A stretch of 64,000 bases of DNA, from positions 14,978 through 78,977 of the forward strand of contig CAXNGS010000005.1 of NCBI GenBank assembly GCA_964202055.1. The letters are read 5' to 3'. This DNA comes from Bdellovibrionota bacterium. Lineage in GTDB: Bacteria > Bdellovibrionota > UBA2428. Every line of letters begins with the position of its first letter. The first letter of the stretch is position 1. Position numbers and translations under genes: made by a program. Positions 1 to 64,000 of the stretch are shown here, in pieces. Below the pieces are notes generated by a model that worked only from the letters and a program-made list of their open reading frames with translations, was not told the origin of the DNA and did not search any database.

Positions 1-1
1 T

Positions 2-1216
2 ACAAATTTCTTTTCATTAAGCCTCTTCCTAACGGATCCAAAGGATCAGGGCAGAATCGGGCCGATCATTGCATTGTTTAATCGCAAGGGTGAGGCCATA
101 CGAATGTCAGCACTTCAGCCAGTGGGGCATTATGATAAATATTTTGAGGGATATGACGGCATTGCTTTTTCGGAGCCAGGATCAGACGGAGAGATCAAAT
201 CCTTGTTCATCACCCCTCAAAAGGTCATTTATCGCAGTAAAGATTTACTTGGAAATACCTCGACCATGGTTGACCTTACTAAATTGAGTTATCCGCATCA
301 TGACTTTGAATATGATAGTGAGTCGGATTCAATTTTCTATCTAGGCAGTGTTTCAAAATCATTTCAACCTATCAAAGTCCCTTGGTTTGATGAGTGGAGT
401 TTGGGTAAGTGGCTGATGAACTACTCGCGAATATTTTTTCGATCCGTTTCGGTTATAGGAAGTACAGTTCGAAAGTTTGACCTTAGAACCGAGAAGGATG
501 CTGTAGTGTGGGATCCATTTAATTTTTTTTCACCTACTAAAAATATATCTCGGTATTCATCGGATTATTTGGAGTTGTTAGATACAACTTCGAAAAATTC
601 TGGGAATGCTTCAACAATTAGGTTTGATTGGATGCATGCAAATTCGATTTTTAGAGATCAGAATAAAGGTCATCTGATATCCATTCGAAATTTTTCAAAA
701 TTAGTTTACACCAGCCCTGATTTTAAAAAAATTCTGTGGACGATTGGGCCAGATAAAACAGACACTTTTCAATTTGAAACTCCTGAAGCCTATTTTTCTT
801 CACAACACGATGCGAGCATCAACTCGAGGGGAAATATACTGCTATTTGACAATCAAAGAATTGGATTGGGTAGTGTAGGCGCTAAACCAAAAAGTCGAAT
901 CTTAGAAATAAAGTTGGATCAAAAAAGTCATTTGGCTTCAATTGTTTGGGAATTTTCTCTTAATAACATTTACAGTCCGTTTCGAGGTTCCGCAGAAGTT
1001 CTTAAAAATGGAAATATATTAGGTCTTTTTTCAAGAACCAATAATAAGTTTGATGATCTCTTGGTAGAAATTGATTATCAATCCAAAAAAGTGAAAGCAA
1101 AACTTAAAATCCCCGAAGATCTAAGGCGGAATGATAAAATTAGATCCATGGATTCTATGGGCAAAGATCAATTCCTTGGAAGAAATATTAATGAACTAGC
1201 CTTTTCTGTGAATTAA
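2..1216 (+). CDS. Arylsulfotransferase (ASST)-like beta-propeller protein, 5' end outside window
   Basis: The frame is open from position 2 (the TTG at 74 is only the first alternative start). Motifs DWMHANSIFRDQNKGHLISIRNFSKLVYTSPDFKKILWTIGP and SSQHDASINSRGNILLFDN fit the Arylsulfotran/Arylsulfotran_2 pattern (H.NS...g.liS.R / QHDA....g.i.LFDN). The gene is markedly AT-richer than the rest of the window. Confidence 0.5.
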   Translation, partial: TNFFSLSLFLTDPKDQGRIGPIIALFNRKGEAIRMSALQPVGHYDKYFEGYDGIAFSEPGSDGEIKSLFITPQKVIYRSKDLLGNTSTMVDLTKLSYPHHDFEYDSESDSIFYLGSVSKSFQPIKVPWFDEWSLGKWLMNYSRIFFRSVSVIGSTVRKFDLRTEKDAVVWDPFNFFSPTKNISRYSSDYLELLDTTSKNSGNASTIRFDWMHANSIFRDQNKGHLISIRNFSKLVYTSPDFKKILWTIGPDKTDTFQFETPEAYFSSQHDASINSRGNILLFDNQRIGLGSVGAKPKSRILEIKLDQKSHLASIVWEFSLNNIYSPFRGSAEVLKNGNILGLFSRTNNKFDDLLVEIDYQSKKVKAKLKIPEDLRRNDKIRSMDSMGKDQFLGRNINELAFSVN

Positions 1217-1319
1217 ATATGCCATTGATCCTTGCACAAGTCGTGTTTTGTTAATGTTCTCGAAACTAACGCCGGATTGAAGCGAATAACGCATTGGCCT
1301 GTCTTATGGTACCCGCACC

Positions 1320-1337
1320 AAATGGACCTGGTCCATT
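1320..1337. promoter_or_regulatory. Perfect 18-bp palindrome (AATGGACC|TGGTCCATT-like 9+9) upstream of the permease operon
   Basis: aaatggacctggtccatt is read directly; it lies about 75 bp upstream of the 1412 start codon. Confidence 0.3.
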
Positions 1338-1411
1338 GCTCTTCAAGTCCTTTTCCCGGCTCACAGTTTAGTTTTTGCTAAGTCCCTGATTGAGCTTTAG
1401 GCTATCCCCAG

Positions 1412-2332
1412 ATGTTTTCTTTTTTGGGTCGTCGATTTTTGCAGGCATTGCCAGTTGCCGCCCTCACCACCACTCTGGTGTTTTTTTTAATCCACTTGGT
1501 TCCCGGAGATCCGGTAGCCATCATGCTGGGCGATGCATCGAATGCTGCTGACCGCGCTAACCTGACACGAATTCTTGGACTCGATCAACCGCTCTTTAAG
1601 CAATACTACACATTTCTAGCGCATATTTTTTCTGGCTCATGGGGAACTTCGCTGACCTATGATCGCTCGGTCATCGAATTGATTTACGAGCGGTTTTTTC
1701 CAACTCTGCATCTCACCATTTGCGCGTTGGTGGTTTCACTTTTCATCAGCATTCCCCTGGGCGTTATTGCCGCCACTCAGCGCGGAAAGTTTTTTGATTT
1801 TTTCAGTGTTGGATTCTCGCTGCTAGCCGCGAGCATTCCGAATTTTGTGCTCGCTCCGATTGCGGTTTTGATTTTTTCGGTGCAATTGGGATTCTTTCAC
1901 GTCTCTGGCTACCAAAGTGCTGGAGATTTAATTTTGCCAAGCCTTTGCTTGGGGCTGGGGGTGTCGGGATATTTCACGCGAATAGTGAGAACCGCCACGC
2001 TCGAAGTGCTCCATGAAGATTACATTCTCACCGCGCGCTCCAAAGGACTCAGCGAAATTAATGTTTTGCTGAAACACGTTTTAAAAAACGCCAGCATTCC
2101 GCTGATCACGGTGATCGGCGGCGCCTTTGGCGGACTTTTAGCGGGGGCGGTGGTTACCGAAACTTTGTTTGATTGGCCCGGGATTGGCCGGCTTTTTTTT
2201 AATGCTTTCCAGGCCCGTGATTATCCATTGGTTCAGGGCATCGTGCTTTGGGTTTCTTTTAGTTTTTTAATCATTAACATTTTGGTCGACTTGGCTTATT
2301 CGTGGGTTGATCGAAGGGTTCAGAGGAACTGA
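1412..2332 (+). CDS. ABC transporter permease, DppB/OppB family (peptide/muropeptide type)
   Basis: It is multi-TM and the C-terminal signature ...GIGRLFFNAFQARDYPLVQGIVLWVSFSFLIINILVDLAYSWVDRRV is typical of DppB/OppB. Confidence 0.85.
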   Translation: MFSFLGRRFLQALPVAALTTTLVFFLIHLVPGDPVAIMLGDASNAADRANLTRILGLDQPLFKQYYTFLAHIFSGSWGTSLTYDRSVIELIYERFFPTLHLTICALVVSLFISIPLGVIAATQRGKFFDFFSVGFSLLAASIPNFVLAPIAVLIFSVQLGFFHVSGYQSAGDLILPSLCLGLGVSGYFTRIVRTATLEVLHEDYILTARSKGLSEINVLLKHVLKNASIPLITVIGGAFGGLLAGAVVTETLFDWPGIGRLFFNAFQARDYPLVQGIVLWVSFSFLIINILVDLAYSWVDRRVQRN

Positions 2333-2334
2333 CC

Positions 2335-3153
2335 ATGAATCGATGGGGAATGTATATTGGATGCGGACTGAGTTTGCTTTTATTATTCCTAGCGATTTTT
2401 GCGCCATGGATCAGCCCCTCAGATCCGCTTGCTCAAAATTTAGCGATGCAATTTGCGGGACCGACCTGGCAACACCCGCTCGGCAATGGTGTAAATGGTG
2501 TTGATTTACTCTCTCAGCTTTTTTGGGGAGCCCGAGTTTCGATGATCGTTGGCTTTGTGACGGTGATCTTCTCCGGAGCCCTTGGTTTGTTTTTAGGATC
2601 GATTGCTGGATATTTTCGCGGCACACTTGAAAGCATAATCATGAGAATCATCGATGCACTTTATGCTTTTCCTGGAATTTTATTAGTGGTGGCACTTGCG
2701 AGCGTTTTGGGTCCGGGCCTAAAAAACATGATCATCGTGATGACGGTCACCACTTGGGCTGGGTATGCGAGGCTGGCTCGCGGCAGCACTTTGCGCTTGC
2801 GCGAAGAAGAATTTATTTTGGCTGCCAAAGCTCAAGGCGCGTCCCATTTTCGGATTATTTTTAAACATCTCTGGCCTAATCTTTTACCGCTTCTGCTTGT
2901 GCAAATGAGTTTTGGCTTGGGCAGCGCAATCATGACCGAAAGCACCCTAAGTTTTCTTGGACTCGGAGCACCACCAGAAACCGTGAGCTGGGGTCAAATG
3001 ATCAATCAGGGTCGCGAGCTTTTATTGGTCGCCCCCCGGCTGGTCATAGTGCCCGGAAGTGCCTTAGTTTTGGCGGTCTTGGGCTTAAACCTTTTCGGTG
3101 ACAGCTTGAGAGATTTACTGGATCCGAGGAAAATAGAAGATCGAGGGACGTAA
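2335..3153 (+). CDS. ABC transporter permease, DppC/OppC family
   Basis: The start is 3 nt after the upstream stop, and the C-terminus LGLNLFGDSLRDLLDPR is typical of DppC/OppC. Confidence 0.85.
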   Translation: MNRWGMYIGCGLSLLLLFLAIFAPWISPSDPLAQNLAMQFAGPTWQHPLGNGVNGVDLLSQLFWGARVSMIVGFVTVIFSGALGLFLGSIAGYFRGTLESIIMRIIDALYAFPGILLVVALASVLGPGLKNMIIVMTVTTWAGYARLARGSTLRLREEEFILAAKAQGASHFRIIFKHLWPNLLPLLLVQMSFGLGSAIMTESTLSFLGLGAPPETVSWGQMINQGRELLLVAPRLVIVPGSALVLAVLGLNLFGDSLRDLLDPRKIEDRGT

Positions 3154-3154
3154 G

Positions 3155-4297
3155 ATGGCAGTCGATCGCGACGAGATACATAGAAAATTAGCCCAACTTT
3201 TTATTGTTGGGATTCCGAGCACCAAGCTCGATGGCAATTCATTGCACGCTTTAATGCGAATGGGCGTCGGTGGCGTAATTTTATTCAAACAAAATTACGA
3301 AAGCCCCGAGCAATTAATTGAACTGACCAATGCACTTCAAAAAAACGTGCAAACTTCAAGCTTCGAAAATCTTCCACTGTGGATTGCGGTCGACCAAGAG
3401 GGCGGACGAGTTCAAAGATTCAAGGAGCCTTTCACCATTTTGCCGCCGCTTGAAACACTCGGAAAAATCAATTCCCCGAAAACTTGCTTTGAAGCCGGAT
3501 TCATCGTGGCCCAAGAATTGCGCTCGGTCGGCGTGAATTTAAACTTCGCCCCGGTGATCGACGTACGCCAAACCGAAGCACCAGTCATTGGCGATCGTTC
3601 GTTTTCGCGCGACGCTCAAGTCGTAGCCAATCTTGGATCAGCCCTGATTCGCGGCCAACAAAAAGGCGGCGTGCTTTCGGTTGCTAAACATTTTCCGGGT
3701 CACGGCGGAGCCACCGTTGATTCCCATGAAGATTTGCCCAAAGTCGAAAAAACTCCTGAGCAATTCGAAGAATTAGACTGGCAACCCTTTCGCCGCGCGG
3801 TTCGTTCACGAGTCGAAGGTATCATGACCGCGCACATTTTGTGCCCCAACCTTGACCCCGGGAAACCCGCAACTCTTTCGCGAAAAATTTTGCAGGACAT
3901 TCTTCGTAAAGACATTCGATTTAATAAGTTGATTTTTTCCGATGACATGGAAATGGGCGCGATTGCCAAACATTTCTCGCCTAAAGAAGCTTCGTTTATG
4001 GCCATTGAAGCCGGATGCGATCATTTGATTTATGGCCACAAATTAGAAATGGCCGAAGAAGCACTAGAAAATTTAACAACTGCTTTTGTCGACGGCGCAC
4101 TTCCGATGTCGCGACTCGAGGAAAGCCTGGAAAGAATTCGCGATGCAAAGCGTCGATTAATTATGCCTTATCGTCCGGCTAAAGCCGACAAAGCAAAAGA
4201 GATCATTTCTCATCCTGAGTTTCGAAAAATTTCCGAAGCGATTGCGCGTGGCGAAGCGGTTGACGCGGGGCCTTCTGATATGGAAATATTTTCTTAA
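3155..4297 (+). CDS. nagZ: Beta-N-acetylhexosaminidase NagZ (glycoside hydrolase family 3)
   Basis: Motifs GVGGVILF, WIAVDQEGGRVQRF and KHFPGHGGATVDSHEDLP match GH3/NagZ. The ATG lies 2 nt after the permease stop, indicating translational coupling. Confidence 0.8.
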   Translation: MAVDRDEIHRKLAQLFIVGIPSTKLDGNSLHALMRMGVGGVILFKQNYESPEQLIELTNALQKNVQTSSFENLPLWIAVDQEGGRVQRFKEPFTILPPLETLGKINSPKTCFEAGFIVAQELRSVGVNLNFAPVIDVRQTEAPVIGDRSFSRDAQVVANLGSALIRGQQKGGVLSVAKHFPGHGGATVDSHEDLPKVEKTPEQFEELDWQPFRRAVRSRVEGIMTAHILCPNLDPGKPATLSRKILQDILRKDIRFNKLIFSDDMEMGAIAKHFSPKEASFMAIEAGCDHLIYGHKLEMAEEALENLTTAFVDGALPMSRLEESLERIRDAKRRLIMPYRPAKADKAKEIISHPEFRKISEAIARGEAVDAGPSDMEIFS

Positions 4298-4378
4298 ATC
4301 TCCTTAATTTAGTGTCAATATTTTGATTTTCTACAAAATCAGTTTAGATTTTTTTCCTCAGCAAGAGGAAGGGGATCT

Positions 4379-5812
4379 ATGAACTTAACATCTAGAAAAT
4401 CTATTTACCTGAGCGCCATCGCAGCCTGCTCGTCACTAACTGTACCGGCTTACTCGCAATTTTTTACCGAGGAAGCGCAAGCCGAGCCATCTACTTTAAT
4501 TGTTAAATACGCACCGGGGGTTTTCGCTAACCCGATGACTCGTGATCGTGAAATTCAAAATTTCGTTTCTTCAAACGAAGTTCGAACCTTGGGTCACCTT
4601 GGTTCATTGGTTGATTTGCCCGAGCGAACACAACTTGTTCGCTTCTCTTCAAATTTGGATCCTCAAGCTGCTGCCGACGCTCTCAGCCGCAACCAAGCCA
4701 TCGAATGGGCTGAGCCAAACTACTATTTGTACCCGATCGGCAACGTGGTTGCTCCGATGCGAAGCTTGCCCAACGTTTTAGAAACGATCGGCAACTTTGA
4801 TTTGTTCGATGACGACAGCAATGCTGGCGGCCCCAGAAAAGCCGGCCCGAATCCTCCGGTTCAAAATCCGCCGGAACTTCCGGGAACGCGGATCACCGAT
4901 CCTCGGATGAACGAAACTTGGGGCATCAAGATGGTTCAAGCTCCAGAAGCTTGGACAATCTCTCCAGGTAATCGCAAAGTGGTCGTTGCCGACATCGACA
5001 CCGGCGTTGATTACAACCACGAAGATTTGATCAACAATATGTGGACCAATCCGAATCCGACCAAAGGCGACGTTCGAGGTTACGACTTCGCTGACAACGA
5101 CTCCTTCCCCTTTGACGATCACGGTCACGGAACGCACACCAGTGGAACCATCGGCGCTACTGGCGGTAATGGAATCGGCGTGTCTGGCGTTTCTCAAGAC
5201 GTTTCGATCATGGCGGTTCGATTCTTGGGCGGCGGATACGGAACCACTGCCAATGCGATTTTGTCGATCGACTACGCAACTCAGAACGGTGCTCGCATCA
5301 TGAGCAACAGCTGGGGCGGAGGCGGACGCAGCCAAGCTTTGGAAGACGCCGTTTTGCGCGCCGCTAAAGCCGACATTTTATTCGTCGCAGCAGCCGGAAA
5401 CGATTCTTCAGACAATGATGTGAAGCCAAGCTATCCAGCAGCGATCACTCACCCGAATATGTTGACGGTCGCCGCTACTACTAATGTGGACGGACTATCC
5501 AGCTTCTCCAATTTCGGAAAGACCACTGTTCATGTGGGCGCTCCCGGAAGCCAAGTTTTGAGCACAGTTGTTGGCAACCAATACAAAGCCTACAGCGGAA
5601 CTTCGATGGCGTGCCCGCACGTCGCCGGAATCGCTGCCTTGATTTTGTCGGTCAACCCGAAACTCCATGCGACCGAAGTAAAGCAAATTATTATGGATTC
5701 AGTTGACCAGATCCCCGCGCTAAAAGGTATAACTGTAACTGGGGGTCGTGTGAACGCGAAGAAGGCCCTCGAAAGGGCGCGCGGGCTTGGATCCTTTAGT
5801 TTCGACATTTAA
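4379..5812 (+). CDS. Secreted subtilisin-like serine protease (peptidase S8) with N-terminal propeptide
   Basis: It has a signal peptide and the catalytic motifs DIDTGVDYNHEDL (Asp), HGHGTHTSGTIGA (His) and GTSMACPHVAGIAALI (Ser). Confidence 0.9.
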   Translation: MNLTSRKSIYLSAIAACSSLTVPAYSQFFTEEAQAEPSTLIVKYAPGVFANPMTRDREIQNFVSSNEVRTLGHLGSLVDLPERTQLVRFSSNLDPQAAADALSRNQAIEWAEPNYYLYPIGNVVAPMRSLPNVLETIGNFDLFDDDSNAGGPRKAGPNPPVQNPPELPGTRITDPRMNETWGIKMVQAPEAWTISPGNRKVVVADIDTGVDYNHEDLINNMWTNPNPTKGDVRGYDFADNDSFPFDDHGHGTHTSGTIGATGGNGIGVSGVSQDVSIMAVRFLGGGYGTTANAILSIDYATQNGARIMSNSWGGGGRSQALEDAVLRAAKADILFVAAAGNDSSDNDVKPSYPAAITHPNMLTVAATTNVDGLSSFSNFGKTTVHVGAPGSQVLSTVVGNQYKAYSGTSMACPHVAGIAALILSVNPKLHATEVKQIIMDSVDQIPALKGITVTGGRVNAKKALERARGLGSFSFDI

Positions 5813-7124
5813 TCGCAAAAGACTTTTTGCAATTGGGACCCCAGAGGAGTGCCGCGCACTCTCCTGGGGTTTTCGTCAATTAGGGACCCAGTCTTCGTCC
5901 CCCGAAATCACTGAAGCTTCGCTCTCCGACCTAAGAGCCGCCGCGAGCGAAGCTGATTTTTTAGTCTGCTTTGTCGATCTTGGGCAGCCGGTTCCAGTGA
6001 ACGCGCTGCTAGAAATTTCCAAGCAAATTCCCGGGGTGATCATTTTCACCCAACCCACTCCGACTCAACTCTTAAGTGTTTTTCAACTCTCACAATGGAC
6101 TGCTGTCACCTGGGATGGAAGCTCCCCGGATCATCTTTGCTTACAAGTCACAAAAGTTTTGTCGGACGCTGGCTCCTTGCTTCGTGAAAAAACCTTGATT
6201 CGCGAAGCGACTAAAATCGTCCGCGAAACCTCTCGAACTCCGTCCTTTGTCGAATGGATCAATGCTCCCATTTCAAGAAAAGCTTCGACTGAATTTTCAC
6301 TCAATCCTCACCAAATTTCGATCACCATTGGGGCTGATAACTCGAAATCTCATTTTGAAATTCCGTCAGCCACCAGCGGGCCGCTCTTGGAATTAAAATT
6401 CGTTAATGATCGCTGGATTCCTCGTGCGATCGACCCCGGGGTTGTTTTGCCGCCCAATGCCCAGCAAGAAGGTTTGCGGGCCGGCGACATTATTAAAATT
6501 GGCGAAATCATTCTTGCGCTGCGACCCAATCATGAAATTCAACGGCTCTCGCAAGTGATTCATCAATCAACGCCAACTGAAGCCGCTGATTTAGAATCCC
6601 TTAAAGAAATCACTAATCTTGAGGATTACCTGCAAAATTTATTAACTCGTTCAGCAACCGGCGAATTACAAATCGGAAGTGGATTAAAGCGCGCCAGCAT
6701 TTTTCTCCACAACGGCAGCCTGGACCAAGTTTTTGCAGGACCGGTTTCTGGAGACAAAGCCCTCGAAAGAATTCTGACTTGGAGCAAACCTATCTGGAAA
6801 TTTAGATCCGGTGACTTTTCGTTGAGCGATCAACCCTCGCTTAAGATTCAATCGACTGACTTTTCCATTTTTTGCGTGCAAGTGCGCCGAAATTGGTCGC
6901 GAATTTCTGCGTTAGTTCCGCCGATGAACATCAATGTCGACGTGGATCCTTCGAAATTTTCGCGATTGTCGAGCGTGACTCCCACCCAAAGCCGGGTCTT
7001 AGCGGCAGTCAGCGAATTTCGATTGGTCCGTGATGTTTTAAATTATTGTCCGCTTAGAGATTTAGAGATCTACGACGAATTAATCAGCTTCCGAAAATCG
7101 GGGCTGATTAGAATTTCAAAATAA
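5787..7124 (+). CDS. Hypothetical cytoplasmic regulatory-like protein (degenerate receiver-like N-terminus, possible FHA-like middle region)
   Basis: It is a long ORF with a TTG start overlapping the protease 3' end. FLVCFVDLGQPVP resembles a receiver acidic pocket, and GDIIKIGEIILALRP together with ITIGADNSKSHFEIP is loosely FHA-like. I recognised no firm family. Confidence 0.45.
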   Translation: MDPLVSTFNRKRLFAIGTPEECRALSWGFRQLGTQSSSPEITEASLSDLRAAASEADFLVCFVDLGQPVPVNALLEISKQIPGVIIFTQPTPTQLLSVFQLSQWTAVTWDGSSPDHLCLQVTKVLSDAGSLLREKTLIREATKIVRETSRTPSFVEWINAPISRKASTEFSLNPHQISITIGADNSKSHFEIPSATSGPLLELKFVNDRWIPRAIDPGVVLPPNAQQEGLRAGDIIKIGEIILALRPNHEIQRLSQVIHQSTPTEAADLESLKEITNLEDYLQNLLTRSATGELQIGSGLKRASIFLHNGSLDQVFAGPVSGDKALERILTWSKPIWKFRSGDFSLSDQPSLKIQSTDFSIFCVQVRRNWSRISALVPPMNINVDVDPSKFSRLSSVTPTQSRVLAAVSEFRLVRDVLNYCPLRDLEIYDELISFRKSGLIRISK

Positions 7125-7137
7125 AAGGGGTTTTTTT

Positions 7138-7770
7138 ATGTCCATGTTAGATCGCTACAAAAAAAGTTCGGCTGCACTTATGGAGTTGGTGAAATTAATT
7201 GAAGATTCGCCAGAGCCAAAACGCAGCACGCTTTTGAAAATGATTCGAACCGAAGACGCAACTTTTGCCGCGCGGGTAGAAGTGCGGGTGATCGATTGGG
7301 TAAAATTTCGGGGCTTTGACCCGGGGATTTTAGCCGAAGCCCTGGTCACCTCTCCATCCAAGATCATTGCGATGGCATTACAAGGCGAAGATGATGCCTT
7401 TATTAAAATGGCCGAGCGTTGCCTAGGGAATAAATTCTCTGAATATAAGCAAGAAAAAGACGCCTACAAAACAACTCCGCCGACTGCCGGCCAAATCGAT
7501 GTGGCTCGTAAAAAAATCATTTCCGAAGCCCGAAAACTGGAAACCGACGGCGCAATCAAGATGATGGATTATGAAAAAATCGATGCCAACATTCCTGGCG
7601 CTGGAGGATCTGGCAATGAGTTAAAGTCCGAAGGCGGATCCACCTCAGGCTCTGCCAAAGAAGATGATGGAGTTCCTGAAGTTGAGTCTTTTGGAATGGA
7701 ACCGCCAACCGCGGGACTGGTCGGCGAGCGGCTGGAAGTATATTTGAAGAAGGAATTGGGAATCGCTTAA
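7138..7770 (+). CDS. Hypothetical protein (acidic/Gly-rich C-terminal tail)
   Basis: This ORF lies 13 nt after the previous gene and has a good coding look. No family was recognised. Confidence 0.5.
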   Translation: MSMLDRYKKSSAALMELVKLIEDSPEPKRSTLLKMIRTEDATFAARVEVRVIDWVKFRGFDPGILAEALVTSPSKIIAMALQGEDDAFIKMAERCLGNKFSEYKQEKDAYKTTPPTAGQIDVARKKIISEARKLETDGAIKMMDYEKIDANIPGAGGSGNELKSEGGSTSGSAKEDDGVPEVESFGMEPPTAGLVGERLEVYLKKELGIA

Positions 7771-7796
7771 TTCACTCTTAATTTTTGAAATAAAAA

Positions 7797-7830
7797 AACC
7801 CCGCGAGCTCTAAAGCCCGCGGGGTTTTTA
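7797..7830. terminator. Bidirectional intrinsic terminator between convergent genes
   Basis: The hairpin aaccccgcgagc-tctaaa-gcccgcggggtt is a 10-bp GC stem with one mismatch, flanked by A-run and T-run (aaaaaaa...ttttta). Confidence 0.7.
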
Positions 7831-7849
7831 TTTTAGTTAATTTGTTTAT

Positions 7850-8464
7850 CTAGAAAACTAAGCCAACCAAAAGGTCAACAGCCATGGTCTTCACACTGGT
7901 CGTGGAAGAAGTGTCAAGATCAGTAAAACCGTAGCGAACTCGTCCTTCAGCAACCAACTTCATCATGCCCAAAGGAATGCCAACGCCCACGCCACCGATC
8001 GCGCCGAAAGAAGAGGCAGCATAAATAGTGTCTGAGAGGGGAACGGCTATGTTCAAAACTTCCGTGCCAGCAGAAACGATGGTTGAAGTCACATCACCGA
8101 AACCGTAGTTCCAATATCCGCCGCCGGAAATCCACATAACTCCAAGCAAAGAAAACTTCGCCATGACGGGAACCAAAATGCTGTTCATCGCAACTTCGCC
8201 ATAATTGTCCGAATCAGCACCGATTCGAGTTTTGTTAGCGACGTAAAACACATCGGCTTCTACGCCAATCGGGCCCATCCCGAAATCTGCGCTCACGCCA
8301 CCCATGTAACCATAGGACGGAATCGATCCAGTCACCGCGTCTGTGCGATCCAAGCTCACACCCAAGCCGCCCTTAACGCCGAAATTCACCATCGCCGACG
8401 CGGTTTGCGATGCAAACACTAAAGTTGATACCACTACTAGTGATAAAATTTTAAATTTTTTCAT
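7850..8464 (-). CDS. Outer-membrane beta-barrel protein (OmpA-like/porin_2 type small OMP)
   Basis: It has a signal peptide (MKKFKILSLVVVSTLVFASQTASA), alternating amphipathic Gly/aromatic-rich strands and a C-terminal F. Confidence 0.7.
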   Translation of the reverse strand: MKKFKILSLVVVSTLVFASQTASAMVNFGVKGGLGVSLDRTDAVTGSIPSYGYMGGVSADFGMGPIGVEADVFYVANKTRIGADSDNYGEVAMNSILVPVMAKFSLLGVMWISGGGYWNYGFGDVTSTIVSAGTEVLNIAVPLSDTIYAASSFGAIGGVGVGIPLGMMKLVAEGRVRYGFTDLDTSSTTSVKTMAVDLLVGLVF

Positions 8465-8588
8465 AAAGATATTGCCTCCGTTACTTTAAATTCTAGAGGA
8501 CTTCTCCAAAAAGCCCATGGGCGCAGCAACAAAAAATTGCCTCTGATAGCCGGGTGACGAATTCGCCCTTTTTCGACACTCTTTTATA

Positions 8589-11462
8589 ATGACGCCGTGC
8601 GGCAATATAGGTATACACTCCCCCAGATTGCTTTTTATGATGTCTTTAAAAAAACACACCAAAACCCTGATCCTAGCGTCCGCCATAAGTATTGGATATT
8701 TAAATACTAATACTGCATTTTCGGCCTCCAATCAGACCCAGGCTAGTGAGTCCTGCGAATCACCTCTTCGGCGTCCCCTGATGAGCCTCGGCCGGCAAAT
8801 TTTAAAGACCCGCTATCAAACCACAGTTCGGGGCTCGGATGTGTTTAATGGCCCTCAACAAGGCGTCTTGGTTTTAGCCAATCACCCTGGATTCATCGAT
8901 CCGGCGATCATGATCACTCAACTGGATCAGTTTATAAAAGTCCGGCCACTGATGAAAGAAAACGTGGCACGCCATCCAGTCACCAAAGCAGTCGCGCGCA
9001 TCACTCGCGCAGTTTTAATTCCCGACATGAGCGAAGAAGGTCGCGGCGGAGTTGCCGCCGCACAAGCCGCCGTGCAATCGGTGATCGATGCGTTGGCTCG
9101 TGGTGAAAATATTATTTTGTATCCGTCCGGCACTATCTATCGCCAGCAGAATGAAAAAATCGGAGCCAATTCAGCGGTCGACCGAATTTTGAAAGCCCTG
9201 CCCAAAACCAAAGTTGTGTTGGCTCGAAGCCGCGGAATTTGGGGAAGTTCTTTTAGCTTCGGGCTGACTGGCGAAAGCCCAGTTAAAAAACTTTTAACTC
9301 GCACGATTCCCAGGGCGATCATGTCGATCGTGAGTGGTGGAATTTTCTTTGCGCCCAAGCGTAAAGTGGAAATCGATTTTGTCGAAGCCAAAGACATGCC
9401 CCGCGATCAAGGAAGATTAGCGATCAATCGATACTTAGAAAAGTTTTACAACGAAGACGCTCCACCGGCCATGAAAGTCCCTTATTTTTGGTGGCAGGGA
9501 TCGACCCCAACCGTAGTCGAAAACAAAAAATCCACCGCGAGCAACGACCGCAGCGCGCTCTTGAGCAGCGTTGATCCAGAAACTCGCCGCGCGATTTACG
9601 AATTCATCACCCAAAAATTAGGCGATGCAAAAATCAGCGACGAAGATTTACTGGAAGCCAAACTAGGAATGGACAGCCTTTCCCGAGTGGAAATGTTGGT
9701 CTGGGTTGGTGAAACTTTTGGCCGCGAAGTTCCCGAGGCTTCAGAATTAAAAACCGTTGGCGATGTTTTGCTTGCGGCCGAAGGAAAGATTGCCTCGACC
9801 GGAACTGTCGAGCTGAAGCCAGTTAAAGCAAATTGGTTTTACAACGAATCACCGGACGCCAAACTCAGCGTCCCCGAAGGCGAAACCATTCCCGAGGTCT
9901 TCTTAGCCCAAGCCCGTCGCCACCCCAATCGCGCGGCAGTCGCCGATCAAATCAGCGGAGTCTTGACCTATCGTGATGTTGTCGGGCGAATCATGCTCTT
10001 AAAACCATTGATCGAAGAATTAGCCGGTGACAGCGACCGAATTGGCATCATGATGCCGGCATCGGTGAGCGCGACCGTGCTCACTCTTGCCGCCCAATTT
10101 GCAGGCAAAACTCCGGTGATGATCAACTTCACGGCCGGAAAAAACGGCGTGACCGAAGCCATTAAAACTTCGGGCATCACCAAAATCATCACCTCGCAAA
10201 CCTTGCTTGAAAAACTTAAAACTTCCGGACTCGAAATGACCGAACTCGACAAATATTTTTTCAAGCTCGAAGGGCTCAAAGACAGCAAATCTTTCAAACT
10301 TAAATTCATTCGCACCAAGATCGACAGCTATGGCCCCTGGGGATTACTCGACAGCTGGGCTCGTAAAAATAAAAAAGACGAAGCGGTAATTTTATTCACC
10401 AGTGGTTCGGAAAAAAATCCTAAGGGCGTGCCGCTCACTCACCAAAATCAGCTGGCCAACATTCGAGCGCTAGCTTGGATAGTGCCCTTCACTCAACAAG
10501 ATCGATTGATGGGAGTTTTACCGTCCTTCCATTCCTTTGGGTTAACCGTCACTCAAATGATGTCGATTTGTTTGGGGCTGCCCACCGTTTACTTTCCGAG
10601 CCCACTTGATGGCGAAAAAATTTCCGCCCACATCAATGCCTATGAGGCGACTTTGGTTCCAGGCACTCCGACATTTTTAGAAGGCATCGCGCGAGCCGCG
10701 GCTCGTGATCCGAAATTATTAGGCACCGTTCGAATGTGGATCACCGGCGCCGCCAAATGCGGCAACAATGTTTACCGCGCACTCGGAATGGTTTGCCCTC
10801 GATCCACCGTGATCGAAGGCTACGGCATCACCGAAACTAGCCCCGCTATTTCTATCAATCCTCCCAACAAACCCAAGCCCGGAACTCTTGGCCAAGTTTT
10901 GCCCGGCGTGAAACACGTAATCGTGGATCCAGAAACCATGGGCAAACGAGTTGATCGTGGCAGCCCAGGGCTTTTGCTGGTTCAAGGCAAAAACATCTTC
11001 AGCGGATATCTTGGGAGCTCTAGTGAAAATCCCTTCGTCGAGTTCGAGGGATCGCGCTGGTACAACACCGGAGACATCGTCAAAGAAGATGCTGATGGAT
11101 ATTTAGTGATGAGCGATCGCATGAGCCGATTCATCAAAGTGGGAGGCGAAAAAATTTCGCTGACCGCCATTGAATCGCCGCTGGTTGAAATGATGCAAAG
11201 TGAAATGGCCAGCTCGGAAGACACTGGACCCGCCGTTGCGGTTGAAGGCTTGGATGAAACCGAAGAAGGTAAAGCCGCAGTCAAGGTTGCCTTCAGCACC
11301 AAACCGCTCACGGTTGCTAAAGCCAATGAGGCGCTGAGGACCGCTGGTTTGAACGGGCTGTTCTTCATCACCGAAGTGGTTCAAGTTAAAGAGCTGCCAA
11401 TGCTCGGCAGCGGAAAAGTAGATTACAAAGCCTTGCGTCGTTCGCTTAAAGAACGGCGCTAA
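8589..11462 (+). CDS. Tri-domain lysophospholipid acyltransferase / acyl carrier domain / acyl-ACP synthetase (Aas-like)
   Basis: Three regions are recognisable: the PlsC-type acyltransferase box NHPGFIDP (H-x4-D), the phosphopantetheine site LGMDSLSRVEML, and the AMP-binding motifs LFTSGSEKNPKGVPLTHQN and YNTGDIVKEDADGYL..GRMSRFIKVGGEKIS. The true start may be the Met at 8637 (MMSLKK). Confidence 0.8.
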   Translation: MTPCGNIGIHSPRLLFMMSLKKHTKTLILASAISIGYLNTNTAFSASNQTQASESCESPLRRPLMSLGRQILKTRYQTTVRGSDVFNGPQQGVLVLANHPGFIDPAIMITQLDQFIKVRPLMKENVARHPVTKAVARITRAVLIPDMSEEGRGGVAAAQAAVQSVIDALARGENIILYPSGTIYRQQNEKIGANSAVDRILKALPKTKVVLARSRGIWGSSFSFGLTGESPVKKLLTRTIPRAIMSIVSGGIFFAPKRKVEIDFVEAKDMPRDQGRLAINRYLEKFYNEDAPPAMKVPYFWWQGSTPTVVENKKSTASNDRSALLSSVDPETRRAIYEFITQKLGDAKISDEDLLEAKLGMDSLSRVEMLVWVGETFGREVPEASELKTVGDVLLAAEGKIASTGTVELKPVKANWFYNESPDAKLSVPEGETIPEVFLAQARRHPNRAAVADQISGVLTYRDVVGRIMLLKPLIEELAGDSDRIGIMMPASVSATVLTLAAQFAGKTPVMINFTAGKNGVTEAIKTSGITKIITSQTLLEKLKTSGLEMTELDKYFFKLEGLKDSKSFKLKFIRTKIDSYGPWGLLDSWARKNKKDEAVILFTSGSEKNPKGVPLTHQNQLANIRALAWIVPFTQQDRLMGVLPSFHSFGLTVTQMMSICLGLPTVYFPSPLDGEKISAHINAYEATLVPGTPTFLEGIARAAARDPKLLGTVRMWITGAAKCGNNVYRALGMVCPRSTVIEGYGITETSPAISINPPNKPKPGTLGQVLPGVKHVIVDPETMGKRVDRGSPGLLLVQGKNIFSGYLGSSSENPFVEFEGSRWYNTGDIVKEDADGYLVMSDRMSRFIKVGGEKISLTAIESPLVEMMQSEMASSEDTGPAVAVEGLDETEEGKAAVKVAFSTKPLTVAKANEALRTAGLNGLFFITEVVQVKELPMLGSGKVDYKALRRSLKERR

Positions 11463-11466
11463 TTTT

Positions 11467-12408
11467 TTAAATTCCGCTGATCAGGGCATCCGAAGCAATG
11501 TCTTTGAAAGCTAACGACAATGATTTAATCAGTGGATCATTTCGGTTTTGATTGTGACAAGCGAGCCAAACTCGATAGCGCCAGAAGCCTTCCTTTGGAC
11601 CCATCACTTGCAATGATTTTTCGCGAACTTCGCGGGCCACATATAGCATCGGCAAAAATGCCATGCCGATTCCGTCAACCACCGATCGAACCACTGACGC
11701 CATCACGTCGCTTTCAAAAACGATTCGTCCCTTCAAATGATTTTCTTCGAAAAACTGATCGATTTCTGAGCGCAATTTGAAGCGACTCGACGGCATCAAC
11801 CACTGAGCGGATTCGCCCCCCTCTATGTTTTTAAGAGCCGCCAAAACATTTTGGGATTTAGTTTTTGATTTTAATTTCCAATCAATCGAACACGCCAAAG
11901 CAACCGGTCCCTCGGCTCTTTCCAAACTTTTTAACTCGGGATCAATGATCGCGACTTCCGTCACCAATGCGTCGATTTCTCGATGGCGAAGCTGTTCGAC
12001 CAGTTGATCGTGGCTGGCCGAAATCACCGAAACTTTGGGGCGCATGGCCAGGCCGTGGTTTTTTAAAAACAAACTAACGATTTCACTAACAAAAGCTCGG
12101 TCGACTTCGTTGGAAACCCCAATGTGAATTCGTCGTGATGCCGAAGGAACTTTTTTGGCAACTAACTCTTCCATCTCTTCCGAGATTTCAAACATTTGTT
12201 TGCAAAATCCGTAAACCACCGACCCTGCTTGGGTGAGCTGATTGTTCCTACCAACTTTTTGAAAGAGTCGAAGATCTAAACTTCCCTCGAGAACTTTTAA
12301 TTGACTGCTTAAGGAAGGCTGGCTGATTGAAAGATGTTTTGCGGCAGCATTAACGCCGCCCGACCGCGCCGTGATGTAGAAGTAATAGAGGTGGTTAAAG
12401 TTATACAT
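11467..12408 (-). CDS. LysR-family transcriptional regulator
   Basis: The N-terminal wHTH reads FNHLYYFYITARSGGVNAAAKHLSISQPSLSSQLKVLE, followed by a LysR substrate-binding-like C-terminal half. Confidence 0.85.
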   Translation of the reverse strand: MYNFNHLYYFYITARSGGVNAAAKHLSISQPSLSSQLKVLEGSLDLRLFQKVGRNNQLTQAGSVVYGFCKQMFEISEEMEELVAKKVPSASRRIHIGVSNEVDRAFVSEIVSLFLKNHGLAMRPKVSVISASHDQLVEQLRHREIDALVTEVAIIDPELKSLERAEGPVALACSIDWKLKSKTKSQNVLAALKNIEGGESAQWLMPSSRFKLRSEIDQFFEENHLKGRIVFESDVMASVVRSVVDGIGMAFLPMLYVAREVREKSLQVMGPKEGFWRYRVWLACHNQNRNDPLIKSLSLAFKDIASDALISGI

Positions 12409-12425
12409 ATATTAAACCTATACAT

Positions 12426-12444
12426 AGATATAATTATTATATCT
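12426..12444. promoter_or_regulatory. Putative LysR operator: perfect inverted repeat AGATATAAT-T-ATTATATCT inside ATAGATATAATTATTATATCTTT (T-N11-A type)
   Basis: The repeat is read directly. It sits 18 bp upstream of the lysR start and about 100 bp upstream of the divergent DUF1328 gene. Confidence 0.5.
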
Positions 12445-12540
12445 TTTCACTATATAAATAGTTCTTGTAGATTAAGTCCTATCGAAAGCCCTACCAGCAA
12501 TTCCGCTGCTAGGGATTCAACCCAATAAAGGAGACCTCCC

Positions 12541-12717
12541 ATGTTACGAGCGGCGCTTGGCTTTTTTGTCATTGGAATTTTAGCTTTTTTCTTAGGTGCA
12601 AACAATATCGGAGGGCTGTCCGTCGAGATTGGAAGGACCCTATTAAGCGTGTTCTTAATCCTCTCCGTCATCAGCATTGTCGCAAACTTATTTTTTAAAA
12701 AATCAATAAATCTTTAA
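12541..12717 (+). CDS. DUF1328 (UPF0391/YtjA-like) small membrane protein, 58 aa; absent from the supplied ORF track
   Basis: The ATG is preceded by AAAGGAG. The translation MLRAALGFFVIGILAFFLGANNIGGLSVEIGRTLLSVFLILSVISIVANLFFKKSINL matches the two-TM pattern with LGF.GG(I/L) typical of DUF1328. Confidence 0.7.
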   Translation: MLRAALGFFVIGILAFFLGANNIGGLSVEIGRTLLSVFLILSVISIVANLFFKKSINL

Positions 12718-12734
12718 CTCCAAAGGAATACAAA

Positions 12735-14081
12735 ATGAAACTAAACAACAAGATTAATTACCTAACCCTACAAACGCTCATCGCAACGACTTTCGTTGCC
12801 TGCAGCAGTGGCCCTCAAATTCAAGATTTTGAAGCAACCGCCAATCCCAACGACGAAGTCCAAAAGCTGGGAGCGGAAATGAAAGTTGCCACCGTAGAAG
12901 AATATGCAATTTTATCTCCTGAAAATTTTCAGCAAGCGCGCGACTCTTACAATGAAGCTAAAGAAAGCCTGAGTAAAAAAGATCAAGCCAAAGCCACCTT
13001 GCATTCAGTGGCCGAAAGCCGCGCTTACTTAGCTCGCTCTCGAGAATTTTCCAAAATTTCGCAAGAAAATCTTAAAGAAGTGCTCGGAGCTCGCGAACAA
13101 GCGATGCGAGCTAATGCCCCAAAACTTTTAAAAGAAGATTTTAAAGAATCAGAAGATAATCTTCGAGATCGCACCGAAAACATCGAAGACAACGATGTGA
13201 AAAGCGCGACCAAGAAAAGCAATGAATTGCAGCTGACTTATTTGGATTTGGAACTTCGTGCGATTAAGGAAAGCAACCTTAGTCACGCGAAAAGCACCAT
13301 CGAACAAGCCCGCAAAGAGGGCGCTAAAGAACTTGCACCCATTAGCTTGGCTAAAGCTGAAAAAAGCGTGCAAGACACCGATGCTTTTATCACCGCCAAT
13401 CGACATGAAGTGGCACAAATTAGTAGTCGCTTTCACGAAACTAGCGACAGTGCAGATCATTTGCTGAAAATCACTCGTCGAGCAAAATCCGGCGGACAAA
13501 ACACTGCAGAAGTTTCAGCGCTAAAACTTGAAGGCGAGCAAATGAAAGTTGCTGACACTCAAAATCAACTTGACGCTAAACACGATCAAGTCATTCAAGG
13601 ACAAAACGAAATTTTAGGTCTTCAAACAGAGCAAGCTCTCACCCAGCGCTTCGAAAATGCTCGCAGCCAATTCAACCCCAACGAAGCGGAAGTTTACAAG
13701 CAGGGCAACTCGCTAATGATTCGACTGAAGACTCTTCAATTTCCAGTCGCCCAAGCAGTTTTAACCGGCGCCAATTTTCCCCTGTTAGCCAAGGTTCAAA
13801 AAATCATTAAAGATTTTGGAAAAGGCTCGGCCGTAGTCCAAGGACACACCGATTCTAATGGAGGAAAAGTATTAAACTCTAAACTTTCTTCGGAAAGAGC
13901 TTCAGCCGTGCGCGAATATTTGATGGCCAATAGCAACGGCCAAGAAATCGATATCAAAGCCATCGGCTATGACTATCAAAAACCATTGGCCACCAACAAA
14001 ACTGCGGCGGGTCGCGCACAAAACCGTCGAGTTGACATCGTGATTCAACCTAATGACGAAACCAAAACCTACACAAACTAA
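12735..14081 (+). CDS. OmpA-family lipoprotein with long coiled-coil N-terminal region
   Basis: It has a lipobox (LIATTFVACSS), a coiled coil of about 300 aa, and a C-terminal OmpA-like domain (VVQGHTDSNGG...LSSERASAVREYL...NRRVDIVI). Confidence 0.8.
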   Translation: MKLNNKINYLTLQTLIATTFVACSSGPQIQDFEATANPNDEVQKLGAEMKVATVEEYAILSPENFQQARDSYNEAKESLSKKDQAKATLHSVAESRAYLARSREFSKISQENLKEVLGAREQAMRANAPKLLKEDFKESEDNLRDRTENIEDNDVKSATKKSNELQLTYLDLELRAIKESNLSHAKSTIEQARKEGAKELAPISLAKAEKSVQDTDAFITANRHEVAQISSRFHETSDSADHLLKITRRAKSGGQNTAEVSALKLEGEQMKVADTQNQLDAKHDQVIQGQNEILGLQTEQALTQRFENARSQFNPNEAEVYKQGNSLMIRLKTLQFPVAQAVLTGANFPLLAKVQKIIKDFGKGSAVVQGHTDSNGGKVLNSKLSSERASAVREYLMANSNGQEIDIKAIGYDYQKPLATNKTAAGRAQNRRVDIVIQPNDETKTYTN

Positions 14082-14092
14082 AGGAAAATTTT

Positions 14093-14734
14093 ATGAAAAA
14101 AAATTATAAGAGCAAAATTGTACTTAGCCTAGCAACCCTTCTCAGCAGCAGCCCTCTCGTGGCCCGATCGGCGGATTCATTAGGAATATCGCTAGGACTG
14201 GTGGGAGTCGCCAACATTCAAAGCCCCAGCATCGAACACAACAGCGCGTCGACTTCACTTGATGGCCAGACCACCTTTGGTGGAGGTCTTACCACTGAGT
14301 TCTATCTCCAAGCGGGCTTAAGCCTTGAGGCCGATCTGCTTTATCTACAACATGAGTTCAACCAAAAGACTGCCGAGTTTTTTGGCAGCAGCATCACCAG
14401 CACATTTAGCAGCGGTCACTTGCAAATTCCGGTTCTAATTCGCTATCGCCCGATTCCGTTTTTAAGCCTGGGAATTGGACCCTACTACAGTCGAGTTTTA
14501 ACCAGCTGGACAGTTTCGGCCTCGGGTCAGAATTCTACGACTACTAATTTTGGAAAAAATGATTACGGCGCACTGGCCGCGGTCGGGACGTCAATTCCGA
14601 TCACCGGTGGACTTTCAGCATCTGCGGACATCCGATACACCCGCAGCTTTTCTGAAACCGCCCGAAGCTCTGGAGATGCAGTCAAATTCTCAAATCTTCA
14701 AATCATGGCAGGCCTAAGATTCGAAACGCTCTAA
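14093..14734 (+). CDS. Small outer-membrane beta-barrel protein
   Basis: It has a signal peptide, Gly/Ser/Thr-rich amphipathic strands, and ends AGLRFETL. Confidence 0.65.
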   Translation: MKKNYKSKIVLSLATLLSSSPLVARSADSLGISLGLVGVANIQSPSIEHNSASTSLDGQTTFGGGLTTEFYLQAGLSLEADLLYLQHEFNQKTAEFFGSSITSTFSSGHLQIPVLIRYRPIPFLSLGIGPYYSRVLTSWTVSASGQNSTTTNFGKNDYGALAAVGTSIPITGGLSASADIRYTRSFSETARSSGDAVKFSNLQIMAGLRFETL

Positions 14735-14773
14735 CCAAAAACAGCTCTCAGCAAACACAGGAGATTAATTTTT

Positions 14774-15121
14774 ATGGAAACAAAAATGATTGAAAAAAAC
14801 TGGACTGAACTTAAAGGCAAAATTAAAGCACGATGGAGTCGCTTCAATGACGAAGAAATCGAAAGCCTTAAAGGCGACATCAGCCAACTAACCGCCAAAA
14901 TTCAAAAGACCTATAGCTTGGCGAAAGTTGAAGCCGATCGTCAATTTGAAGATTTTAAAAAGACTGTTGCCTCTTTGATTTCCAAAGAAGAAACACCCGA
15001 AGTAAAACCGACCGGCCCCACCATGGCTGAATCAAACATTGCGCCGCCCGAACTAGTCATGGGAAGTAAAACCGCGGAGCAACAAAAAAGTAATGTATCT
15101 CAAGCGAAATCCAGCAAATAA
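14774..15121 (+). CDS. CsbD-family general stress protein
   Basis: WTELKGKIKARWSRFNDEEIESLKGDISQLTAKIQKTYS fits the CsbD pattern. An AGGAG ribosome-binding site is present. Confidence 0.75.
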   Translation: METKMIEKNWTELKGKIKARWSRFNDEEIESLKGDISQLTAKIQKTYSLAKVEADRQFEDFKKTVASLISKEETPEVKPTGPTMAESNIAPPELVMGSKTAEQQKSNVSQAKSSK

Positions 15122-15157
15122 CAAAGCATCAACAACAAATTTCTAAGGAGAACTATT

Positions 15158-15505
15158 ATGGAAAATTTAAATTCAAATACCCGCGACTATTCAAACAACA
15201 GCAAAAACCAAGTCGATAAGCACGTCGACAAGTTGGGCGAAAAAATTGTGAGCGGCGCAAACCAAGCGGCTGACAAATTAGACGGATTAGCCCACTCGGC
15301 AAAGGATGCCTTTGAAAACGCATCTAGTAGTTTTTCAAAAGGCTACGGCCGTGCTTCCAAAGAAGTGAAACGAATGAGTTCACAATTCGAAGGGGCCATC
15401 AATGAAAACCCCCTGGTCGCCATCGGCGTTGCCGCAGGATTGGGCTGGGCTTTAGGCCGCTATTTATCCAGCCGCTCTTCAGCGACTGCACGCCGTTCTA
15501 TTTAA
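15158..15505 (+). CDS. DUF883 (ElaB/YqjD-like) membrane-anchored stress protein
   Basis: The C-terminal anchor is PLVAIGVAAGLGWALGRYLSSR, and the N-terminal region is of the ...AADKLDGLAHSAKDAFE type. Confidence 0.7.
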   Translation: MENLNSNTRDYSNNSKNQVDKHVDKLGEKIVSGANQAADKLDGLAHSAKDAFENASSSFSKGYGRASKEVKRMSSQFEGAINENPLVAIGVAAGLGWALGRYLSSRSSATARRSI

Positions 15506-15532
15506 AAATTTAAAAAACAAAGGAAGCTTAAA

Positions 15533-16078
15533 ATGAAAACGAAATTCTTGATGAATTCAAAAATTTGGTTGGTCGCGGCCTCTATGATCGCCGCGGCTTC
15601 GCTCAACCAGCCAGCCCAGGGAGCGGACCATCCGCTCCGGCTGGGTCCGGACACCACAATTTCTTATGATGCAAACCGCTCAGAACTCAGCACTGCATCC
15701 AAAGAAAAACTTGTGCGACTTGTGAACGATGCCAAGGCGAACGGCCAAATTGATGAAATTCAAATTGCCGTTTGGTCTGACAATCCGGTGCCCCAGGAAG
15801 GAACTCAACTTTCCAAAGCCGATCAAAAATTGGCCAATAGGCGCGAAGTTCAACTTTCACGATACTTGAAAAAGAATCTGGGCATCACCCAATTCAATAC
15901 TTACAACATGGCAGAACGGGCTTCATGGTTGTCGCGCTCCTTAAATTTGGACGATGCCAAACTTAAATCCGAAATCACCCATGGATCCAATCAACCAATG
16001 TCCAAGGAAGCCTTTAAGATTTTCAGAGATAACGGCCAAGCTTCGCGCGCCGTTGTTCTGGTGATCATGAAACAATAA
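15533..16078 (+). CDS. Secreted hypothetical protein with degenerate OmpA-like C-terminal region
   Basis: It has a signal peptide. LSTASKEKLVRLVNDAK...IAVWSD...LANRREVQLSRYLKKNLG resembles an OmpA-like fold but lacks the peptidoglycan-binding TD/R residues. Confidence 0.5.
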   Translation: MKTKFLMNSKIWLVAASMIAAASLNQPAQGADHPLRLGPDTTISYDANRSELSTASKEKLVRLVNDAKANGQIDEIQIAVWSDNPVPQEGTQLSKADQKLANRREVQLSRYLKKNLGITQFNTYNMAERASWLSRSLNLDDAKLKSEITHGSNQPMSKEAFKIFRDNGQASRAVVLVIMKQ

Positions 16079-16119
16079 TCGCAACCGCCCATAACAAAGA
16101 AAGCCAATAGGACGATCCG

Positions 16120-16692
16120 ATGAAAATCAAAGAAGAAGTGATCCGCAACACCAAGCAACTGGCCGAAGGCGCTATCGGACTGGCGCGAAGCCAGTTTCGT
16201 GGAGCGCTCGAAACAGCGGCACGTCAAAGCATCACCACCGCGATTGTTCTTCTCTCGTCTCTATTGGCAACACTTTGGATCACCGTCACAACAACCATTT
16301 GGATTGCTCAATTCTGGGGATCTCAGATGGCTTCGCTTGCAATGGCGGGGTTTGTCAGTCTTGTTGCCGCGACCCTTGCATGGGCCAATCACCTCCCTAA
16401 AAAAATTAAAGCCCCGAGCGATGACCTCGGCGGATTAGAATCGAAAGTTCAAGCATCCGGACGTCTTACAATGAATGGCTCTAGTGAATATTACAGACAA
16501 TTAATTGTTCAAGCGGGCGACAATCTCGCAGAAGTTCCAGGCGAAATTAAAGAAGTTGCAGCCGCCGCAATGGATCCAACATCACTGGCTCTTGTCGTCT
16601 TCAATCGAAACCCGATGACCTGCGTATTCACAGCCGCGGCCCTTGGCCTCTATATAGGGCGGCGTCCTCCACCTCTAAACTTATCAAACTAA
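16120..16692 (+). CDS. YqjE-like inner membrane protein (holin-X/Phage_holin_3_6 superfamily)
   Basis: It has two TM helices (ITTAIVLLSSLLATLWITV..; LAMAGFVSLVAATLAWA). Its position after an ElaB/YqjD-like gene mirrors the E. coli yqjD-yqjE order. Confidence 0.5.
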   Translation: MKIKEEVIRNTKQLAEGAIGLARSQFRGALETAARQSITTAIVLLSSLLATLWITVTTTIWIAQFWGSQMASLAMAGFVSLVAATLAWANHLPKKIKAPSDDLGGLESKVQASGRLTMNGSSEYYRQLIVQAGDNLAEVPGEIKEVAAAAMDPTSLALVVFNRNPMTCVFTAAALGLYIGRRPPPLNLSN

Positions 16693-16714
16693 TTTTTCAA
16701 ACAAAGGAGCTCCC

Positions 16715-17071
16715 ATGATGAATCATGATCCAAAAAGTCCAAGCAACCCAACCTCCAAACCTGAAAACATCGGAGATCAATTTGAAACATCTCTTAAAAA
16801 TATAATTGATCAACGCCCACTTCTTAGTTTTTTTTCTGCGGTGGGAATCGGAATGATGATCGGCGCTTCTACAGATCCAAAGCCCAAAAAAGAATGGCTG
16901 CTCTCGGTAGGAAAAAAAATCTTGGAGACTCCCGAGCATTTAGTGGAAAGAGTGGTCGAAGGCGCGCTGCTTTCGGTTTTAATGTCTGCAGCTCTTTCCG
17001 TAGTGGGCGAGCAGTATCTGTCTCAGTCCAACCCCAGCACTGACCCCTTAAGAAACAAGACCTATAGCTAG
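16715..17071 (+). CDS. Small membrane protein, hypothetical (YqjK-position)
   Basis: It has a strong ribosome-binding site (AAAGGAG), a TM segment LLSFFSAVGIGMMIGA and a second hydrophobic segment. Confidence 0.5.
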   Translation: MMNHDPKSPSNPTSKPENIGDQFETSLKNIIDQRPLLSFFSAVGIGMMIGASTDPKPKKEWLLSVGKKILETPEHLVERVVEGALLSVLMSAALSVVGEQYLSQSNPSTDPLRNKTYS

Positions 17072-17165
17072 GTATTTACTGGATCCGCGAGTAGGGTATC
17101 TCCCCATTTCTATGAACTAGCAATTCAGTTAAAGTCATCAAACAAAGAATGGAGGACCCTTAAAG

Positions 17166-17399
17166 ATGTCTTCGTATTTAAATGAAATGACTATGAATTC
17201 TCAGTGCTGGGCCAAAACCCGAGGCAGAATTCACGCTCGCTGGTCGATGCTTTCAGACGATCAAATTGATTCGGTCAGAAACAATTTGAGTTTATTGAAA
17301 GTCGAACTTCGCAACTCCTATGGTTACACCCAAGATTTAGCCAAAGACGAATACCGAGATTTTCTCGGCTTCAACAATTTAAGCGCCACCGCTAAATAA
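17166..17399 (+). CDS. CsbD-family general stress protein (second copy)
   Basis: WAKTRGRIHARWSMLSDDQIDSVRNNLSLLKVELRNSYGYT fits the CsbD pattern. A GGAGG ribosome-binding site is present. Confidence 0.7.
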   Translation: MSSYLNEMTMNSQCWAKTRGRIHARWSMLSDDQIDSVRNNLSLLKVELRNSYGYTQDLAKDEYRDFLGFNNLSATAK

Positions 17400-17511
17400 A
17401 AAGCTAATTTGAAGCGACTAAATTTAGGCCCTACCTGACAAGATATTAAGCAATTTTTTTCGCACCTTTGTATATAAATACTGAGAAAACGAGATTAAAA
17501 GCTGCGAAGTA

Positions 17512-18096
17512 GTGAAAAATAATCAATTGAAAATTAAATTATTAAATCAACTTCTCGCATTCCTGCTTTTCTTGAGCCTTCCGATTGTTTCACAGTCGGC
17601 ATTCATCCCCTTTATTCCAAATTCAGGACAAGTAACTCTTTCAGTCGGGGAGGGTACATATTTTGGAGAGGGAACAAGCAACTACAATTTTCTCGCACCG
17701 AAATTCGGACTGGACCAACAATGGAAAATAGATGCAACCTACAACCTGGGTCTTGCATTTGACGCTTCAGTTTTTACAACGAAAACGGACGGAGACAGCG
17801 GCGTAAGCATTTTATTTGGACCAACGGGACGAATGTATTTTCAGGGATTCGACCAAAAGTTCTATATGGATGGAATTGTCGGCTACACGTTTCAACTAAC
17901 TACAACTGAAACAAGCTCTTCAGGCTTAGGGACAGGATTGGGTTTCGGATACGAATTTCTTGTTAAAGAGGGATTTCTCGACATCACAGGCCCATTTCAG
18001 ATTGCACCCCATTTGGGCTATCGAATTTTCTTCTTCAAAAAACATCCTCTTCAAGCCGTGGCCTTGAGCTTGAACCTAAAGTTCAGTTCATTTTGA
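17512..18096 (+). CDS. Secreted/outer-membrane beta-barrel-like hypothetical protein
   Basis: It has a signal peptide, Gly/Tyr/Phe-rich strands and a C-terminal ...LNLKFSSF. Confidence 0.55.
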   Translation: MKNNQLKIKLLNQLLAFLLFLSLPIVSQSAFIPFIPNSGQVTLSVGEGTYFGEGTSNYNFLAPKFGLDQQWKIDATYNLGLAFDASVFTTKTDGDSGVSILFGPTGRMYFQGFDQKFYMDGIVGYTFQLTTTETSSSGLGTGLGFGYEFLVKEGFLDITGPFQIAPHLGYRIFFFKKHPLQAVALSLNLKFSSF

Positions 18097-18233
18097 AGCT
18101 GTCTGTATTGATTTTGTAATATCAAATTATGACCGCCTCGTGGGGCCCGAAATAAGACTCAAAGCTAATTTGAAACACAAATTTGCGACCGCCTGAAACT
18201 CCGTGATGCGACCGCGCAGCGGCGCCAAATGAA

Positions 18234-18310
18234 TGGTAGTCCTTGTCCGGCTCGAACGGACGACCCCCTCCTTGTAAGGGAGGTGCTCTAACCAACTGAG
18301 CTAAAGGACT
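18234..18310 (-). tRNA. tRNA-Val (anticodon TAC)
   Basis: The reverse complement folds as a cloverleaf: AGTCCTT TA GCTC AGTTGGTTA GAGC A CCTCC CTTACAA GGAGG GGGTC GTCCG TTCGAGC CGGAC AAGGACT A CCA. This gives a 7-bp acceptor stem, T-loop GTTCGAG and anticodon loop CTTACAA. Confidence 0.9.
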
Positions 18311-18407
18311 ACGCTGTTGTTGGCAACGGGATGTCTTATCCCGAATTTGGCCGATTTCGTCAAGGGCCTTGGAGGCCCCCTGATCATGATTTTAAGCCCG
18401 GCTTAGC

Positions 18408-18698
18408 CTAACTTGCGCTTTTGGTGCAAGACGACGACGAGCAGCACTGATGGGCCTGAAGCACTCCCAAAGTCAGCGTCGAAATGATCGCCATCGTCCA
18501 AGCCTGGCAACTTGCGGCCTTGGTCAGGTATTCACGCAACGGGCCCGAAGCTGAATCTTTGAGACCGGCTAAATCAAATTCCAAATCAAAGGAATCAAAA
18601 AGCCCCTTGGTGTGCGAGTAATAAAAATAGCAAATGATGTAAATCACTAGCAGGGCAATTGTTGGAATCCATTTCGTGCATTTCTTTAGCTGGTTCAT
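18408..18698 (-). CDS. Small hypothetical membrane protein (uncertain)
   Basis: This 96-aa ORF between lon and tRNA-Val has one N-terminal TM segment and a Cys/Ser-rich tail. It may be spurious. Confidence 0.25.
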   Translation of the reverse strand: MNQLKKCTKWIPTIALLVIYIICYFYYSHTKGLFDSFDLEFDLAGLKDSASGPLREYLTKAASCQAWTMAIISTLTLGVLQAHQCCSSSSCTKSAS

Positions 18699-18728
18699 GA
18701 TGCAATCTCTTTTCTATTCAAAAATTTT

Positions 18729-21272
18729 TCAGTGAGTAGGGCTTCGCGGAGTCTTTGTGGCTCCCGGAGTCGGACGATCAATGTCGACCATCACCGCACC
18801 GGCCTCATCGCGAAGCTTCGCCAAGATTTCAACCAACGGATCATCATCGGCTAAAACCAAAGCCGCTCTTAAAATTTGATCGGCATGGCGAACCGGTACG
18901 ATTTTCATTTTAGCCAAAATTTCTTTGGGCACATCGTAAAGGTCCTTCATGTTTTCATCGGGAATCATCACGGTCGTCATTCCCGCGCGCTGGGCTGCTA
19001 AAAGTTTTTCTTTTAAGCCACCAATCGGCAAGACGTGGCCACGAAGGGTGATTTCGCCAGTCATCGCCAAGTCTCGGCGAACCGGTCGATTGGTCAACGC
19101 CGATGCCAACGAAGTTGCAATGGTGATGCCGGCGCTGGGGCCATCTTTTGGCGTGGCGCCTTCGGGCACGTGGATGTGTAAATCAATGCGGTTGTAGAAA
19201 TCCTTGGGAAGCCCGAGTTGATTGGCTCTTGATCGAATGTACGAATAAGCCGCGTGCGCTGATTCTTGCATGACGTCACCCAATTTTCCGGTGATGCGCA
19301 TCGCGCCCTTGCCGGGCAGCACACTGACTTCGATGTTTAGCAAATCGCCGCCCACTTCGGTCCAAGCCAATCCATTGGTCATCCCAATTTGATCGTCTTG
19401 TTCCATGGTGCCGTATTTGTAGCGACGAGGTCCCAATAAATCTTCGATTTCTTTTTCGGAAACGTGAAAGGGCGCAAGCTTTGGCGTTTCCACAACTTTG
19501 CGCGCGGTTTTTCGACAAAGATTAGCGATTTCACGAGACACGTTTCGAACCCCGGCTTCACGCGAATAGTATCGAATCAATTCCACGATGGCCGAGTCTT
19601 CCATCACCGCTTGATCTTCCGTCAACCCGTGTTCTTTGAGCTGGCGCGGAACCAAGTGGCGCTTTGCGATTTCAATTTTTTCGGTCTCCAAATAACTGGG
19701 GACGAAAATGATTTCCATACGGTCGATCAAAGGCTGCGGAATTCCTGAGAACGAATTTGCAGTCGCAATGAAAAGCACCCCAGAAATATCGAAATCAACT
19801 TCCATATAGTGATCGTTGAAGGTCGCGTTTTGAACCGGGTCCAAAACTTCGAGCATCGCGCTGGCAGGATCGCCGCGGAAATCGTTGCCCATTTTATCTA
19901 GCTCATCGAGCAAAATGACGGGGTTTTTAGTTCCGGATTTTTTAATCGCTTGAATGATCTTTCCAGGCATTGCGCCGATGTAAGTCCGGCGATGGCCACG
20001 AATTTCGGCTTCGTCACGCAATCCGCCCAAGGCAATGCGCGCGAACTTACGCTCCATAGCATCGGCGATTGAAGTGGCTAGCGAAGATTTGCCAACGCCC
20101 GGAGGTCCGATGAAACAAAGGATTGGGCCCTTGAGGCTTTTGTTCAGATTTTGAACGGCCAAATACTCGATGATGCGATCTTTGATTTTTTCCAAACCAA
20201 AATGATCGCGATCCAATACTTTCTTGGCATGTTTCAAGTCAAGATTGTCTTCCGTGGTGTTTTCCCACGGCAAATCTATCAACCATTCTAAATAATTTCG
20301 AATCACGGTGGCTTCGGCCGAAATCGGGGCCATCATTTTCAGCTTGCGCATTTCGGCTTCGGCTTTTTCCATAGCCTCGGTGCTGAGCTTTGATTCCTTG
20401 ATTCGCGTTTCTAGCTCTTGAATTTCGCTCTTGAATTCGTCGCGCTCGCCCAATTCTTTTTGAATCGCGGCCATTTGCTCGTTCAAGTAATATTCTTTTT
20501 GGCTCTTCTCCATTTGCTTGCGAACGCGGCCACGGATGCGGCGTTCGATCTGAAGAATTTCAATTTCGCTTTGAACCAGCGTTACTAACTTTTCAATACG
20601 AGCAATGGGCTCGGCTAATTCCAAAAGCAATTGTTTATCGGCCAATTTTAAATTCAAGTGCGGAATCACGCTGTCGGCCATCGCCGATGGCTCCGACATT
20701 GCCTGCACAGTTACTAAAACTTCGGCAGGGATTCGCTTGTTCAAACGAACGTAACTTTCGAAAGCTTTGAAAAGCGTGCGCATCAAAGCGTGGGCTTCGG
20801 CCTCGTCACGAGGTTTTTCATCAAGCTCCGATGCCGAGACCATAAAGTAATCGTCTTTTTTACCGGCCTGATCTTCCGATCGTTTGGCACGCGCACGACC
20901 CTCGACCAAAACCTTTAAAGTTCCGTCGGGAAGTTTCACTAATTGCAAAATAGAAGCAAGCGTTCCCACCACGAAGAGGTCGGCCATTTCGGGCTCATTG
21001 ATAGCCGAATCTTTTTGGCTGCACAGAAAGATTTCTGTTTTATTCGCCATCGAAGCCTCAAGTGCGTTGATCGATTTTTCACGACCCACGAAAAAGGGCA
21101 CCACCATCTGCGGAAAAATCACAATGTCACGCAGCGGAAGCAAGGGAACGACTTGGCTTAGCTTCGGAGAGTCGTCTCCGGCAGGGGCCGCAACTTTGCT
21201 TTTCTTTTTCTTAGGAGCCTTGGTTTTTTTATCGCTCATGATTCTATTTTGTGCCGAAAAAGCTTTGGGCAC
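18729..21272 (-). CDS. lon: ATP-dependent Lon protease
   Basis: The N-domain reads [13 protein letters not shown], the AAA+ Walker A reads GPPGVGKSS, and the S16 protease domain reads [19 protein letters not shown]. The true start may be the Met at 21239 (MSDKK). Confidence 0.95.
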
Positions 21273-21397
21273 AAGCGATCGATGACTTCAGATTCATAAT
21301 TTAAGTCTTGATTTCGTTTTTTTGATTCAAGCCTGAAAAATCAGCGCGCAAAGGGCTTAATACACAGACACTTCATTTTAAAAAAAGGTTAAAAGAA

Positions 21398-21997
21398 TTA
21401 GCGCACAGCCTCAAATTCAAGATTTACCTGAATGGGAACTTCATCACTCACGGGAATGGCCAAAAGTGCAGGGCGCTTGACCGAGAAATCGCTAAGCTTG
21501 ATCGTGAAATGCCCAGAAATGACAAGCTGTTCTGGGCTGCCTAGTTTAGCGATCAATTCTCCATCTGCGCTTTTATAGGTATGCGTTTTTCCTGCAAAGC
21601 TTACGTCAAGGTTGAAAGCTTTTTGTGCGGGAAAATCCGATGAAGTCACCACGCGGACTGTGACAATCGGATTCACCGCAGCACTGATGATTTCATACAT
21701 ATGCTGATCGCGATTTCCATTGTCGGTTGAAAAACTAAGAGCCGGAACGCCGATTAAAAATTCACAGCTTTTAGCATCACAAACGGCCTTGCCCTTTGCG
21801 CTTTTACTAACGCCTTCCAAATTATGAGTCAGATGACTAACTGCAAATTTAATTTCTGAGCTTTTAATTTTCCATTGCTGGACGGCGGGCGCCGCCTTAA
21901 CGGCAACTTTTGCGAAAGCTGGCGAAGTTCCAATAACGAGTAAAACTAATATCTGGAACAAATTATTTAAACTAATTTTCTTCTTCATGTTTTTCAT
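21398..21997 (-). CDS. YceI-like periplasmic protein
   Basis: It has a signal peptide and a YceI-like beta-barrel pattern (IKFAVSHLTHNLEGVSKS...). Confidence 0.55.
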   Translation of the reverse strand: MKNMKKKISLNNLFQILVLLVIGTSPAFAKVAVKAAPAVQQWKIKSSEIKFAVSHLTHNLEGVSKSAKGKAVCDAKSCEFLIGVPALSFSTDNGNRDQHMYEIISAAVNPIVTVRVVTSSDFPAQKAFNLDVSFAGKTHTYKSADGELIAKLGSPEQLVISGHFTIKLSDFSVKRPALLAIPVSDEVPIQVNLEFEAVR

Positions 21998-22006
21998 GCT
22001 CGTATC

Positions 22007-22621
22007 CTAAAAATTAATGGTCACGACCAAAGCAGCGGCACCAAACGATAACATTGCCGTCGTTGCCAATGCGCCCTTAGCCGCGCCCAAACCTTTGGGC
22101 TCACGTCCTTTTTTCATGGCATTTTGCGCCAGCAAACCCGCAATCGGAGTCAAGATCATCGCCGGAATGTGCACGTAAATTAATGATTTGTGAATTTTCA
22201 TGCTCCATGAAGTTTTTGAATCATCGTTAATGGGCACAGGAGCCATCAAACTAAAATAAGCGGTCGTGAAATAACTAATGCCGGTGGCAATCCCCAAACT
22301 TCGGTGGGCCACCGAGGCCAAGCCGTCGTCAGGCGCAGTCAGCGCTGTCGCAGCCATCAAAACCGCGGTTGTGATTCCCAAAATTTGGTGAGTTTGTAAC
22401 ATCGAAGAACGTTTTCCCAAATCCGCCTGTAAACGACTATCAACCTTCAATGCGGAGTTTTCAAAACCCAAATCTTCAATTTTTAAATTGAGTTTGGTAC
22501 TGGGAATCGCCGGCTTCGAGTCAACGGATGGCGGCGCTTGAGTCACTTTAGTTTCCGCAGCAATTGCCACCGAAGAAAACGTAGCTGTTAAAGCCAAAAA
22601 AAATTGAAGAACTTGTTTCAT
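22007..22621 (-). CDS. Hypothetical membrane protein (signal peptide plus about 4 TM)
   Basis: Hydrophobic helices are visible and no family was recognised. Confidence 0.45.
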   Translation of the reverse strand: MKQVLQFFLALTATFSSVAIAAETKVTQAPPSVDSKPAIPSTKLNLKIEDLGFENSALKVDSRLQADLGKRSSMLQTHQILGITTAVLMAATALTAPDDGLASVAHRSLGIATGISYFTTAYFSLMAPVPINDDSKTSWSMKIHKSLIYVHIPAMILTPIAGLLAQNAMKKGREPKGLGAAKGALATTAMLSFGAAALVVTINF

Positions 22622-22699
22622 AGGCCGAGCATTATCCCGCGCGCAAATTCAAACAAGTGATCCATTAAATTTTTAGGTCAAATCAAAAGAACAAAAGCC

Positions 22700-23980
22700 T
22701 TATGCTGATGCTTTTTCTTTTTTGCTGGGTACTTTTTCAGCCGGTGTTCCGGTTTCCAATTCCAAAATCGGAGTGGTGCCCTTGGCAATGGTCTCTTCGG
22801 TGATCACGCACTTGCGCACGCCGGTCATCGAAGGAATGTCGTACATCAAATCAAGCATGGCTTTTTCCAAAATGGATCGCAGTCCCCGTGCTCCAGTTTT
22901 TTGTTCCAAAGCTTTTTTAGCCACCGCACGCAGTGCCGCATCTTCAAAGCTAAGGTCCACGCCTTCCATTGAAAACATTTTCTTGTACTGCTTGGTGATC
23001 GCGTTTTTTGGCTTGGTGAGAATTTCCATCAACGCCTGTTCATCCAATTGGCCAAGAGTTGCGATCATCGGCAAACGACCCAAAAACTCTGGGATCATGC
23101 CGAATTTCACTAAATCTTCAGTTTGTAATAATTTTCCGATGACGTCGCCCTCGGTGGTTTTCTTGCGTGAATCCTGAATCGTGCCGCCGATGCCGACTGT
23201 GCGAGCCTCGGTACGCTCAGAGATGTAACGCTCAAGACCCACGAACGCGCCACCACAAATGAACAAGATGTTTGTGGTGTCTACCTGTATGTATTCTTGT
23301 TGCGGGTGCTTACGGCCACCCTTTGGTGGAACGTTAGCGCGCGTGCCTTCGATGATTTTCAGCAAAGCTTGTTGCACGCCTTCGCCGGAAACGTCTCGAG
23401 TGATCGAGGGGTTTTCGGATTTACGGGCGATCTTGTCGATTTCGTCGACATAGACAATTCCGCGCTGGGCTTTTTCGACATCCCAATCGGCGGCTTGCAA
23501 AAGATTCAAAATAATATTTTCAACGTCTTCACCAACGTAACCGGCTTCGGTCAAGGAAGTCGCGTCAGCAATCGCGAAGGGGACTTTCAAAAGTCGCGCT
23601 AAAGTTTGAGCCAACAAAGTTTTTCCCGAACCAGTTGGTCCGATCAAAAGAATGTTGGTTTTTTGAATTTCCACATCATCGGGACGCGATGATTTCGGCT
23701 GCATGATTCGCTTGTAATGATTGTGAACGGCAACCGATAAAACTTTTTTCGCGGTCTCTTGGCCGATGATGTACTCGTCCAAAGTTGCTTTCAACTCATG
23801 TGGTTTTGGCAACGCGGTCAACCCGGTTTTTACGTCTTGCTTTGAAGCTTCTTCAGCAATGATTTCGCTGCACAGCCCAGTGCATTCATCACAGATGAAC
23901 ACAGCCGGCCCCGCGATCAGCTTTTTCACTTCACGTTGGCTTTTTCCACAAAATGAACAATACAGTTCTTTTACTGACAT
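22700..23980 (-). CDS. clpX: ATP-dependent Clp protease ATP-binding subunit ClpX
   Basis: The N-terminal zinc finger reads [26 protein letters not shown], Walker A reads GPTGSGKT, and Walker B reads [10 protein letters not shown]. Confidence 0.95.
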
Positions 23981-24000
23981 CCGTCCCCCATTGTACCCAA

Positions 24001-24615
24001 CTAGCCCGCTTTACGGCGAGAAATTACTTCGTCAATTAATCCATAGGCCAGCGCTTCATCGACCGACATAAAATTGTCACGATCCATATCGCGGTTGAGC
24101 TTTTCAATCGCTTGGCCGGTGTGAGTTTTATACATATCGGTCAAGCGAGCCTTAAGCCGCATAATATATTTTGCGTGAATCTCGATGTCTGAAGCTTGGC
24201 CCTGAGCCCCGCCCAAAGGTTGGTGAATCATGATTTGCGCGTTGGGCAGAGCAAATCGTTTTCCTTTAGTTCCAGCAGTCAAAAGCAAAGAGCCCATGCT
24301 GGCCGCCATACCGGTGCAAAGAGTCGAAACCGGGCAGGTCACGTATTGCATAATATCGTAAATCCCAAGACCGGCGCTCACGCTGCCGCCCGGGCTGTTG
24401 ATGTAAAGGTGAATTTCTTTATCGGGACTTTCCGATTCCAAAAATAAAAACTGAGCGATGATCGAATTCGCAACCGCGTCGTTTACTTGGGTGCCCAAAA
24501 AAACAATGCGGTCCTTTAACAAACGCGAATAGATATCGTATTGGCGTTCGCCACGAGGCGTGTTTTCAATGACCCAGGGAATATTGGCTACTACGTCTTC
24601 AAGTTTTGTTGTCAT
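24001..24615 (-). CDS. clpP: ATP-dependent Clp protease proteolytic subunit ClpP
   Basis: [16 protein letters not shown]...[15 protein letters not shown]...IMIHQPLGG gives the Ser-His-Asp triad context. The start is taken at MTTKLED; the supplied ORF extends 5' to 24666. Confidence 0.9.
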
Positions 24616-24685
24616 CACAATCCTCTCTCGGTAGGGGAAAATCCCCCCACTAAGAAATGTTAACATTGGCTGTGACGACTAGGGC

Positions 24686-25972
24686 TTAATTTCTTTTAGA
24701 AATTAACCAATCCAACGTCTTCAGCTCCAGAACTTGTCGGACGAAACCGGGGATAAGATTACGCTCTTGCATGTCCTTAACGATATCTTGAGGATTCTTC
24801 CTCATATTGTTGGCCATTCGCGTTAATTCAGCTCGAATATCCTCGTCTTCAACCTTCAGGCTCTCTTTTTTAGCGATAGCGCCCAAGATTAAGGATGCGC
24901 GAACTTGTTTGTTCGCACGAGAGGTCATTTCATCAGACCACTCTTTTAAACGCTCTTCGATGGCCTTTTCGTCTAAGCCCATCTGTTGCAACTGCATGCC
25001 GGCTTCAATCGCAAGGTTTTGAACTTGCTGGTTGATCATGGTTTCCGGAGTGTCGATCGGATTTTTTTCGATCAAAAAATCGACAGCTTTTTCTTGGTTT
25101 TCGCGTTTTTCGGCTTCTTTCTTTTGAAGCTCGATCTCGGTCTTCACGCGATCTTTTAATTCGGCGAGGTCTTTAAAGGGCCCGGCTTGTTTAGCCAAAT
25201 CATCGGACAATTCCGGGACGACTTTTTTGAAGATTTCATGAACGGTCAATTCGAAGGTCACGGTTTTACCAGCCAAGTGTCCAACGGCCGCCGCTTCTTC
25301 AGAGTCGGGATTCGGAAATTTCACTTCAAAAGTTTTTTTATCGCCAGCCTTCAACCCAATCGCATTTTCTTCGAAGCCCGCAACAAATTGCTTGGCACCG
25401 GGTTCAACAAAAGCGCCGATAGCCGTAGCTTCGGGCAAGGGCGCGCCAGCTTCGGTCCCGGTGTAGTCACACTTAGCGACCAGGCCTTCGGCCAATGCTG
25501 CATCAGCCTCAGCTTTTTCAAGTTTGGTCATTTGGCGTTGCACGTTTTTTAATGAATTTTCAATTTCGTCATTGCTGATTTCCATCGATTTCACAACCGG
25601 TGTGAAGCTTTGATAATCGCTCAACTCAATAGTGGGCATGTTTTCAAAAGTTGCGGTGAACTTCAGCGGCGCGTTTTCGATGAAAGTCGAAATATTCACT
25701 TCGGGACTGGCGACGGGGTTCAAGGCTTTTTCTTCTAAAGCTTTGCGAAGATATTCTTCGATGATTTTTTGAGTCGCGCGCGGAGTTTCACTCGCGCCAT
25801 AAGCAGCCTTCACCATGTCGATGGGAGCTTTGCCCTTGCGAAACCCTTTAAGAGTGATTTCTTTTTGAATTTCACGAAAATGCGATTCAAGTCTTCCCAA
25901 AACGATTTCAGAGGGAACTTCAACGCTTAGTTTTTTGTAATGGCCATTAAGATTTTCTACATCAATTTTCAT
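24686..25972 (-). CDS. tig: Trigger factor
   Basis: The N-terminal ribosome-binding motif reads ...GFRKGKAPI, and an FKBP-type middle domain is present. Confidence 0.9.
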   Translation of the reverse strand: MKIDVENLNGHYKKLSVEVPSEIVLGRLESHFREIQKEITLKGFRKGKAPIDMVKAAYGASETPRATQKIIEEYLRKALEEKALNPVASPEVNISTFIENAPLKFTATFENMPTIELSDYQSFTPVVKSMEISNDEIENSLKNVQRQMTKLEKAEADAALAEGLVAKCDYTGTEAGAPLPEATAIGAFVEPGAKQFVAGFEENAIGLKAGDKKTFEVKFPNPDSEEAAAVGHLAGKTVTFELTVHEIFKKVVPELSDDLAKQAGPFKDLAELKDRVKTEIELQKKEAEKRENQEKAVDFLIEKNPIDTPETMINQQVQNLAIEAGMQLQQMGLDEKAIEERLKEWSDEMTSRANKQVRASLILGAIAKKESLKVEDEDIRAELTRMANNMRKNPQDIVKDMQERNLIPGFVRQVLELKTLDWLISKRN

Positions 25973-26643
25973 ACCGCGGTTTTATCCCGCGTTCGCCAGC
26001 CAAAATCAAGGAAAATGCCGGAAATTACGATGGCCAAAAGGCTGGCCCACTGCGAGGTCGTGAAAATCCAGAACTCTCCGCGACCCGGGTCTCCTCGAAA
26101 ATATTCCGCCCAAAAACGAAAAAGTCCGTATCCGTAAAAATAAGAGCTGAGCATTGGTCGCTTCAATCGGACACCCCGGGACCAAACCCACTGAAGAATG
26201 ACCCCACAAATGAGCGCAAATGTAATCTCTAAAGGAATGACCGGAAAATCGGGAACCCCAAAGCAACAATCCGCGACCAGGCACCCCATCCGACCAAGGG
26301 CATGGGCCAAAAACAAGCCCGGAACCGAAGCGTCTACCCACTTTTGACGACGACCTGCCGAAACCAACAGTGAGCCTCGGAAAGAATAAATAAAACCTAT
26401 ATAAACAAATAGATATCCCCCCAAAACCCCGCCCCAGAGCGCCGCTCCAGGGTCATGAATATTACGAGTCCCCAGGATTTGAAGCAGCCGAGCCCCCAAC
26501 AAGGCTCCGACACCCCCAAACAGCGCCACCGATAACCATTTGGTAAATTCCAAACGGCCTCGCGGATAGTCGTTTCGGATATTCCACCGCCAAAGAACTA
26601 AAAAAAGCAGGAAAGCAGAGGCGACCAATTCTTCATAGGTCAT
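25969..26643 (-). CDS. lgt: Prolipoprotein diacylglyceryl transferase
   Basis: The Lgt signature is LGRMGCLVADCCFGVP (G-R-x-G-C-x-x-x-G-C-C-(Y/F)-G). The protein is multi-TM, and its stop overlaps the tig start by 4 nt. Confidence 0.7.
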   Translation of the reverse strand: MTYEELVASAFLLFLVLWRWNIRNDYPRGRLEFTKWLSVALFGGVGALLGARLLQILGTRNIHDPGAALWGGVLGGYLFVYIGFIYSFRGSLLVSAGRRQKWVDASVPGLFLAHALGRMGCLVADCCFGVPDFPVIPLEITFALICGVILQWVWSRGVRLKRPMLSSYFYGYGLFRFWAEYFRGDPGRGEFWIFTTSQWASLLAIVISGIFLDFGWRTRDKTAV

Positions 26644-26649
26644 GCGAAA

Positions 26650-27192
26650 TTACGCCGCCTGAGTTTTTTTTGAGCTGCGATAAGAATCAATCAACAAAAG
26701 CACGATGGCCACGCAAATGGCCGAGTCTGCAATGTTAAAAACCGGCCAATGGCAGCGACCTTGGCTCATTGGATAAAAAAGTGGCAGGCAAGAATTTCCG
26801 AGCATCGGATAATGCCAATCAACCATGTCCACCACATAACCCAAGCGAACTCGATCGATGACGTTACCAATCGCGCCGCCCACGACTAAACCCACGGCAA
26901 TCGATTGCAAAACATCGTCTTTGGTGAATTTTCGAACCATGAAAAACCAAAGGCTGGTCAAAACAACGGCCGGCAGCACCAGTAAAAACGCAACGCGAAT
27001 TCCATCGGGCAGCCCACGGAACAAACCAAAAGCCACTCCATGATTGTAAACCAATGTGATATTGAACCAGCTCAGGATCGATTCACTTTGACCTTCTTGA
27101 AAAAAATTCTTAAGGGTTAGGTTTTTAGTCCATTGATCCACGGCCAAGACGGCCGCGGCAAACGAAGCAATGATTGCGTAAACTCGATCCAT
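26650..27192 (-). CDS. lspA: Lipoprotein signal peptidase II
   Basis: Motifs NHGVAFGLF and FNIADSAI are present across 4 TM helices. Confidence 0.8.
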   Translation of the reverse strand: MDRVYAIIASFAAAVLAVDQWTKNLTLKNFFQEGQSESILSWFNITLVYNHGVAFGLFRGLPDGIRVAFLLVLPAVVLTSLWFFMVRKFTKDDVLQSIAVGLVVGGAIGNVIDRVRLGYVVDMVDWHYPMLGNSCLPLFYPMSQGRCHWPVFNIADSAICVAIVLLLIDSYRSSKKTQAA

Positions 27193-27220
27193 GCAACAAA
27201 TCTACAGGGAGTGACTGGCT

Positions 27221-28219
27221 TTGACTAGACGAACGGAATCAAAGAATTCAAAGCCAGGGGCCAACGCGCCCAGCTCCCGATGGCTGCGACTGAAAACATT
27301 GCGAAGTGCTTTCATTGATTCACGCGAATCATTAACCAAAGATTATTGGCAAGACCAAGCGCTTTTGGAACTCTACGACGAAAGCTTAGGCCGACGCATT
27401 GCTTGGAAATGGCAAGCTGTGATGGACGAATTGAAACTGCGTGATCTTCTAACTCCGCTTTTAGAAAACGTGGACACCCTGGTCGACTGGGGCTGTGGCA
27501 CCGGAGTCGCGTCCGAAATGTTTCTAGGCAATGCCATGGAAACCCATCAGAAGCGCTGCAAGAACTTAGTGCTGCTCGATCGTTCCGCTTTGGCAACGGG
27601 CTTTGCTCATAAAAAATTAAGCGCGCTGGGTTTAAGCGAAAATTGTTTAGAATCTCAAAAATTCAATTCCGAGGGTCCGCGCACCGGACTTTTAATCAGC
27701 CACGTGATTAACGAAATGCCGGCGCCGGAAGTTTCCAAAATCATCAAAGCCGCCCAAATGTCGCGCTTTGTTTTATGGGTCGAGCCCGGCGCCCGCGAAC
27801 AAAGTCGCAAACTCTCCGAAGTGCGCGACGCGCTTTACTCTCATGGTTTTCACGCCTGGGCCCCCTGTCTCCACCAAAAAAAATGTCCGGGGCTCGCTGA
27901 CGGGCACGAAAACGATTGGTGCCATTCCTTTGCGGAATCTCCGCAAGAAATTCATCACTCGTCTTTTTGGAGCGAGTTTTCGCAGATGATGGGGATTGAT
28001 CTGCGCTCGAATCCTTATTCCTTTGTTTTGCTCTCGAAAGACCTGCCGCCGCCAAGCCCGCTGAAAGCCCGCGTTCTGCAACGGCCGCGCATTCTCAAAG
28101 CCCATGCCGAGGTCGAAGTTTGTCGGGTGGACGGCACCCTCGCGGTTGAAAAAGTCGAAAAACGCAGCCAGCCCGATCTTTATAAAACTTTGAAGAAAGA
28201 GCTGCCTTTTTGGCTCTAA
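27221..28219 (+). CDS. Rsm22-like SAM-dependent methyltransferase with C-terminal Cys cluster
   Basis: SAM motif I reads DWGCGTG, and C-terminal cysteines read WAPCLHQKKCP...DWCHS. Confidence 0.5.
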   Translation: MTRRTESKNSKPGANAPSSRWLRLKTLRSAFIDSRESLTKDYWQDQALLELYDESLGRRIAWKWQAVMDELKLRDLLTPLLENVDTLVDWGCGTGVASEMFLGNAMETHQKRCKNLVLLDRSALATGFAHKKLSALGLSENCLESQKFNSEGPRTGLLISHVINEMPAPEVSKIIKAAQMSRFVLWVEPGAREQSRKLSEVRDALYSHGFHAWAPCLHQKKCPGLADGHENDWCHSFAESPQEIHHSSFWSEFSQMMGIDLRSNPYSFVLLSKDLPPPSPLKARVLQRPRILKAHAEVEVCRVDGTLAVEKVEKRSQPDLYKTLKKELPFWL

Positions 28220-28254
28220 AAAAAGGCGCGGCTCTGTGCTAAAAGGGTTGCATC

Positions 28255-31200
28255 ATGTCTTCGAAAGCAAAAGATCCTGGCAAACATTTTCCCGAATACG
28301 GCAGCGACTATAATTTCCCGGCTTTTGAAGAAACGATTTTAAAATATTGGCGCGAAAACCGCACTTTTGAAGAAAGCACCAAAGCCACTCCCGAACGATC
28401 TAAAGAATTTTTGTTTTACGACGGCCCGCCCTTTGCGACGGGATTGCCTCACTACGGACATATTTTGGCAGGCACCATCAAAGACATCGTGCCCCGATAT
28501 TGGACCATGCGCGGATACCGCATCCCCCGAAGATTCGGCTGGGATTGTCACGGTTTGCCGGTTGAATTTGAAATGGAAAAGAGCCTGAACCTAAACGGCT
28601 CGCTCGACATCATCGATTACGGCGTCGGGAAATTTAACGAAGCCTGTCGTGGAATTGTTTTGCGCTACACTTCTGAATGGAAAAAATCGGTCGAGAGAAT
28701 GGGCCGTTGGATCGACATGGAAAACGACTACAAAACCATGGATCCAAATTTCATGGAATCGGTTTGGTGGATTTTTAAACAGCTCTGGGAAAAGGGCTTG
28801 GTCTATCAAGGCAAAAAAGTTGTGCCTTATTCTTGGCGCTTAACCGCCGCGCTTTCGAACTTTGAAGCTTCGCAAAATTACAAAGACGTTCAAGATCCTG
28901 CGATCACTGTTTTACTGCCGATTAAAAATGGCAGCGGTGATTTAAAAGGTGCGGCACTCGCCATTTGGACGACGACTCCTTGGACACTTCCGTCAAACCT
29001 TGCAGTCGCGATTCACAAAGACCCAACCCAAGTAAGCTACGGACTTTTTGAACTAACCACCCCAGTCGGATCGATCACCCGCGTGATTTTATCGACCGCG
29101 CGAGCCGAAACGTACGGACTGTCGAACCCCATCAAAACTTTTAAAAATTCCGAACTGATCGGCATGCACTACGAACCTTTGTTCAAATCCTTCGACGATG
29201 AAGAACGTGCCAAACAAAAAGCATTTAGGGTTTTAGACGGCAGCACCTTCGTCAGTGCAACCGACGGTACCGGTATCGTTCACATGGCTCCGGCCTTTGG
29301 CGAAGACGATTATTACACCTGTCGCGAAGCGGGCATCGACGTGGTCGACCCAACCGACTCGGAAGCCAAATACACCAAAGCCATTGCCAAGGATCCTGTG
29401 CTTGCTGATTTGGTCGGATTGCCGGTTGTGACCGAAACCAAAAGCCGTTCGGAAGTCGACACCAAAATCATCAAACTTTTAAAAGGTCGCGGCCAAATTT
29501 TAAAAGAAGAAACTTTGCAGCACGCTTATCCCTTCTGCGAACGCTCAGACACTCCGCTTATTTATAAAGCGATTTCAAGTTGGTTCGTAAAAGTTGAAGA
29601 CATCAAATCCAAGATGTCCGCCAATAACCAAAAGATTCACTGGGTTCCCGACCACATCAAAGACGGCCGATTCGGTAAATGGCTCGAGAACGCTCGTGAT
29701 TGGTGCATTTCGCGCAATCGATTTTGGGGCACTCCGATTCCGGTTTGGCTTTGCAGCCAATGCGACCATCGCCAAGTAATGGGAAGCTGTGAAGAACTCA
29801 ACAAATTTGCCGGAAACAAAGTTCCCGATTTGCACAAACATTTTGTCGACGAAATCACCGGCGACTGTCCGAAATGTAATTCTAAAAAATCGATGAAACG
29901 AACTCCCGAGGTTTTGGATTGCTGGTTCGAAAGCGGATCGATGCCGTATGCCCAAAATCATTACCCCTTCGAGGGCCGCGAAAGCTTTGAGAAATCTTTT
30001 CCTGCCGACTTCATCGCTGAAGGACTCGATCAAACACGTGGGTGGTTTTACACTCTGACCGTTTTATCCACGGCGCTATTTGATCAGCCCGCCTTTAAAA
30101 ATTGCATCGTGAACGGGATGGTTCTCGCTGAAGACGGTAAAAAAATGTCTAAGCGTTTAAAAAATTATCCTGATCCCAATGAAATCTTCAGCAAATACGG
30201 CGCGGATGCGCTTCGATTGTACTTGATGCAATCACCCGCGATGCACGCCGAAGAGTTACGATTCAGCGAAAAAGGACTGATCGAACTCATGCGTGCCGTG
30301 ATGCTGCCGCTTTGGAATTCTTATTCATTCTTTGCTTCTTACGCCAACATCGACCAGTGGAAACCGCGCACCGGCGCCGAGCAACAATCAACTGGATTAA
30401 CACTCAGCCTGATGGACAAATGGATTTTGGCGCGCGCGCGCGAAGCTGAATTTAAAGTTCACAAGGAAATGGAAGCTTATCAACTTAGTTCGGTCTCTCC
30501 GATTTTGATCGGACTCATCGATGACTTGACCAATTGGTACATTCGTTTAAACCGCGATCGTTTTTGGAAAGGCTCTGATTCACAAAGCGCCGGCGACAAA
30601 GCAGCGGCTTATGCAACTCTCTTTGATGTCTTGAGCACTTTGTCGCGACTGCTGGCGCCGGGAACTCCGTTCATTGCCGAAAGCATCAGCGCTGCTCTTC
30701 ACGGCGTCTCCGTTAGCGACTTGGCTACTAATAAGAATTTGCAAAGCGTTCATTTAGGTTTTTTCACCGAAAAACAGCGCACGCCACTAAGTGCTGCTGA
30801 GCAAACTTTAATCGATGAAATGTCGCTCGCTAAAAATGTAATTTTGCTTGGACGCAGTTTGCGCGGAGAAGCCAAAATCGGACTTCGCCAACCACTGAAG
30901 TCACTGCGAGTAGCGGGTTTATCCAAAGCTCAACGCGCCAATCTCGACGTCGTACAATCCTTAATTTGCGATGAAGTGAATGTGAAGGCTCTAAACTTGG
31001 CAGAGAAAGCTTCAGAGCTGGTTGAAGAAAGCGTGAAGCCAAACTTTAAAGTGCTGGGCAAAAAAGTCGGCGGGAAAATGAAAGAAATTCAATCGCTGCT
31101 TTTGAAGTGGGGCGCTGCTGAAATTTCTGAGTTCGAAAGCAAAGGCCAAGCCACAGTCATGGGATTCACTCTCGACAGTTCCGACGTCGAAATCGTTCGC

Positions 31201-31548
31201 AAAGCCCGACCCGGAAAATTTGCACAGGCCGGCGGCGGAATCGTCGCCGAACTCGACACCGAATTAACTCCGGAATTATTGTTCGAAGGCGCGAAACGAG
31301 AAATCGTCAACCGCATTCAACAACGTCGCAAAGAAATGAATCTCCATTTGGCTGATCGAATTGAAATTAAATTTTCAGCGGAATCAGGAAGTTTGGCTGA
31401 AAAGGCTTTGACCGAAGAATCTAAGATTGAAGGCATCATCCGCCGTGAAACTCTTTGTGTGCAAGTTGCTTCCGCTAAAGTCGCTACAGAAGAAATCGAC
31501 TTAGGATCTTCCGGTAAATTTGCGTTTGAGATCACTGTAAAAAAATAG
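28255..31548 (+). CDS. ileS: Isoleucine--tRNA ligase (appears type 2, eukaryote-like)
   Basis: HIGH reads PHYGHIL and KMSKS reads KMSKRLKNYPDP. GWDCHGLPVE and the lack of a C-terminal CxxC zinc finger favour type 2. Confidence 0.95.
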   Translation: MSSKAKDPGKHFPEYGSDYNFPAFEETILKYWRENRTFEESTKATPERSKEFLFYDGPPFATGLPHYGHILAGTIKDIVPRYWTMRGYRIPRRFGWDCHGLPVEFEMEKSLNLNGSLDIIDYGVGKFNEACRGIVLRYTSEWKKSVERMGRWIDMENDYKTMDPNFMESVWWIFKQLWEKGLVYQGKKVVPYSWRLTAALSNFEASQNYKDVQDPAITVLLPIKNGSGDLKGAALAIWTTTPWTLPSNLAVAIHKDPTQVSYGLFELTTPVGSITRVILSTARAETYGLSNPIKTFKNSELIGMHYEPLFKSFDDEERAKQKAFRVLDGSTFVSATDGTGIVHMAPAFGEDDYYTCREAGIDVVDPTDSEAKYTKAIAKDPVLADLVGLPVVTETKSRSEVDTKIIKLLKGRGQILKEETLQHAYPFCERSDTPLIYKAISSWFVKVEDIKSKMSANNQKIHWVPDHIKDGRFGKWLENARDWCISRNRFWGTPIPVWLCSQCDHRQVMGSCEELNKFAGNKVPDLHKHFVDEITGDCPKCNSKKSMKRTPEVLDCWFESGSMPYAQNHYPFEGRESFEKSFPADFIAEGLDQTRGWFYTLTVLSTALFDQPAFKNCIVNGMVLAEDGKKMSKRLKNYPDPNEIFSKYGADALRLYLMQSPAMHAEELRFSEKGLIELMRAVMLPLWNSYSFFASYANIDQWKPRTGAEQQSTGLTLSLMDKWILARAREAEFKVHKEMEAYQLSSVSPILIGLIDDLTNWYIRLNRDRFWKGSDSQSAGDKAAAYATLFDVLSTLSRLLAPGTPFIAESISAALHGVSVSDLATNKNLQSVHLGFFTEKQRTPLSAAEQTLIDEMSLAKNVILLGRSLRGEAKIGLRQPLKSLRVAGLSKAQRANLDVVQSLICDEVNVKALNLAEKASELVEESVKPNFKVLGKKVGGKMKEIQSLLLKWGAAEISEFESKGQATVMGFTLDSSDVEIVRKARPGKFAQAGGGIVAELDTELTPELLFEGAKREIVNRIQQRRKEMNLHLADRIEIKFSAESGSLAEKALTEESKIEGIIRRETLCVQVASAKVATEEIDLGSSGKFAFEITVKK

Positions 31549-32259
31549 CTAGTTCGGATCCATGATCACTAACTTCAGCTCTTCGGTCACCAATACATTG
31601 GGAGTTTTCAGCATGATCGAACATTCGTTCATGCCCCCAAATCGAAAGTCAGCATAGTTCATAACAAAATAATCTTGTTTACCGGTGCCTCCTTCTTCGT
31701 ATTCCCAAGCAATGCCCGGGATCCGACCATTCTCCAGAGGCGGCGGTAATTCACCTTTTATCAACTGCTGAAGTCGAAGTTTTAAAAGGCTGTAACGATC
31801 TCGCAATAATTTTTTTGTAGCGTCGCTAATTTTGGGATCTTTTAAAGCTAAATCTAAATCCAGAGCCCGCACATCCGGAAACTTCATTTGCAGGTTCCCA
31901 ACTTTTTCCCCTTCAACAATTTCCAAAAAATCGAGTCCAAGCCTTTTCTGAATCGCCTTCCAAACTGACAGCGCCGCGTGATCTTGGTCTCGAACATGGG
32001 CTAAAAAATAATTCTTAAGAATAAAAGGCTTTGAATCAGCCCCCATTGCTCGATAAACTTTTGAGGTCCCGCCTTCGCCCAAGAAGGCGAGGTTTTCACC
32101 TTTCAAAACAGCGGGCGCGCCAGAGACCACCGGCCAAAGAGACCCATCTACCGTTAAAGATTGCTGACAAGAATAGGCCCCGGCTGCACTTAAAAAGATC
32201 AGCAGTCCTAATGCTTTGCACCCCGCAAACATGGAGAGAGTTATAACACACAGCGTCAA
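31549..32259 (-). CDS. Secreted hypothetical protein
   Basis: It has an N-terminal signal peptide, and its stop abuts the ileS stop (convergent, zero spacer). Confidence 0.5.
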   Translation of the reverse strand: MTLCVITLSMFAGCKALGLLIFLSAAGAYSCQQSLTVDGSLWPVVSGAPAVLKGENLAFLGEGGTSKVYRAMGADSKPFILKNYFLAHVRDQDHAALSVWKAIQKRLGLDFLEIVEGEKVGNLQMKFPDVRALDLDLALKDPKISDATKKLLRDRYSLLKLRLQQLIKGELPPPLENGRIPGIAWEYEEGGTGKQDYFVMNYADFRFGGMNECSIMLKTPNVLVTEELKLVIMDPN

Positions 32260-32280
32260 TATTTTCGAGAAAGAAAAACC

Positions 32281-32838
32281 CTACAAAACGGCCTTAGTGC
32301 TCTCTTCAATGATGAGCTGATCGGTATCGTAACCTAATGATTTTGCATACGATATCCACTCTTCAAAGACTGCTTTGGGAAGGTTTGGCTCCCGCGCCAA
32401 AAGCCAAAGATATTTATGGTCAGGGGTCCCAACCAATGAAATTTGATAATTTTTGTCGAGTTTCAAAACCCAATAATCACCGTCAGCAATGTAAGGAAGC
32501 CACCAAACAAAGCGAACCTTTAATCGTGAATTTGTTTTCTCATCAACAATCCATGCCCGACCAGTTGCTTGAGATTCTTTGGCAACATCACCCTTCATTT
32601 TCATACAGCGATTTTCAACGCGGATATCCCCGTCGTCGCGCAACGAATAATTTGCGGTGGTTGAAAAACAACCCTTTTGGGCAAACATAGGAAGCCGCGC
32701 GATCTCGTGCCAAGTACCTAAATATCGGCCTAACTCAACAAACGGAACAGTGGGAGGAGGACTACCCTTAGATAAGGCTGAAGCTGAAACCAGAATATTC
32801 AAACTTCCAAAGAAGAAGGTCACCATTATTTTTTTCAT
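32281..32838 (-). CDS. blc: Bacterial lipocalin Blc
   Basis: Motifs RYLGTWHEIARLP and KYLWLLAREP are lipocalin SCR1/SCR3 signatures. A signal peptide is present. Confidence 0.85.
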   Translation of the reverse strand: MKKIMVTFFFGSLNILVSASALSKGSPPPTVPFVELGRYLGTWHEIARLPMFAQKGCFSTTANYSLRDDGDIRVENRCMKMKGDVAKESQATGRAWIVDEKTNSRLKVRFVWWLPYIADGDYWVLKLDKNYQISLVGTPDHKYLWLLAREPNLPKAVFEEWISYAKSLGYDTDQLIIEESTKAVL

Positions 32839-33698
32839 TGAAACAAATACCCAATCTGAAATTCAAAAAACTTTGGCGACAAGCCATCGTAAACTCCGAC
32901 CTTCGGCACAAATATCCAATTGTTGTAATAAACCCGCCACGCCATTCCCAAAGACCAGAAAAAATTGGTGGCCGAAGTAGTCGTTCCATCCGAAACCAAA
33001 GTCTGGCGCGAAAGTGAATAGCCCAAGGTCATTTCTAAACCCGCCGAATAGGGAGTGTCCGGCAAATCATAATATCCGCCTAGATAAATTGGCAGCGCAT
33101 AGATCCGCTTGCCTTCAGTAGTTGTGTCCACCCCAGAATCCGAGAGTGACCAACCGTAAGCGCCAAAACCCAAGCCCGCACCCAGATAAAGTCGATACAA
33201 GCCATCAACCCATTCCTTGCCACCCGCCAGATAAATTAAATTAGTTGCGGTGGTTTGCTTAACTGATGACGAAATGCGATCGGTTCGGCGAATGTATAAG
33301 TAGGAAACCCATGCCAAGGGATAATCTAATTTTTTATTGCGGGCCGCCTCGACCGGATCTTCGACATAAGGAGTCTCGCCATGAAAACACGTGCGCTTGG
33401 CCACAAAAAGAAATGGGCTTTGTTTTTTAAGTTGGAAAAAAATGATGTCGGGTTCGCGGGGATTCACCACCCCGATCACGATTTTTCCAGAATCAATTTT
33501 TCCAGAAAAATCCGACCATACGCCACTACGACCGCGAACCTTGTAATCACAAGGCTTAACTCCAACCGTGAATTCTTGAGGATCGCTGCCGCTCCAAACG
33601 CCTTGATCGTTACCTTCCCAACCAAAGTTCCACTCAGTTCCCGCAAACGAGGCCGAGGCTCCCAATAAACCAAGCAGCGCGCATCGTCGTATCGTCAT
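32835..33698 (-). CDS. Secreted/outer-membrane hypothetical protein
   Basis: It has a signal peptide, is Gly/Tyr-rich, and ends FEFQIGYLFQ. Confidence 0.5.
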   Translation of the reverse strand: MTIRRCALLGLLGASASFAGTEWNFGWEGNDQGVWSGSDPQEFTVGVKPCDYKVRGRSGVWSDFSGKIDSGKIVIGVVNPREPDIIFFQLKKQSPFLFVAKRTCFHGETPYVEDPVEAARNKKLDYPLAWVSYLYIRRTDRISSSVKQTTATNLIYLAGGKEWVDGLYRLYLGAGLGFGAYGWSLSDSGVDTTTEGKRIYALPIYLGGYYDLPDTPYSAGLEMTLGYSLSRQTLVSDGTTTSATNFFWSLGMAWRVYYNNWIFVPKVGVYDGLSPKFFEFQIGYLFQ

Positions 33699-33723
33699 AA
33701 AATCAGTTTACCATCGTTCATTT

Positions 33724-35850
33724 CTACTTAAAGCCCGCAGGACAAATTTCTGGATTTGAACCCTCGCGAAAAAGTTCGAAAATATATCCGCGCTTTTCGT
33801 GTTCAAAAGGCTCCGGCGCGGGTGTGGTTTTTGCATAGACCACTGAAAATTCACGGATGATTTTTTCTTCCAAAGATTCTTCGACCAAACATCGCTCCGG
33901 ATGATGCAAAGCTCGCCATTCCATTTTTGGAGGCAGCGGCCAACTCCACGAATTGCCCGAGAAATATGAGCTGCCCTTTAAAAGATTTCGCACCATGGGC
34001 ATCGCGCCGGTTGCTCCGGTCAATCCGGTTTCCAAATTGTCGTCACGACCAACCCATGACAACACAATGAGTGATGGGCTTAAAAGCGCATACCAAGAAT
34101 CGCGACCATCGGAACTGGTTCCGGTTTTTCCGGCCCAAGACTGAGTCTGAGTGATTTCGCTGCCCAATGCTTTTGAAGTTCCGCGACGAAGGGCGCCCTC
34201 TAAGGCCGCGATGCTCAGCCGCGCTCCGGCTTGACCAAAGCCCGCCGCCCCATTTTCATGGCCAGAATTTTCCGGCAGAATTTCAGCATTGGCTTCGCCG
34301 AGCTTTTCTTCATTTTTGGTTTTTTCAAAACTCAGCCGACAATCCAAGTCGGCAACGTCACGAGCAAGCCCCAAACCTTGGCGCACGAATTTAGTGTAAG
34401 CCAACAAAACCGACCAAGGACTTTGCTCGATCGTCCCCAATATCGATGACGGCAGCGCGCGATCCGCGGGAGTTTGCAATCCAAGGGCTCGCAAGGGATC
34501 AAATAAATTCCAAAGCAATCCGCCCGGTTCGCGTTCGTAAAATATTTTTACAATTGGAACATTGAGCGACTGCTCCAACACATCGCGAACCGTCACCATC
34601 CCTCGAAATTTTTTATCGTAGTTTTGCGGAGCCCACGATCCGCGACCCTTGTCATAGCTCCATTTGAAGGGCGCATCTTCCACGCGAGAAGCTAAAGTCA
34701 ATTTTGGGTCATGCTCTAAAAGTTGCGAAAGCAAAAGCGGTTTAATCAAGGAACCGATCGGTCGCTGAATCTGTCGAATGTGATCAAGTTGTGACACCCG
34801 ATAATCAGTGCCCCCATGATAAATCTTAATCGTGCAATCTCGCGGATCGCTGCCCACCAGAACCGCCTGCTGTTCGGGTTCCCAAGAGCGAGAATCTTCT
34901 AGTAAAATTTTCTCAGCTCTTTCTTGCAAATCTAAATCCAAAGCCAAATGAACATCGAAATTTCCCTGCAAAACCTCGGCCTCGGATCTTTCTTCAATGA
35001 TTTGGCTTTTAACGGCGTTCATTAAATAAGCGGCGCGAATCGTTGCGGCATAACTAGAAGGACCGGGCAAAGCGGCTTTCTCGGCTTCTTCCGCTTCTTC
35101 TTGGAGAATTAAATTGTTTTCCAAAAGCGCGCGGATCGCCCGGTTTCTTCGCTGGACGGCGCGTTCGGGACTGCGCCAAGGATTGTAGAGTCCCGGGCTA
35201 TTAATGATCGCGGCTAATAGCGCCGCCTCTGGCAATTTCAAATCAGCAACTGGTTTGCTGAAATAATATTCAGCAGCCCGGCCCACTCCATGAATCTGCA
35301 CGGGACCCAGTTGGCCCAAATAAATTTCATTTATATAAGCTTCCAAGATTTCATCCTTGGAATATCGGCGCTCCAAAATGGCCGACAAAATCAGCTCGGT
35401 TAATTTGCGACGCAAAGTTTTATCTTTTGTTAAAAAAACGTTTTTAACTAACTGTTGAGTGATGGTGCTTCCGCCCTGGGCATAGCGTAGATTTCGAAAG
35501 TTCTGATAAAAAGCTCGTAAAATTCCCCACACATCAAAACCTTGGTGGGATAAAAATCTGGGGTCTTCTAAAACCACAATGGCTTGAACTAAAAGCGGCG
35601 GCACATCCCCCAACTTCATGGGCTGTCTTTCTTCCATCCGACCAGCCGTGAAAGAGCCAATCCACTTCGAAGACCCGTCGGCCGCATCGACTAAAACTCG
35701 AACTGATGCGCGCTGACTGTTCTCGGTCATGCGCGGCTCGATGAGCGGCGACCACTTTTGATCAACCTGCCAAACAAAAAGTGCAATGACTGCAAACCCC
35801 GACAAAGTGGCCCCTAAAAAAATCAAAAGTAGGAATTTCAGGGACTTCAC
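33724..35850 (-). CDS. Class A penicillin-binding protein (bifunctional GT51 transglycosylase / transpeptidase)
   Basis: The N-terminal TM anchor is followed by GT51 motifs VLEDPRFLSHQGFD and GGSTITQQLVKN, and transpeptidase motifs SLIKP (SxxK) and KTGTS. Confidence 0.9.
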   Translation of the reverse strand: MKSLKFLLLIFLGATLSGFAVIALFVWQVDQKWSPLIEPRMTENSQRASVRVLVDAADGSSKWIGSFTAGRMEERQPMKLGDVPPLLVQAIVVLEDPRFLSHQGFDVWGILRAFYQNFRNLRYAQGGSTITQQLVKNVFLTKDKTLRRKLTELILSAILERRYSKDEILEAYINEIYLGQLGPVQIHGVGRAAEYYFSKPVADLKLPEAALLAAIINSPGLYNPWRSPERAVQRRNRAIRALLENNLILQEEAEEAEKAALPGPSSYAATIRAAYLMNAVKSQIIEERSEAEVLQGNFDVHLALDLDLQERAEKILLEDSRSWEPEQQAVLVGSDPRDCTIKIYHGGTDYRVSQLDHIRQIQRPIGSLIKPLLLSQLLEHDPKLTLASRVEDAPFKWSYDKGRGSWAPQNYDKKFRGMVTVRDVLEQSLNVPIVKIFYEREPGGLLWNLFDPLRALGLQTPADRALPSSILGTIEQSPWSVLLAYTKFVRQGLGLARDVADLDCRLSFEKTKNEEKLGEANAEILPENSGHENGAAGFGQAGARLSIAALEGALRRGTSKALGSEITQTQSWAGKTGTSSDGRDSWYALLSPSLIVLSWVGRDDNLETGLTGATGAMPMVRNLLKGSSYFSGNSWSWPLPPKMEWRALHHPERCLVEESLEEKIIREFSVVYAKTTPAPEPFEHEKRGYIFELFREGSNPEICPAGFK

Positions 35851-36016
35851 AAATTCCTGATTTTATTGCAAGAATTCTTCATTGGAAAGGCAACAACTGA
35901 CACGATGCCGCAGGCATACCATAGGTGACAATATATGGTCATTGACTTTATTTTGGGCGGATTCTAGCTTCAGTTTCAGTTGAGCAGGTCAAAAGCCCTC
36001 AGCGAAAGAGCTCGAT

Positions 36017-36058
36017 GAACATCGTGCGAATCCTTCTCCCCCGATTCGCACGATGTTT
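36017..36058. promoter_or_regulatory. 15-bp perfect inverted repeat (gaacatcgtgcgaatc ... gattcgcacgatgtt) with 10-nt C-rich spacer, about 130 bp upstream of the OMP gene
   Basis: The repeat is read directly. No U-tract follows it, so a terminator is unlikely. Confidence 0.4.
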
Positions 36059-36186
36059 GTCGAGGCAATTAAAAACACACAAAATCAGCTTCGATATAAG
36101 CAGCAAATATAAGCATCAAAGAAACACTCCAAAAGCAAGATGGCCACGTTCAAGGATCAGGAAAAACAAGGTAGGATACCGCCGCT

Positions 36187-37488
36187 ATGAACAAGCATTT
36201 TTACAAAAATAAGAACACTCAAAAAACATCTTTAAAACTTTTAACTCCAATTTTTGGATTGCTTGCACTTTCCAGCACCAGCCAAGCCGCAACATTCGAC
36301 TTAAGTGGTGACTACCGCTTCGGCACTAATATGTATCAAAACCTGGGATTTGCCGGGGGCAGCGATAACCTAAACTTCTGGGAGCATCGTTTCCGATTAA
36401 ATCCCGACGTTTTGATCGATCAGCATTTCAAATTTCGTTCACAGATGATTTTTTTGGGAACTACCAATGGAGCAACGAGCGAAGCGCTTCCCTCTCAAAT
36501 GGGCACCGCGATTGACGGTGGCTTAACTGCCAATTCCGGCAAGCAATCTCTCTTATTGCAACACGCTTATTTGGAATGGGCTTCTGACTGGGGCCTTTTA
36601 CGAGTCGGCCGAGTCCCGAAAGCGTGGGGACTGGGCGCACTTTATCGCCAACCCGACACTTTCCTAAGCGACTACGGCAGCTTTTCCGATCGCATCGACT
36701 TCAAGGCCATGCTTGGAAACTTGGGACTGACCATTGGATTTGAAAAACGAAACGAAGGCGATCTACGCCGCGATTCCGACGACTCTGATGCCTACATATT
36801 ATCGATGGACTATTCCAATCCTGAATCAGGTTTGGCCTCGGGAATCCTTTATGAGCGCGTTGTGACCGGAGCTTCGGCCCCAACCACTCTGCGCAATTCT
36901 TCTCACGATCTTTCGATCTTCGCCAAAAAGACCTGGGGCACTTTCAGCCTGGGTAGCGAATTCGCGATGCTGTCTGAACAAGGCATCGACCCACGCACCG
37001 GAGTCCTTCTTCAAGCGAACGAAGAAGGTTCGGGCCTGAGATTCGGAGCTGATTTTGCCTATGCAACATCGAGCTCTAATTCCACCTTCATATTCAACCC
37101 AAACTATCGCCCGTTGATGTTGCTCTTCCGCCAAACCTTGGGACCCGCATCTTCAGCCGCAGTTCGTGGCGCCGGTGGACAAGGGGTTGGCTCAGACATA
37201 ACCGGCACCAATGGTGGCGGCGCATATTTGGCCAAAGCCCACTTGGCTCACCAGTTTAAAAACAGCTCATTCCAACTGGGCGGACAACTTGGCTGGGCGG
37301 CTTTAACTAACGCTGCATCCAACGGAGAAACCGGACTCGGAATCGAAGCCGATATTTCACTTGTCCAAAAATGGTACGACAATTTCAAAGTTTACTATGC
37401 CGGCGCTCTTTTAATCCCTGGCGACGCTTGGGGCAGCAATCCCAAAACTGCTTGGGGCTTAGAACTTAAGGGAGTCATTGAATTTTAA
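36187..37488 (+). CDS. Outer-membrane beta-barrel protein, hypothetical
   Basis: It has a signal peptide (LLALSSTSQAATF), Gly/aromatic-rich strands, and a C-terminal ...ELKGVIEF (terminal F). Confidence 0.65.
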   Translation: MNKHFYKNKNTQKTSLKLLTPIFGLLALSSTSQAATFDLSGDYRFGTNMYQNLGFAGGSDNLNFWEHRFRLNPDVLIDQHFKFRSQMIFLGTTNGATSEALPSQMGTAIDGGLTANSGKQSLLLQHAYLEWASDWGLLRVGRVPKAWGLGALYRQPDTFLSDYGSFSDRIDFKAMLGNLGLTIGFEKRNEGDLRRDSDDSDAYILSMDYSNPESGLASGILYERVVTGASAPTTLRNSSHDLSIFAKKTWGTFSLGSEFAMLSEQGIDPRTGVLLQANEEGSGLRFGADFAYATSSSNSTFIFNPNYRPLMLLFRQTLGPASSAAVRGAGGQGVGSDITGTNGGGAYLAKAHLAHQFKNSSFQLGGQLGWAALTNAASNGETGLGIEADISLVQKWYDNFKVYYAGALLIPGDAWGSNPKTAWGLELKGVIEF

Positions 37489-37589
37489 AATAGTTTCTGC
37501 GTCGTTGTAGAGTAAGCACTCATCAAGATTTTCATCTGAGATTTACAACGAGAACAACAACACGACTCTACGGAGCGCGACGCAGAAGG

Positions 37590-37625
37590 CCCGGGGCCCT
37601 TTCGGGGGTCCCGGGATCTTCTCTT
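37590..37625 (+). terminator. Intrinsic terminator after the OMP gene
   Basis: A GC-rich stem of about 10 bp (cccggggccc / gggggtcccggg) with a UUUC loop is followed by atcttctctttcc. Confidence 0.5.
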
Positions 37626-37641
37626 TCCATAAAAAATTCAG

Positions 37642-38289
37642 ATGAGAAAAAAATTGAATCAACCAGCGCTAACCAGCAAGCCTCCAAGGATTGTGTCGAT
37701 GCTTGCCTTGGTTTTTGCGCTGGGATTTGCAATGCGCAGTTTGGTGGGCCTGGCTCCCGACAGCTTTGCGGGTCCATCAAAACCCACTGACTTCTCTGAG
37801 ATTTGGCTCTCTGGACTTTCCTTCCTTGATCATGAAGGCCGCCGTAGTGAATATTTAACTCTTCGAAGCGAGCTGCTTAAAGACCCAAGCCAGGCATCCC
37901 GAGTGTATCGATCTTTGATTGAAGTTGAGTTTGAGCGAAAAAATCGCGGGGACTTAATGAATTTAATTTATGAAATTGAGAGAGCCCTGTGCACCCACAA
38001 ATTTGCTCACCATTGCCAGGACTTTATCGAGTTGTGGCGTAACGGAATTTCCAAACTTTTTATCTTTGAGTCCTCGCCCCAGAAACTTTTTGCCGCTCGG
38101 CAATTTCTGCTAGCTGGAAATTGCCGAGAAGCGTCTTCTGTTCTAAATGAAATAGAGAGGGTCGAGGGACGGTGCATCCCGCTTATAGAGGCCTTAATTG
38201 AACTTAAACGCTGTGAAAAAAACTCGACCGCTATTGAAGCGCTGAGCTTAGAGATCGAACAATTGAGGGGATTAATTCGTGCCAATTAG
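37642..38289 (+). CDS. Hypothetical secreted protein (helical/TPR-like)
   Basis: It has a signal peptide and overlaps the next gene by 11 nt. Confidence 0.5.
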   Translation: MRKKLNQPALTSKPPRIVSMLALVFALGFAMRSLVGLAPDSFAGPSKPTDFSEIWLSGLSFLDHEGRRSEYLTLRSELLKDPSQASRVYRSLIEVEFERKNRGDLMNLIYEIERALCTHKFAHHCQDFIELWRNGISKLFIFESSPQKLFAARQFLLAGNCREASSVLNEIERVEGRCIPLIEALIELKRCEKNSTAIEALSLEIEQLRGLIRAN

Positions 38290-39025
38290 TTTAATCGCGC
38301 TGCTAGCTATGAATTTTGTAATCATTCTCATCTCCATTTACTTTGGAATTTTCGTGTATCGAACACGCGAATGGGATGAAGAAACCAAGCGACGCCCGCG
38401 CAGCTTTATCAGCAACGCTTTCTTTCGTGAATTTTGGTATTTTTTGATTGGCCCAATGAAGCGTCAGCTCATTCGTTGGAACGTAAGACCCAACACAATC
38501 ACGATCATCGGTTTTTTCTTTTCGCTCTTTGCTGGTTTTTCTTTTGCGGTCGGGGAATTCGGACTCGGCGGATGGCTTGTGATCTTTTCTGGAACTTGCG
38601 ATGTTTACGACGGGATGCTCGCTCGCCAACAAAACGTGTGCCGAAAAAGCGGCGCCTTTTTAGATTCTGCGCTCGATCGAGTGGGCGAGGTCGCGATCTT
38701 TTATGGACTGGCACGTTATCTGCGCGCTGATGATTTTTGGTTTGCCATTATTTTCCTGGCCTTCGCCTCATCGCAAGTTGTGAGTTATTCGCGGGCCCGC
38801 GCCGAGGGTTTAGGCTTCAAAGGACAGCAAGGGTTTTTTCAACGTGCCGAGCGCATGATCATCTTGTCGATTTTTTTACCCTTCGCTCCCGCCGTTGAGC
38901 ATTACTGGCAACTTGGCGACCCGCTGGTGAAAATTGTTGTAACCATTATTTCGATGGGATCTTTCTTAACCGCCGTTAGCAGAACCTTTGGAATTTTTCG
39001 AGAGATTCGCGCCACCGAAACTTAG
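38279..39025 (+). CDS. CDP-alcohol phosphatidyltransferase family protein
   Basis: The motif DVYDGMLARQQNVCRKSGAFLDSALDRVGE fits D-x2-DG-x2-AR...G-x3-D-x3-D. The protein is multi-TM. Confidence 0.8.
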   Translation: MPISLIALLAMNFVIILISIYFGIFVYRTREWDEETKRRPRSFISNAFFREFWYFLIGPMKRQLIRWNVRPNTITIIGFFFSLFAGFSFAVGEFGLGGWLVIFSGTCDVYDGMLARQQNVCRKSGAFLDSALDRVGEVAIFYGLARYLRADDFWFAIIFLAFASSQVVSYSRARAEGLGFKGQQGFFQRAERMIILSIFLPFAPAVEHYWQLGDPLVKIVVTIISMGSFLTAVSRTFGIFREIRATET

Positions 39026-39068
39026 TTAACTATCGCTGCAACCTTGCAAAGCCTCGCTGAAAATTTAG

Positions 39069-40175
39069 CTATTCGTAAATGATGTCGCCTTCGTCGTAAA
39101 GAGGCTCGCGCGGTTTTTCTTGGTCGTTTTTATCCTTGCCCTCTTCGGCCTCGAAGCGATCACCATCCAGGTTTTTTCTGATGTCCACTTCTTGGAAAGT
39201 TTTGGGCCGCCCGGTTTTAGTTTTGGCCCACCGATAACCCAATCCAAAATAAAACCCCATAAAGTTAGCAGCTTCTTTTCCGCTCAAACTCATTTCAAAA
39301 TCAAAGTGAAAAGAAATTTTTGGCGACAGCCATAAAGCCAAACTCGGATTAAAAATTAGCTGCCGCGCATGGGGGCTTAATGCAAAATCCGAACCACCAA
39401 ATGCGTCTTGAATCACCTGGCTTTCAGAAAAATCACCGCCGCTGCCCATGGGAAGAGTGCCCTTCACTCGCAAATCCAAATCCATTTTAGGAGTCACAAA
39501 GGCCACTGAACCTTGATAGATGAATTCGGAAGCGTAACCTTGAGTTCGAAAATTCATTCCGCCATCGAATCGCAAGCGAATCACTTCCGATGGCCAATGT
39601 TCGCCGGTTAATAAAAGCGCGCCGTCTAACTGGCCATCGCCCAGCAAGGCGACGTTGTTGGGGTCATCTGTTTCCGCCAGTTCTGCGGCGGTGAGTGTTT
39701 TATAAGGCGCAAACTTTGCAACGGTTGCAATTCCGAATGACGAACCAGGCTCGTCGTAAAATCGAAATTCCGCAAAAACTCGCTGATCTCCCAAGCCGGA
39801 TTTACTTGCGCCATCCAATCCCGGGCCGGCGTTAAGCTTCATTTGATCAAAGTTGATTTGAGCACCAAATCCAAAAAGCCTGTTGGGCTGATATTCCACT
39901 AGAAACTGATGACTCATTCGTCGAATGGTTTTTTGGTCAGCCAAAACATCAGTGGAAAATGAATCCACAAAGTTTGACCCTGAATTATGAAAAGCAAATT
40001 TATAGTTGGCATGAAAACTTTGGTCGGTTGGAAAATTATGGGTTGGAAAAAAAGGGCCGAACTGAGAGGCGGAAGCAGGACTATAAAGCGCAAAGCATCC
40101 GATTCCGAAAATAATTTTCGCTGCATTCCAAGACGATTTTCTTTTTCCGCGATTTTTCGCCATTGAGAATTTCAA
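39069..40175 (-). CDS. Secreted/outer-membrane hypothetical protein
   Basis: It has a signal peptide. Its 5' end overlaps the upstream DUF167 gene by about 95 nt, so the start may be later. Confidence 0.5.
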   Translation of the reverse strand: MKFSMAKNRGKRKSSWNAAKIIFGIGCFALYSPASASQFGPFFPTHNFPTDQSFHANYKFAFHNSGSNFVDSFSTDVLADQKTIRRMSHQFLVEYQPNRLFGFGAQINFDQMKLNAGPGLDGASKSGLGDQRVFAEFRFYDEPGSSFGIATVAKFAPYKTLTAAELAETDDPNNVALLGDGQLDGALLLTGEHWPSEVIRLRFDGGMNFRTQGYASEFIYQGSVAFVTPKMDLDLRVKGTLPMGSGGDFSESQVIQDAFGGSDFALSPHARQLIFNPSLALWLSPKISFHFDFEMSLSGKEAANFMGFYFGLGYRWAKTKTGRPKTFQEVDIRKNLDGDRFEAEEGKDKNDQEKPREPLYDEGDIIYE

Positions 40176-40377
40176 CCCCCGACTTTTTAATTTCCAAAAG
40201 TCCTGCCAGAAATTCTATCAACTTTTTATTGGCCGCGCCATCAACCGGGGGTGACTGAATCTTGATCTTTAATGCGCCCGCAACAACTCCGACAATTTCG
40301 GATTTTTTAGCCCCTGGCTGGATATGAACCTCAATGACAATGCTTCCGGGGCGCTTGGCAAAAGGAGCCACTCGCAA
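40081..40377 (-). CDS. DUF167 (YggU-like) protein
   Basis: VHIQPGAKKSEIVGVVAGALKIKIQSPPVDGAANKKLIEFLAGLL fits the DUF167 pattern. Confidence 0.6.
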   Translation of the reverse strand: MRVAPFAKRPGSIVIEVHIQPGAKKSEIVGVVAGALKIKIQSPPVDGAANKKLIEFLAGLLEIKKSGVEILNGEKSRKKKIVLECSENYFRNRMLCAL

Positions 40378-40385
40378 TTCTTTTG

Positions 40386-41765
40386 TCAGACGACTTCCCC
40401 AACCAAGTCCATTCCCGCCAATTCAGTGACGCGAACTTTTACAATTTGACCAACCTTAGCCTGGCCTTTGTTGATAAAAGTCGCGTTGTCGATTTCGGGA
40501 GCCTGCCCGTAGTGGCGGCCTTTCAATAACAATTCGGTTTCGGGATGCGGGCCTTCCACTAAAACATCCAACGTTTTTCCAATCCAAGACTCCATTTTTT
40601 CGCGAACCACGGTGTTTTGAATGTCGTAAAGCAAGGCTTGTCGTCGTTCTTTTTCTTCTTGAGAAATGTCATCCTCATAAAGCTTTGCGGAATTCGTGCC
40701 TTCCTCTGAAGAGTAAGTAAAAACTCCGACCTGATCCAGATAGCCCTTTTGAACAAAGTCACAAAGTTTTTGAAATTGCTCTTGGGTTTCGCCGGGAAAT
40801 CCCACCATCAAGGAAGTTCGCAAAACGATCCCGGGAACTTCTTCCTTAAGGCGAATCAACATATCTTCAATTTGCTTGCCCGAAGTTTTTCGATTCATGC
40901 GCTTTAAAACATCATCGTCGATGTGTTGAACTGGCACGTCTAAATAATTACAGATTTTTTTCTCGGACTTCATCATCGCGATCACGCCGTCAGACAACTG
41001 GTCGGGATAAACGTAAAACAATCGAATCCAATCGAGACCTTTAACCGAAACCAAATTTTCTAATAATTTTTCGAGTGTCGCGCCGTCTTTTCGGTCGCGA
41101 CCATAATCGGTCAAATCTTGGGCAATTAAATTAAGTTCTTTGACTCCACCGGCAACTAAATCTTTTGCTTCTTTGGTCAAGCTTTCGACGCTGCGAGATC
41201 GCAGAGGTCCGCGCAGCGCGGGGATGATGCAAAAACTACAGCGCTTGGCGCATCCTTCAGCTAGCTTCAAGTAAGCTGTATAGAAAGGCTGAGTGTTCAC
41301 TCGTGGCAAGTCGTAATCCTTGATGCGTTCGAAGTCGACACGCACTGCTTGCTTGCCTTTTCCAGAACCTTGAATTTTTGAGAGTTCATCGGCAATGACA
41401 TTGAACCCAGCCGTTCCCAAAACTAGATCTACCTCTGGTAAGGAATCCTTAATTTCGCCAGGGTAGCGCTCGGCCATACATCCGGCGACCACCAGGTTTT
41501 TACATTTTCCTTTTTTCGGATTCTTATATTCAGAAGCTTCTAAAATCGTATCAACCGATTCTTGCTTGGCCGACATGATAAAACCACAGGTGTTTACAAC
41601 AATGACGTCAGCCTCAGACGGGTCGGGAGTGATCGCATATCCACGGTCGCGCATCAAGCCCAGCATCACCTCGGAATCGACCAAGTTTCGCGCACAGCCC
41701 AACGAAATCATATGCACATTTTTCAAATCTTTATCTAGCACTTCAGTGGCCACGGTTTTTTTCAT
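40386..41765 (-). CDS. rimO: Ribosomal protein S12 methylthiotransferase RimO (radical SAM MTTase)
   Basis: The MTTase N-terminus reads ISLGCARNLVDSEVM, the radical SAM cluster reads CAKRCSFCIIP, and a C-terminal TRAM domain is present. Confidence 0.8.
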   Translation of the reverse strand: MKKTVATEVLDKDLKNVHMISLGCARNLVDSEVMLGLMRDRGYAITPDPSEADVIVVNTCGFIMSAKQESVDTILEASEYKNPKKGKCKNLVVAGCMAERYPGEIKDSLPEVDLVLGTAGFNVIADELSKIQGSGKGKQAVRVDFERIKDYDLPRVNTQPFYTAYLKLAEGCAKRCSFCIIPALRGPLRSRSVESLTKEAKDLVAGGVKELNLIAQDLTDYGRDRKDGATLEKLLENLVSVKGLDWIRLFYVYPDQLSDGVIAMMKSEKKICNYLDVPVQHIDDDVLKRMNRKTSGKQIEDMLIRLKEEVPGIVLRTSLMVGFPGETQEQFQKLCDFVQKGYLDQVGVFTYSSEEGTNSAKLYEDDISQEEKERRQALLYDIQNTVVREKMESWIGKTLDVLVEGPHPETELLLKGRHYGQAPEIDNATFINKGQAKVGQIVKVRVTELAGMDLVGEVV

Positions 41766-42476
41766 TTATTTCTCCAGAATTTTCGAGCCGCGCGGAATTT
41801 CGGGTTTAAAGGATTGAGCGGTGAGCTTGGCATCCAAAGTAACCTTAGTCAGAGTCACGGTTGTGGTGTTGCCGATCGCATCTTCGAGCACAATTTTTTG
41901 CGGTGGGATTTTGCTTTGAGAAAAATGTAGCTGGACCGAAGACACTTCCGAACTTTTCTTTGGTTCTAGGGTGAGAATAATTTCTGAGGGGTCAACTTTT
42001 GCCGAAACTTTGTATTCAGCCAAAAACTTTTTTTCTTTATTAGCATCGCTCACATCAAATCCTTTTAGAAAGATCAAGTAGCGCGACAATTCGATGCTGC
42101 TTAGATTTGCAAAATGATATCCTTCAGCGGGTTTTTTTCGGCCCAAAGGATATTTTAAGTGCCATGCTTGGCGACCATCGCTCACGAATTGCGAAGTTTC
42201 CGTTCCACCAGTGACTTGAAAATTGATCAAAGCCGGGTCGGCAAAACTAAAAGTTCCCGTTTGAAAAGTTCCGCGGCCAAGTCCCGCAGAAAAAGTCTCT
42301 TGAGAAAAATCAGCCTGCCAGTTTTTCATTTTTCGGTATCGCTCAGAAACCGATTTCATCGCCAACCGAGCTTCGGCAGAAAGCTGATCACTACCTTTGG
42401 CTGATTCCGCAGATTGAACGGCCATCGGCATCAATGCCAAAATCGCAGAAATTAGAACGGGTAAAAGCACAAACAT
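41766..42476 (-). CDS. Outer-membrane lipoprotein carrier LolA-like
   Basis: ADFSQETFSAGLGRGTFQTGTFSFADPALINFQ...VSDGRQAWHLKYPL parallels LolA, and its position after ftsK is the conserved order. The start is placed at MFVLLPVL (signal peptide); the ORF extends to 42572. Confidence 0.65.
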   Translation of the reverse strand: MFVLLPVLISAILALMPMAVQSAESAKGSDQLSAEARLAMKSVSERYRKMKNWQADFSQETFSAGLGRGTFQTGTFSFADPALINFQVTGGTETSQFVSDGRQAWHLKYPLGRKKPAEGYHFANLSSIELSRYLIFLKGFDVSDANKEKKFLAEYKVSAKVDPSEIILTLEPKKSSEVSSVQLHFSQSKIPPQKIVLEDAIGNTTTVTLTKVTLDAKLTAQSFKPEIPRGSKILEK

Positions 42477-42608
42477 GAGGCGGCGCAGTATGCCGAAAAT
42501 GCCATGGCGACTCAATGAAGATCGACGTTCAACCATCGCGACCAGGTCAGAAGGCCAAAAGGAAGAGCCCAAAGGAAGAGCGCAGAGGAATAGCCCAGAG
42601 CCATTCCC

Positions 42609-44975
42609 CTATAAAATCACATCGCGCGCTTTACCGGCGGCGGCTTGGTCGCCCACGATTCCCCGTGCCTCAAGTTGGTCCATGATTCGAGCGGCTCGGG
42701 TGTAGCCAATTTGAAATCTTCGCTGGATCAAAGAGGTCGAAACCTTGCCCTTTTCCTTTGCGAATTCAAGCACATCCTGGAACAAAGCATCTAAATCATC
42801 ACCACTAAAGTCCATCGAATTGGCGTCGTCATCGGGCGCTAAGATTTCTTCCAAATACTCGGGTTCACCTTGAGCGCGCCAAAAGTTACAAATGCGCTCT
42901 AATTCCTCGTCGCTCACGTAACAGCCTTGCATCCGGCGTAACCCCATAGGGCCAGTGCTGGTGAAGAACATGTCGCCCTTACCCAAAAGCTGCTCGGCTC
43001 CCGAACAATCCATAATGATGCGGCTGTCGCTGGCGGAAGCCACTCGAAGTGAAGCGCGGCTAGGGCAGTTGGATTTAATCAAGCCCGTGACCACATCGGC
43101 CGACGGTCGCTGAGTTGCCATGATTAAGTGAATGCCGGCGGCACGGGCCAATTGTGAAAGCCTGACGATCGATTGCTCAACGTCTTTTTTCGCGGTCAAC
43201 ATCAACTCGGCCAACTCATCGATCACGATCAAAATAAAGGGAAGCTTGGCACCCGGATCAGTTTCAACGATTTTTTTATTATAGGCTTCCAAGTTCTTCG
43301 CGCTGATTTTTTGCATTTCGACATATCGTCGTTTGGTTTCAGCAACCGCCCACTTCAAAGCTTGGCTTGCATCGCTAGGGTCGTTAACAATCGGCAACAT
43401 TAAGTGGGGAAGGTCTTCAAAAATTTTAAACTCCACTAATTTAGGATCCACTACAATCAGCCGCAGTTCTTTGGGACTAAAACGCATCAGCAAACCCGTT
43501 AACAGAGAATTTACTAAAACGCTTTTTCCCATGTTGGTCGCGCCGCCAATTAACAAGTGGGGCATTCTTGATAAGTCTTCAACCACCGGAGTGCCTTCGC
43601 CGTCTTTGCCCATCACGAGAGGAAGCTTCATGGCTTTGGCTTTTTCCAAAGTTTTTTCGTAAACATCACGCAAGACAATTTCCTCTTTTACCGAATTGGG
43701 CACTTCAATTCCGGCAACGCTTTTTCCGGGAATCGGCGCCACAATGCGCACACTCGGAACTCCCAACGTCATGGCCAAATCAGTCGAAGCTGAAATCAGT
43801 TTTGAAACTCGCACACCTGGTGCGGGTTGAAATTCATACATGGTGATGACCGGACCTGGAGAAATTTCCACAACCTCGCCCTGAATATCAAAACTTTCGA
43901 GGGCTCCTCGAATTTTTTCGGCGGTTTCATAAAGCTGTTGCTCGGTCGGTCCTTTGATTTTTGCTTTTGGTCCTTCAAGCATTCCTAAAGGAGGCAAAGT
44001 CCACGCCGAAGGCTCTCGACGAGTGGTGTTTTCGGATCGAGTCTTGCGCTCACGAGCGCGAGTCGTGGTTTCGGCTTCACCCTCACCTTTTCGAATGGCG
44101 GGATTTTTCGATAGAGCGCCGGCTTCAATCAATTCGTGCCCCGCTTCCTCGGAATCTTTCTCTTCGATGCTTTCTGTTTTCGCCAAAGTCTCTGTGCTTT
44201 CAGCCGCTTCATTCATTACATTCAGAGATCGCTGCAATTTTGCTTTGGCTTTTTCCAAAAGTCCGGTGACCGGCGCCAAGAGCTTTTCCACTCGGTTTTC
44301 GGAGCTTGTAACACTAGCAAGAGAGTCTCCGGCAATGGCCGGAGCCCGATCTTTAGTGGTTATTTTTTGAATCAAAGACTTCCCTAAATTGATCCCGTTA
44401 ATCAAAAGAAATTTAGTCGCCGCGCGAAGCCCGTCGAAAATAATGATCGGAAGCTCTTCCCACCACAACAAACAAAATACCCAAACCATAAGTGCTGACA
44501 AAATTAGGGAACCCGCCTGACCCAAGAAGGGGACCGCAACTTGAGCCAGCACCATGCCAAAAAGACCAGCATGGGGAAAATGATGCTGCTGCGATGGCTC
44601 AACTAAAATGCTAAGTGCCAAAGTCGCAGCTGAAAGCAAAATCGCCAATGCCAATGCGTCCCGGCGGCTAGCCGGACGTTGGTCGCGGTCTTCGGTATTC
44701 ATCCATTTGATGACCGAGGCGCCCAATAAAAAGGGAATCAGCCATGCTGAATAACCCAAGGCCTGAAACAATAGGTCCGAAGTCCAGGAACCAAAATATC
44801 CCAATACGTTTTTGGGATCCTTCCAAGTCGACGACAGGGTATTGAGACTTGGGTCTTCGGCGTTGTAACTTCCAAGGGCAAGAACCACTCCCAAGCCACT
44901 GAATGCCATTAAGGTGGCTAAATGACTTCCGCTTCTGCGATCGGATTTCTTAGCTTTTCGAACAAGGCTCGGCAT
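42609..44975 (-). CDS. ftsK: DNA translocase FtsK/SpoIIIE
   Basis: N-terminal TM helices are followed by Walker A LLIGGATNMGKS and the motor domain, with the winged-helix gamma domain at the C-terminus (GYTRAARIMDQLEARGIV). Confidence 0.9.
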   Translation of the reverse strand: MPSLVRKAKKSDRRSGSHLATLMAFSGLGVVLALGSYNAEDPSLNTLSSTWKDPKNVLGYFGSWTSDLLFQALGYSAWLIPFLLGASVIKWMNTEDRDQRPASRRDALALAILLSAATLALSILVEPSQQHHFPHAGLFGMVLAQVAVPFLGQAGSLILSALMVWVFCLLWWEELPIIIFDGLRAATKFLLINGINLGKSLIQKITTKDRAPAIAGDSLASVTSSENRVEKLLAPVTGLLEKAKAKLQRSLNVMNEAAESTETLAKTESIEEKDSEEAGHELIEAGALSKNPAIRKGEGEAETTTRARERKTRSENTTRREPSAWTLPPLGMLEGPKAKIKGPTEQQLYETAEKIRGALESFDIQGEVVEISPGPVITMYEFQPAPGVRVSKLISASTDLAMTLGVPSVRIVAPIPGKSVAGIEVPNSVKEEIVLRDVYEKTLEKAKAMKLPLVMGKDGEGTPVVEDLSRMPHLLIGGATNMGKSVLVNSLLTGLLMRFSPKELRLIVVDPKLVEFKIFEDLPHLMLPIVNDPSDASQALKWAVAETKRRYVEMQKISAKNLEAYNKKIVETDPGAKLPFILIVIDELAELMLTAKKDVEQSIVRLSQLARAAGIHLIMATQRPSADVVTGLIKSNCPSRASLRVASASDSRIIMDCSGAEQLLGKGDMFFTSTGPMGLRRMQGCYVSDEELERICNFWRAQGEPEYLEEILAPDDDANSMDFSGDDLDALFQDVLEFAKEKGKVSTSLIQRRFQIGYTRAARIMDQLEARGIVGDQAAAGKARDVIL

Positions 44976-45191
44976 GAAAATTTCCCTCTAATTTTAATAT
45001 GTCACGCCGAGTTCTGAATCACCAGAGGCAGAGTATTGACAGGGCGAGCCAAACTGCCTAAGTTATTTGACATTCATCGCAGCGATTATCCGGCTCAACA
45101 TTCCGTCATCTGAATCATTCCCACTGAATCGTTCAAAGATCGAAAATACCGAGTCAAAACAAATCAGCTGCTAGAGGATTAAGCCAAAATT

Positions 45192-46847
45192 ATGACGAAT
45201 TCCGATCAACGACCACCCAACAAGAACGATCGACGACCCCGCAACAACCGTGGAAGACACAACGGCGGAGGAGGCGGCGGTCGCCAACAAAACAGACCCC
45301 GAAGCGGCATCAACGAATCAAGCGATGCGAACTCCTCAACCATCTCCATCGAAGAACAAAATCAAGAACACCGTCGCCAATCACAACACGACGCTGAAAC
45401 TTCCGACAACAACCAAAACACCAACCAAAACGCATCCGCCGACAACGACGGCTCCAATCAAAATGCGTCTGGTCAAAATGGATCCAATCAAAATGGTGCA
45501 AACGGCCAAACCCGCGAAGCCCCTCCAAACGTAGACATCGACGCCAAGGCCGACGCCCCCGAGGAGCGCAAACGCTTAACCTCGCCGATCGTGCCGAAAC
45601 TTCGCATCGATGAATTGAAGCGAATGAACATCGCAGAGCTCGTTTCATTGGCAGAAAAATATTATGTCGACGGAGCCTCTGGTCTTCGTCGCCAGGATTT
45701 AATTTTTGCGCTTCTCCAAGCCCACGCGGCAGCCAACGGTGAAATTTATGCGGAAGGCGTTTTAGAAACTCTGCCCGATGGTTTCGGATTCTTGCGTTCC
45801 GTTGATTACAACTACCTAGCCAGTGCCGACGATATCTACGTAAACCCAAGCCAAATTCGAAAAAACTTACTTCGAAGCGGTGACTCGATTTCTGGTCCGG
45901 TTCGCCCGCCCAATCACGGCGAACGTTATTTTGCGCTCTTAAAACCCGACACCGTTAACAGCGAAGATCCTTCGGTTGCTAAGCACAAAATTCTTTTTGA
46001 AAACTTAACTCCGCTTTATCCCAACGAGCGCTTTAATTTAGAATACGATCCGACCAATTTAACGACTCGGATCATTGATCTTTTCGCGCCCATCGGAAAA
46101 GGCCAACGAGCCCTGATCGTCGCTCCGCCTAAAACCGGAAAAACGGTCATGCTTCAAGACATCGCCAACGCGATCACCACGAATCATCCTGAAGCAAAAC
46201 TCATTGTTTTGTTGATCGACGAACGTCCCGAAGAAGTGACCGACATGAAGAGATCGGTAAAAGGCGAAGTCGTCTTCTCGACTTTCGACGAACCAGCACA
46301 ACGTCACGTTCAGGTTGCTGAAATGGTCATCAACAAAGCCAAGCGCTTAGTGGAACACAAGCACGACGTTGTTATCCTCTTGGACTCGATCACTCGTCTT
46401 GGTCGCGCTTACAACTCGGTGGTTCCGCCTTCTGGAAAAATTCTTTCTGGTGGCGTGGATTCCAACGCGCTTCAACGTCCGAAACGATTCTTCGGCGCCG
46501 CTCGAAACATTGAAAACGGCGGAAGCTTAACGATCATCGCCACCGCATTGATCGATACTGGCAGCCGAATGGATGAAGTCATTTTTGAAGAATTCAAAGG
46601 CACTGGTAACCAAGAAATTGTCTTGGATCGCAAGCTTATGGAAAAACGAATTTTTCCCTGTATGGACGTCAACAAATCGGGAACTCGCAAAGAAGATTTG
46701 CTAATCCCCACCGACGTTTTGCAACGCATTTGGATTTTGCGAAAAATTTTGGCGCCTATGAGCCCCATCGATTCTTTGGAATTCATGGCTGAAAAACTCA
46801 AGCGCACCAAGACCAACAAAGAATTCATCGACAACATGAACAGCTAA
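45192..46847 (+). CDS. rho: Transcription termination factor Rho with about 130-aa N/Q/G-rich N-terminal insertion
   Basis: The Rho N-terminal and cold-shock-like domain reads [15 protein letters not shown], with Walker [18 protein letters not shown] and the C-terminal ATPase. The insertion includes [10 protein letters not shown], an N/Q-rich stretch, and a GSNQN repeat. Confidence 0.95.
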
Positions 46848-46875
46848 TTCGAAAGACATCTAAAGGACAATCAAG

Positions 46876-48003
46876 ATGGCTTACGAAGTTCCCAAGGAAA
46901 TGGTTTATCGTCTCGAAGAATCAAAGAAGCGCTTTGATTATTTGAGCGAGCAATTGAGCCAACCCGAAGTCATTTCCAATCGCGAACTTTTTTTAAAAAC
47001 CTCGAAAGAACGCTCACAACTTGAAGGACTGGTCGAAAGTTTCACGACTTTTTCGAAAATTTTAGCCGACTATCAGGGCGCGCGTGAAATGTTGCAGAGT
47101 GAAAAGGATCCGGAAATTCGCAGCATCGCATCGCAAGAAGTTGCCGAACTCGAGCCAGCATTAAAGGCCATCGAAGATAAATTGCAGTTTGATCTTTTGC
47201 CCAAAGACCCCAACGACGACAAAAACATCATCTTGGAATTGCGCGCGGGCGTAGGCGGCGATGAGGCTGGAATTTTTGCCGGGGACTTAGCCCGGATGTA
47301 CACCAAATACGCCGAAGCTCGTCGCTGGAAAGTTGAAACCATCAGCGTTGCGGAAAATTCTTCCGGTGGTTTTCGCGAAGTGATTTTAGCGATCGAAGGC
47401 CAGGGCGCTTATTCGCGATTCAAATACGAAACCGGCGCTCACCGCGTGCAACGGGTTCCAAAAACTGAAGCGCAAGGCCGCGTTCACACCAGCACCGCAA
47501 CCGTTGCGGTTTTGCCCGAAGCCGAAGAAGTCGACATCGACATCAAACCCCATGAACTGCGCATCGACGTTTTCCGCGCCGGTGGCCACGGCGGCCAATC
47601 AGTCAACACCACAGATTCTGCGGTTCGAATCACCCACTTGCCGACCAACACGGTCGTGGTCTGCCAAGACGAAAAGTCCCAGCTAAAAAATAAAAACAAA
47701 GCCATGAAAGTTTTGCGCAGTCGTATTTACGAAAAGGTTTTGAGCGAAAGAAACACCGCGATCGCCGCCGACCGCAAACAACAAGTCGGAACCGGGATGC
47801 GTAACGAGCGCATCCGCACTTATAATTTTCCACAAGGCCGAGTCACCGATCACCGGATCGGAAAAACGACTTACAACATCGCTCAAGTGATTCAGGGCGA
47901 GCTCGACGAATTCATTGACGCGATTTCAAATCACTACCAAACCATCGCATTGCGTGGGGAATCCGCGGTCCAAACTGTCATCGACAATGATGATGACGAA
48001 TAA
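46876..48003 (+). CDS. prfA: Peptide chain release factor 1
   Basis: The GGQ motif reads RAGGHGGQSVNTTDSAVRITHLPT, and prmC lies directly downstream. Confidence 0.9.
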   Translation: MAYEVPKEMVYRLEESKKRFDYLSEQLSQPEVISNRELFLKTSKERSQLEGLVESFTTFSKILADYQGAREMLQSEKDPEIRSIASQEVAELEPALKAIEDKLQFDLLPKDPNDDKNIILELRAGVGGDEAGIFAGDLARMYTKYAEARRWKVETISVAENSSGGFREVILAIEGQGAYSRFKYETGAHRVQRVPKTEAQGRVHTSTATVAVLPEAEEVDIDIKPHELRIDVFRAGGHGGQSVNTTDSAVRITHLPTNTVVVCQDEKSQLKNKNKAMKVLRSRIYEKVLSERNTAIAADRKQQVGTGMRNERIRTYNFPQGRVTDHRIGKTTYNIAQVIQGELDEFIDAISNHYQTIALRGESAVQTVIDNDDDE

Positions 48004-48005
48004 AT

Positions 48006-48872
48006 ATGGATAAAGAATTTTTATTTAAATTTCTTCATCAAGAACTTCAAAAAATTAAATCAGAACACGAAACTCAATGGATTTTAGATTGGGTTTTTAT
48101 TCAAAAAGCCACAGACCCCGAAAGCCTCATTAAGCAAGTCATCGCTCGCCGCCAAAAAAACGAACCGCTGGCCTACATTTTTGGAAGCTGGGCATTTCGC
48201 GATTTGGAATTAGCAGTGGGCCCTGGCGTTTTAATTCCCCGCCCGGAAACCGAAGAACTGGTTGATTTAGTCTTAGCCTTTACCCGTGAGCTGGTTCAAA
48301 AAACACCTCACAATGAAAAGCCAATCTGCTGGGCAGACCTGGGTTCGGGCAGTGGCGCGATCGGAATCGCGATCGCCAATGAATTAAAAATATCTGAACA
48401 ATCCAACGAAGCTTGGCTGGTAGAAGCTTCTGCTGATGCTCTGGCTTATTTGCAAAAAAATCACCTGAGTTATTTTTTAAAAGCAGATCTCGGACCCCAA
48501 GTTTATGCGGGGACATGGACCCAATGGGCAGCAAGCATCGAGCCCTCCTCGATTGATTTTTTAGTCTCAAACCCGCCCTACATTTCTGCCAATGATTGGC
48601 AGAGTCTCGACTCCGGAGTCCGAGACTTTGAACCTGCCTCCGCGCTGGTCCCCAGAATCCAAAACCCCGACCCATTGGCTTTAGGCTGCTACTTAGAAAT
48701 TTTGGAAATCGCCATCAAAGTGCTGCGCCCTGGCGGTGCGCTGTTTTTTGAAATGGGCACTCAGGCCGAAGAGACTCTTAAATTGATCCAAAAAAACCCG
48801 GCATTAAATAATTCTCAGATTCACTTTGATCTCTCGGGAAAAAAGCGATTTATTTCTCTGCGAAAGGCTTGA
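48006..48872 (+). CDS. prmC: Release-factor glutamine N5-methyltransferase PrmC/HemK
   Basis: The NPPY motif reads VSNPPYI and the SAM motif reads DLGSGSGAIG. Confidence 0.9.
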   Translation: MDKEFLFKFLHQELQKIKSEHETQWILDWVFIQKATDPESLIKQVIARRQKNEPLAYIFGSWAFRDLELAVGPGVLIPRPETEELVDLVLAFTRELVQKTPHNEKPICWADLGSGSGAIGIAIANELKISEQSNEAWLVEASADALAYLQKNHLSYFLKADLGPQVYAGTWTQWAASIEPSSIDFLVSNPPYISANDWQSLDSGVRDFEPASALVPRIQNPDPLALGCYLEILEIAIKVLRPGGALFFEMGTQAEETLKLIQKNPALNNSQIHFDLSGKKRFISLRKA

Positions 48873-48873
48873 G

Positions 48874-50157
48874 ATGGATTGTTTTGAAATCGATGGACCG
48901 GTGAAGCTTAAAGGAAAGATCGAGGCCGGCGGGTCTAAAAACTGCGCGCTGCCCGTTCTTTTTGCCACGCTCCTTTCTGATGGCCCCCACAAAGTTCAAG
49001 GGGTGCCTCGGCTAGCCGACATGGATTCGACGCTCAGAATGCTTGTGCACTTTGGACTCAAAGTGGATCAAAGCTTTCACTCTTCTTATGGCGCGGATTG
49101 GACAATCGACGCGCGAAAAATTTCTTCGACCGAAGCGCCTTACGATCACGTTCGAAAAATGCGCGCCAGCATTTTATGTTTGGGCCCTATCTTAGCTCGC
49201 CACGGCCAAGCCAAAGTTTCTTTGCCCGGCGGATGCTCGATCGGCGCGCGGCCCATTGATTTGCATTTAATGGCGCTCGAAAAAATGGGCGCAGTCATCG
49301 AACAAGACAAGGGATACGTTTTAGCCACCGCACCCGGCGGCCGACTCAAAGGCGCTCATATTATTTTTAAAATGGTGTCAGTTGGCGCCACTGAAAATAC
49401 ATTAATGGCCGCGGTGCTGGCCGATGGTGTGACTGAAATCGTGAATGCGGCTCGCGAGCCCGAAGTCCAAGGCCTCTGTCGCGCTCTACAAAGCATGGGC
49501 GCAAGAATCGAAGGCGTCGGCACCTCGACACTCATCGTGACCGGCGTTTCAAAACTCGGCGCGATGAACTTCCGCATTCCGCCAGATCGCATCGAAGTGG
49601 GGACTTATTTAATCGGCGCTCAAATGGCCGGCGGCGACGTCACCGTATCGGGATGTGATCCAGAAGAAATGCGACTCCTTTTAGATTTGCTGCAAGAAAG
49701 CGGCGCCAAAATCGAAATCAACGGCGACTCCATTCGCTGCATCAGCAGCCCCACCATCAAGCCAATCGACGTGGAAACTTCGCCCTATCCGGGATTTGCG
49801 ACCGACCTTCAAGCTCAGTGGATCACTCTCATGACCCAAGCCGAGGGCGACTCAACCGCAACCGAGACCATCTTTGAAAACCGCTTCATGCACGTGCCCG
49901 AGTTGATCCGTATGGGCGCGGATCTTAAAATTTCCGGCAAAGTCGTCCGAATCCGCGGATTGGGCCGAACATCGCTTCAAGGCGCGCCGGTTATGGCCAC
50001 CGATTTGCGAGCCAGCGCCAGCCTAGTTTTAGCAGCCTTGGCGGCCAGCGGAACCTCTCGAATTAAAAGGATTTATCACCTCGACCGGGGCTATGAAACC
50101 ATGGAGCTCAAACTCCGCGACCTGGGCGCAACTGTCGAACGAACTTTGGACCAGTAA
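48874..50157 (+). CDS. murA: UDP-N-acetylglucosamine 1-carboxyvinyltransferase MurA
   Basis: MDCFEIDGPVKLKGKIEAGGSKN, and catalytic-Cys region reads KMRASILCLGPILAR...LPGGCSIGARPID. The start at 48874 is 1 nt after the prmC stop; the supplied ORF begins upstream at 48826. Confidence 0.9.
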   Translation: MDCFEIDGPVKLKGKIEAGGSKNCALPVLFATLLSDGPHKVQGVPRLADMDSTLRMLVHFGLKVDQSFHSSYGADWTIDARKISSTEAPYDHVRKMRASILCLGPILARHGQAKVSLPGGCSIGARPIDLHLMALEKMGAVIEQDKGYVLATAPGGRLKGAHIIFKMVSVGATENTLMAAVLADGVTEIVNAAREPEVQGLCRALQSMGARIEGVGTSTLIVTGVSKLGAMNFRIPPDRIEVGTYLIGAQMAGGDVTVSGCDPEEMRLLLDLLQESGAKIEINGDSIRCISSPTIKPIDVETSPYPGFATDLQAQWITLMTQAEGDSTATETIFENRFMHVPELIRMGADLKISGKVVRIRGLGRTSLQGAPVMATDLRASASLVLAALAASGTSRIKRIYHLDRGYETMELKLRDLGATVERTLDQ

Positions 50158-50281
50158 ACTTAGTTCCAAGGACCTCGATAAAGCTTAGCTGCCAGAATCC
50201 CTCAAATGGGTTGACTCTCTGAAACCTTTTGACGATGATCGCAAAGCTCTAAATTCAACATGGAAATGAGGTGATTTCTAA

Positions 50282-50497
50282 ATGCCAATCGTAAAAATTC
50301 GAGAAGGCGAACCCTTCGAAGGTGCTATGCGCCGCTTTAAAAAGCAGTGTGAAAAAGCAGGTATTCTGACTGAAGTTCGCAAACGTGAACATTACGAAAA
50401 GCCCTCCATTCGCAAAAAGCGAAAAGCGATGGCCGCCGTAAAACGTCTCGAGAAGAAGCACCGTTCCCCGCCTCGTTCCAGAGACACTAGTCGTTAA
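50282..50497 (+). CDS. rpsU: 30S ribosomal protein S21
   Basis: [29 protein letters not shown]... is the S21 sequence pattern. Confidence 0.95.
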
Positions 50498-50505
50498 TTT
50501 ATTTA

Positions 50506-50546
50506 GGGGTGTTGTCCTTCGACTGAATGGCAACGCCCTTTTTTTA
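50506..50546 (+). terminator. Intrinsic terminator/attenuator after rpsU
   Basis: Stem gggtgttgtc / ggcaacgccc (with G-U pairs) and a 12-nt loop are followed by ttttttt. Confidence 0.55.
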
Positions 50547-50617
50547 TTGATTCCGTATAAATAAATACAATTTAGATTTTTCTAAATAATATAGCCGAGA
50601 TCTGAGGGAGAAAGATC

Positions 50618-51079
50618 ATGTCCGCATTAAAAGCCAAACTCCAAGCATCACAAGTCACCGCAATGAAGGCTCACGAAGCTCCCAAAGTTCAAGCCATTCG
50701 CAACATCATGGCCGCCATTAAAAAACGTGAAGTCGACGAGCGCATCTCGCTGACCGACGCTGATATTGAAAAATTATTATTGACCATGTCGAAGCAAATC
50801 CAAGAAACCTTGGATCAAGCTAAAACCGCCGGCCGGCCCGAAGCGATTGCCGAAGCAGAATTCGAAATGGCGATTGTTAAATCCTATTTGCCCGAACAAA
50901 TGAGCGAAGCGGACGTCAACGCTTTGGTAAAAAAATTAGCCGATGAACTGAAAGCATCGGGCTCGATGCCCGCGGGCAACGCCGCGATGGGCGCGCTTAT
51001 GAAACTAGCCCGCGAAAAAATTGGATCCAAAGCCGATGGTCGCTTGATTCAAGCCGCCGTGAAAATGCAGCTCGGATAA
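50618..51079 (+). CDS. GatB/YqeY domain protein
   Basis: LKAKLQASQVTAMKAHEAPKVQAIRNIMAAIKKREVDER...EAEFEMAIVKSYLPEQMSEADVNALV is YqeY-like. Confidence 0.8.
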   Translation: MSALKAKLQASQVTAMKAHEAPKVQAIRNIMAAIKKREVDERISLTDADIEKLLLTMSKQIQETLDQAKTAGRPEAIAEAEFEMAIVKSYLPEQMSEADVNALVKKLADELKASGSMPAGNAAMGALMKLAREKIGSKADGRLIQAAVKMQLG

Positions 51080-51091
51080 ATCAAGGAATCG

Positions 51092-53017
51092 ATGTCCAAG
51101 GGGGAAAACACATCGCTTTCACAAGTTAAAGACCTTGTGAAAGATCGCGTCGATTTAGCCGACGTGGTTTCCAAGCACACCCGCTTGGTCAAAACCGGAA
51201 ACGGTTTCAAAGCTTGTTGTCCGCTTCCCGGTCATCGCGAAAAAACTCCGTCTTTCCACATCGATCGCCAAAAAAATCTTTATTATTGCTACGGCTGCCA
51301 ACGCGGCGGCGACGTTTTTAATTTTCTGCAACTTGTAGAAGGTTTGAACTTCATCGAAGCCCTTAAAGAATTAGCCGAGGGCCTTCAAATCGAAATGCCC
51401 AAGCTTTCCAAGGGCGAAATCAAGGGAATGCAAGAACAGAAATCTTTGATGGACGAGGGCTTCGACGTTTTGAAGCGCGCGACCCAATATTATCATCGGG
51501 TTTTAGTAGAGCGAAAAAGTCCCGAAGCCATTGCGTGCTGGGATTATCTTGTAAAAAAACGCGCGATGACTGAAGAAGAAATCATCGCGCTTGAATTAGG
51601 CTATGCGCCTTCGGGCGGCACCGCGCTTTCTTCCAAACTTAACGGAACGCCTTTAGCCCCGGTCGCCGAAAAGCTGGGCTTGATTCGTGACACCCGAGTG
51701 GGGACTCGCGACTTTTTCCAATCTAGGCTGGTGATTCCGATCACAGATTTTCGGGGCAAAGTGCGCGGATTTTCCGGCCGAGTTTTAGACCCCGCTCCCG
51801 AAGACCAGCCCAAATATAAAAACTCCCAAGAATCCGATTGGTTTAAGAAAAAAGAAATTCTTTACGGACTCGAGCGCGCTTCGAAATTCATTCGTGAAGC
51901 CGGATTTGTCTGCGTCGTCGAAGGCTACTTCGATCAATGGGCCTTTGATCGAAATCAAATTCCGTCTGTTGCCGCGATGGGAGTGGCCCTTACCGACGAA
52001 CATCTGCGCACCCTGCAACGTTTCACTAAAAAAATATTTCTAGTGATGGACGCCGATCGCGCGGGAGTGGAATCAACCAAAAAAGCACTACCAGTTTTAA
52101 TGCGAGACGGTTGGGACGCGCGAGTTTTTTCGGAGCTGTCCGGCAAAGATCCCGACGAATGGTTGCATGAATTTAAAGGCAACTCGGCCGATGTGCTCAA
52201 CGCCCTAAACCAATCGCTAGAAGCTTCCGAATGGTGGGTTCGCCAAATTTTAAAGGAAGCCCGCCAACAAAACGAAAATCGTTTGCAAACTTTGCGCCGC
52301 ATGAAGGAAATTTGGGCTTGCGCATCGGACTCCGCCGCCAAAAGCATTCTTTCGGATTTAATTTCGCGTGCGCTCGGCATTGGGCGTGAAGAAGTTCGTG
52401 AAGCCATGGAAGACAAGAGCGCTGGTTCGGGAGCCGTTCCTTCGCAACCGCACCAAAATTTAGAATACCGACCCAACACCCCCCGCAACGCAGCATCGGA
52501 AGTTCCCGAAGAAGTGTACCGACCCAAACAAGACAAAATTTTATCCAAAAATTCTTGGGACAAAGCAGCCGAAGAAACTCTCGTTTGGTGGATTCGGCAC
52601 TGGAGCCTGCTCAGCCCTACCGACGAAAGCACTTGGGCCCAACGAGTGGAGCTTTTCCAAGGATCGCTGGCCGAGAGCCTGATTCGCGAATTATCCGAAG
52701 TTTCTAGAGCCGGGGGAACCGTTGAGGTTTCTTATTTAGCCCGTAAGCTTGAGGATGAGAAAGTTGATCCCCTACTGAAGCATTGGATCTTCCGTGGGAT
52801 GGTGGCCCCCGATGAAGGCAGCATTGTGGGGGTTCAGGACTCAGACAAGTCTTTAAATTCATTCAAAGAATTGGCAAGCGGCCTTCGCCGTGAGCGAATC
52901 CGCTCGGAGATTTCCATGCTCGACTCGGAATTGCGAACCCTCCGGGAAAATGACCCCAAAATGATGACCCTTCTGACGGAGATACAAAATCTACGATTCC
53001 GTTTGGAAGAGCGCTGA
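51092..53017 (+). CDS. dnaG: DNA primase DnaG
   Basis: Zinc ribbon reads CCPLPGHREKTPSFHIDRQKNLYYCYGCQRGGD, and a TOPRIM domain is present (EGYFD...LVMDADRAG). Confidence 0.9.
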   Translation: MSKGENTSLSQVKDLVKDRVDLADVVSKHTRLVKTGNGFKACCPLPGHREKTPSFHIDRQKNLYYCYGCQRGGDVFNFLQLVEGLNFIEALKELAEGLQIEMPKLSKGEIKGMQEQKSLMDEGFDVLKRATQYYHRVLVERKSPEAIACWDYLVKKRAMTEEEIIALELGYAPSGGTALSSKLNGTPLAPVAEKLGLIRDTRVGTRDFFQSRLVIPITDFRGKVRGFSGRVLDPAPEDQPKYKNSQESDWFKKKEILYGLERASKFIREAGFVCVVEGYFDQWAFDRNQIPSVAAMGVALTDEHLRTLQRFTKKIFLVMDADRAGVESTKKALPVLMRDGWDARVFSELSGKDPDEWLHEFKGNSADVLNALNQSLEASEWWVRQILKEARQQNENRLQTLRRMKEIWACASDSAAKSILSDLISRALGIGREEVREAMEDKSAGSGAVPSQPHQNLEYRPNTPRNAASEVPEEVYRPKQDKILSKNSWDKAAEETLVWWIRHWSLLSPTDESTWAQRVELFQGSLAESLIRELSEVSRAGGTVEVSYLARKLEDEKVDPLLKHWIFRGMVAPDEGSIVGVQDSDKSLNSFKELASGLRRERIRSEISMLDSELRTLRENDPKMMTLLTEIQNLRFRLEER

Positions 53018-53070
53018 TAACCCTGTATATTCCAACGCTTTCCACAGCCCCCAAATAGGACCCAAAAAGA

Positions 53071-55185
53071 ATGCCGCAAAAGAAAAAAACAGAAGCAAAA
53101 AGTACAAAAAAAACAGCTGCTAAGGTCGATGCTAAGTCGTCCGCAAAAGAAGTCGTGAAGACGACTAAAAAAGTTGCTGAAAAGCAAGCAGCACCGGCCG
53201 CCAAAACGACCGCAAAAATTGCGGCACCTACCAGCACTAAAAAAATTGCTGCTGCTCCTGCTGAAAAAGCTGTGGTGACTCCCGACAAAAAATTAAAGCC
53301 GGGCACCGCAAAAGCTGCACCCTTTGAAAATCAAAAATCAGCCTTTGGTGGAAATGCTAACGGTAAAAAAGGCGCTCCGCCGGCTCCGACTGGAAAGCCG
53401 GGACGCCGTCCCAAAGAAGAAGTTTCCGCAGAAGTTGCGATCGAGCGCTTAGCAGAGATGGGAAAGAAAAAAGGATTTCTGACCTTCGAAGAAATCAACA
53501 ACGCCCTTCCGAAAAACGTGACAACATCCGAGCAGCTTGAAGAAGTTGTTCGTTTCCTTACTGAACAAGAAATTGAATTGGTTGATGGCGACGAAGCCGA
53601 AGCGGTAGAAAAGGGTGGCGGAAAAAAAGACGCCGCCTCTGAAGCTGATGCCGCCGCCTCCGCCAGCGAAGACGAAGCCGAAGAAGAGCCCGCAGAAGTT
53701 GAAGCTGCCGCTGAAACTCCGGACTTCGACGGAATGTCCAAAGCCAATGATCCGGTTCGACTTTACCTGCGCAAAATGGGATCGATTCCTCTTTTGACCA
53801 AAGACGGCGAAGTGGAAATCGCCAAGAAAATTGAAGAAGGCGAGTCCGAAGTTATGGACGTCGTATTGAATTCCCAAATCGGGATTCAAGAAGTTTTGTC
53901 GGTTGGCGAGCGTATTCGCGCTGGCAAAATTCGAGTTCGCGACGTGGTTCGTGGTCTTGACGAAGACGATCCCGAAATCAACGAAGATGAATTCAAAGAT
54001 AAGATTTTGACCGCGATTGATCGCGTTCGAGATTTCGAAGCGGTTTTGACCTCGGGCAAAGCTTCACAAAAAGATTTGCTCGGTGCCCGTGATGCGATGT
54101 TTGCGGCCTTCGGTGAAATTTCTTTCAACCGAAAAACCATCAACCGCATTGTCGGCCGAATGAAGAGCTACGTTCAAACGATCGAAGACTCTGAACAAAC
54201 CTTGATTCGCGAACTTGGAAAAGTTCGCTGCAAAACCGTTGAAGATTATCAAAAGCTGAAAGCTAAATTTGGCGACAGCTCCAAAAAACTTGAAGCCTTC
54301 CGCCAAGCGGGCAACCGCACGCTGGAAGAAATCAGCGTGCTCGACCAAATTGTTACAGAACAAGCCAATCGACTTGAAGAAGTGGAAAACCTCTCGGGTC
54401 TTCCGATCGACAAGCTCAAGAAAATGTACGCGCAAATCGTCGACGGCGAACGCAAAGCTGAGTTTTCCAAAGCCAAGCTTGTTGAAGCCAACCTTCGATT
54501 GGTCGTGTCCATTGCTAAAAAATACACCAACCGTGGCTTGCAGTTCTTGGACTTGATCCAAGAAGGCAACATCGGCTTGATGAAGGCGGTCGACAAATTC
54601 GAATACCGTCGTGGTTATAAGTTCTCGACCTACGCTACCTGGTGGATTCGCCAAGCGATCACTCGCGCGATTGCCGACCAAGCCCGCACCATTCGTATTC
54701 CGGTTCACATGATTGAAACCATCAACAAGCTGGTTCGTACCAGCCGTTATTTGATGCAAGAAATCGGCCGCGAACCGACTCCTGAAGAAATTGCCGCCAA
54801 GATGGAATTGCCAGTCGAAAAAGTTCGCAAAGTTTTGAAGATCGCTAAAGAGCCGATCTCTTTGGAAACTCCGATCGGCGAAGAAGAGGATTCCCACTTG
54901 GGAGATTTCATCGAAGACAAAACTGCGATCAATCCCTCTGAAGCGGTCATCAACCTGAACCTTTCTGAGCAAACTCGTAAGGTTTTGGCAACGCTGACTC
55001 CTCGTGAAGAAAAAGTTCTGCGTATGCGTTTTGGCATTGGCGAAAAAGCCGATCACACTTTGGAAGAAGTGGGACAAGATTTCTCGGTCACTCGAGAACG
55101 GATTCGTCAAATCGAAGCCAAAGCCCTTCGCAAGCTTCGACACCCGAGCCGCGCGAAGCACTTGAAGAGTTTCGTAGAAAACTAA
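53071..55185 (+). CDS. rpoD: RNA polymerase primary sigma factor RpoD with about 115-aa Lys/Ala/Pro-rich histone-H1-like N-terminal tail
   Basis: Region 2 reads [53 protein letters not shown], and region 4.2 reads [28 protein letters not shown]. The tail [24 protein letters not shown]... is N-terminal. Confidence 0.95.
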
Positions 55186-55188
55186 GCC

Positions 55189-55860
55189 GTGGCGCTTAAC
55201 CGTCGCGCCCAGTTTTTGATCTTCTTTTTTTCTGCACTTTTGCTTTTCGTGTTTTCGCCCGCCCTTTCACAGAAAATGATTTCCCCAACCCAAGAAATGC
55301 TTTCCGAAGAGGCTTGTTCGACACTCCAAAAAACTCTGGGCAACAAAATCCGCGAGGCCAATAGCTGCACCCAAGACAGCGAATGCACATTGCGGTCTTT
55401 TGGCTGTCCCTTTGGCTGCGAGTCCGTGGTGAGGGCCGACCAGCAGGTCGAGCTTACTCGCCTCACGCAAGAGTACGGGGCCGGTTGCAATCGCTGTTAC
55501 TATGATTGTGACGTTCGTCCTGGACCCGCAAAATGCTTGAACAATAAATGTGTAAAAATCACAGGCCAAATGATCGAGCAAGAGATGCCGAGACTAAATC
55601 CATCTGAGTGTAAAACTGAGCAGCAAAGAATCCGAAAAGAAAATCACAAAGCACGGGCTTGTCTCGAAACTTCAGACTGCGTGGCTTCGCCACTCAGATG
55701 TCCCTTTGGATGCCACGAACTCGTGAACAAAAACGAGTACACCCGAATAGAGGCGCTTTATTCGCGATTTTCAAAGACGTGCAAGGCCTGCGAGTATAAA
55801 TGCGCCGCTCCGTCTGGCGAGCCTTATTGCTTAAACAAGCGCTGTGTTTGGAAAGAATAA
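55189..55860 (+). CDS. Secreted tandem-duplicated 10-cysteine domain protein (2 x about 85 aa)
   Basis: It has a GTG start 3 nt after the rpoD stop and a signal peptide (MALNRRAQFLIFFFSALLLFVFSPALSQ). Two repeats share the Cys spacing C-x5-C-x6-CPFGC-x23/24-C-x2-C-x3-C-x7/8-C-x4-C. Confidence 0.55.
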   Translation: MALNRRAQFLIFFFSALLLFVFSPALSQKMISPTQEMLSEEACSTLQKTLGNKIREANSCTQDSECTLRSFGCPFGCESVVRADQQVELTRLTQEYGAGCNRCYYDCDVRPGPAKCLNNKCVKITGQMIEQEMPRLNPSECKTEQQRIRKENHKARACLETSDCVASPLRCPFGCHELVNKNEYTRIEALYSRFSKTCKACEYKCAAPSGEPYCLNKRCVWKE

Positions 55861-55919
55861 GCCCAGCGGTTGATTCTTCTTCTCTTAAATTCTATCGTCA
55901 GATTTTTCGTCACGAAAAA

Positions 55920-55996
<77 letters not shown>

Positions 55997-56078
55997 ATTT
56001 TTTCAAACGAGCACTACGCAAACGAGTACGTTTGCTACGGCTCGGTAAACCATCCAGATTTAAAACAAAAAAACTTGG

Positions 56079-56495
56079 TTATTTTATTTCTACCGCTGGA
56101 TATGACTCTAAGTATTCTTCTCCTAAAGCTCCGCAGTAAATCACTGTGCGTTTTTCGAAATCAACTTCGTAACTAACAATGCCTGCTTTCCAAGTGGCGA
56201 GCAGGAATTCGGGGAAGGTGCTGTTGCCGGCCTGATCTGTTCGCAAGGCCACAATCAAAGCGTCTTTATTGAATTTAGGAACTTCGACCATACCGGAAAC
56301 AAGCGGGGTTCCCTGCTGAACAACCGTGCCCTCTTTGCAAATAAAAAGGCTCTGACACCCAGGTAAAGACCAAATATTTTTAATCACTCCGGCCCGGCGC
56401 AGTGATTCTGCAAGATAGGGGAATCCACCAACCTTCGGTCGATCCTTCATGGCTTTTTGCTGAGCATCCATTAAATTTTGAACTGCATGACTCAT
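56079..56495 (-). CDS. Hypothetical protein (possibly DUF1398-like, phage-associated family)
   Basis: This is a 138-aa soluble ORF; FPEFLLATWKAGIVSYEVDFEKRTVIYCGALGEEY resembles the pattern of that family. The identity is uncertain. Confidence 0.45.
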   Translation of the reverse strand: MSHAVQNLMDAQQKAMKDRPKVGGFPYLAESLRRAGVIKNIWSLPGCQSLFICKEGTVVQQGTPLVSGMVEVPKFNKDALIVALRTDQAGNSTFPEFLLATWKAGIVSYEVDFEKRTVIYCGALGEEYLESYPAVEIK

Positions 56496-56595
56496 AAGAT
56501 TTTATAAACACGCCGCTCTTTTGCTGTCTATCGAGACCCTTTCCAACAATTGTTTTCTTATGCACTTCGAGCTAAACCCAAAACCAAGATTATTT

Positions 56596-56844
56596 ATGAA
56601 TACATTTTTTATTGAAGCCATTGGCTGGTTATCCACTGTTTTATTTTTAGTTTCGATTTTATTGCCTCAGCGAGTTCATCTTCATGCGCTGGGGATTTTG
56701 ACCTCGATCACGACCGGATATTATGCGTACGAGCATGGAGCAACCGCGATTTGGGTTAAGTGGTTAATCGCTTTATTTTTTCACGCCTATATGTGGCATC
56801 GCTACACATTTAAAGAACCGGCAAAGAAAGCTCCTGCTATTTAG
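56596..56844 (+). CDS. Small inner-membrane protein, hypothetical
   Basis: Two TM helices read FIEAIGWLSTVLFLVSILL and IWVKWLIALFFHAYMW. The supplied ORF starts at 56521 with an alternative start. Confidence 0.4.
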   Translation: MNTFFIEAIGWLSTVLFLVSILLPQRVHLHALGILTSITTGYYAYEHGATAIWVKWLIALFFHAYMWHRYTFKEPAKKAPAI

Positions 56845-56867
56845 CAATTCTTTTGAAAATTTAATCT

Positions 56868-57716
56868 TTAATGATGAATCGCGCGTTTGGTGACGCCGCC
56901 TTCGACGCTGGCAAGCGGATGAATCGTGATAAAGGCTCGTTCATCTAATTCATTAGCGATTTTTTTCACTTCACCAACCTCGAGACGCGTGACGACACAA
57001 TAAAGAATTTCTTTGTCTTCGCCGTGCATACTTCCAAAACCTCGAAAAACCGTCACGCCTCGGCCCAAATGTCCGGTGATTTTTTCGCGAATCAACGCGC
57101 TGGCCGAAGAGATAATGGTCACTGCGGTGTATTCTTCAAAACCATAAATCACGAAATTAAGCGTACGAGCCGCGGCAACGTAAGTCAGAATGGAATACAA
57201 AGCTTGTTCCACTCCCAATAATGAAAGTGCCGCCAAAAACAAAACAACGTTGAAGCCAAGAATGACATCACCAACCCTAAGCACGTGAACTCGCTTGCTG
57301 ATTAAAAGAGCGGCGATTTCTGTTCCATCTAAAACGGCTCCGCCACGAATCGCCAAACCAATCCCCGCCCCTATGAAAAGTCCGCCGAAAACGGCCGTTA
57401 GAACTAGGTCGTGCGTCACGTCCGGGAAAGGCACAAAAGCCAACACGACGGCCAAGCCTGAAATCGCTAGCGTGCTGCGGATTGCAAACGATCGACCCAA
57501 GTGACGATAGGCAATCACAATAAATGGGGCATTCACCAACGGCAGCCATATCGACAGAGGTAGCGTGGTGACCTTGGCCAAGAGCATGGAAATCCCAGTG
57601 ACCCCGCCGTCGATGAAGTTACTGGAAAAGAGGAAACCCTTCAGGCCCATTCCGGCTGCAAAAACTCCCAACAAGATTAGCGCAGCGTTTTTAATTTCTT
57701 GAATCATTTTGTCCAC
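56868..57716 (-). CDS. YitT-family membrane protein (DUF161 + DUF2179)
   Basis: It is multi-TM with a C-terminal DUF2179-like soluble domain (GGVTVFRGFGSMHGEDKEILYCVVTRLEVGEVKKI). Confidence 0.65.
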   Translation of the reverse strand: MDKMIQEIKNAALILLGVFAAGMGLKGFLFSSNFIDGGVTGISMLLAKVTTLPLSIWLPLVNAPFIVIAYRHLGRSFAIRSTLAISGLAVVLAFVPFPDVTHDLVLTAVFGGLFIGAGIGLAIRGGAVLDGTEIAALLISKRVHVLRVGDVILGFNVVLFLAALSLLGVEQALYSILTYVAAARTLNFVIYGFEEYTAVTIISSASALIREKITGHLGRGVTVFRGFGSMHGEDKEILYCVVTRLEVGEVKKIANELDERAFITIHPLASVEGGVTKRAIHH

Positions 57717-57767
57717 CCAAAGATCCTATCACGAGACAAAACGAATCATGAAAATCAGTCCTCAATA

Positions 57768-58112
57768 TCAGTCGTCAATGGATCGGTCGCGAATGCTCAC
57801 ATGCATTTCTAAATCTTTAACGGATGGGTGGCGACGAACCGCCGCCTCCAATTCTTGCCGTTCTTCTAGTGTCTCAACGCTTCCGTGGATTTTTACAAAA
57901 CCTTGAGTCATTCGCACGCGTAACCATCGCATATCCAATCGCACACTTTCTTCAACTTGAACAATCAGGTCGGCTGCCGCCTTTATTTCACTGAGCGTCG
58001 GGCGATCAATTTCTTCCGAATAAGTTCCATCTTCGTCATCATTAGATGAACGATTAGAAGAGTGATTAAAGTTTGCGACCATAGGTCCCAGCCTTATAGC
58101 TTCTTTCGTCAA
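57768..58112 (-). CDS. BON-domain protein
   Basis: VRMTQGFVKIHGSVETLEERQELEAAVRRHPSVKDLEMHVSIRD fits the BON pattern. Confidence 0.55.
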   Translation of the reverse strand: MTKEAIRLGPMVANFNHSSNRSSNDDEDGTYSEEIDRPTLSEIKAAADLIVQVEESVRLDMRWLRVRMTQGFVKIHGSVETLEERQELEAAVRRHPSVKDLEMHVSIRDRSIDD

Positions 58113-58692
58113 CCCGGGTAAGGGCTTTCGCCATTTTAGGCGTGATCAATGACGTGTGCGAAATCTCACAAAGATGTTCGGCAATGAACCACACATCATC
58201 GTCTCGAGTCATCCAATGTTGTCGATCAAATCGCTTCAAATTTACTGGACGCGAAAAATTTCGGAGGGTGCGCTCCCGGCGGTTATTAAAATAATCATTG
58301 AAATAACTAAGGGCCAATTCGCGCAAACTTCGGTGAATCGGCGAACGAAAACGACAACCTGGATAATTTGAAGCAGCCAAAGCCCCCCAAGCTCCGTTTT
58401 CTTGATAAACCGCGATGACATGATCGGTGTCGTTCACCGCCTCTAAGTCCAAAAGCAGAGGCGGATAGCCATTGACCCTCAAAGCCGCCGCCGCAAAAAT
58501 AGCGCCTTCCAAACAATGCGCCGTTTTATGTCGCATCACCAATCTGGGAGACCAAGCAGTGTTGGCAATGTGATAAGGAATTTTGTCCAAAAAATTTTGA
58601 ATTTTAGCGGGCGTTGAGAGTGAGCGTAAAAAACGCAGCTCCTTGCGATCTAATTCAACAGAATTTTCTTTAGCAGCCGCATTTTTTCCCAT
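58066..58692 (-). CDS. Transglutaminase-like / papain-like cysteine-protease-fold protein
   Basis: HKTAHCLEGAIFAAAALRVNGYPP ... NDTDHVIAVYQENGAW suggests a Cys-His(-Asp) core. Confidence 0.45.
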   Translation of the reverse strand: MGKNAAAKENSVELDRKELRFLRSLSTPAKIQNFLDKIPYHIANTAWSPRLVMRHKTAHCLEGAIFAAAALRVNGYPPLLLDLEAVNDTDHVIAVYQENGAWGALAASNYPGCRFRSPIHRSLRELALSYFNDYFNNRRERTLRNFSRPVNLKRFDRQHWMTRDDDVWFIAEHLCEISHTSLITPKMAKALTRVDERSYKAGTYGRKL

Positions 58693-58830
58693 TCAAACAG
58701 AATAGCTTGAGCCCTCATTGGGCTCAAGCGCAGACGCTGCGTTGCGCCGGTTTCCCGGGCACCTTTGTGTGCACAAATCTTGGCAGGGTGGCGCGCTAGG
58801 CAAGATGAAAATTTATAGTAAAAGTATTCT

Positions 58831-59688
58831 ATGAATCGAATCCTAAAAGCGATTAGCTTTTCAGCCCTCCTCGTTCTTAATTCTTGCGCCTATCAATATC
58901 GAATTAAAGACGTAGATAAAGCCCTTGATCGAAACGAAAAGCAGCTCGGAAAAATGCAAAAGCAAATCGGAGCTGATTTGAAGAACAAATCTAAAATCTT
59001 GGACTGCTTTAGTGAAGCAGATGGTGCCAGCAATTCTTCACAAGAAATCACGGATAAAATTAATGACCTGCAAGCCAAGCAACAAGAAGTTAGCAAAGCC
59101 ACCGCCCAACTAGAGGGCGGCATGAAATTAGTTCGCGCCAAAATGAAGGGCAAAAAGACCATCAACAGCCAAGAGTCAGACTACCCGGAATTCAAAAAAT
59201 CACTCGACGACTTAGAAGGCCTCAGTAAAAACCTGCAGAAAGCGCTAGATGGCTACAGCAAAAGCTCATCGTCTTTTCAAGCGGAAGCCAAACGCCGCAA
59301 AATTCTCATATTAGACTTTAACACTTTGGCGGCTGACTTAGCCAAAGCCACCTCAAGCACCGAAGCCTCGATAGTTGCCGCAAAAAAAGAGATCGCCTCT
59401 GCTAAAAAAATCATCGGAAAATCAGAAATCAAAGACAAAGAAAAAAGAATGGTCGCTCTCGAGAAAATGAACGGACTTCTTGGGGAAGCTACGGTTGAAG
59501 CCACCGCGGCGAAATCTGCTGCCACAAATTTAAACAAAGAGTTTCCGCAAAAAGGCTTGGTTTGTCTGGCGCCTCACCACTCGGCATATTCCTATATCAA
59601 TGACCTTAATGGACATAGCCAGCGGATTTCAAAAATTGGCCAGGCGCTCAATAAATTATCCAAGGAAGTTTCCGCCAAAGGAAAATGA
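58831..59688 (+). CDS. Coiled-coil lipoprotein, hypothetical
   Basis: The lipobox reads LVLNSCAY, and the protein is Lys/Glu/Ala-rich with heptad character throughout. Confidence 0.65.
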   Translation: MNRILKAISFSALLVLNSCAYQYRIKDVDKALDRNEKQLGKMQKQIGADLKNKSKILDCFSEADGASNSSQEITDKINDLQAKQQEVSKATAQLEGGMKLVRAKMKGKKTINSQESDYPEFKKSLDDLEGLSKNLQKALDGYSKSSSSFQAEAKRRKILILDFNTLAADLAKATSSTEASIVAAKKEIASAKKIIGKSEIKDKEKRMVALEKMNGLLGEATVEATAAKSAATNLNKEFPQKGLVCLAPHHSAYSYINDLNGHSQRISKIGQALNKLSKEVSAKGK

Positions 59689-59699
59689 AGTAGAAAAAA

Positions 59700-61268
59700 A
59701 TGAAGCTAGACGAATATTTTTTGCTGGCGGCCTTTTCTTATCTTCGTGCGGATTCCGCACTCTCTAAAAATTTACAATCCACCCTTTCGTCGTCGCCCTA
59801 TGAATTTATAAAGCCAAGGCTGCCTGGAGAGTTTTCCGTAGGGTCAACCGAGCCTTCGGGCCGCGCCATTGGCTTCTTTGAGTGGGCCGACAGCCTGCGC
59901 CGCGAAGGAATTTTATCGATGAGGGTCTCGCGCATCGGCACCACTCTTCCGGAAAATCTTGAGTTTACGGCGGCTACCCTTTTTGGATCATCGCAAGAAA
60001 TTTTACGAGTGAGCACAAAAATTACCAATCATGATTATTTATTATCACCCTCGGCAAGTCCCCGATTTAAAGCCACTGCTGAAAACTTCGTCTCAATTGT
60101 GGACCAACAAGCAGATCCCGCAGAACTGTGGGCTTATATCAGCGCTCGAATCAAAGAGTTTTTAACTTTGAACGGAGATCTCTTCAATCCAAGCAAAACC
60201 GGCAAGCAACTGATGCTCGAGCTACCCAACAATTCGCTATGGGATCCGCTTGGAGACTCCTTATTTCGAGAGCTACAAGTTTTTGCATTATGTGAAAACT
60301 TTGAAATAGTGATTCCTAAAAACTTATCATCCCTGGTGAGTGCCTTTACTTTTGACGATGAATTCGATGATCCACAGCTCAAAGATTACGTTTACTTTTA
60401 CAAAGAGAAAGACGTGACGATCGAAATGTTCATTGAAATGATCGAGGCCCAAACAGAGAGCCCAGAAGTCCGACGTCGCCTGTCCCAACTATTAATCGAA
60501 AATGAAAAATCAATTTCCTTCGATTTAAATTCGCCGGAATGGAAAATTTTTCTCAAGAAAGCCAGCCCCGAACAATTTGAAACTTTGGTGGGGTGGGCAT
60601 GCCGGGCCGTTTCAAACGTTTGTTCGGAGTTTAAAAGCATGCCGATCATTCCCATCGGTCAGGAATCCTTTTGGGGACCTAGCCCCCTAGACCTTAAACG
60701 AATTAGGGCTCGAGAATCCCTTCAAAAAAAGGGCCTGCAACTGACTCCCTTTGAAGAGCCCTGGCAGTTTTACGAATTTCATCCGATGGATCAGCCCGCA
60801 AAATTTAGCGAGGCTCATGGCTTTCAAGACGATGGAGAGGGCGTAATCGAAGACTACCGCCATTCGCTCGGCCAAATCATTCCCTTTTCGAAGGAAATTA
60901 ATTCACCCTTTACCGAAGCCTTTCGATTGGCAGATTTTATTTTGCAACATCCGAAAACCATCCTTTCCGGCGGGAATTCCGCCACTCTTTTTTTAAATAG
61001 AAATGGTTTTAGCGACCTGGCTGTAGAAATATTTTTGGAAAAAACCGAATTGATTCAAAACCTAAGCTCTATGCGTTTTGAGGAAACCGAAATTATTCAA
61101 TTTCTTTCGCTAGAAGTTTCTGATGTTTTTGGGGGAATGGGTTCGTGGAATGATCAATATTTCCAGGATATTTCCCTACAAGAAAAATTCAACTCGATTT
61201 CTTCTGCTTTAATTTCAAGTCGCAACCTAGTTTTCCAATCACTACTTAATTACAACAGTGGATCCTGA
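59700..61268 (+). CDS. Hypothetical 522-aa cytoplasmic protein, no recognisable domain
   Basis: The long ORF starts 12 nt after the lipoprotein gene. Confidence 0.55.
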   Translation: MKLDEYFLLAAFSYLRADSALSKNLQSTLSSSPYEFIKPRLPGEFSVGSTEPSGRAIGFFEWADSLRREGILSMRVSRIGTTLPENLEFTAATLFGSSQEILRVSTKITNHDYLLSPSASPRFKATAENFVSIVDQQADPAELWAYISARIKEFLTLNGDLFNPSKTGKQLMLELPNNSLWDPLGDSLFRELQVFALCENFEIVIPKNLSSLVSAFTFDDEFDDPQLKDYVYFYKEKDVTIEMFIEMIEAQTESPEVRRRLSQLLIENEKSISFDLNSPEWKIFLKKASPEQFETLVGWACRAVSNVCSEFKSMPIIPIGQESFWGPSPLDLKRIRARESLQKKGLQLTPFEEPWQFYEFHPMDQPAKFSEAHGFQDDGEGVIEDYRHSLGQIIPFSKEINSPFTEAFRLADFILQHPKTILSGGNSATLFLNRNGFSDLAVEIFLEKTELIQNLSSMRFEETEIIQFLSLEVSDVFGGMGSWNDQYFQDISLQEKFNSISSALISSRNLVFQSLLNYNSGS

Positions 61269-61382
61269 GCTCTAACGCAGCACGCCGCCCGTGCTAGGTT
61301 TTCTACAGTCACCATTTTGCCATCGATGGCGCGTTCGCCCATGTGCCGCTAACATACTTAAAGGAAACTAAATTATTTTTAT

Positions 61383-62552
61383 ATGAGATTAAACAAACGC
61401 GGAATTGGATTAGCCGAAATCTTGGTGGCGGTGGCCCTTCTCGGGATGGCCAGCGTGCTGCTCATGAATATGCTCAATGGTTACTTAGACTCAAAAACCA
61501 AAGCCGAGTTCAATCACATTACTAAAAATTTCGGGCTGAATTTGTCCCGGGCCCTGGGGAATCCGGCCACTTGCGGAGCGACCTTAACCGCCGCCAACAT
61601 GTCTTCACTGGACTTAAGAACCTTCCCCAGCATCAATAAAATTATCGACGTTACCGGAGCCACTATTTATCAAGTCGGAAATACTTATTCCGAAGGAACC
61701 CTTAAACTTTTGGGGATTCGAATTCAAAAATTCACACCCGGCGCTGGGCCTGATCGAATAGCCGAAGCCACCGTTTACTTCGATATCGAGTATTTAAAAG
61801 ACACTCCGGTCAGCCCCGTGATGACTTGGGCCTATCATGCAAACGTGCGAACTCCTGACCCTCTGGTCGTAACTCCTGATGCGGAATTTTTCATTGAACA
61901 AGTTGGGGCGGTTGGTAGCGAAAAGGCCATTTGTTCTTCGGGCGTGACCGATCGCGGATACACTCAAACCAATGGCGACACCATGATCGGCCCACTGGCC
62001 ATCGATTTACCGGCAAGCTATGGCCCAATCGTTGCAGGCGACCCTTGCTTTATTTTTCCCATCCCTCCCACAGGCTGCATCGGAACCAACCCATGGTTTG
62101 GCGCGGTTGTCGCTCCGCTACTTCCCGATGAAAGCGATCAAACAGTCCCGCCAACTATTCCTTGGAAGAAAAGGTGGGGGCTTTTGGTAAACTTTGGTTA
62201 CGTAGAAACCAACAAACTTTATCTAGATTCTGATGAGCGACTGAAACAAAATATTCAGAAAATTAAAGCCCCCCTTGAGCTACTGAATCATTTAGAAGGC
62301 AGATCATTTTCATGGAAGGATTCCAATCTTTCCGACTGGGGCTTCATTGCTCAAGATGTCAAAAAATTTGCGCCCGAGCTTGTCCACGCCGGAGAAAAAA
62401 CTGGCTATTTATCAGTGCAATATTTGAGTTTATTGGCCCACCAAGTAGAAGCTCTTAAACTTTTAAAGGGCGAACAAGATGATCGAGCCCTCGAACTTAG
62501 CCAATTGAAAGAGCGGATGTCGAAGCTTCGGGCACAAATGCTCCTAAATTGA
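61383..62552 (+). CDS. Type IV pilin-like N-terminus fused to a tail-fibre-like domain with a C-terminal peptidase S74 intramolecular-chaperone domain
   Basis: The prepilin motif reads MRLNKRG|IGLAEILVAVALLGMASVLL (Gly -1, Glu +5). The tail-fibre motif reads NGDTMIGPL. The C-terminal domain (62211-62552) reads LYLDS|DERLKQNIQKI...WGFIAQDV...LSVQYLSLLAHQV with the S-D-x-R-x-K-x-N-I autocleavage signature. Confidence 0.7.
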   Translation: MRLNKRGIGLAEILVAVALLGMASVLLMNMLNGYLDSKTKAEFNHITKNFGLNLSRALGNPATCGATLTAANMSSLDLRTFPSINKIIDVTGATIYQVGNTYSEGTLKLLGIRIQKFTPGAGPDRIAEATVYFDIEYLKDTPVSPVMTWAYHANVRTPDPLVVTPDAEFFIEQVGAVGSEKAICSSGVTDRGYTQTNGDTMIGPLAIDLPASYGPIVAGDPCFIFPIPPTGCIGTNPWFGAVVAPLLPDESDQTVPPTIPWKKRWGLLVNFGYVETNKLYLDSDERLKQNIQKIKAPLELLNHLEGRSFSWKDSNLSDWGFIAQDVKKFAPELVHAGEKTGYLSVQYLSLLAHQVEALKLLKGEQDDRALELSQLKERMSKLRAQMLLN

Positions 62553-62904
62553 TCAGATACCATTCCCCAACTTTTTCATCGAAATTAAGATTGAAAAGCG
62601 CAGATTGGTCCAAATGCAGCGGCGCCCACTGGTGACAGACTGGATGCGCAACTGAGAAAATTTTAGCGTGTTTTGCCCCTTGGTGCTTATAAACAAAAGC
62701 TATTTCTTGATTCGGCCTGGGATTTGAAGGCAGGCGAACAATGCCCCCGGGTGCCACTGTTATTTGGTGATCAAAGGGGTTGAGTCTTTGTGCCCCACTC
62801 AATTCCGAATTTTTTTTCCGGCCATTTCTTAAAAAGCCCAGAGCCCTCGCGGCCGAAAACCAGATAGCGACAAAAATTAGTGACATGAAACTTCGTCGAT
62901 TCAT
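62497..62904 (-). CDS. Small secreted hypothetical protein (uncertain)
   Basis: It has a signal-peptide-like N-terminus and a His-rich middle. It overlaps the 3' end of the fibre gene by 56 nt on the opposite strand. Confidence 0.3.
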   Translation of the reverse strand: MNRRSFMSLIFVAIWFSAARALGFLRNGRKKNSELSGAQRLNPFDHQITVAPGGIVRLPSNPRPNQEIAFVYKHQGAKHAKIFSVAHPVCHQWAPLHLDQSALFNLNFDEKVGEWYLINLGAFVPEASTSALSIG

Positions 62905-62980
62905 TGAGCTTAGTATATCTCCGAAATCTTTTTACCAAAGTTTAAATATGTAAATATTCTGCCTATAATCACAGTTGAAT

Positions 62981-64000
62981 ATGAACCGATTATATTTAAT
63001 CTCAAAGACACGTCGCTCCGTCGCTGGTTTCTCCATTGCGATGGTTTTAATTTATATGTCGATTGCTTCCGGCATCGGCTATGCGCTCAGCGTCTACATG
63101 GGCAACGTTAGCAAGACCTACAAAGCATCGGAGGTAGAACAAGTCATTTCGCTTTACACCATGAACTTGCAGCGAATGCTAACCCATGCCGAAGCCTGCA
63201 CTCGAACCTTTAACCCCGGCGGAACTCATACTCCCGGAACTTACAATGGCACCACTTATACACTGAATGCAACCGTACCTGCGGATCGACTAGTCTTGGC
63301 TCCTGGAGAGCGGCAACTTCGTTATATTTTAAACACCACAGTTCCAGGAGTCTGTGGAGCCCTTCCCTGTGAAATCAGATCTGAAGCGCTCAATGTCGGC
63401 AGCGGGACTATTGATCAATCAAAGCAAGTTCGAGTTAAAGAGATTCGCATTCGAGACCTGCAAACTCCACGCCCTGCAGGATGTGATCCTTCACGCGGAG
63501 GCGACCTGTGCTCTGAGGTTAAGGTTCATATTTATTTTGAAAAACTTAATGCGCTTTCTCTCACCAAAGTCATTAAACGATCCTTTCAACTTCAAGTCCG
63601 AGTCAACGCGAATTTAAACACCCAATATTGTTATTCCACAATTGATCGCGATTATGCCGATCAAGATTTGTTCGTCAACAAAGCCGGAGACACCATGACC
63701 GGTGAACTCCAAATTAAACTTGATCCAGTTCCCGCCACCCCAACTCGTGCGCTTTATGTAAAAGATGGCTACATTCAAACGAATTTATTTTATATTGATT
63801 CTGATCGTCGGCTAAAGAAAAACATCCATGCGATTTCGGAGCCCTTTAAAATTCTAGATGGAATTCAAGGGCGCGAATTTAATTGGCGCGATTATGGCGA
63901 CAAAGATTATGGTTTCATCGCCCAAGAAGTTGAAAAAAATGAACCACAACTGGTGATTACTGATCCTAAAACGAACTTCAAAGCTATGCGTTACGCCAGC
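62981..64000 (+). CDS. Second tail-fibre-like protein with S74 intramolecular-chaperone domain, 3' end outside window; pseudopilin-like N-terminus lacking Glu+5
   Basis: The frame is open from the ATG at 62981 to the window end; it is absent from the ORF track because no stop is reached. The N-terminus reads RRSVAG|FSIAMVLIYMSIASG, the tail-fibre motif reads KAGDTMTGEL, and the chaperone signature reads LFYIDS|DRRLKKNIHAI...YGFIAQEV. Confidence 0.65.
   Translation, partial: MNRLYLISKTRRSVAGFSIAMVLIYMSIASGIGYALSVYMGNVSKTYKASEVEQVISLYTMNLQRMLTHAEACTRTFNPGGTHTPGTYNGTTYTLNATVPADRLVLAPGERQLRYILNTTVPGVCGALPCEIRSEALNVGSGTIDQSKQVRVKEIRIRDLQTPRPAGCDPSRGGDLCSEVKVHIYFEKLNALSLTKVIKRSFQLQVRVNANLNTQYCYSTIDRDYADQDLFVNKAGDTMTGELQIKLDPVPATPTRALYVKDGYIQTNLFYIDSDRRLKKNIHAISEPFKILDGIQGREFNWRDYGDKDYGFIAQEVEKNEPQLVITDPKTNFKAMRYAS

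Follow-up and report, generated by a model that had tools for sequence, protein, structure and literature searches.

A tandem cysteine-rich protein encoded directly after rpoD in a Bdellovibrionota bacterium, a candidate extracytoplasmic binding scaffold from a domain family without a curated entry

Several groups of small disulfide-rich or periplasmic proteins offer points of comparison for the protein described here. The WAP 'four-disulfide core' domain (PF00095), which occurs in elafin and SLPI, is small, secreted and non-catalytic and contains four disulfides. Proteins with tandem WAP copies, such as SLPI, are two-headed protease inhibitors. Kazal and pacifastin domains are also disulfide-rich extracellular modules, often arranged in tandem, and the reactive loops of canonical inhibitors are hypervariable. 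In the twin-CX3C and cysteine-stabilised alpha-beta families (CS-alpha/beta defensins and CHCH proteins), CX3C motifs are stapled to each other. Another system is Ivy, which inhibits vertebrate lysozyme and lytic transglycosylases; this small alpha/beta protein of the periplasm serves as a self-protective inhibitor. Ivy has a strictly conserved short loop, CKPHDC, in which both Cys residues bond each other.

We analyzed a 64,000-nucleotide stretch of DNA from a Bdellovibrionota bacterium (hereafter, the window) and identified in it a gene for a tandem Cys-rich protein (Table 1). Its 223-residue product contains 20 Cys residues, exactly 10 in each half, and the gaps between successive Cys are the same in both repeats (16, 5, 6, 3, 22, 2, 3, 8 and 4 residues). 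The two halves are a true internal duplication, far beyond chance: the BLOSUM62 local score of one repeat against the other was 148, compared to 30.0 +/- 5.6 (maximum 51) in 500 shuffles. A preliminary description of this DNA had proposed a signal peptide followed by two Cys-rich duplicates with CPFGC cores, and all of these elements, including the repeat boundaries, were found in this ORF. The identical Cys spacing that it reported was present in both repeats, but the long gap is x22 rather than x23/24 and the penultimate gap x8 rather than x7/8. Domain 2 terminates in CVWKE, a C-terminus kept across the rpoD-linked orthologues described below. GC content (0.49) and GC3 (0.53) of the ORF were similar to those of adjacent genes and, as judged from these sequence comparisons, it is a conserved, native gene.

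Table 1. Features of the rpoD-linked Cys-rich gene and its surroundings (positions in the window).
Feature	Position	Strand	Details
rpoD (sigma-70), upstream cistron	53071..55185	+	Preceded by rpsU, yqeY and dnaG
Junction TAA-GCC-GTG	55183..55191	+	rpoD stop, one codon, start codon
Putatively exported two-domain Cys-rich protein, complete ORF	55189..55860	+	GTG start, 223 codons + TAA
Predicted signal peptide	55189..55269	+	Residues 1-27; hydropathy profile and inspection
Domain 1	55300..55563	+	Residues ~38-125; pI 6.4 (roughly neutral); HMM domain E = 7e-25
CPFGC motif, domain 1 (C4-x3-C5)	55405..55419	+	Residues 73-77
Cys of domain 1			C43, 60, 66, 73, 77, 100, 103, 107, 116, 121
Proposed disulfides, domain 1			C43-C100, C73-C103, C77-C107
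Inter-domain linker	55564..55599	+	Residues 126-137; short predicted helix
Domain 2	55600..55857	+	Residues ~138-223; pI 8.7 (basic); HMM domain E = 1.4e-25
CPFGC motif, domain 2	55699..55713	+	Residues 171-175
Cys of domain 2			C141, 158, 164, 171, 175, 198, 201, 205, 214, 219
Proposed disulfides, domain 2			C141-C198, C171-C201, C175-C205
Promoter-like TTGATT-N17-TATCGT	55870..55898	+	Conserved; tRNA and box also in L001 and L006
tRNA, CAT anticodon	55920..55996	+	Downstream boundary of the Cys-rich gene

The Cys-rich gene is the final cistron of a cluster in which rpsU, yqeY and dnaG (51092..53017) come before rpoD. It starts 3 nt past the rpoD TAA and ends 59 nt short of a tRNA gene. Three further two-domain orthologues were identified: P0002 (locus L001) and P0003 (found on two contigs), each 47% identical to the window protein, and L006 from an uncultured Bacteriovoracaceae MAG (40% identity), which was the single locus found in 185,579 species genomes when contigs were scanned with a three-orthologue alignment and patterns. 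Two scans of metagenome contigs revealed no relatives of the Cys-rich protein. The gene directly followed rpoD in all four orthologues (window, P0002/L001, P0003 and L006), with the same upstream gene order as in the window in L001, the P0003 contig and L006, and tRNA(CAT) was the next downstream gene in each of the three orthologues with DNA (window, L001 and L006).

By inspection, the N-terminus (MALNRRAQFLIFFFSALLLFVFSPALS, followed by QK) has the layout of a signal peptide, with a positive n-region (MALNRR), an h-region of ~15 residues (AQFLIFFFSALLLFVF) and a c-region (SPALS) that provides an A-x-S site and a predicted signal-peptidase-I cut between S27 and Q28. A hydrophobic N-terminus was conserved in all orthologues of the two-domain protein; together, these features bear out the earlier proposal of an exported or secreted protein. 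The n-region contains an RR pair (NRRAQFL), and the corresponding KRRGFLK of P0003 resembles a Tat motif. The strong hydrophobicity of the h-region and the lack of RR in P0002 and L006 nevertheless argue for a Sec-type rather than a Tat signal. The two-domain protein would thus be exported by Sec and cleaved after Ser27, and the mature product of ~22 kDa may be soluble and periplasmic, or possibly further secreted.

The domain itself proved to be far more widespread than the two-domain protein. Word-indexed protein searches found few relatives, and their version based on an 87-sequence profile gave only 2 proteins. In contrast, when a profile was run exhaustively against 1.84 billion cluster representatives, 1,727 scored at E <= 1e-3, of which 625 reached E <= 1e-10. 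Among 166 proteins examined, 149 contained one copy of the domain, 16 contained two and one contained four. A hydrophobic N-terminal segment was present in 145 of the 165 retrieved members and a lipobox-like pattern in 54 (hydropathy and inspection), and the domain copy was usually located directly behind the signal peptide, lipobox or membrane anchor. All identified fusion partners were extracellular, including Big_14 Ig-like, DUF6438, Kazal, pacifastin, LRR, S-layer and M10/M12 peptidase domains. By eye, some members apparently resemble candidate-phyla or archaeal proteins. These profile matches indicate a family that lacks a curated entry yet is common in metagenomes and is not specific to predators. 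With ~1,700 clusters in environmental bacteria and apparently archaea, it lends itself to definition as a new family and to structure determination.

The CPFGC motif was found in almost all 165 retrieved members. In alignments of 18 and 87 sequences, C2-C5, C7-C10 and the P-F of CPFGC were invariant or nearly so, which defines an eight-Cys core with the spacing C-x5-C-x6-C-x3-C ... C-x3-C-x8-C-x4-C; both repeats of the window protein fit it. The remaining two residues, C1 and C6, occurred together in more than 96 domain copies and were jointly missing from 48, while C1 alone was missing in only one. Thus, the novel 10-cysteine domain of the preliminary description stands insofar as no curated family matched it, but its conserved core has eight Cys, to which C1 and C6 add an optional fifth pair. 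Other natural losses also occurred in pairs: C5 and C8 were lost together in P0103 (CPFGS ... CEYEL) and in the degenerate first domain of P0129, and C4 and C7 were lost together in the second domain of P0046. Cys residues lost in pairs behave as disulfide partners, and we therefore propose the disulfides C1-C6, C4-C7 and C5-C8, in agreement with the disulfide-knotted extracellular fold suggested earlier. C2, C3, C9 and C10 would make two further bonds among themselves. Each domain would then fold oxidatively around four invariant disulfides and one optional disulfide.

Structure prediction was consistent with a compact domain. An AlphaFold2 model of repeat 1 based on the 87-sequence alignment (pLDDT 93.3, pTM 0.81) contained a helix (2-18), two strands (28-31 and 41-44), a second helix (45-61) and a hairpin (76-79/82-85), i.e., an alpha-beta-beta-alpha-beta-beta fold predicted with high confidence, in which the CPFGC turn sits between beta1 and beta2. 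The model packs the two helices in antiparallel fashion, which is compatible with the C1-C6 link. The full mature two-domain protein, modeled from a full-length alignment from which two rows (4 and 7) were left out, gave pLDDT 92.6 and pTM 0.80, with a linker helix at mature residues 99-104, and the two domains are predicted to pack as one rigid unit with a defined inter-domain arrangement. With a match defined as E <= 0.001 or TM > 0.5, Foldseek returned nothing below E = 0.19, whether the domain model was searched against PDB and BFVD or the full protein model against PDB. The top Foldseek matches, ACT/PII/CutA-like sandwiches, had TM <= 0.33 and were treated as noise.

Comparison with known families gave a similar picture. 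Searches of the window protein against Pfam (E <= 10), NCBIfam and PADLOC identified no family, the sole match being IraM at E = 0.17, which we regard as noise. No PDB sequence was matched by either the single protein or the 87-sequence profile, none of the 87 domain sequences matched a Pfam-A family at its cut-off (including Kazal, EGF and TNFR), and literature searches found no description of the CPFGC domain. The preliminary description had foreseen that the repeats might belong to a known Cys-rich family; none was found, and the one likeness, to WAP, was sub-threshold and local. Sub-threshold WAP matches were present in 22 of the 87 family sequences, with 13-18 bits against a cut-off of 20.8; they spanned model positions ~13-36 of 41 and covered only the C2-C5 segment of the CPFGC domain. 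Here, the WAP pattern C..D..CPG..KCC..GC aligns with C-x2-D-x-D-C-x4..C-x3-C of the CPFGC domain (local motif C..D.DC....C...C). When six Pfam-verified WAP domains were compared with the family profile by hhalign, the probability was 15.9% over 21 columns. Membership in WAP was rejected: the window protein had no match at E <= 10, its relatives were below 20.8, and the hhalign probability was 15.9%. The two domains differ also in architecture: the CPFGC domain has ~85 residues, two 17-residue helices and no CC doublet, whereas WAP has ~45 residues, is largely non-helical and contains a central KCC, and the disulfide pattern proposed here is different from that of WAP. Like WAP, the CPFGC domain is small, apparently exported, probably non-catalytic and held by four core disulfides, and the tandem arrangement of the window protein recalls that of tandem WAP inhibitors.

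Similarities to the other systems were also partial. In one protein (P0160), and only in this one, a CPFGC domain was N-terminal to Kazal and pacifastin domains, but the CPFGC domain had no sequence match to Kazal or pacifastin and no Foldseek match to inhibitor structures. The proposed cross-linking of CPFGC and C7-x3-C8 by C4-C7 and C5-C8 echoes the stapling of twin-CX3C proteins; however, the first CX3C is in a loop rather than a helix, the domain is larger and has another topology, and no structural match to the twin-CX3C or CS-alpha/beta families was found. CKPHDC of Ivy and CPFGC are both conserved short loops bracketed by Cys, a functional analogy only: the loop Cys of the CPFGC domain are probably bonded to C7 and C8, unlike those of Ivy, and there is no sequence or structural similarity between the two proteins. 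The CPFGC domain is a new family within the small disulfide-rich extracytoplasmic domains and possibly represents a new fold.

With moderate confidence, we propose that the window protein is an exported, two-domain, disulfide-stabilised periplasmic binding protein that is non-catalytic and is made together with sigma-70. Residues conserved across the family nearly all look structural (Cys, the PFG turn, an Asn helix cap and core hydrophobics), and no catalytic-looking motif was found among them. For these reasons, the CPFGC domain most likely acts as a rigid, protease-resistant binding scaffold rather than as an enzyme. The compact frame of four or five disulfides and the habitual N-terminal place of the domain in surface proteins suggest that it is likely a general extracytoplasmic binding or inhibitor scaffold. 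The charge of the two domains differs in 4 of 4 rpoD-linked orthologues: the pI is 5.8-7.6 (acidic to neutral) for domain 1 and 8.7-9.0 (basic) for domain 2. Domain 2 of these proteins also has a conserved charged first helix and the invariant ...CVWKE C-terminus, and it is therefore the likelier partner-binding site of the two.

The gene neighborhoods provided no candidate for the partner: those of six single-domain relatives contained no shared partner gene. In one single-domain subfamily (P0004, P0008 and P0010), the genes start on the last base of ruvB, and the ruvB-linked gene is followed by a second paralogue with an extra C-terminal region that contains an HH..H.H motif. As the genes of different subfamilies follow rpoD or ruvB or lie elsewhere, their context does not point to a partner gene.

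Among specific roles for such a binding protein, the likeliest may be that of an inhibitor or guard that tightly binds a hydrolase outside the cytoplasm, either a protease or one acting on the cell wall; we put this forward as a tentative possibility. Weak leads in this direction are the Kazal/pacifastin fusion, the WAP-like motif and the two-headed layout. Two observations point the other way. The most conserved loop of the domain, CPFGC, is invariant, the opposite of what is seen in canonical reactive loops, and the support for inhibition comes from one fusion protein and a sub-threshold WAP motif. An extension of this idea, which we consider a long shot, is that the two-headed CPFGC protein, coupled to the sigma-70 operon, shields the predator envelope from its own prey-directed hydrolases and that the CPFGC fold is a widespread inhibitor or guard module in bacteria and archaea.

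A different function, which we judge unlikely, would be that of an inert structural or spacer module, i.e., a very stable 'foot' adjoining the membrane anchor, with the two-domain protein as an envelope component without a specific ligand. In multi-domain relatives, the domain is indeed almost always placed between an export signal or anchor and Ig-like, LRR, Kazal or protease modules, and the predominance of structural residues among the conserved positions would suit a spacer. However, the window protein and many relatives of 100-140 residues consist of the domain alone behind a cleavable signal peptide, with nothing to space. In addition, the orthologue-specific conservation of charged surface residues and of the C-terminus in domain 2 suggests a specific interaction.

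It has also been suggested, in the preliminary description, that the protein might be delivered to the prey periplasm. We consider a predation effector or toxin of this kind improbable, and nothing was found in support of the delivery itself. All contexts in which the orthologue group has so far been met are Bdellovibrionota-like, and its only named relative is the uncultured Bacteriovoracaceae MAG; the HH..H.H region of the paralogue next to the ruvB-linked genes might be read in the same sense. On the other hand, the gene belongs to a housekeeping cluster (rpsU-dnaG-rpoD) rather than to a predation-regulated locus, and the domain family extends far beyond predators. The protein has a Sec signal only, with no dedicated secretion or targeting feature, and it showed no likeness to toxin families in Pfam or PADLOC.

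The eight to ten invariant Cys per domain, arranged in short motifs, raise the question of whether CxxxC, CxxC and CxxxC ligate Zn, Cu or Fe-S instead of forming disulfides, and the Tat-like RR in the n-regions of the window protein and P0003 would fit a metal- or cluster-binding protein. This option, already listed in the preliminary description, appears very unlikely. Cys residues are lost as the pairs C1/C6, C4/C7 and C5/C8, unlike in four-ligand sites, and export appears to be by Sec or as lipoproteins: the very hydrophobic h-region is Sec-like, RR is not shared by P0002 and L006, and Lys-rich Sec signals or lipoboxes predominate among the relatives. Moreover, no ferredoxin or zinc-finger model matched.

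Strict conservation of the rpoD adjacency might suggest an anti-sigma-like regulator, but this is exceedingly improbable, since only ~6 residues are ahead of the hydrophobic segment and leave no room for a sigma-binding domain in the cytoplasm, neither a ZAS or anti-sigma Pfam match nor an H-x3-C-x2-C motif was found, and single-domain relatives occur after ruvB or in unrelated contexts.

All readings of an exported protein depend on the start codon. The preliminary description had noted that the signal peptide would be lost if the GTG were not used, and an identical sequence on a 1.4-kb contig (P0001) was indeed annotated from M37 by the gene caller. In addition, no Shine-Dalgarno sequence was observed ahead of the GTG. 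The orthologues, however, argue strongly for the upstream start. No ATG was present between the rpoD stop and domain 1 in P0002, P0003 or L006, so these proteins must begin at a non-ATG codon just after rpoD. In all three, the frame stays open upstream of domain 1 and encodes a hydrophobic extension that begins at a GTG or near-cognate codon (GTG in L006), and the internal Met30 and Met37 of the window protein are not conserved among orthologues. Based on these comparisons, the GTG is the only start compatible with the orthologues, and it would supply the signal peptide. Given that four orthologues are syntenic and that the family comprises 1,727 clusters, the alternative that the ORF is a chance frame, or that it starts at M30 or M37 and yields a cytoplasmic product, is hardly credible and close to refuted. 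The P0001 call from an internal Met is an example of a signal peptide lost by automatic annotation.

The position of the start codon also suggests how the gene is expressed. The start lies 3 nt past the rpoD stop in the window, L006 and the P0003 contig, whereas L001 has a gap of 13 nt; GCC-GTG after the stop was common to the window and L006 (TAA/TGA-GCC-GTG). Ribosomes that terminate at rpoD might reinitiate at this GTG, in which case the protein would be made constitutively with sigma-70. The Cys-rich protein is thus probably expressed from the rpoD operon through translational coupling. Because the ORF shares the rpoD frame in the window and in L006, readthrough of the stop codon into an RpoD fusion was considered; it was rejected since the 13-nt spacer of L001 is out of frame. 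At each of the three junctions folded, the minimum-energy structure had the start codon paired, but hairpin stability was within the range of shuffled sequences (z = -1.25, -2.06 and -1.25). As the fold energies were no better than those of shuffled sequence, we do not claim this hairpin as a regulatory element. A weak terminator-like hairpin overlaps the start of the Cys-rich gene, and given this element, attenuation instead of coupling could operate. The conserved insertion between rpoD and the tRNA, with its stop-GCC-GTG junction, provides a natural case of possible coupling of an exported protein to the cistron of the primary sigma factor.

The open reading frame (ORF) for the secreted protein with two CPFGC Cys-rich domains (from 55189) lies in the same frame as rpoD (53071..55185), and only the rpoD stop and one GCC codon separate them. 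The same arrangement was found in L006, the rpoD locus of an uncultured Bacteriovoracaceae genome, where the Cys-rich ORF also follows in the rpoD frame after a stop and one GCC codon. A readthrough design could be proposed as the reason for the common frame; however, it is disfavored by L001, another rpoD locus with a two-domain ortholog, in which a 13-nt spacer places the two genes in different frames. Thus, the shared frame in the window and L006 seems to be a side effect of the 3-nt spacer between the genes. A terminator-like hairpin overlaps the GTG start. Such a structure could reduce read-through or make the start codon inaccessible; in folding predictions it was no more stable than shuffled sequences.

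Features of the window and related loci
Feature	Locus	Position	Strand	Details
Hairpin CGTGGCG-CTTAAC-CGTCGCG, then CCCAGTTTTT	Window	55188..55207	+	Directly after rpoD
P0001	Logan contig, 1,387 bp	Window 55297..55860		Identical sequence
Promoter-like box TTGATT-N17-TATCGT	Window	55870..55898	+	5' of tRNA(CAT)
tRNA(CAT), called Met	Window	55920..55996	+	Directly 3' of rpoD cluster
tRNA(CAT) counterpart	L001	6668..6744
tRNA(CAT) counterpart	L006	6695..6771
ORF	Window	58831..59688		No Pfam match
ORF	Window	59700..61268		No Pfam match
389-aa ORF	Window	61383..62552	+	C-terminal Peptidase_S74 (Pfam, E = 1.4e-13)
ruvCAB-linked Cys-domain subfamily	L002	6444..7163		Also L003, L004, L008
ruvCAB-linked Cys-domain subfamily	L007	5404..6096

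The public entry P0001 (187 aa) lacks the signal peptide because its call begins at Met37, and the full 223-aa product was absent from the 15-billion-protein collection.

The promoter-like box ahead of the tRNA gene was conserved in all three loci (window, L001 and L006). In Escherichia coli, the equivalent position is occupied by ileX (tRNA-Ile2, with a lysidine-modified CAU anticodon). Since its anticodon stem looks closer to ileX than to elongator tRNA-Met, the tRNA called Met may be tRNA-Ile2.

In the ruvCAB-linked subfamily, the single-domain homolog starts at the final base of ruvB and is followed ∼23 nt later by a second Cys-domain gene, whose product has an additional C-terminal region of ∼120 aa (RVRFESLPDGK...PRHHGKHYHV...GAGTGF) that had no match in Pfam, PADLOC or PDB sequences.

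Elsewhere in the window, one ORF ends in Peptidase_S74, an intramolecular chaperone of endosialidases or tail fibers. Together with the two ORFs preceding it, it may form a phage-tail-fiber-like or adhesin locus.

What the first reader, a model, noticed from the sequence alone, without database searches (positions are those of the whole stretch)
61383..62552. Chimeric prepilin - tail-fibre protein with S74 autoproteolytic chaperone domain
The N-terminus MRLNKRG|IGLAEILVAVALLGMASVLL is a canonical class III (type IV pilin) signal with Gly-1 and Glu+5. The C-terminal 113 residues carry the endosialidase/T5-pb1-type intramolecular chaperone signature (LYLDS|DERLKQNIQKI...WGFIAQDV...YLSLLAHQVEAL). 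An upstream GDTMIGPL motif, typical of phage tail-fibre shafts, is also present. S74 chaperone domains drive trimerisation and are then autocleaved, whereas pilins polymerise as monomers into a helical filament. A protein combining both suggests a trimeric fibre displayed at a type IV pilus tip via a minor-pilin anchor, or a T2SS-exported fibre. In a predatory bacterium whose prey entry depends on type IV pili, this is a plausible prey-recognition adhesin mounted on the pilus. I am not aware of this fusion being described. A family of tail-fibre-like trimeric adhesins has been reported in Bdellovibrio; whether these ORFs belong to it, and whether any reported member has a prepilin leader, needs a search.
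Basis: partly seen in the sequence, partly recalled or inferred. Interest (0 to 1): 0.75.

Follow-up and report, generated by a model that had tools for sequence, protein, structure and literature searches.

The report
Pilin fused to self-cleaving fibre chaperone
This gene encodes a type IV pilin-like protein fused to a short phage-tail-fibre segment and a self-cleaving trimerisation chaperone; such fusions were counted in a 2021 database survey but never studied, and in predatory bacteria they could form a three-fold cap on a pilus tip.

Summary
ORF 61383-62552 (+) encodes 389 aa. A Peptidase_S74 intramolecular-chaperone domain is at aa 283-335 (51.3 bits, cut-off 22) with the SDxxxK dyad (Ser283/Lys288). 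The N-terminus is MRLNKRG|IGLAE.

On its own that leader fails the pilin HMMs (N_methyl 14.4 vs 21.2; no TIGR02532). A profile of the N-terminal ~200 aa recovers about 86 proteins. Most carry textbook G|F[ST]L[IVA]E leaders, 44 of 84 scanned carry S74, and several pass both curated cut-offs in one chain.

So this is a divergent member of a modular minor-pilin family found in Bdellovibrio-like organisms. It is not a MAT fibre and not a prophage remnant.

The architecture is not new. Raynaud et al. 2021 counted 29 N_methyl-S74 proteins and read them as "peptidases".

The shaft is short (median about 60 aa; about 99 aa here). I therefore favour S74-driven homotrimerisation of a tip or priming pilin, as in CofB, over a long adhesive fibre. 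No pilus or secretion genes lie nearby, so the cognate machine and any tip location remain inferred.

The parts
61383..62552 (+). Whole gene: 389-aa modular pilin-like protein with a fibre stub and an S74 chaperone (stop codon included)
   Evidence: 100% identical protein P0001 in public assemblies
61383..61403 (+). Leader peptide MRLNKRG (aa 1-7), ending in Gly-1; predicted prepilin-peptidase site after Gly7
   Evidence: read from the sequence; G7 invariant or nearly so in alignments A1, A3 and A4; 79 of 86 family members have a G|xxxx leader
61404..61475 (+). Hydrophobic alpha1-N segment (aa 8-31), with Glu at mature +5 (codon 61416-61418) and Gly at mature +14
   Evidence: read from the sequence; N_methyl 14.4 bits, below threshold; family +5 residue is Glu in 61 of 79; family profile hits solved pilins at profile positions 1-62
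61404..61952 (+). Pilin-like domain (aa 8-190): helix to about aa 70, then a beta-sheet; conserved Cys64 (61572-61574) and Cys184 (61932-61934), a probable disulfide
61953..62228 (+). Linker and short fibre shaft (aa 191-282) with GDTMIGPL (61974-61997) and a lineage-specific Pro/Cys-rich insertion (aa ~211-263)
   Evidence: the motif region matches repeats of giant fibre-like proteins and solved tail fibres 8jov and 9f4a; poorly modelled
62229..62549 (+). Peptidase_S74 intramolecular chaperone (aa 283-389): catalytic Ser283 (62229-62231) and Lys288 (62244-62246), with a C-terminal helix; predicted self-cleavage between D282 and S283
   Evidence: Pfam 51.3 bits; PHROG tail-fibre families; family profile hits 6f45, 8jov and MyRF; cleavage position by analogy with Bd3182
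62497..62904 (-). Small convergent gene (135 aa, signal-peptide-like N-terminus) between the two pilin-S74 genes; overlaps the 3' end of gene 1 by 56 bp; a conserved neighbour
   Evidence: tblastn finds it at the same position in L030 (35% identity, E 4e-13), L031 and L027; called as a gene in L024, L027 and L031
62981..64000 (+). Paralogue 2 (385 aa in full, cut by the window end): leader ...SVAG|FSIAM with Met instead of Glu at +5, the same N-domain, GDTMTG and S74
   Evidence: promoter-like site at 62941-62969

Best explanation
The gene encodes a modular minor pilin of the type IV filament superfamily.

Shown here:
- An N-terminal class III-type leader.
- A pilin-fold domain that is homologous to proteins with canonical prepilin leaders.
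- A short tail-fibre-type segment.
- A C-terminal S74 intramolecular chaperone with an intact Ser/Lys dyad.

Inferred sequence of events:
1. The protein inserts into the inner membrane through alpha1-N.
2. A prepilin peptidase cuts after Gly7.
3. The Cys64-Cys184 disulfide forms in the periplasm.
4. Three S74 domains associate and template trimerisation of the ~90-residue segment ahead of them.
5. The S74 domains then cut themselves off at D282|S283.
6. This leaves a homotrimer of Ile8-Asp282 chains whose three alpha1-N helices form the base of a filament.

By analogy with the homotrimeric minor pilin CofB, that trimer would prime assembly and end up as the cap of a type IV pilus or pseudopilus. 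The exposed trimeric stub would then be available for binding. Because the shaft is so short in most family members, the main job of S74 here is probably to build the three-fold pilin cap, not to display a long adhesive fibre.
For: S74 domain and dyad:
- Pfam hit, PHROG hits and the invariant SDxxxK motif.
- The family profile hits solved tail fibres 6f45 (3.4e-16), 8jov (6.3e-15) and MyRF.

Pilin nature:
- An N-domain profile finds about 86 proteins that match at their N-terminus.
- 79 of them have a G|xxxx leader, with +1 Phe in 55 and +5 Glu in 61.
- Of 84 scanned with Pfam, 44 hit S74 and 40 hit N_methyl.
- P0063, P0065, P0089, P0093 and P0128 pass the N_methyl cut-off and the S74 cut-off in one chain.
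- TIGR02532 is passed by P0063, P0065, P0089 and P0093.
- The same family profile hits solved pilins (Geopilin 3.8e-6, PilA, TcpA, PilE1, MshA) at profile positions 1-62.
- The Cys pair is invariant.
- The orthologue in L030 starts MTNKKG|LGLME.

Modularity:
- Other family members carry YadA heads or TSP1 domains, or have no S74.
- The same architectures are listed by Raynaud et al..

Precedent for a trimeric tip pilin: CofB.

Short shaft: 34-522 aa, median 60.
Against: - The query itself fails both pilin HMMs.
- No pilus, T2SS or prepilin-peptidase gene lies in the window or next to any relative examined, so the partner machine is unknown.
- Trimerisation, both cleavages and filament incorporation are untested.
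- The full-length monomer model was poor (pLDDT 38), and no multimer model could be run.
- Three identical pilin domains tied to one axis must accommodate the axial stagger of filament subunits. This depends on a ~14-residue linker.
Confidence: 0.6

Rival explanations
1. The protein is a membrane-anchored periplasmic or envelope trimer. The degenerate leader acts only as an uncleaved signal-anchor or as a Sec signal. The protein stays tethered to the inner membrane or is released into the periplasm, and it never enters a filament.
For: The query, paralogue 2 and the Peredibacter proteins fail N_methyl and TIGR02532. Paralogue 2 and P0002 lack Glu5. No filament genes are nearby.
Against: Gly-1, Glu+5 and Gly+14 are retained in the query and its orthologue. 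The hydrophobic stretch is over 20 residues long with an embedded Glu, which is atypical of Sec signal peptides. Close family members have fully canonical prepilin leaders. The fold is pilin-like.
Confidence: 0.2
2. The protein is a pseudopilus component of a type II secretion or other non-pilus type IV filament system. The trimer would cap a periplasmic pseudopilus, or act as a piston tip, and would not be a surface pilus adhesin.
For: The best structural matches are the T2SS tip pseudopilins GspK and GspI. The weak NCBIfam hits are to XpsI, ComGE, GspJ and GspG models. The E5-less paralogue resembles GspK, which is known to lack Glu5 (general knowledge).
Against: All of these scores are far below the family cut-offs. 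The profile also hits T4aP, T4bP and MSHA major pilins. No gsp genes are adjacent. This rival differs from the best explanation only in which machine assembles the protein.
Confidence: 0.15
3. The protein is a member of the Bdellovibrio MAT (mosaic adhesive trimer) fibre family, secreted through Sec and held on the cell surface by the MAT N-terminal domain.
For: It shares the S74 terminus, a tail-fibre-like segment and a Bdellovibrio-like host.
Against: MAT proteins have a signal peptide plus a conserved beta-rich ~130-aa domain and form fibres about 550 A long, in chains of roughly 900-1100 aa. Here the N-domain is a 60-residue helix plus a sheet, with prepilin-type relatives. The protein is only 389 aa. 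A full-length search returned no full-length relative other than one 357-aa homologue of the same pilin-S74 type (P0002).
Confidence: 0.03
4. The gene is a decaying prophage tail-fibre gene with a chance hydrophobic N-terminus.
For: PHROG tail-fibre hits on the C-terminus. NCBI annotates relatives as 'tail fiber domain-containing protein'.
Against: The surroundings are chromosomal housekeeping genes (rho, prfA, murA, dnaG, rpoD, ileS, ftsK, tig-clpPX-lon), with no phage genes. The N-domain has no viral structural match. The gene and its neighbours are syntenic across several genomes.
Confidence: 0.02

Closest known systems
Modular type IV pilins with the N_methyl (IPR012902) - Peptidase S74 (IPR030392) architecture, catalogued by Raynaud et al. 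2021 (PMC8179133)
   Same: The domain order is the same: a class III leader and pilin module, followed by S74. Variants with YadA-head domains between the two also occur in this family.
   Different: That survey was a database count (29 + 7 proteins) with no characterised member, and it read the module as a peptidase function. The present protein would not have been counted, because its leader is below the HMM threshold. It belongs to a defined N-domain family from Bdellovibrio-like organisms.
CofB / TcpB-type minor pilins of type IVb pili
   Same: A pilin module is followed by extra beta-rich domains, and the protein forms a homotrimer predicted to sit at the pilus tip. This is the functional model adopted here.
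   Different: No sequence relationship was detected; the family profile did not hit CofB or TcpB in the PDB. Nothing in the passages read indicates that the CofB trimer uses a cleavable chaperone, whereas here trimerisation would be driven by a self-removing S74 domain.
Phage tail-fibre and endosialidase C-terminal intramolecular chaperone (Peptidase_S74): solved examples 6f45, 8jov, eukaryotic MyRF 7dc3
   Same: The S74 domain with its SDxxxK dyad sits at the extreme C-terminus, after a GDTMTG-type fibre motif.
   Different: In phages the N-terminus docks on a baseplate or tail and the shaft is long. Here the N-terminus is a pilin module and the shaft is about 90 aa (about 35-60 aa in most relatives).
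Bdellovibrio bacteriovorus MAT fibres (PMC10769870)
   Same: Phage-like trimeric fibre logic in predatory bacteria, and a split into S74 and non-S74 members.
   Different: The N-terminal anchoring domain is different: beta-rich after a Sec signal in MAT proteins, against a prepilin leader plus pilin fold here. MAT proteins are also much longer.
Heterotrimeric tip complexes of minor (pseudo)pilins: GspK-GspI-GspJ, and KilLMN/TadEFG tips of Tad pili (PMC12075869)
   Same: Three alpha1-N helices form the base of a filament cap. GspK and GspI are the best structural matches. One paralogue lacks Glu5; GspK likewise lacks it (general knowledge).
   Different: Those tips are heterotrimers of distinct pilins encoded within their machinery operons. 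Here a homotrimer enforced by S74 is expected, and the genes are orphans.

Membership tests
Type IV pilin / pseudopilin (type IV filament subunit) | Short hydrophilic leader ending in Gly-1, followed by about 20 hydrophobic residues with Glu at +5 | tested here: met
   MRLNKRG|IGLAEILVAVALLGMASVLLM. Within the window this pattern occurs only at the two S74 ORFs.
Type IV pilin / pseudopilin (type IV filament subunit) | Curated HMM for the prepilin N-terminal cleavage/methylation motif (PF07963 at least 21.2 bits; TIGR02532 at least 16.3 bits) | tested here: not met
   The query scores 14.4 bits on PF07963 and has no TIGR02532 hit. N-domain homologues do pass: P0063, P0065, P0089, P0093 and P0128 on PF07963, and P0063, P0065, P0089 and P0093 on TIGR02532.
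Type IV pilin / pseudopilin (type IV filament subunit) | Pilin fold: an extended N-terminal alpha-helix packed on an antiparallel beta-sheet, often with a disulfide | tested here: inconclusive
Type IV pilin / pseudopilin (type IV filament subunit) | Cleavage and N-methylation by a prepilin peptidase, and polymerisation into a filament | not testable with these tools
   Needs mass spectrometry and pilus preparations. No peptidase or machinery gene is in the window.
Peptidase S74 intramolecular chaperone | PF13884 above the gathering score, located at the C-terminus | tested here: met
   51.3 bits against a cut-off of 22, at aa 283-335 of 389.
Peptidase S74 intramolecular chaperone | Ser-Lys catalytic dyad in an SDxxxK motif | tested here: met
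   S283-D-E-R-L-K288, invariant in A1.
Peptidase S74 intramolecular chaperone | Trimerisation-dependent self-cleavage | not testable with these tools
   Needs expression of the wild type against S283A. No multimer prediction was available.
Bdellovibrio MAT fibre family | Signal peptide followed by a conserved beta-rich ~130-aa N-terminal domain | tested here: not met
   Here the N-domain is a prepilin-type leader plus a 60-residue helix and a sheet. No MAT N-domain sequence was held for a direct alignment.
Bdellovibrio MAT fibre family | Long trimeric fibre (hundreds of angstroms) ending in S74 or an alternative tip | tested here: not met
   The protein is 389 aa in total, with about 99 aa between the pilin domain and Ser283. 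The family median is 60 aa. Bd3182 and Bd2133 are about 900-1030 aa.
Modular pilins (Raynaud et al. 2021) | A pilin module fused through a linker to a domain that is not specific to pilus biology | tested here: met
   Pilin-like aa 8-190, then a linker and shaft, then S74. The architecture IPR012902-IPR030392 is listed with 29 proteins.

The most novel reading that the evidence does not exclude
S74-driven homotrimeric minor pilins may be a distinct kind of type IV pilus cap in Bdellovibrio-like predators. The chaperone would lock three pilin modules into a three-fold priming complex and then leave, exposing a phage-type receptor-binding stub at the pilus tip. The adjacent Glu5-plus and Glu5-less paralogues, the conserved small secreted protein and the conserved ~200-aa protein (with a phi29-gp12-like cleavage-site motif) would work with it as one prey-contact module. 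This would give the pili needed for prey invasion a phage-like targeting device.
Probability: 0.25. Interest if true: 0.8.

Novelty: new member of a known kind. Interest (0 to 1): 0.55.

Why it matters
Pili are required for prey entry by Bdellovibrio-like predators. What sits at their tip and recognises prey is not stated in the papers read here. [quoted passage not shown]

A family of pilins that borrow the phage tail-fibre trimerisation chaperone gives a concrete candidate that can be tested genetically. It would also be an example of an intramolecular chaperone building a filament cap, as opposed to a virion fibre.

The work also corrects the standing database reading of this architecture as a pilus-borne 'peptidase'. 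The S74 module is a single-use folding and self-cleavage device.

The claim is limited because the architecture was already catalogued, and every mechanistic step beyond domain content is inferred.

Tried and rejected
- A full-length AlphaFold model built on a 5-sequence alignment was too poor to use (pLDDT 38).
- The afdb50 fold library was not available.
- A single-sequence search of PDB sequences found nothing. The family profile was needed.
- A word-indexed search with the N-domain alignment was swamped by generic pilin leaders and scored only 4 proteins.
It did not return the source genome, so the organism is inferred from the names of relatives.
- I looked for pilus, T2SS or prepilin-peptidase genes in the window (about 45 ORFs) and beside seven relatives. 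None was found.
- The prophage reading was rejected on context and on the lack of viral matches.
- MAT membership was rejected on N-domain type and size.
- I considered treating the ~214-aa downstream protein as part of the system. It is tightly syntenic in Bdellovibrio-like genomes, but in Halobacteriovorax it sits with radical-SAM genes and without a pilin-S74 gene. It is therefore recorded as a side observation only.

Full report
**The observation**

Pfam places Peptidase_S74 at aa 283-335 with 51.3 bits against a cut-off of 22. PHROG tail-fibre and baseplate families match only aa ~271-386. The catalytic motif SDxxxK is present as S283-D-E-R-L-K288 and is invariant among the closest relatives. 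The GDTMIGPL motif is at aa 198-205.

The N-terminus is MRLNKRG|IGLAEILVAVALLG. It has Gly-1, Glu+5 and Gly+14, but it departs from the usual G-F-[ST]-L-[IV]-E. As a result Pfam N_methyl gives only 14.4 bits (cut-off 21.2) and TIGR02532 does not hit. A relaxed leader pattern applied to all six frames of the window matches only twice, at the starts of the two S74 ORFs.

**A second copy and a conserved neighbourhood**

A paralogue starts at 62981 and runs off the window. Its full 385-aa sequence was recovered from an identical public contig. It has the leader ...SVAG|FSIAM, with Met instead of Glu at +5, followed by the same N-domain, GDTMTG and S74.

Between the two genes, on the other strand, lies a 135-aa ORF (62497-62904) with a signal-peptide-like start. 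tblastn finds it at the same position in three other genomes.

Just beyond the window lies a 214-aa gene. Its product is 50-73% identical to at least 201 proteins from Pseudobdellovibrio, Bdellovibrionaceae, Bacteriovoracia, Bacteriovorax and Halobacteriovorax.

**Is the N-terminus really a pilin?**

The answer comes from relatives. A direct search found one full-length homologue (P0002). It also found two 525-aa proteins, one from Peredibacter starrii, with the leader ETG|IGLVE and a C-terminal S74 domain.

I built a profile of the N-terminal part only and searched 1.8 billion representative proteins. That returned 639 hits in two classes:
- Giant proteins that match only the GDTMTG repeat.
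- About 86 proteins of 229-822 aa that match the whole N-domain at their own N-terminus.

Of those 86, 79 have a G|xxxx leader. The +1 residue is Phe in 55 and the +5 residue is Glu in 61, typically KG|FSLAEVMVAAGLLG.

Pfam on 84 of them gives S74 in 44, N_methyl in 40, YadA head in 2 and TSP1 in 1. Individual proteins pass both curated thresholds in one chain: P0063, P0065, P0089, P0093 and P0128 pass N_methyl and S74, and four of them also pass TIGR02532. JGI names P0065 a prepilin-type cleavage/methylation protein.

A profile of the whole family, searched against PDB sequences, hits two groups:
- Phage tail fibres with S74 (6f45 at 3.4e-16, 8jov at 6.3e-15) and MyRF.
- Type IV pilins (Geopilin at 3.8e-6, PilA, TcpA, PilE1, MshA), which match profile positions 1-62.

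The orthologue of the query in another contig, once its truncated gene call is corrected, starts MTNKKG|LGLMEALVAAG.

**Structure**

With five sequences the full-length model was poor (pLDDT 38), though it already showed a long helix followed by strands. With a 44-sequence N-domain alignment, aa 1-194 modelled well (pLDDT 83.5, pTM 0.73). The model has a helix at 10-70 followed by a beta-sheet.

I rate the fold evidence as supportive but modest. The sequence-family evidence is the stronger argument. Cys64 is invariant and a second Cys at the end of the domain is at least 90% conserved. This fits a disulfide in an exported pilin-type domain.

**Context**

The window is ordinary chromosome. It contains arylsulfotransferase, peptide permease, Lon, tig-clpP-clpX, lgt, ileS, a PBP, ftsK, lolA, rho, prfA, prmC, murA, dnaG and rpoD. 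There is no phage gene and no pilus, T2SS or prepilin-peptidase gene.

The same holds beside relatives in seven other loci:
- Peredibacter has three tandem copies after ftsA-ftsZ.
- Pseudobdellovibrio has two copies flanking the ~204-aa gene.
- Other relatives lie next to alaS, grpE-dnaK or a radical-SAM/JmjC cluster.

These are orphan pilin genes, so context does not reveal the machine that would assemble them.

**What it most likely is and does**

The domain content identifies a modular minor pilin: a pilin module, a short phage-type fibre segment and a single-use S74 chaperone.

In phage fibres and in Bdellovibrio Bd3182, S74 enforces productive trimerisation and then cuts itself off at the catalytic serine. 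The mature Bd3182 tip ends at the residue before that serine. Together with leader removal, this would leave a 275-residue chain, Ile8-Asp282.

Across the 44 S74-bearing family members, the distance from the end of the pilin domain to the serine ranges from 34 to 522 aa, with a median of 60. The query has about 99 aa, because of a lineage-specific Pro/Cys-rich insertion. Most members therefore cannot carry a long fibre.

I conclude that the chief role of S74 is to lock three pilin modules into a homotrimer. The apparent clash between trimer and pilin has a precedent: the minor pilin CofB forms a homotrimer predicted to sit at the tip of its pilus. Heterotrimeric minor-pilin tips are known or modelled for T2SS and Tad pili.

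Processing, trimerisation, incorporation into a filament and any binding function are all inferred.

**Comparison with what is known**

It does not. MAT proteins are defined by a signal peptide plus a conserved beta-rich ~130-aa domain and are about 900-1100 aa. Neither the main text of that paper nor its supplement mentions pilins.

The fusion itself is not new. Raynaud et al. 2021 searched InterPro for modular pilins and list IPR012902-IPR030392 with 29 proteins, the sixth most common architecture. They also list variants with one or two YadA-head domains before S74 (4 and 3 proteins). They discussed it as a predicted peptidase activity on pili.

My searches of the held literature found no paper that characterises such a protein or links it to predators.

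The present protein is therefore a divergent, HMM-invisible member of a catalogued but unstudied architecture. It sits inside a coherent N-domain family in which C-terminal trimeric modules have been swapped.

**Verdict**

- The claim of an undescribed fusion is rejected.
- The pilus-tip adhesin idea remains an attractive, testable inference. I have modified it towards 'S74-built trimeric pilin cap'.
- Interest is moderate (0.55). It would rise substantially if tip localisation and a predation phenotype were shown.

Noticed in passing
window 62981-64000 (+), continues beyond the window; full gene in L024:7011-8168: A second pilin-S74 paralogue has Met instead of Glu at +5 of the leader (G|FSIAM). 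This is a conserved subfamily (P0021, P0022; P0002 has G|MTSIV). It always lies downstream of, or near, a Glu5-bearing copy in the window and in L030. It is reminiscent of the tip pseudopilin GspK, which lacks Glu5.
   Followed up: partly
window 62497-62904 (-): A 135-aa ORF with a signal-peptide-like N-terminus overlaps the 3' end of gene 1 by 56 bp. It has no family hit, but it is conserved at the same position next to pilin-S74 genes in L030 (35% identity, E 4e-13), L031 and L027.
   Followed up: partly
L024:8171-8815 (about 170 bp past the window end): A 214-aa protein lies immediately downstream of paralogue 2. It is very conserved (50-73% identity, at least 201 homologues) across Bdellovibrio-like organisms and has no Pfam, NCBIfam or PHROG hit. 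Its invariant WNDVADF motif aligns, weakly (E 0.15), on the autocleavage site WS|DFAEY of the phi29 pre-neck appendage protein gp12. One UniRef entry is named 'Peptidase G2 IMC aut...' (truncated in the output).
   Followed up: partly
L024:10307-16446; L027:1-9424; L030:1-7815; L031:1-9583; L029:8598-16588: A cluster of several radical-SAM genes, with JmjC-like, 2OG-oxygenase and methyltransferase genes, flanks the pilin-S74/214-aa locus in every Bdellovibrio-like genome examined. In Halobacteriovorax it accompanies the 214-aa homologue even though no pilin-S74 gene is there.
   Followed up: no
L025:6853-11578 (Peredibacter starrii): Three tandem 525-aa pilin-S74 paralogues lie directly downstream of ftsA-ftsZ, with overlapping stop and start codons.
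   Followed up: no
proteins P0026-P0044 and others: Giant proteins (1,270-5,309 aa) carry up to 21 copies of the GDTMTG-type motif that precedes S74 in the query. They are probably very long repeat fibres or adhesins.
   Followed up: no
window 62013-62171 (aa ~211-263 of the query): A Pro/Cys-rich insertion of about 50 residues (two extra Cys, C222 and C232) sits in the shaft. It is absent from the 319-330-aa orthologues P0033, P0036 and P0037.
   Followed up: no
window 58831-61268 (+): Two upstream genes (285 aa with a lipoprotein-like start, and 522 aa) have no match in Pfam or PHROGs. A terminator-like hairpin at 61279-61295 separates them from the pilin-S74 gene.
   Followed up: no
L030:8555-9547: The public gene call for the query's orthologue (P0036, 320 aa) starts inside the leader. 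The real start 30 bp upstream gives MTNKKG|LGLME. Such truncated calls hide prepilin leaders from domain censuses.
   Followed up: yes

Follow-up and report, generated by a model that had tools for sequence, protein, structure and literature searches.

Does the gene that runs off the end of this stretch of DNA encode the second of two exchangeable phage-like fibres, or a protein of another kind that carries a phage-derived domain? The stretch, called the window below, comprises 64,000 nt of contig CAXNGS010000005.1 from a Bdellovibrionota bacterium (GCA_964202055.1, forward strand, positions 14,978-78,977). The gene, g2, lies downstream of a paralog, g1, and an earlier note on this DNA had described the two as a cassette-like pair of fibres with shared ends and different central regions. 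Prey recognition by phage-like S74 fibres has recently been demonstrated. Bdellovibrio itself is reported to invade its prey using type IV pili (PMC3818213).

Completion and layout of g2

The reading frame that starts with the ATG at 62981 is open as far as the window end at 64000, which amounts to 340 codons. Contig L001 is identical to window positions 55971-64000 (0 mismatches in 8030 nt) and adds 45 codons to the frame before a stop, giving a full product of 385 aa, to which protein P0001 is 100% identical. The open frame at the window end therefore belongs to a real gene, and because L001 completes it without an early stop or an incompatible frameshift, its assignment to the S74 proteins stands. 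The motifs quoted in the earlier note (G16↓F17-S-I-A-M, KAGDTMTGEL, LFYID↓SDRRLKKNI and YGFIAQEV; arrows, predicted cleavage sites) were all found where it had placed them, with KAGDTMTGEL at aa 234-243 (nt 63680-63709). From its N-terminus, the protein contains a prepilin-type leader, a Cys-rich head, a GDTMTG stalk, a Peptidase_S74 domain and a C-terminal helix (Table 1).

Table 1 Features of the g1-g2 region in window coordinates
Feature	Position	Strand	Basis or remark
g1, upstream paralog, 389 aa	61383..62552	+	leader MRLNKRG↓IGLAE with Glu+5; GDTMIG at aa 198; SDERLK at aa 283; S74
Small-protein gene, 135 aa, twin-arginine signal (RRSFMSL)	62497..62904	-	homologs at equivalent positions
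Divergent intergenic region between small gene and g2, 76 bp	62905..62980	.	L001
Promoter-like site TTTAAA-17-TATAAT	62941-62969 (L001 6971-6999)	+	consensus match only
g2, second pilin-S74 gene	62981..64000	+	codons 1-340 of 385; stop at window-equivalent 64138
g2 basic leader peptide, aa 1-16, ending in Gly-1	62981..63028	+	sequence reading and class-III motif scan
g2 hydrophobic alpha1-N and amphipathic alpha1-C, aa 17-66	63029..63178	+	AF2 helix 19-66; family N-terminal profile
g2 variable Cys-rich head, aa 67-220	63179..63640	+	short helix, then beta strands, predicted
GDTMTG motif, aa 236-241, start of short stalk (aa ~221-273)	63686..63703	+	family alignment
SDRRLK, Ser274/Lys279 dyad of S74 autocleavage site	63800..63817	+	family alignment; S274 at nt 63800-63802
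Peptidase_S74 intramolecular chaperone domain, cut by window end	63800..64000	+	PF13884

The N-terminal half of g2

The leader junction of g2 reads MNRLYLISKTRRSVAG↓FSIAMVLIYMSIASGIGYALSVYM. The leader is short and basic, its Gly-1 is followed by about 20 hydrophobic residues, and the motif scan was positive; a prepilin peptidase is predicted to cut after Gly16 and before Phe17. Mature position +5 is occupied by Met, not Glu, and the leader junctions found among g2 orthologs are G↓FSIAM, G↓FSIGE, G↓LSLAM and G↓MTSIV. Pfam N_methyl (PF07963 / IPR012902) gave no match to the g2 protein at E<=1 or at E<=0.1. The AF2 model of g2, whose mean pLDDT is only 56, contains a 48-residue N-terminal helix (residues 19-66) and strands between residues 86 and 219. 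A fold search with this low-confidence full-length model returned no pilin, and its sole match, to the endosialidase chaperone 3gw6, was weak; the search speaks neither for nor against a pilin head.

The head contains six Cys residues (73, 125, 130, 168, 177 and 217), with Cys73 invariant and Cys217 at least 90% conserved in the 42 family members described below. Six Cys residues, two of them kept family-wide, fit an exported, disulfide-bonded domain. The head is also the least conserved portion of the protein, at 29-47% identity to its orthologs. This middle region had been taken for a receptor-binding region; with a long helix followed by strands in the model, it is best read as the globular head of a pilin, not as a fibre tip.

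Stalk and Peptidase_S74 domain

No sequence in the family alignment departs from D237, M239 or G241 of the GDTMTG motif, and the stalk segment around the motif is disordered in the AF2 monomer model. The stalk between head and cleavage site measures only ~50 residues per chain, so the word fibre is an overstatement for this protein. Pfam PF13884 matches g2 at aa 274-325 (45 bits against a cutoff of 22, E 1.3e-11), the family alignment shows no variation at S274, D275, L278 or K279, and SDRRLK agrees with the SDxxxK consensus quoted for S74 (PMC10769870). In the AF2 model a C-terminal helix spans aa 343-383, beyond the window. PHROG tail-fibre families match g2 only at aa ~223-384, within the C-terminal ~120-160 aa. 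In Bdellovibrio Bd3182 and in proteins of phages K1F and T5, the S74 domain forms trimers and cleaves itself, and by analogy with these characterised members we infer that g2 would do the same (PMC10769870).

A pilin-S74 family within a conserved module

The family assembled around g2 consists of 44 S74 ORFs adjoining the conserved downstream gene at 24 loci. A prepilin motif with Gly-1 and a hydrophobic residue after it is present in 42 of the 44, and Glu+5 is present in 31 of these and absent in 11. The absences are distributed regularly: exactly one paralog lacks Glu+5 in 11 of the 12 loci with at least two paralogs, and the protein of a single-gene locus always has it. Pfam N_methyl matched 29 of the 42 family N-terminal regions (best E 5.9e-9). 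When the family N-terminal profile was compared with the PDB, type IV pilins and pseudopilins accounted for 17 of the 18 sequences matched (best E 1.2e-5, over alpha1), including geopilin, PilE1, PAK pilin, MshA, TcpA, GspG and CofA. These matches bear out, at the level of the family, the pilin-type leader proposed from g2 alone. The further likeness to GspK-type proteins survives in part: Glu+5 is systematically absent from one paralog per set, as in GspK and PilX, but neither Pfam (E<=1) nor NCBIfam (E<=0.1) gave a GspK/T2SSK match to the g2 protein.

Each locus holds 1-3 pilin-S74 genes, and these form, with an auto-chaperone gene and usually a radical SAM/SPASM cluster, a module that is almost confined to Bdellovibrionota. 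Its gene order is kept across several families of this group, with protein identities of 26-57% and intact ORFs. Among cultured strains, Peredibacter sp. HCB2-198 is a carrier (NZ_CP174607, around 1,279,438-1,299,872, locus L022), and the auto-chaperone gene is also present in Halobacteriovorax strains. The auto-chaperone protein is of the phi29 gp12 type, and its gene is co-oriented with g2 and begins 2 nt after it. This downstream protein has 214 aa, is highly conserved and signal-less, and falls into no family of Pfam, PHROGs or NCBIfam; its C-terminal domain is found terminating very long ORFs in viral contigs. The adjacent radical SAM/SPASM enzymes are five in number and resemble the maturases anSME, DynA, DarE and cyclophane-forming types. 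The cluster is co-located in most of 29 genome loci, it also adjoins distant pilin-S74 homologs (27-28% identity), and in some loci (L009 and L015) a radical SAM gene lies directly 3' of the auto-chaperone gene. Genes for type IV pilus or type II secretion machinery were found neither in the window nor in the examined flanks of related loci.

A proposed trimeric minor pilin

We give about an even chance to the explanation that g2 encodes a modular minor pilin which its S74 domain trimerises and which, like CofB and TcpB, primes a type IV filament or caps it. The pathway proposed here is built on homology at every step, trimerisation, cleavage and pilus location alike. The g2 protein would be inserted in the inner membrane in the fashion of a pilin and cleaved by prepilin peptidase after Gly16. 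In the periplasm, three S74 domains would trimerise and template the stalk, and S74 would then remove itself at Ser274 by means of the Ser274/Lys279 dyad. The product would be a stable homotrimer in which each of the three ~257-aa subunits contributes a pilin head and an alpha1 helix. This trimer could prime or cap the type IV filament of the predator, either a type IVa pilus or a type II secretion pseudopilus. The stub uncovered by S74 cleavage would be the contact surface. We note that several findings count against a place at the pilus tip: g2 has neither Glu+5 nor an N_methyl match, no machinery genes lie nearby, and the model leaves the signal-less auto-chaperone and the cytoplasmic radical SAM neighbours unexplained.

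The same findings would suit a membrane-anchored trimer outside any pilus, in which the helix serves as a signal-anchor or a cleaved signal and the trimer works on the inner membrane or in the periplasm with the products of neighbouring genes. The leader of g2, the missing pilus machinery and the tight linkage to a signal-less auto-chaperone and radical SAM enzymes, not to pilus genes, all point this way. We nevertheless regard this alternative as unlikely. The relatives conserve Gly-1 and an aromatic or hydrophobic residue at +1, and 31 of 42 also have Glu+5, which is hard to explain without selection for prepilin-peptidase recognition and filament assembly, and one Glu+5-less paralog per set mirrors the composition of minor pilin sets.

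A different role, compatible with a trimeric minor pilin, is that the pilin-S74 protein, the downstream protein or both are substrates of the five radical SAM/SPASM enzymes, modified by cross-linking or in another way, or serve as their scaffold. Co-location at most loci and beside the distant homologs, the radical SAM gene directly after the downstream gene in L009 and L015 and the resemblance of the enzymes to peptide and protein maturases argue for it. Against it, radical SAM enzymes work in the cytoplasm, but a pilin head folds only once it has been exported; neither a precursor-peptide gene nor a recognition element came to light, and the linkage may reflect only a shared regulon. We consider this role improbable, if less so than the readings treated in the next section.

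A joint model would take in the whole module: a hybrid predator organelle consisting of a type IV filament with a tip formed by a phage-derived, S74-matured pilin trimer. The paralog sets, each with one member lacking Glu+5, would provide different tips, whose maturation or cross-linking would be the dedicated task of a pathway made up of the gp12-type auto-chaperone and the radical SAM/SPASM enzymes. We offer this model tentatively and think it unlikely.

The pair is an old duplication

Peptidase_S74 is present in both proteins (51 bits for g1 in Pfam), in agreement with the earlier view that g2 is a second paralog of the upstream protein; N_methyl matched g1 with an E of 0.03, below the cutoff. 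In a BLASTP comparison of the two proteins, only the C-terminal 91 aa align, at 43% identity. According to the family alignment, g1 and g2 are 17% identical in leader and alpha1-N, 20% in alpha1-C and 19% in the head, compared with 41% in the stalk and about 44-46% in S74. The C-terminal module is thus conserved as the earlier note had claimed, but the N-termini, also claimed to be conserved, share only the class of prepilin-type motif. With such low identities in head and N-terminus, the two genes are not recent copies. Each also has its own orthologs in other genera, aligning near full length at 29-47% identity for the g1 type and 35-57% for the g2 type, and the duplication is therefore old.

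These results bear directly on the proposal that g1 and g2 form a cassette-like pair of MAT-type fibres whose central modules are swapped or diversified for prey specificity. In its favour, the source organism belongs among Bdellovibrio-like predators, in which S74 fibres are known adhesins (PMC10769870), and the head is the portion that varies most among orthologs. The separate ortholog lines and the low paralog identity speak against it, as do the short length of the protein and the absence of the N-domain that defines MAT fibres. The two genes are not linked by any direct or inverted repeat above 28 nt, the longest direct repeat being 22 nt and the longest inverted one 28 nt with 71% complementarity. 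Precomputed Pfam lists of the neighbouring genes (YitT/DUF2179, S74 and Radical_SAM only) hold no recombinase or reverse transcriptase and nothing that hints at switching. Cassette-like diversification is not supported by these data; the proposal is largely refuted and in our opinion very unlikely. Rather than a copy in a switching cassette, g2 is the partner without Glu+5 in a conserved set of two paralogs.

It is equally unlikely that the pilin-S74 pair and the auto-chaperone gene after it are decaying tail-fibre genes of a prophage or tailocin with no cellular role. In favour of this reading, both types of C-terminal chaperone are phage-derived, the downstream protein shares its last domain with viral-contig ORFs and a tRNA-Met lies 5.4 kb upstream with a slight GC drop beyond it. 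Against it, the neighbourhood contains no other phage gene, gene order and intact ORFs persist across Bdellovibrionota families at 26-57% identity, and pilin leaders are not a phage feature. A genomic island starting at this tRNA-Met (55920-55996) was also considered and found unconvincing, with GC only slightly lower afterwards (from 0.48-0.50 to 0.44-0.46).

Within one genome, the stalks of paralogs are mostly dissimilar (2-57% identity), which favours homotrimers. A heterotrimer of g1 and g2 with a common stalk is disfavoured both by this dissimilarity and by the distance from GDTM(T/I)G to the Ser of the cleavage site, which is 85 aa in g1 and 38 aa in g2, a difference of 47 residues. The stalk pair of locus L003 is 57% identical, and a heterotrimer could form there.

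Comparison with known systems

The architecture of pilin plus S74 is already catalogued in a database survey and has never been studied. In that survey, by Raynaud et al. 2021, IPR012902-IPR030392 is the sixth commonest modular pilin type, with 29 proteins and no functional study, and S74 in modular pilins was read as 'peptidase activity' (PMC8179133). The domain order is the same as here, with prepilin leader and alpha1 first and S74 at the C-terminus; N_methyl is matched in 29 of 42 of our family members and S74 in all. The paired sets with and without Glu+5 and the conserved neighbours are not described in the survey (PMC8179133), and g2 itself would escape the retrieval rule because it has no N_methyl match and no Glu+5. 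Our literature searches on pilins with S74 or intramolecular chaperones, and on Bdellovibrio with minor pilins or tail fibres, found no study of pilin-S74 proteins.

The closest functional models are two trimeric minor pilins, CofB of ETEC CFA/III and TcpB of V. cholerae TCP, which start the assembly of type IVb pili and cap them (PMC6048534, PMC5207764); the initiator complex made by CofB is a trimer (PMC6048534). Both consist of a pilin module followed by C-terminal beta domains and form a homotrimer at the filament tip, the mode proposed for g2. In contrast to them, g2 would trimerise by a self-cleaving, phage-type chaperone that is later discarded, and its leader is of the short type IVa or type II secretion kind. 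The family profile matched neither CofB nor TcpB in the PDB, and no sequence similarity to them was detected.

A few accepted minor pilins, such as the tip subunits GspK and PilX, also lack Glu+5. As in these cases, Glu+5 is missing here from exactly one member of a co-encoded pilin-like set, a likeness that is a functional analogy only; unlike GspK, the pilin-S74 protein has no alpha-domain insertion and no match to the GspK/T2SSK families.

With S74 fibres such as K1F endosialidase, the T5 L-shaped tail fibre and Bd3182, g2 shares the SDxxxK dyad, a preceding stalk of the GDTMTG type and the C-terminal helix, and with the Bdellovibrio MAT fibres it shares the host clade. MAT fibres combine a Sec signal and a conserved beta-rich N-domain of ~130 aa with long beta-helical shafts, and the crystallised constructs of Bd3182 and Bd2133 end at residues 922 and 1,031 (PMC10769870). 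The 385-aa g2 protein has instead a prepilin leader with the 48-residue helix, a putative pilin head and a ~50-residue stalk, with no Sec signal, no ~130-aa N-domain and no long shaft, which sets it apart from MAT-type fibres as described in PMC10769870.

A conceptual parallel exists in another predator: the Kil Tad pilus of Myxococcus has several minor-pilin sets, interchangeable 'Tip' complexes that are proposed to present variable domains to prey at the end of the pilus (PMC12075869). That pilus belongs to another class (Tad/Flp), its proteins are of other families, and S74 is absent there.

The pilin-S74 architecture may set a phage-like tip on a pilus. A pilin end and an S74-matured trimer end in one protein offer a concrete and testable physical link between pili and phage-like adhesins, and the hybrid organelle, if true, would be the missing link from the predator's essential pili to such adhesins. 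The uncharacterised modular pilins with S74 would gain a working role, with S74 as a trimerisation chaperone in place of a peptidase. The conserved tie to a second phage auto-chaperone type and to five radical SAM enzymes suggests a larger module, as yet undescribed, that is nearly predator-only.

Small antisense gene and intergenic region

Between g1 and g2 lies a short ORF on the opposite strand, which shares its final 56 nt with the 3' end of g1. The earlier note had allowed that it could be noise. Homologs of the encoded protein are found at the equivalent position in L003, L004/L007 and L008, the small gene is divergent from a g2-type gene in four related genomes, and R3, R4 and F6 are invariant in this family of small Tat-signal proteins. 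The ORF is thus a real gene. A promoter scan of the region gave 7 sites against 5.1 expected, which is not above chance overall; the promoter-like site in Table 1 lies in the divergent intergenic region. Pfam, PHROGs and NCBIfam contain no family for the small protein, and an exhaustive HMM search found the family to be rare, with 8 representatives among 1.84 billion proteins. One long match in the small-protein HMM search, P0147, is a repetitive Ig-domain protein and is probably spurious.

Architecture of the g2 product

Two adjacent genes at the end of the window, g1 and g2, encode fibres that combine a pilin-like leader with an S74 domain (pilin-S74 proteins). From its ATG, g2 is open for 340 codons as far as the window end, with 100% identity to the 385-aa database protein P0001. 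Contig L001, on which P0001 is encoded, matches window positions 55971-64000 with 0 mismatches over 8030 nt and is thus from the same genome; on its continuation, g2 would end at window-equivalent 64138. The leader ...SVAG/FSIAM, KAGDTMTGEL, LFYID/SDRRLKKNI and YGFIAQEV (slashes mark predicted cleavage sites) were found in g2 where the earlier note had placed them. Scores for Pfam Peptidase_S74 are 45 bits for g2 and 51 bits for g1 (cutoff 22), and PHROG tail-fibre families matched both products over the C-terminal ~120-160 residues only. The catalytic dyad is conserved in the pilin-S74 family.

Features of the fibre locus and of compared contigs (window positions unless a contig is named)
Feature	Position	Strand	Remark
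tRNA-Met gene	55920-55996		
208-aa protein	58066-58692	-	
Coiled-coil lipoprotein	58831-59688	+	285 aa
522-aa protein	59700-61268	+	
g1	61383-62552	+	389 aa
Small antisense ORF	62497-62904	-	135 aa
g2	from 62981	+	runs past window end
KAGDTMTGEL	g2 aa 234-243	+	
LFYID/SDRRLKKNI	Ser274 at nt 63800	+	in g2
Downstream gene	L001 8171-8815 (window-equivalent 64141-64785)		214 aa; beyond window, 2 nt 3' of g2
456-aa protein	L001 8847-10217	-	
Radical SAM cluster	L001 10307-18052	-	eight genes, five radical SAM proteins
Paralog pair	L003 8546-9544, 9887-11071		
529-aa S74 protein	L009 6458-8044		
Viral ORFs ending in downstream-type domain	L047 2112-8429, L040 2271-6530, L041 5475-8444		IMG/VR contigs

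The N-terminus is pilin-type

Taken alone, the g2 product, with Met at +5, has no match to Pfam N_methyl, and the g1 product (G/IGLAE) has a sub-threshold one (E 0.03). The pilin-type nature of the N-terminus is settled by the family rather than by the g2 product alone. Sampling was anchored on the conserved gene downstream of g2 and gave 29 genome loci; all S74 ORFs were checked in 24 non-redundant loci. The prepilin-type pattern (Gly or Ala at -1, hydrophobic residues from +1 through +4, plus a hydrophobic run) was found in 42 of 44 S74 ORFs, the exceptions being one truncated by a contig end and one 529-aa protein. Glu+5 is present in 31 of the 42, and the other 11 have Met, Gln, Val or Leu. 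Pfam N_methyl was matched by 29 of the 42 N-terminal regions, and a profile of these regions gave 18 PDB matches, 17 of them to type IV pilins or pseudopilins; geopilin scored best (E 1.2e-5), with a match that spans the leader and alpha1.

AF2 gave a poor model for P0001 (pLDDT 56), and its predicted secondary structure (a helix at 19-66, a second, short one, beta strands up to residue 219, an unmodelled stretch 222-279, S74 elements and a long C-terminal helix) is the one expected for a pilin-S74 fusion. The head of the g2 product contains six Cys, and across the 42 relatives Cys73 is invariant and Cys217 nearly so. The 529-aa protein, from locus L009, has a Sec-type signal peptide, no pilin leader and the conserved downstream gene next to it; its pilin head has apparently been swapped out.

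The fibre genes are old paralogs

The earlier note had read g1 and g2 as copies of a diversification cassette. BLASTP aligned their products over the last 91 residues only (43% identity), and both can be aligned end to end in a ten-sequence family alignment, with identities of 17% in the leader and alpha1-N, 20% in alpha1-C, 19% in the head, 41% in the stalk and 46% in S74. No direct repeat above 22 nt or inverted repeat above 28 nt links the genes. Orthologs in other genomes are 29-47% identical for g1, almost over full length, and 35-57% for g2. Because each gene has its own orthologs and long repeats are absent, we consider them old paralogs maintained as a set, and the cassette reading was abandoned.

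Exactly one paralog lacks Glu+5 in 11 of the 12 loci with at least two pilin-S74 genes, and every single-gene locus retains this residue. The same holds for minor pilin sets, in which GspK and PilX are the members without Glu+5; the g2 product has no match to the GspK family. In locus L003, the stalks of the two paralogs are equal in length and 57% identical over their last 40 residues ahead of the cleavage Ser, in contrast to g1 and g2, which share 28% over that stretch and differ in stalk length by 47 residues. Gene conversion or mixed trimers could be the source of this likeness.

Conserved neighbours: an auto-chaperone-like protein and a radical SAM cluster

The downstream protein lacks a signal peptide, matches no family, and is 64-75% identical between loci whose fibres share 35-57%. 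The 29 loci found with its gene come from Bacteriovoracaceae, Pseudobdellovibrio, Bdellovibrionaceae, Halobacteriovorax, Peredibacter and Bacteriovorax, with two records labelled differently, one as Flavobacteriaceae and one as plain 'bacterium'. In the Flavobacteriaceae bin, a pilin-S74 gene and the radical SAM cluster lie together with the downstream gene on contig CAXPDR010000038.1 (L031), probably a Bdellovibrionota contig in the wrong bin, unless horizontal transfer occurred.

The model of the downstream protein is good (pLDDT 81) and resembles the C-terminal auto-chaperone of phi29 gp12 (3gqh, probability 1.0), as well as phage decoration and fibre-base proteins. A comparison with viral models gave 23 matches at E<=1e-3, among them 'preneck appendage' and 'tail fiber' proteins. 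The sole PDB match of the family profile, a weak one (E 0.39), is gp12 residues 672-742, pairing gp12 W-S-D-F-A-E with the conserved V-W-N-D-V-A-D of the family; Asn78-Asp79 is invariant in the latter, and the gp12 W-S-D stretch is its Ser691-Asp692 self-cleavage site. The auto-chaperone of gp12, matched by the downstream protein in predicted fold and weakly by profile, is of the peptidase G2 type. Viral contigs have the C-terminal ~150 residues of the downstream protein at the end of very long ORFs (up to 2106 aa), the place where the auto-chaperone module of a fibre should lie.

Most of the 29 loci have the radical SAM cluster alongside the pilin-S74 module. At least three of its five radical SAM enzymes have SPASM-type matches, and the enzymes resemble anSME, DynA, DarE and cyclophane-forming maturases. 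Distant pilin-S74 homologs (27-28% identity; L053, L054) have the same neighbours, including this cluster.

Proposed role

The architecture, the conserved catalytic dyad, the pilin-type N-terminus of the family, the pattern among paralogs and the conserved neighbours are shown directly, and on this basis we propose a mechanism. As in pilin biology, the g2 product would be inserted in the membrane and cut after Gly16; as in characterised S74 proteins, its S74 domain would drive trimerisation and self-cleavage at Ser274, giving a trimer whose subunits are ~257 aa long. Mixed trimers are less likely than homotrimers, since the paralogs of one genome have stalks unlike in length and sequence. The trimer may prime or cap a type IV filament, on the model of CofB, which forms a trimeric initiator complex (PMC6048534); pilus tips are the proposed location of modular pilins (PMC8179133). 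The main rival to a role in such filaments is a membrane-anchored trimer without relation to pili.

MAT fibres were rejected for g1/g2-type proteins, as the MAT N-domain and long shaft are absent (PMC10769870). A 2021 survey contained 29 proteins with the pilin-motif and S74 architecture, with S74 read as 'peptidase' (PMC8179133), and we found no functional study of this architecture in the literature searched. New here are a set almost confined to predatory bacteria, with one Glu+5-less member in each, its fixed partnership with a second phage auto-chaperone type and a radical SAM cluster, and the reading of S74 as a putative trimerisation device for a pilin.

The small antisense ORF and the wider neighbourhood

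The antisense ORF, which the earlier note had thought might be noise, is present and overlaps g1 by 56 nt. Homologs occupy the same position in L003, L004/L007 and L008, convergent with the g1-type gene and divergent from the g2-type gene over a short spacer. Conserved in the family are the RRxF twin-arginine motif and, at the C-terminus, a DWY block; in the more distant homologs the segment corresponding to the g1 overlap is a tail without conservation. Searched exhaustively with a profile, 1.84 billion proteins yielded only eight representatives, seven of them 116-135 aa long. One close relative has the ORF at another place in the neighbourhood, with its fibre genes contiguous. The ORF encodes a real, rare protein that is probably Tat-exported, and only its position links it to the fibres.

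The rest of the window is housekeeping (Lon, ClpXP, trigger factor, IleRS, FtsK, Rho, RF1, DnaG), and no pilus machinery genes lie within the window. The tRNA-Met gene lies ahead of the region, and downstream of it (56000-64000) GC drops slightly, from 0.48-0.50 to 0.44-0.46, a weak hint of a genomic island. The lipoprotein and 522-aa genes are directly upstream of the fibre pair; the 522-aa protein has no family matches, and neither is conserved in other loci, except that L036 has a homolog of the 522-aa protein (56% identity). The radical SAM cluster is separated from the module by the gene for the 456-aa protein, which has matches to choice-of-anchor D domains; a homolog adjoins the small Tat-signal ORF in L036. 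An 85% identical homolog of the 208-aa protein directly follows the module in the related contig L002; the neighbourhood is rearranged among close relatives.
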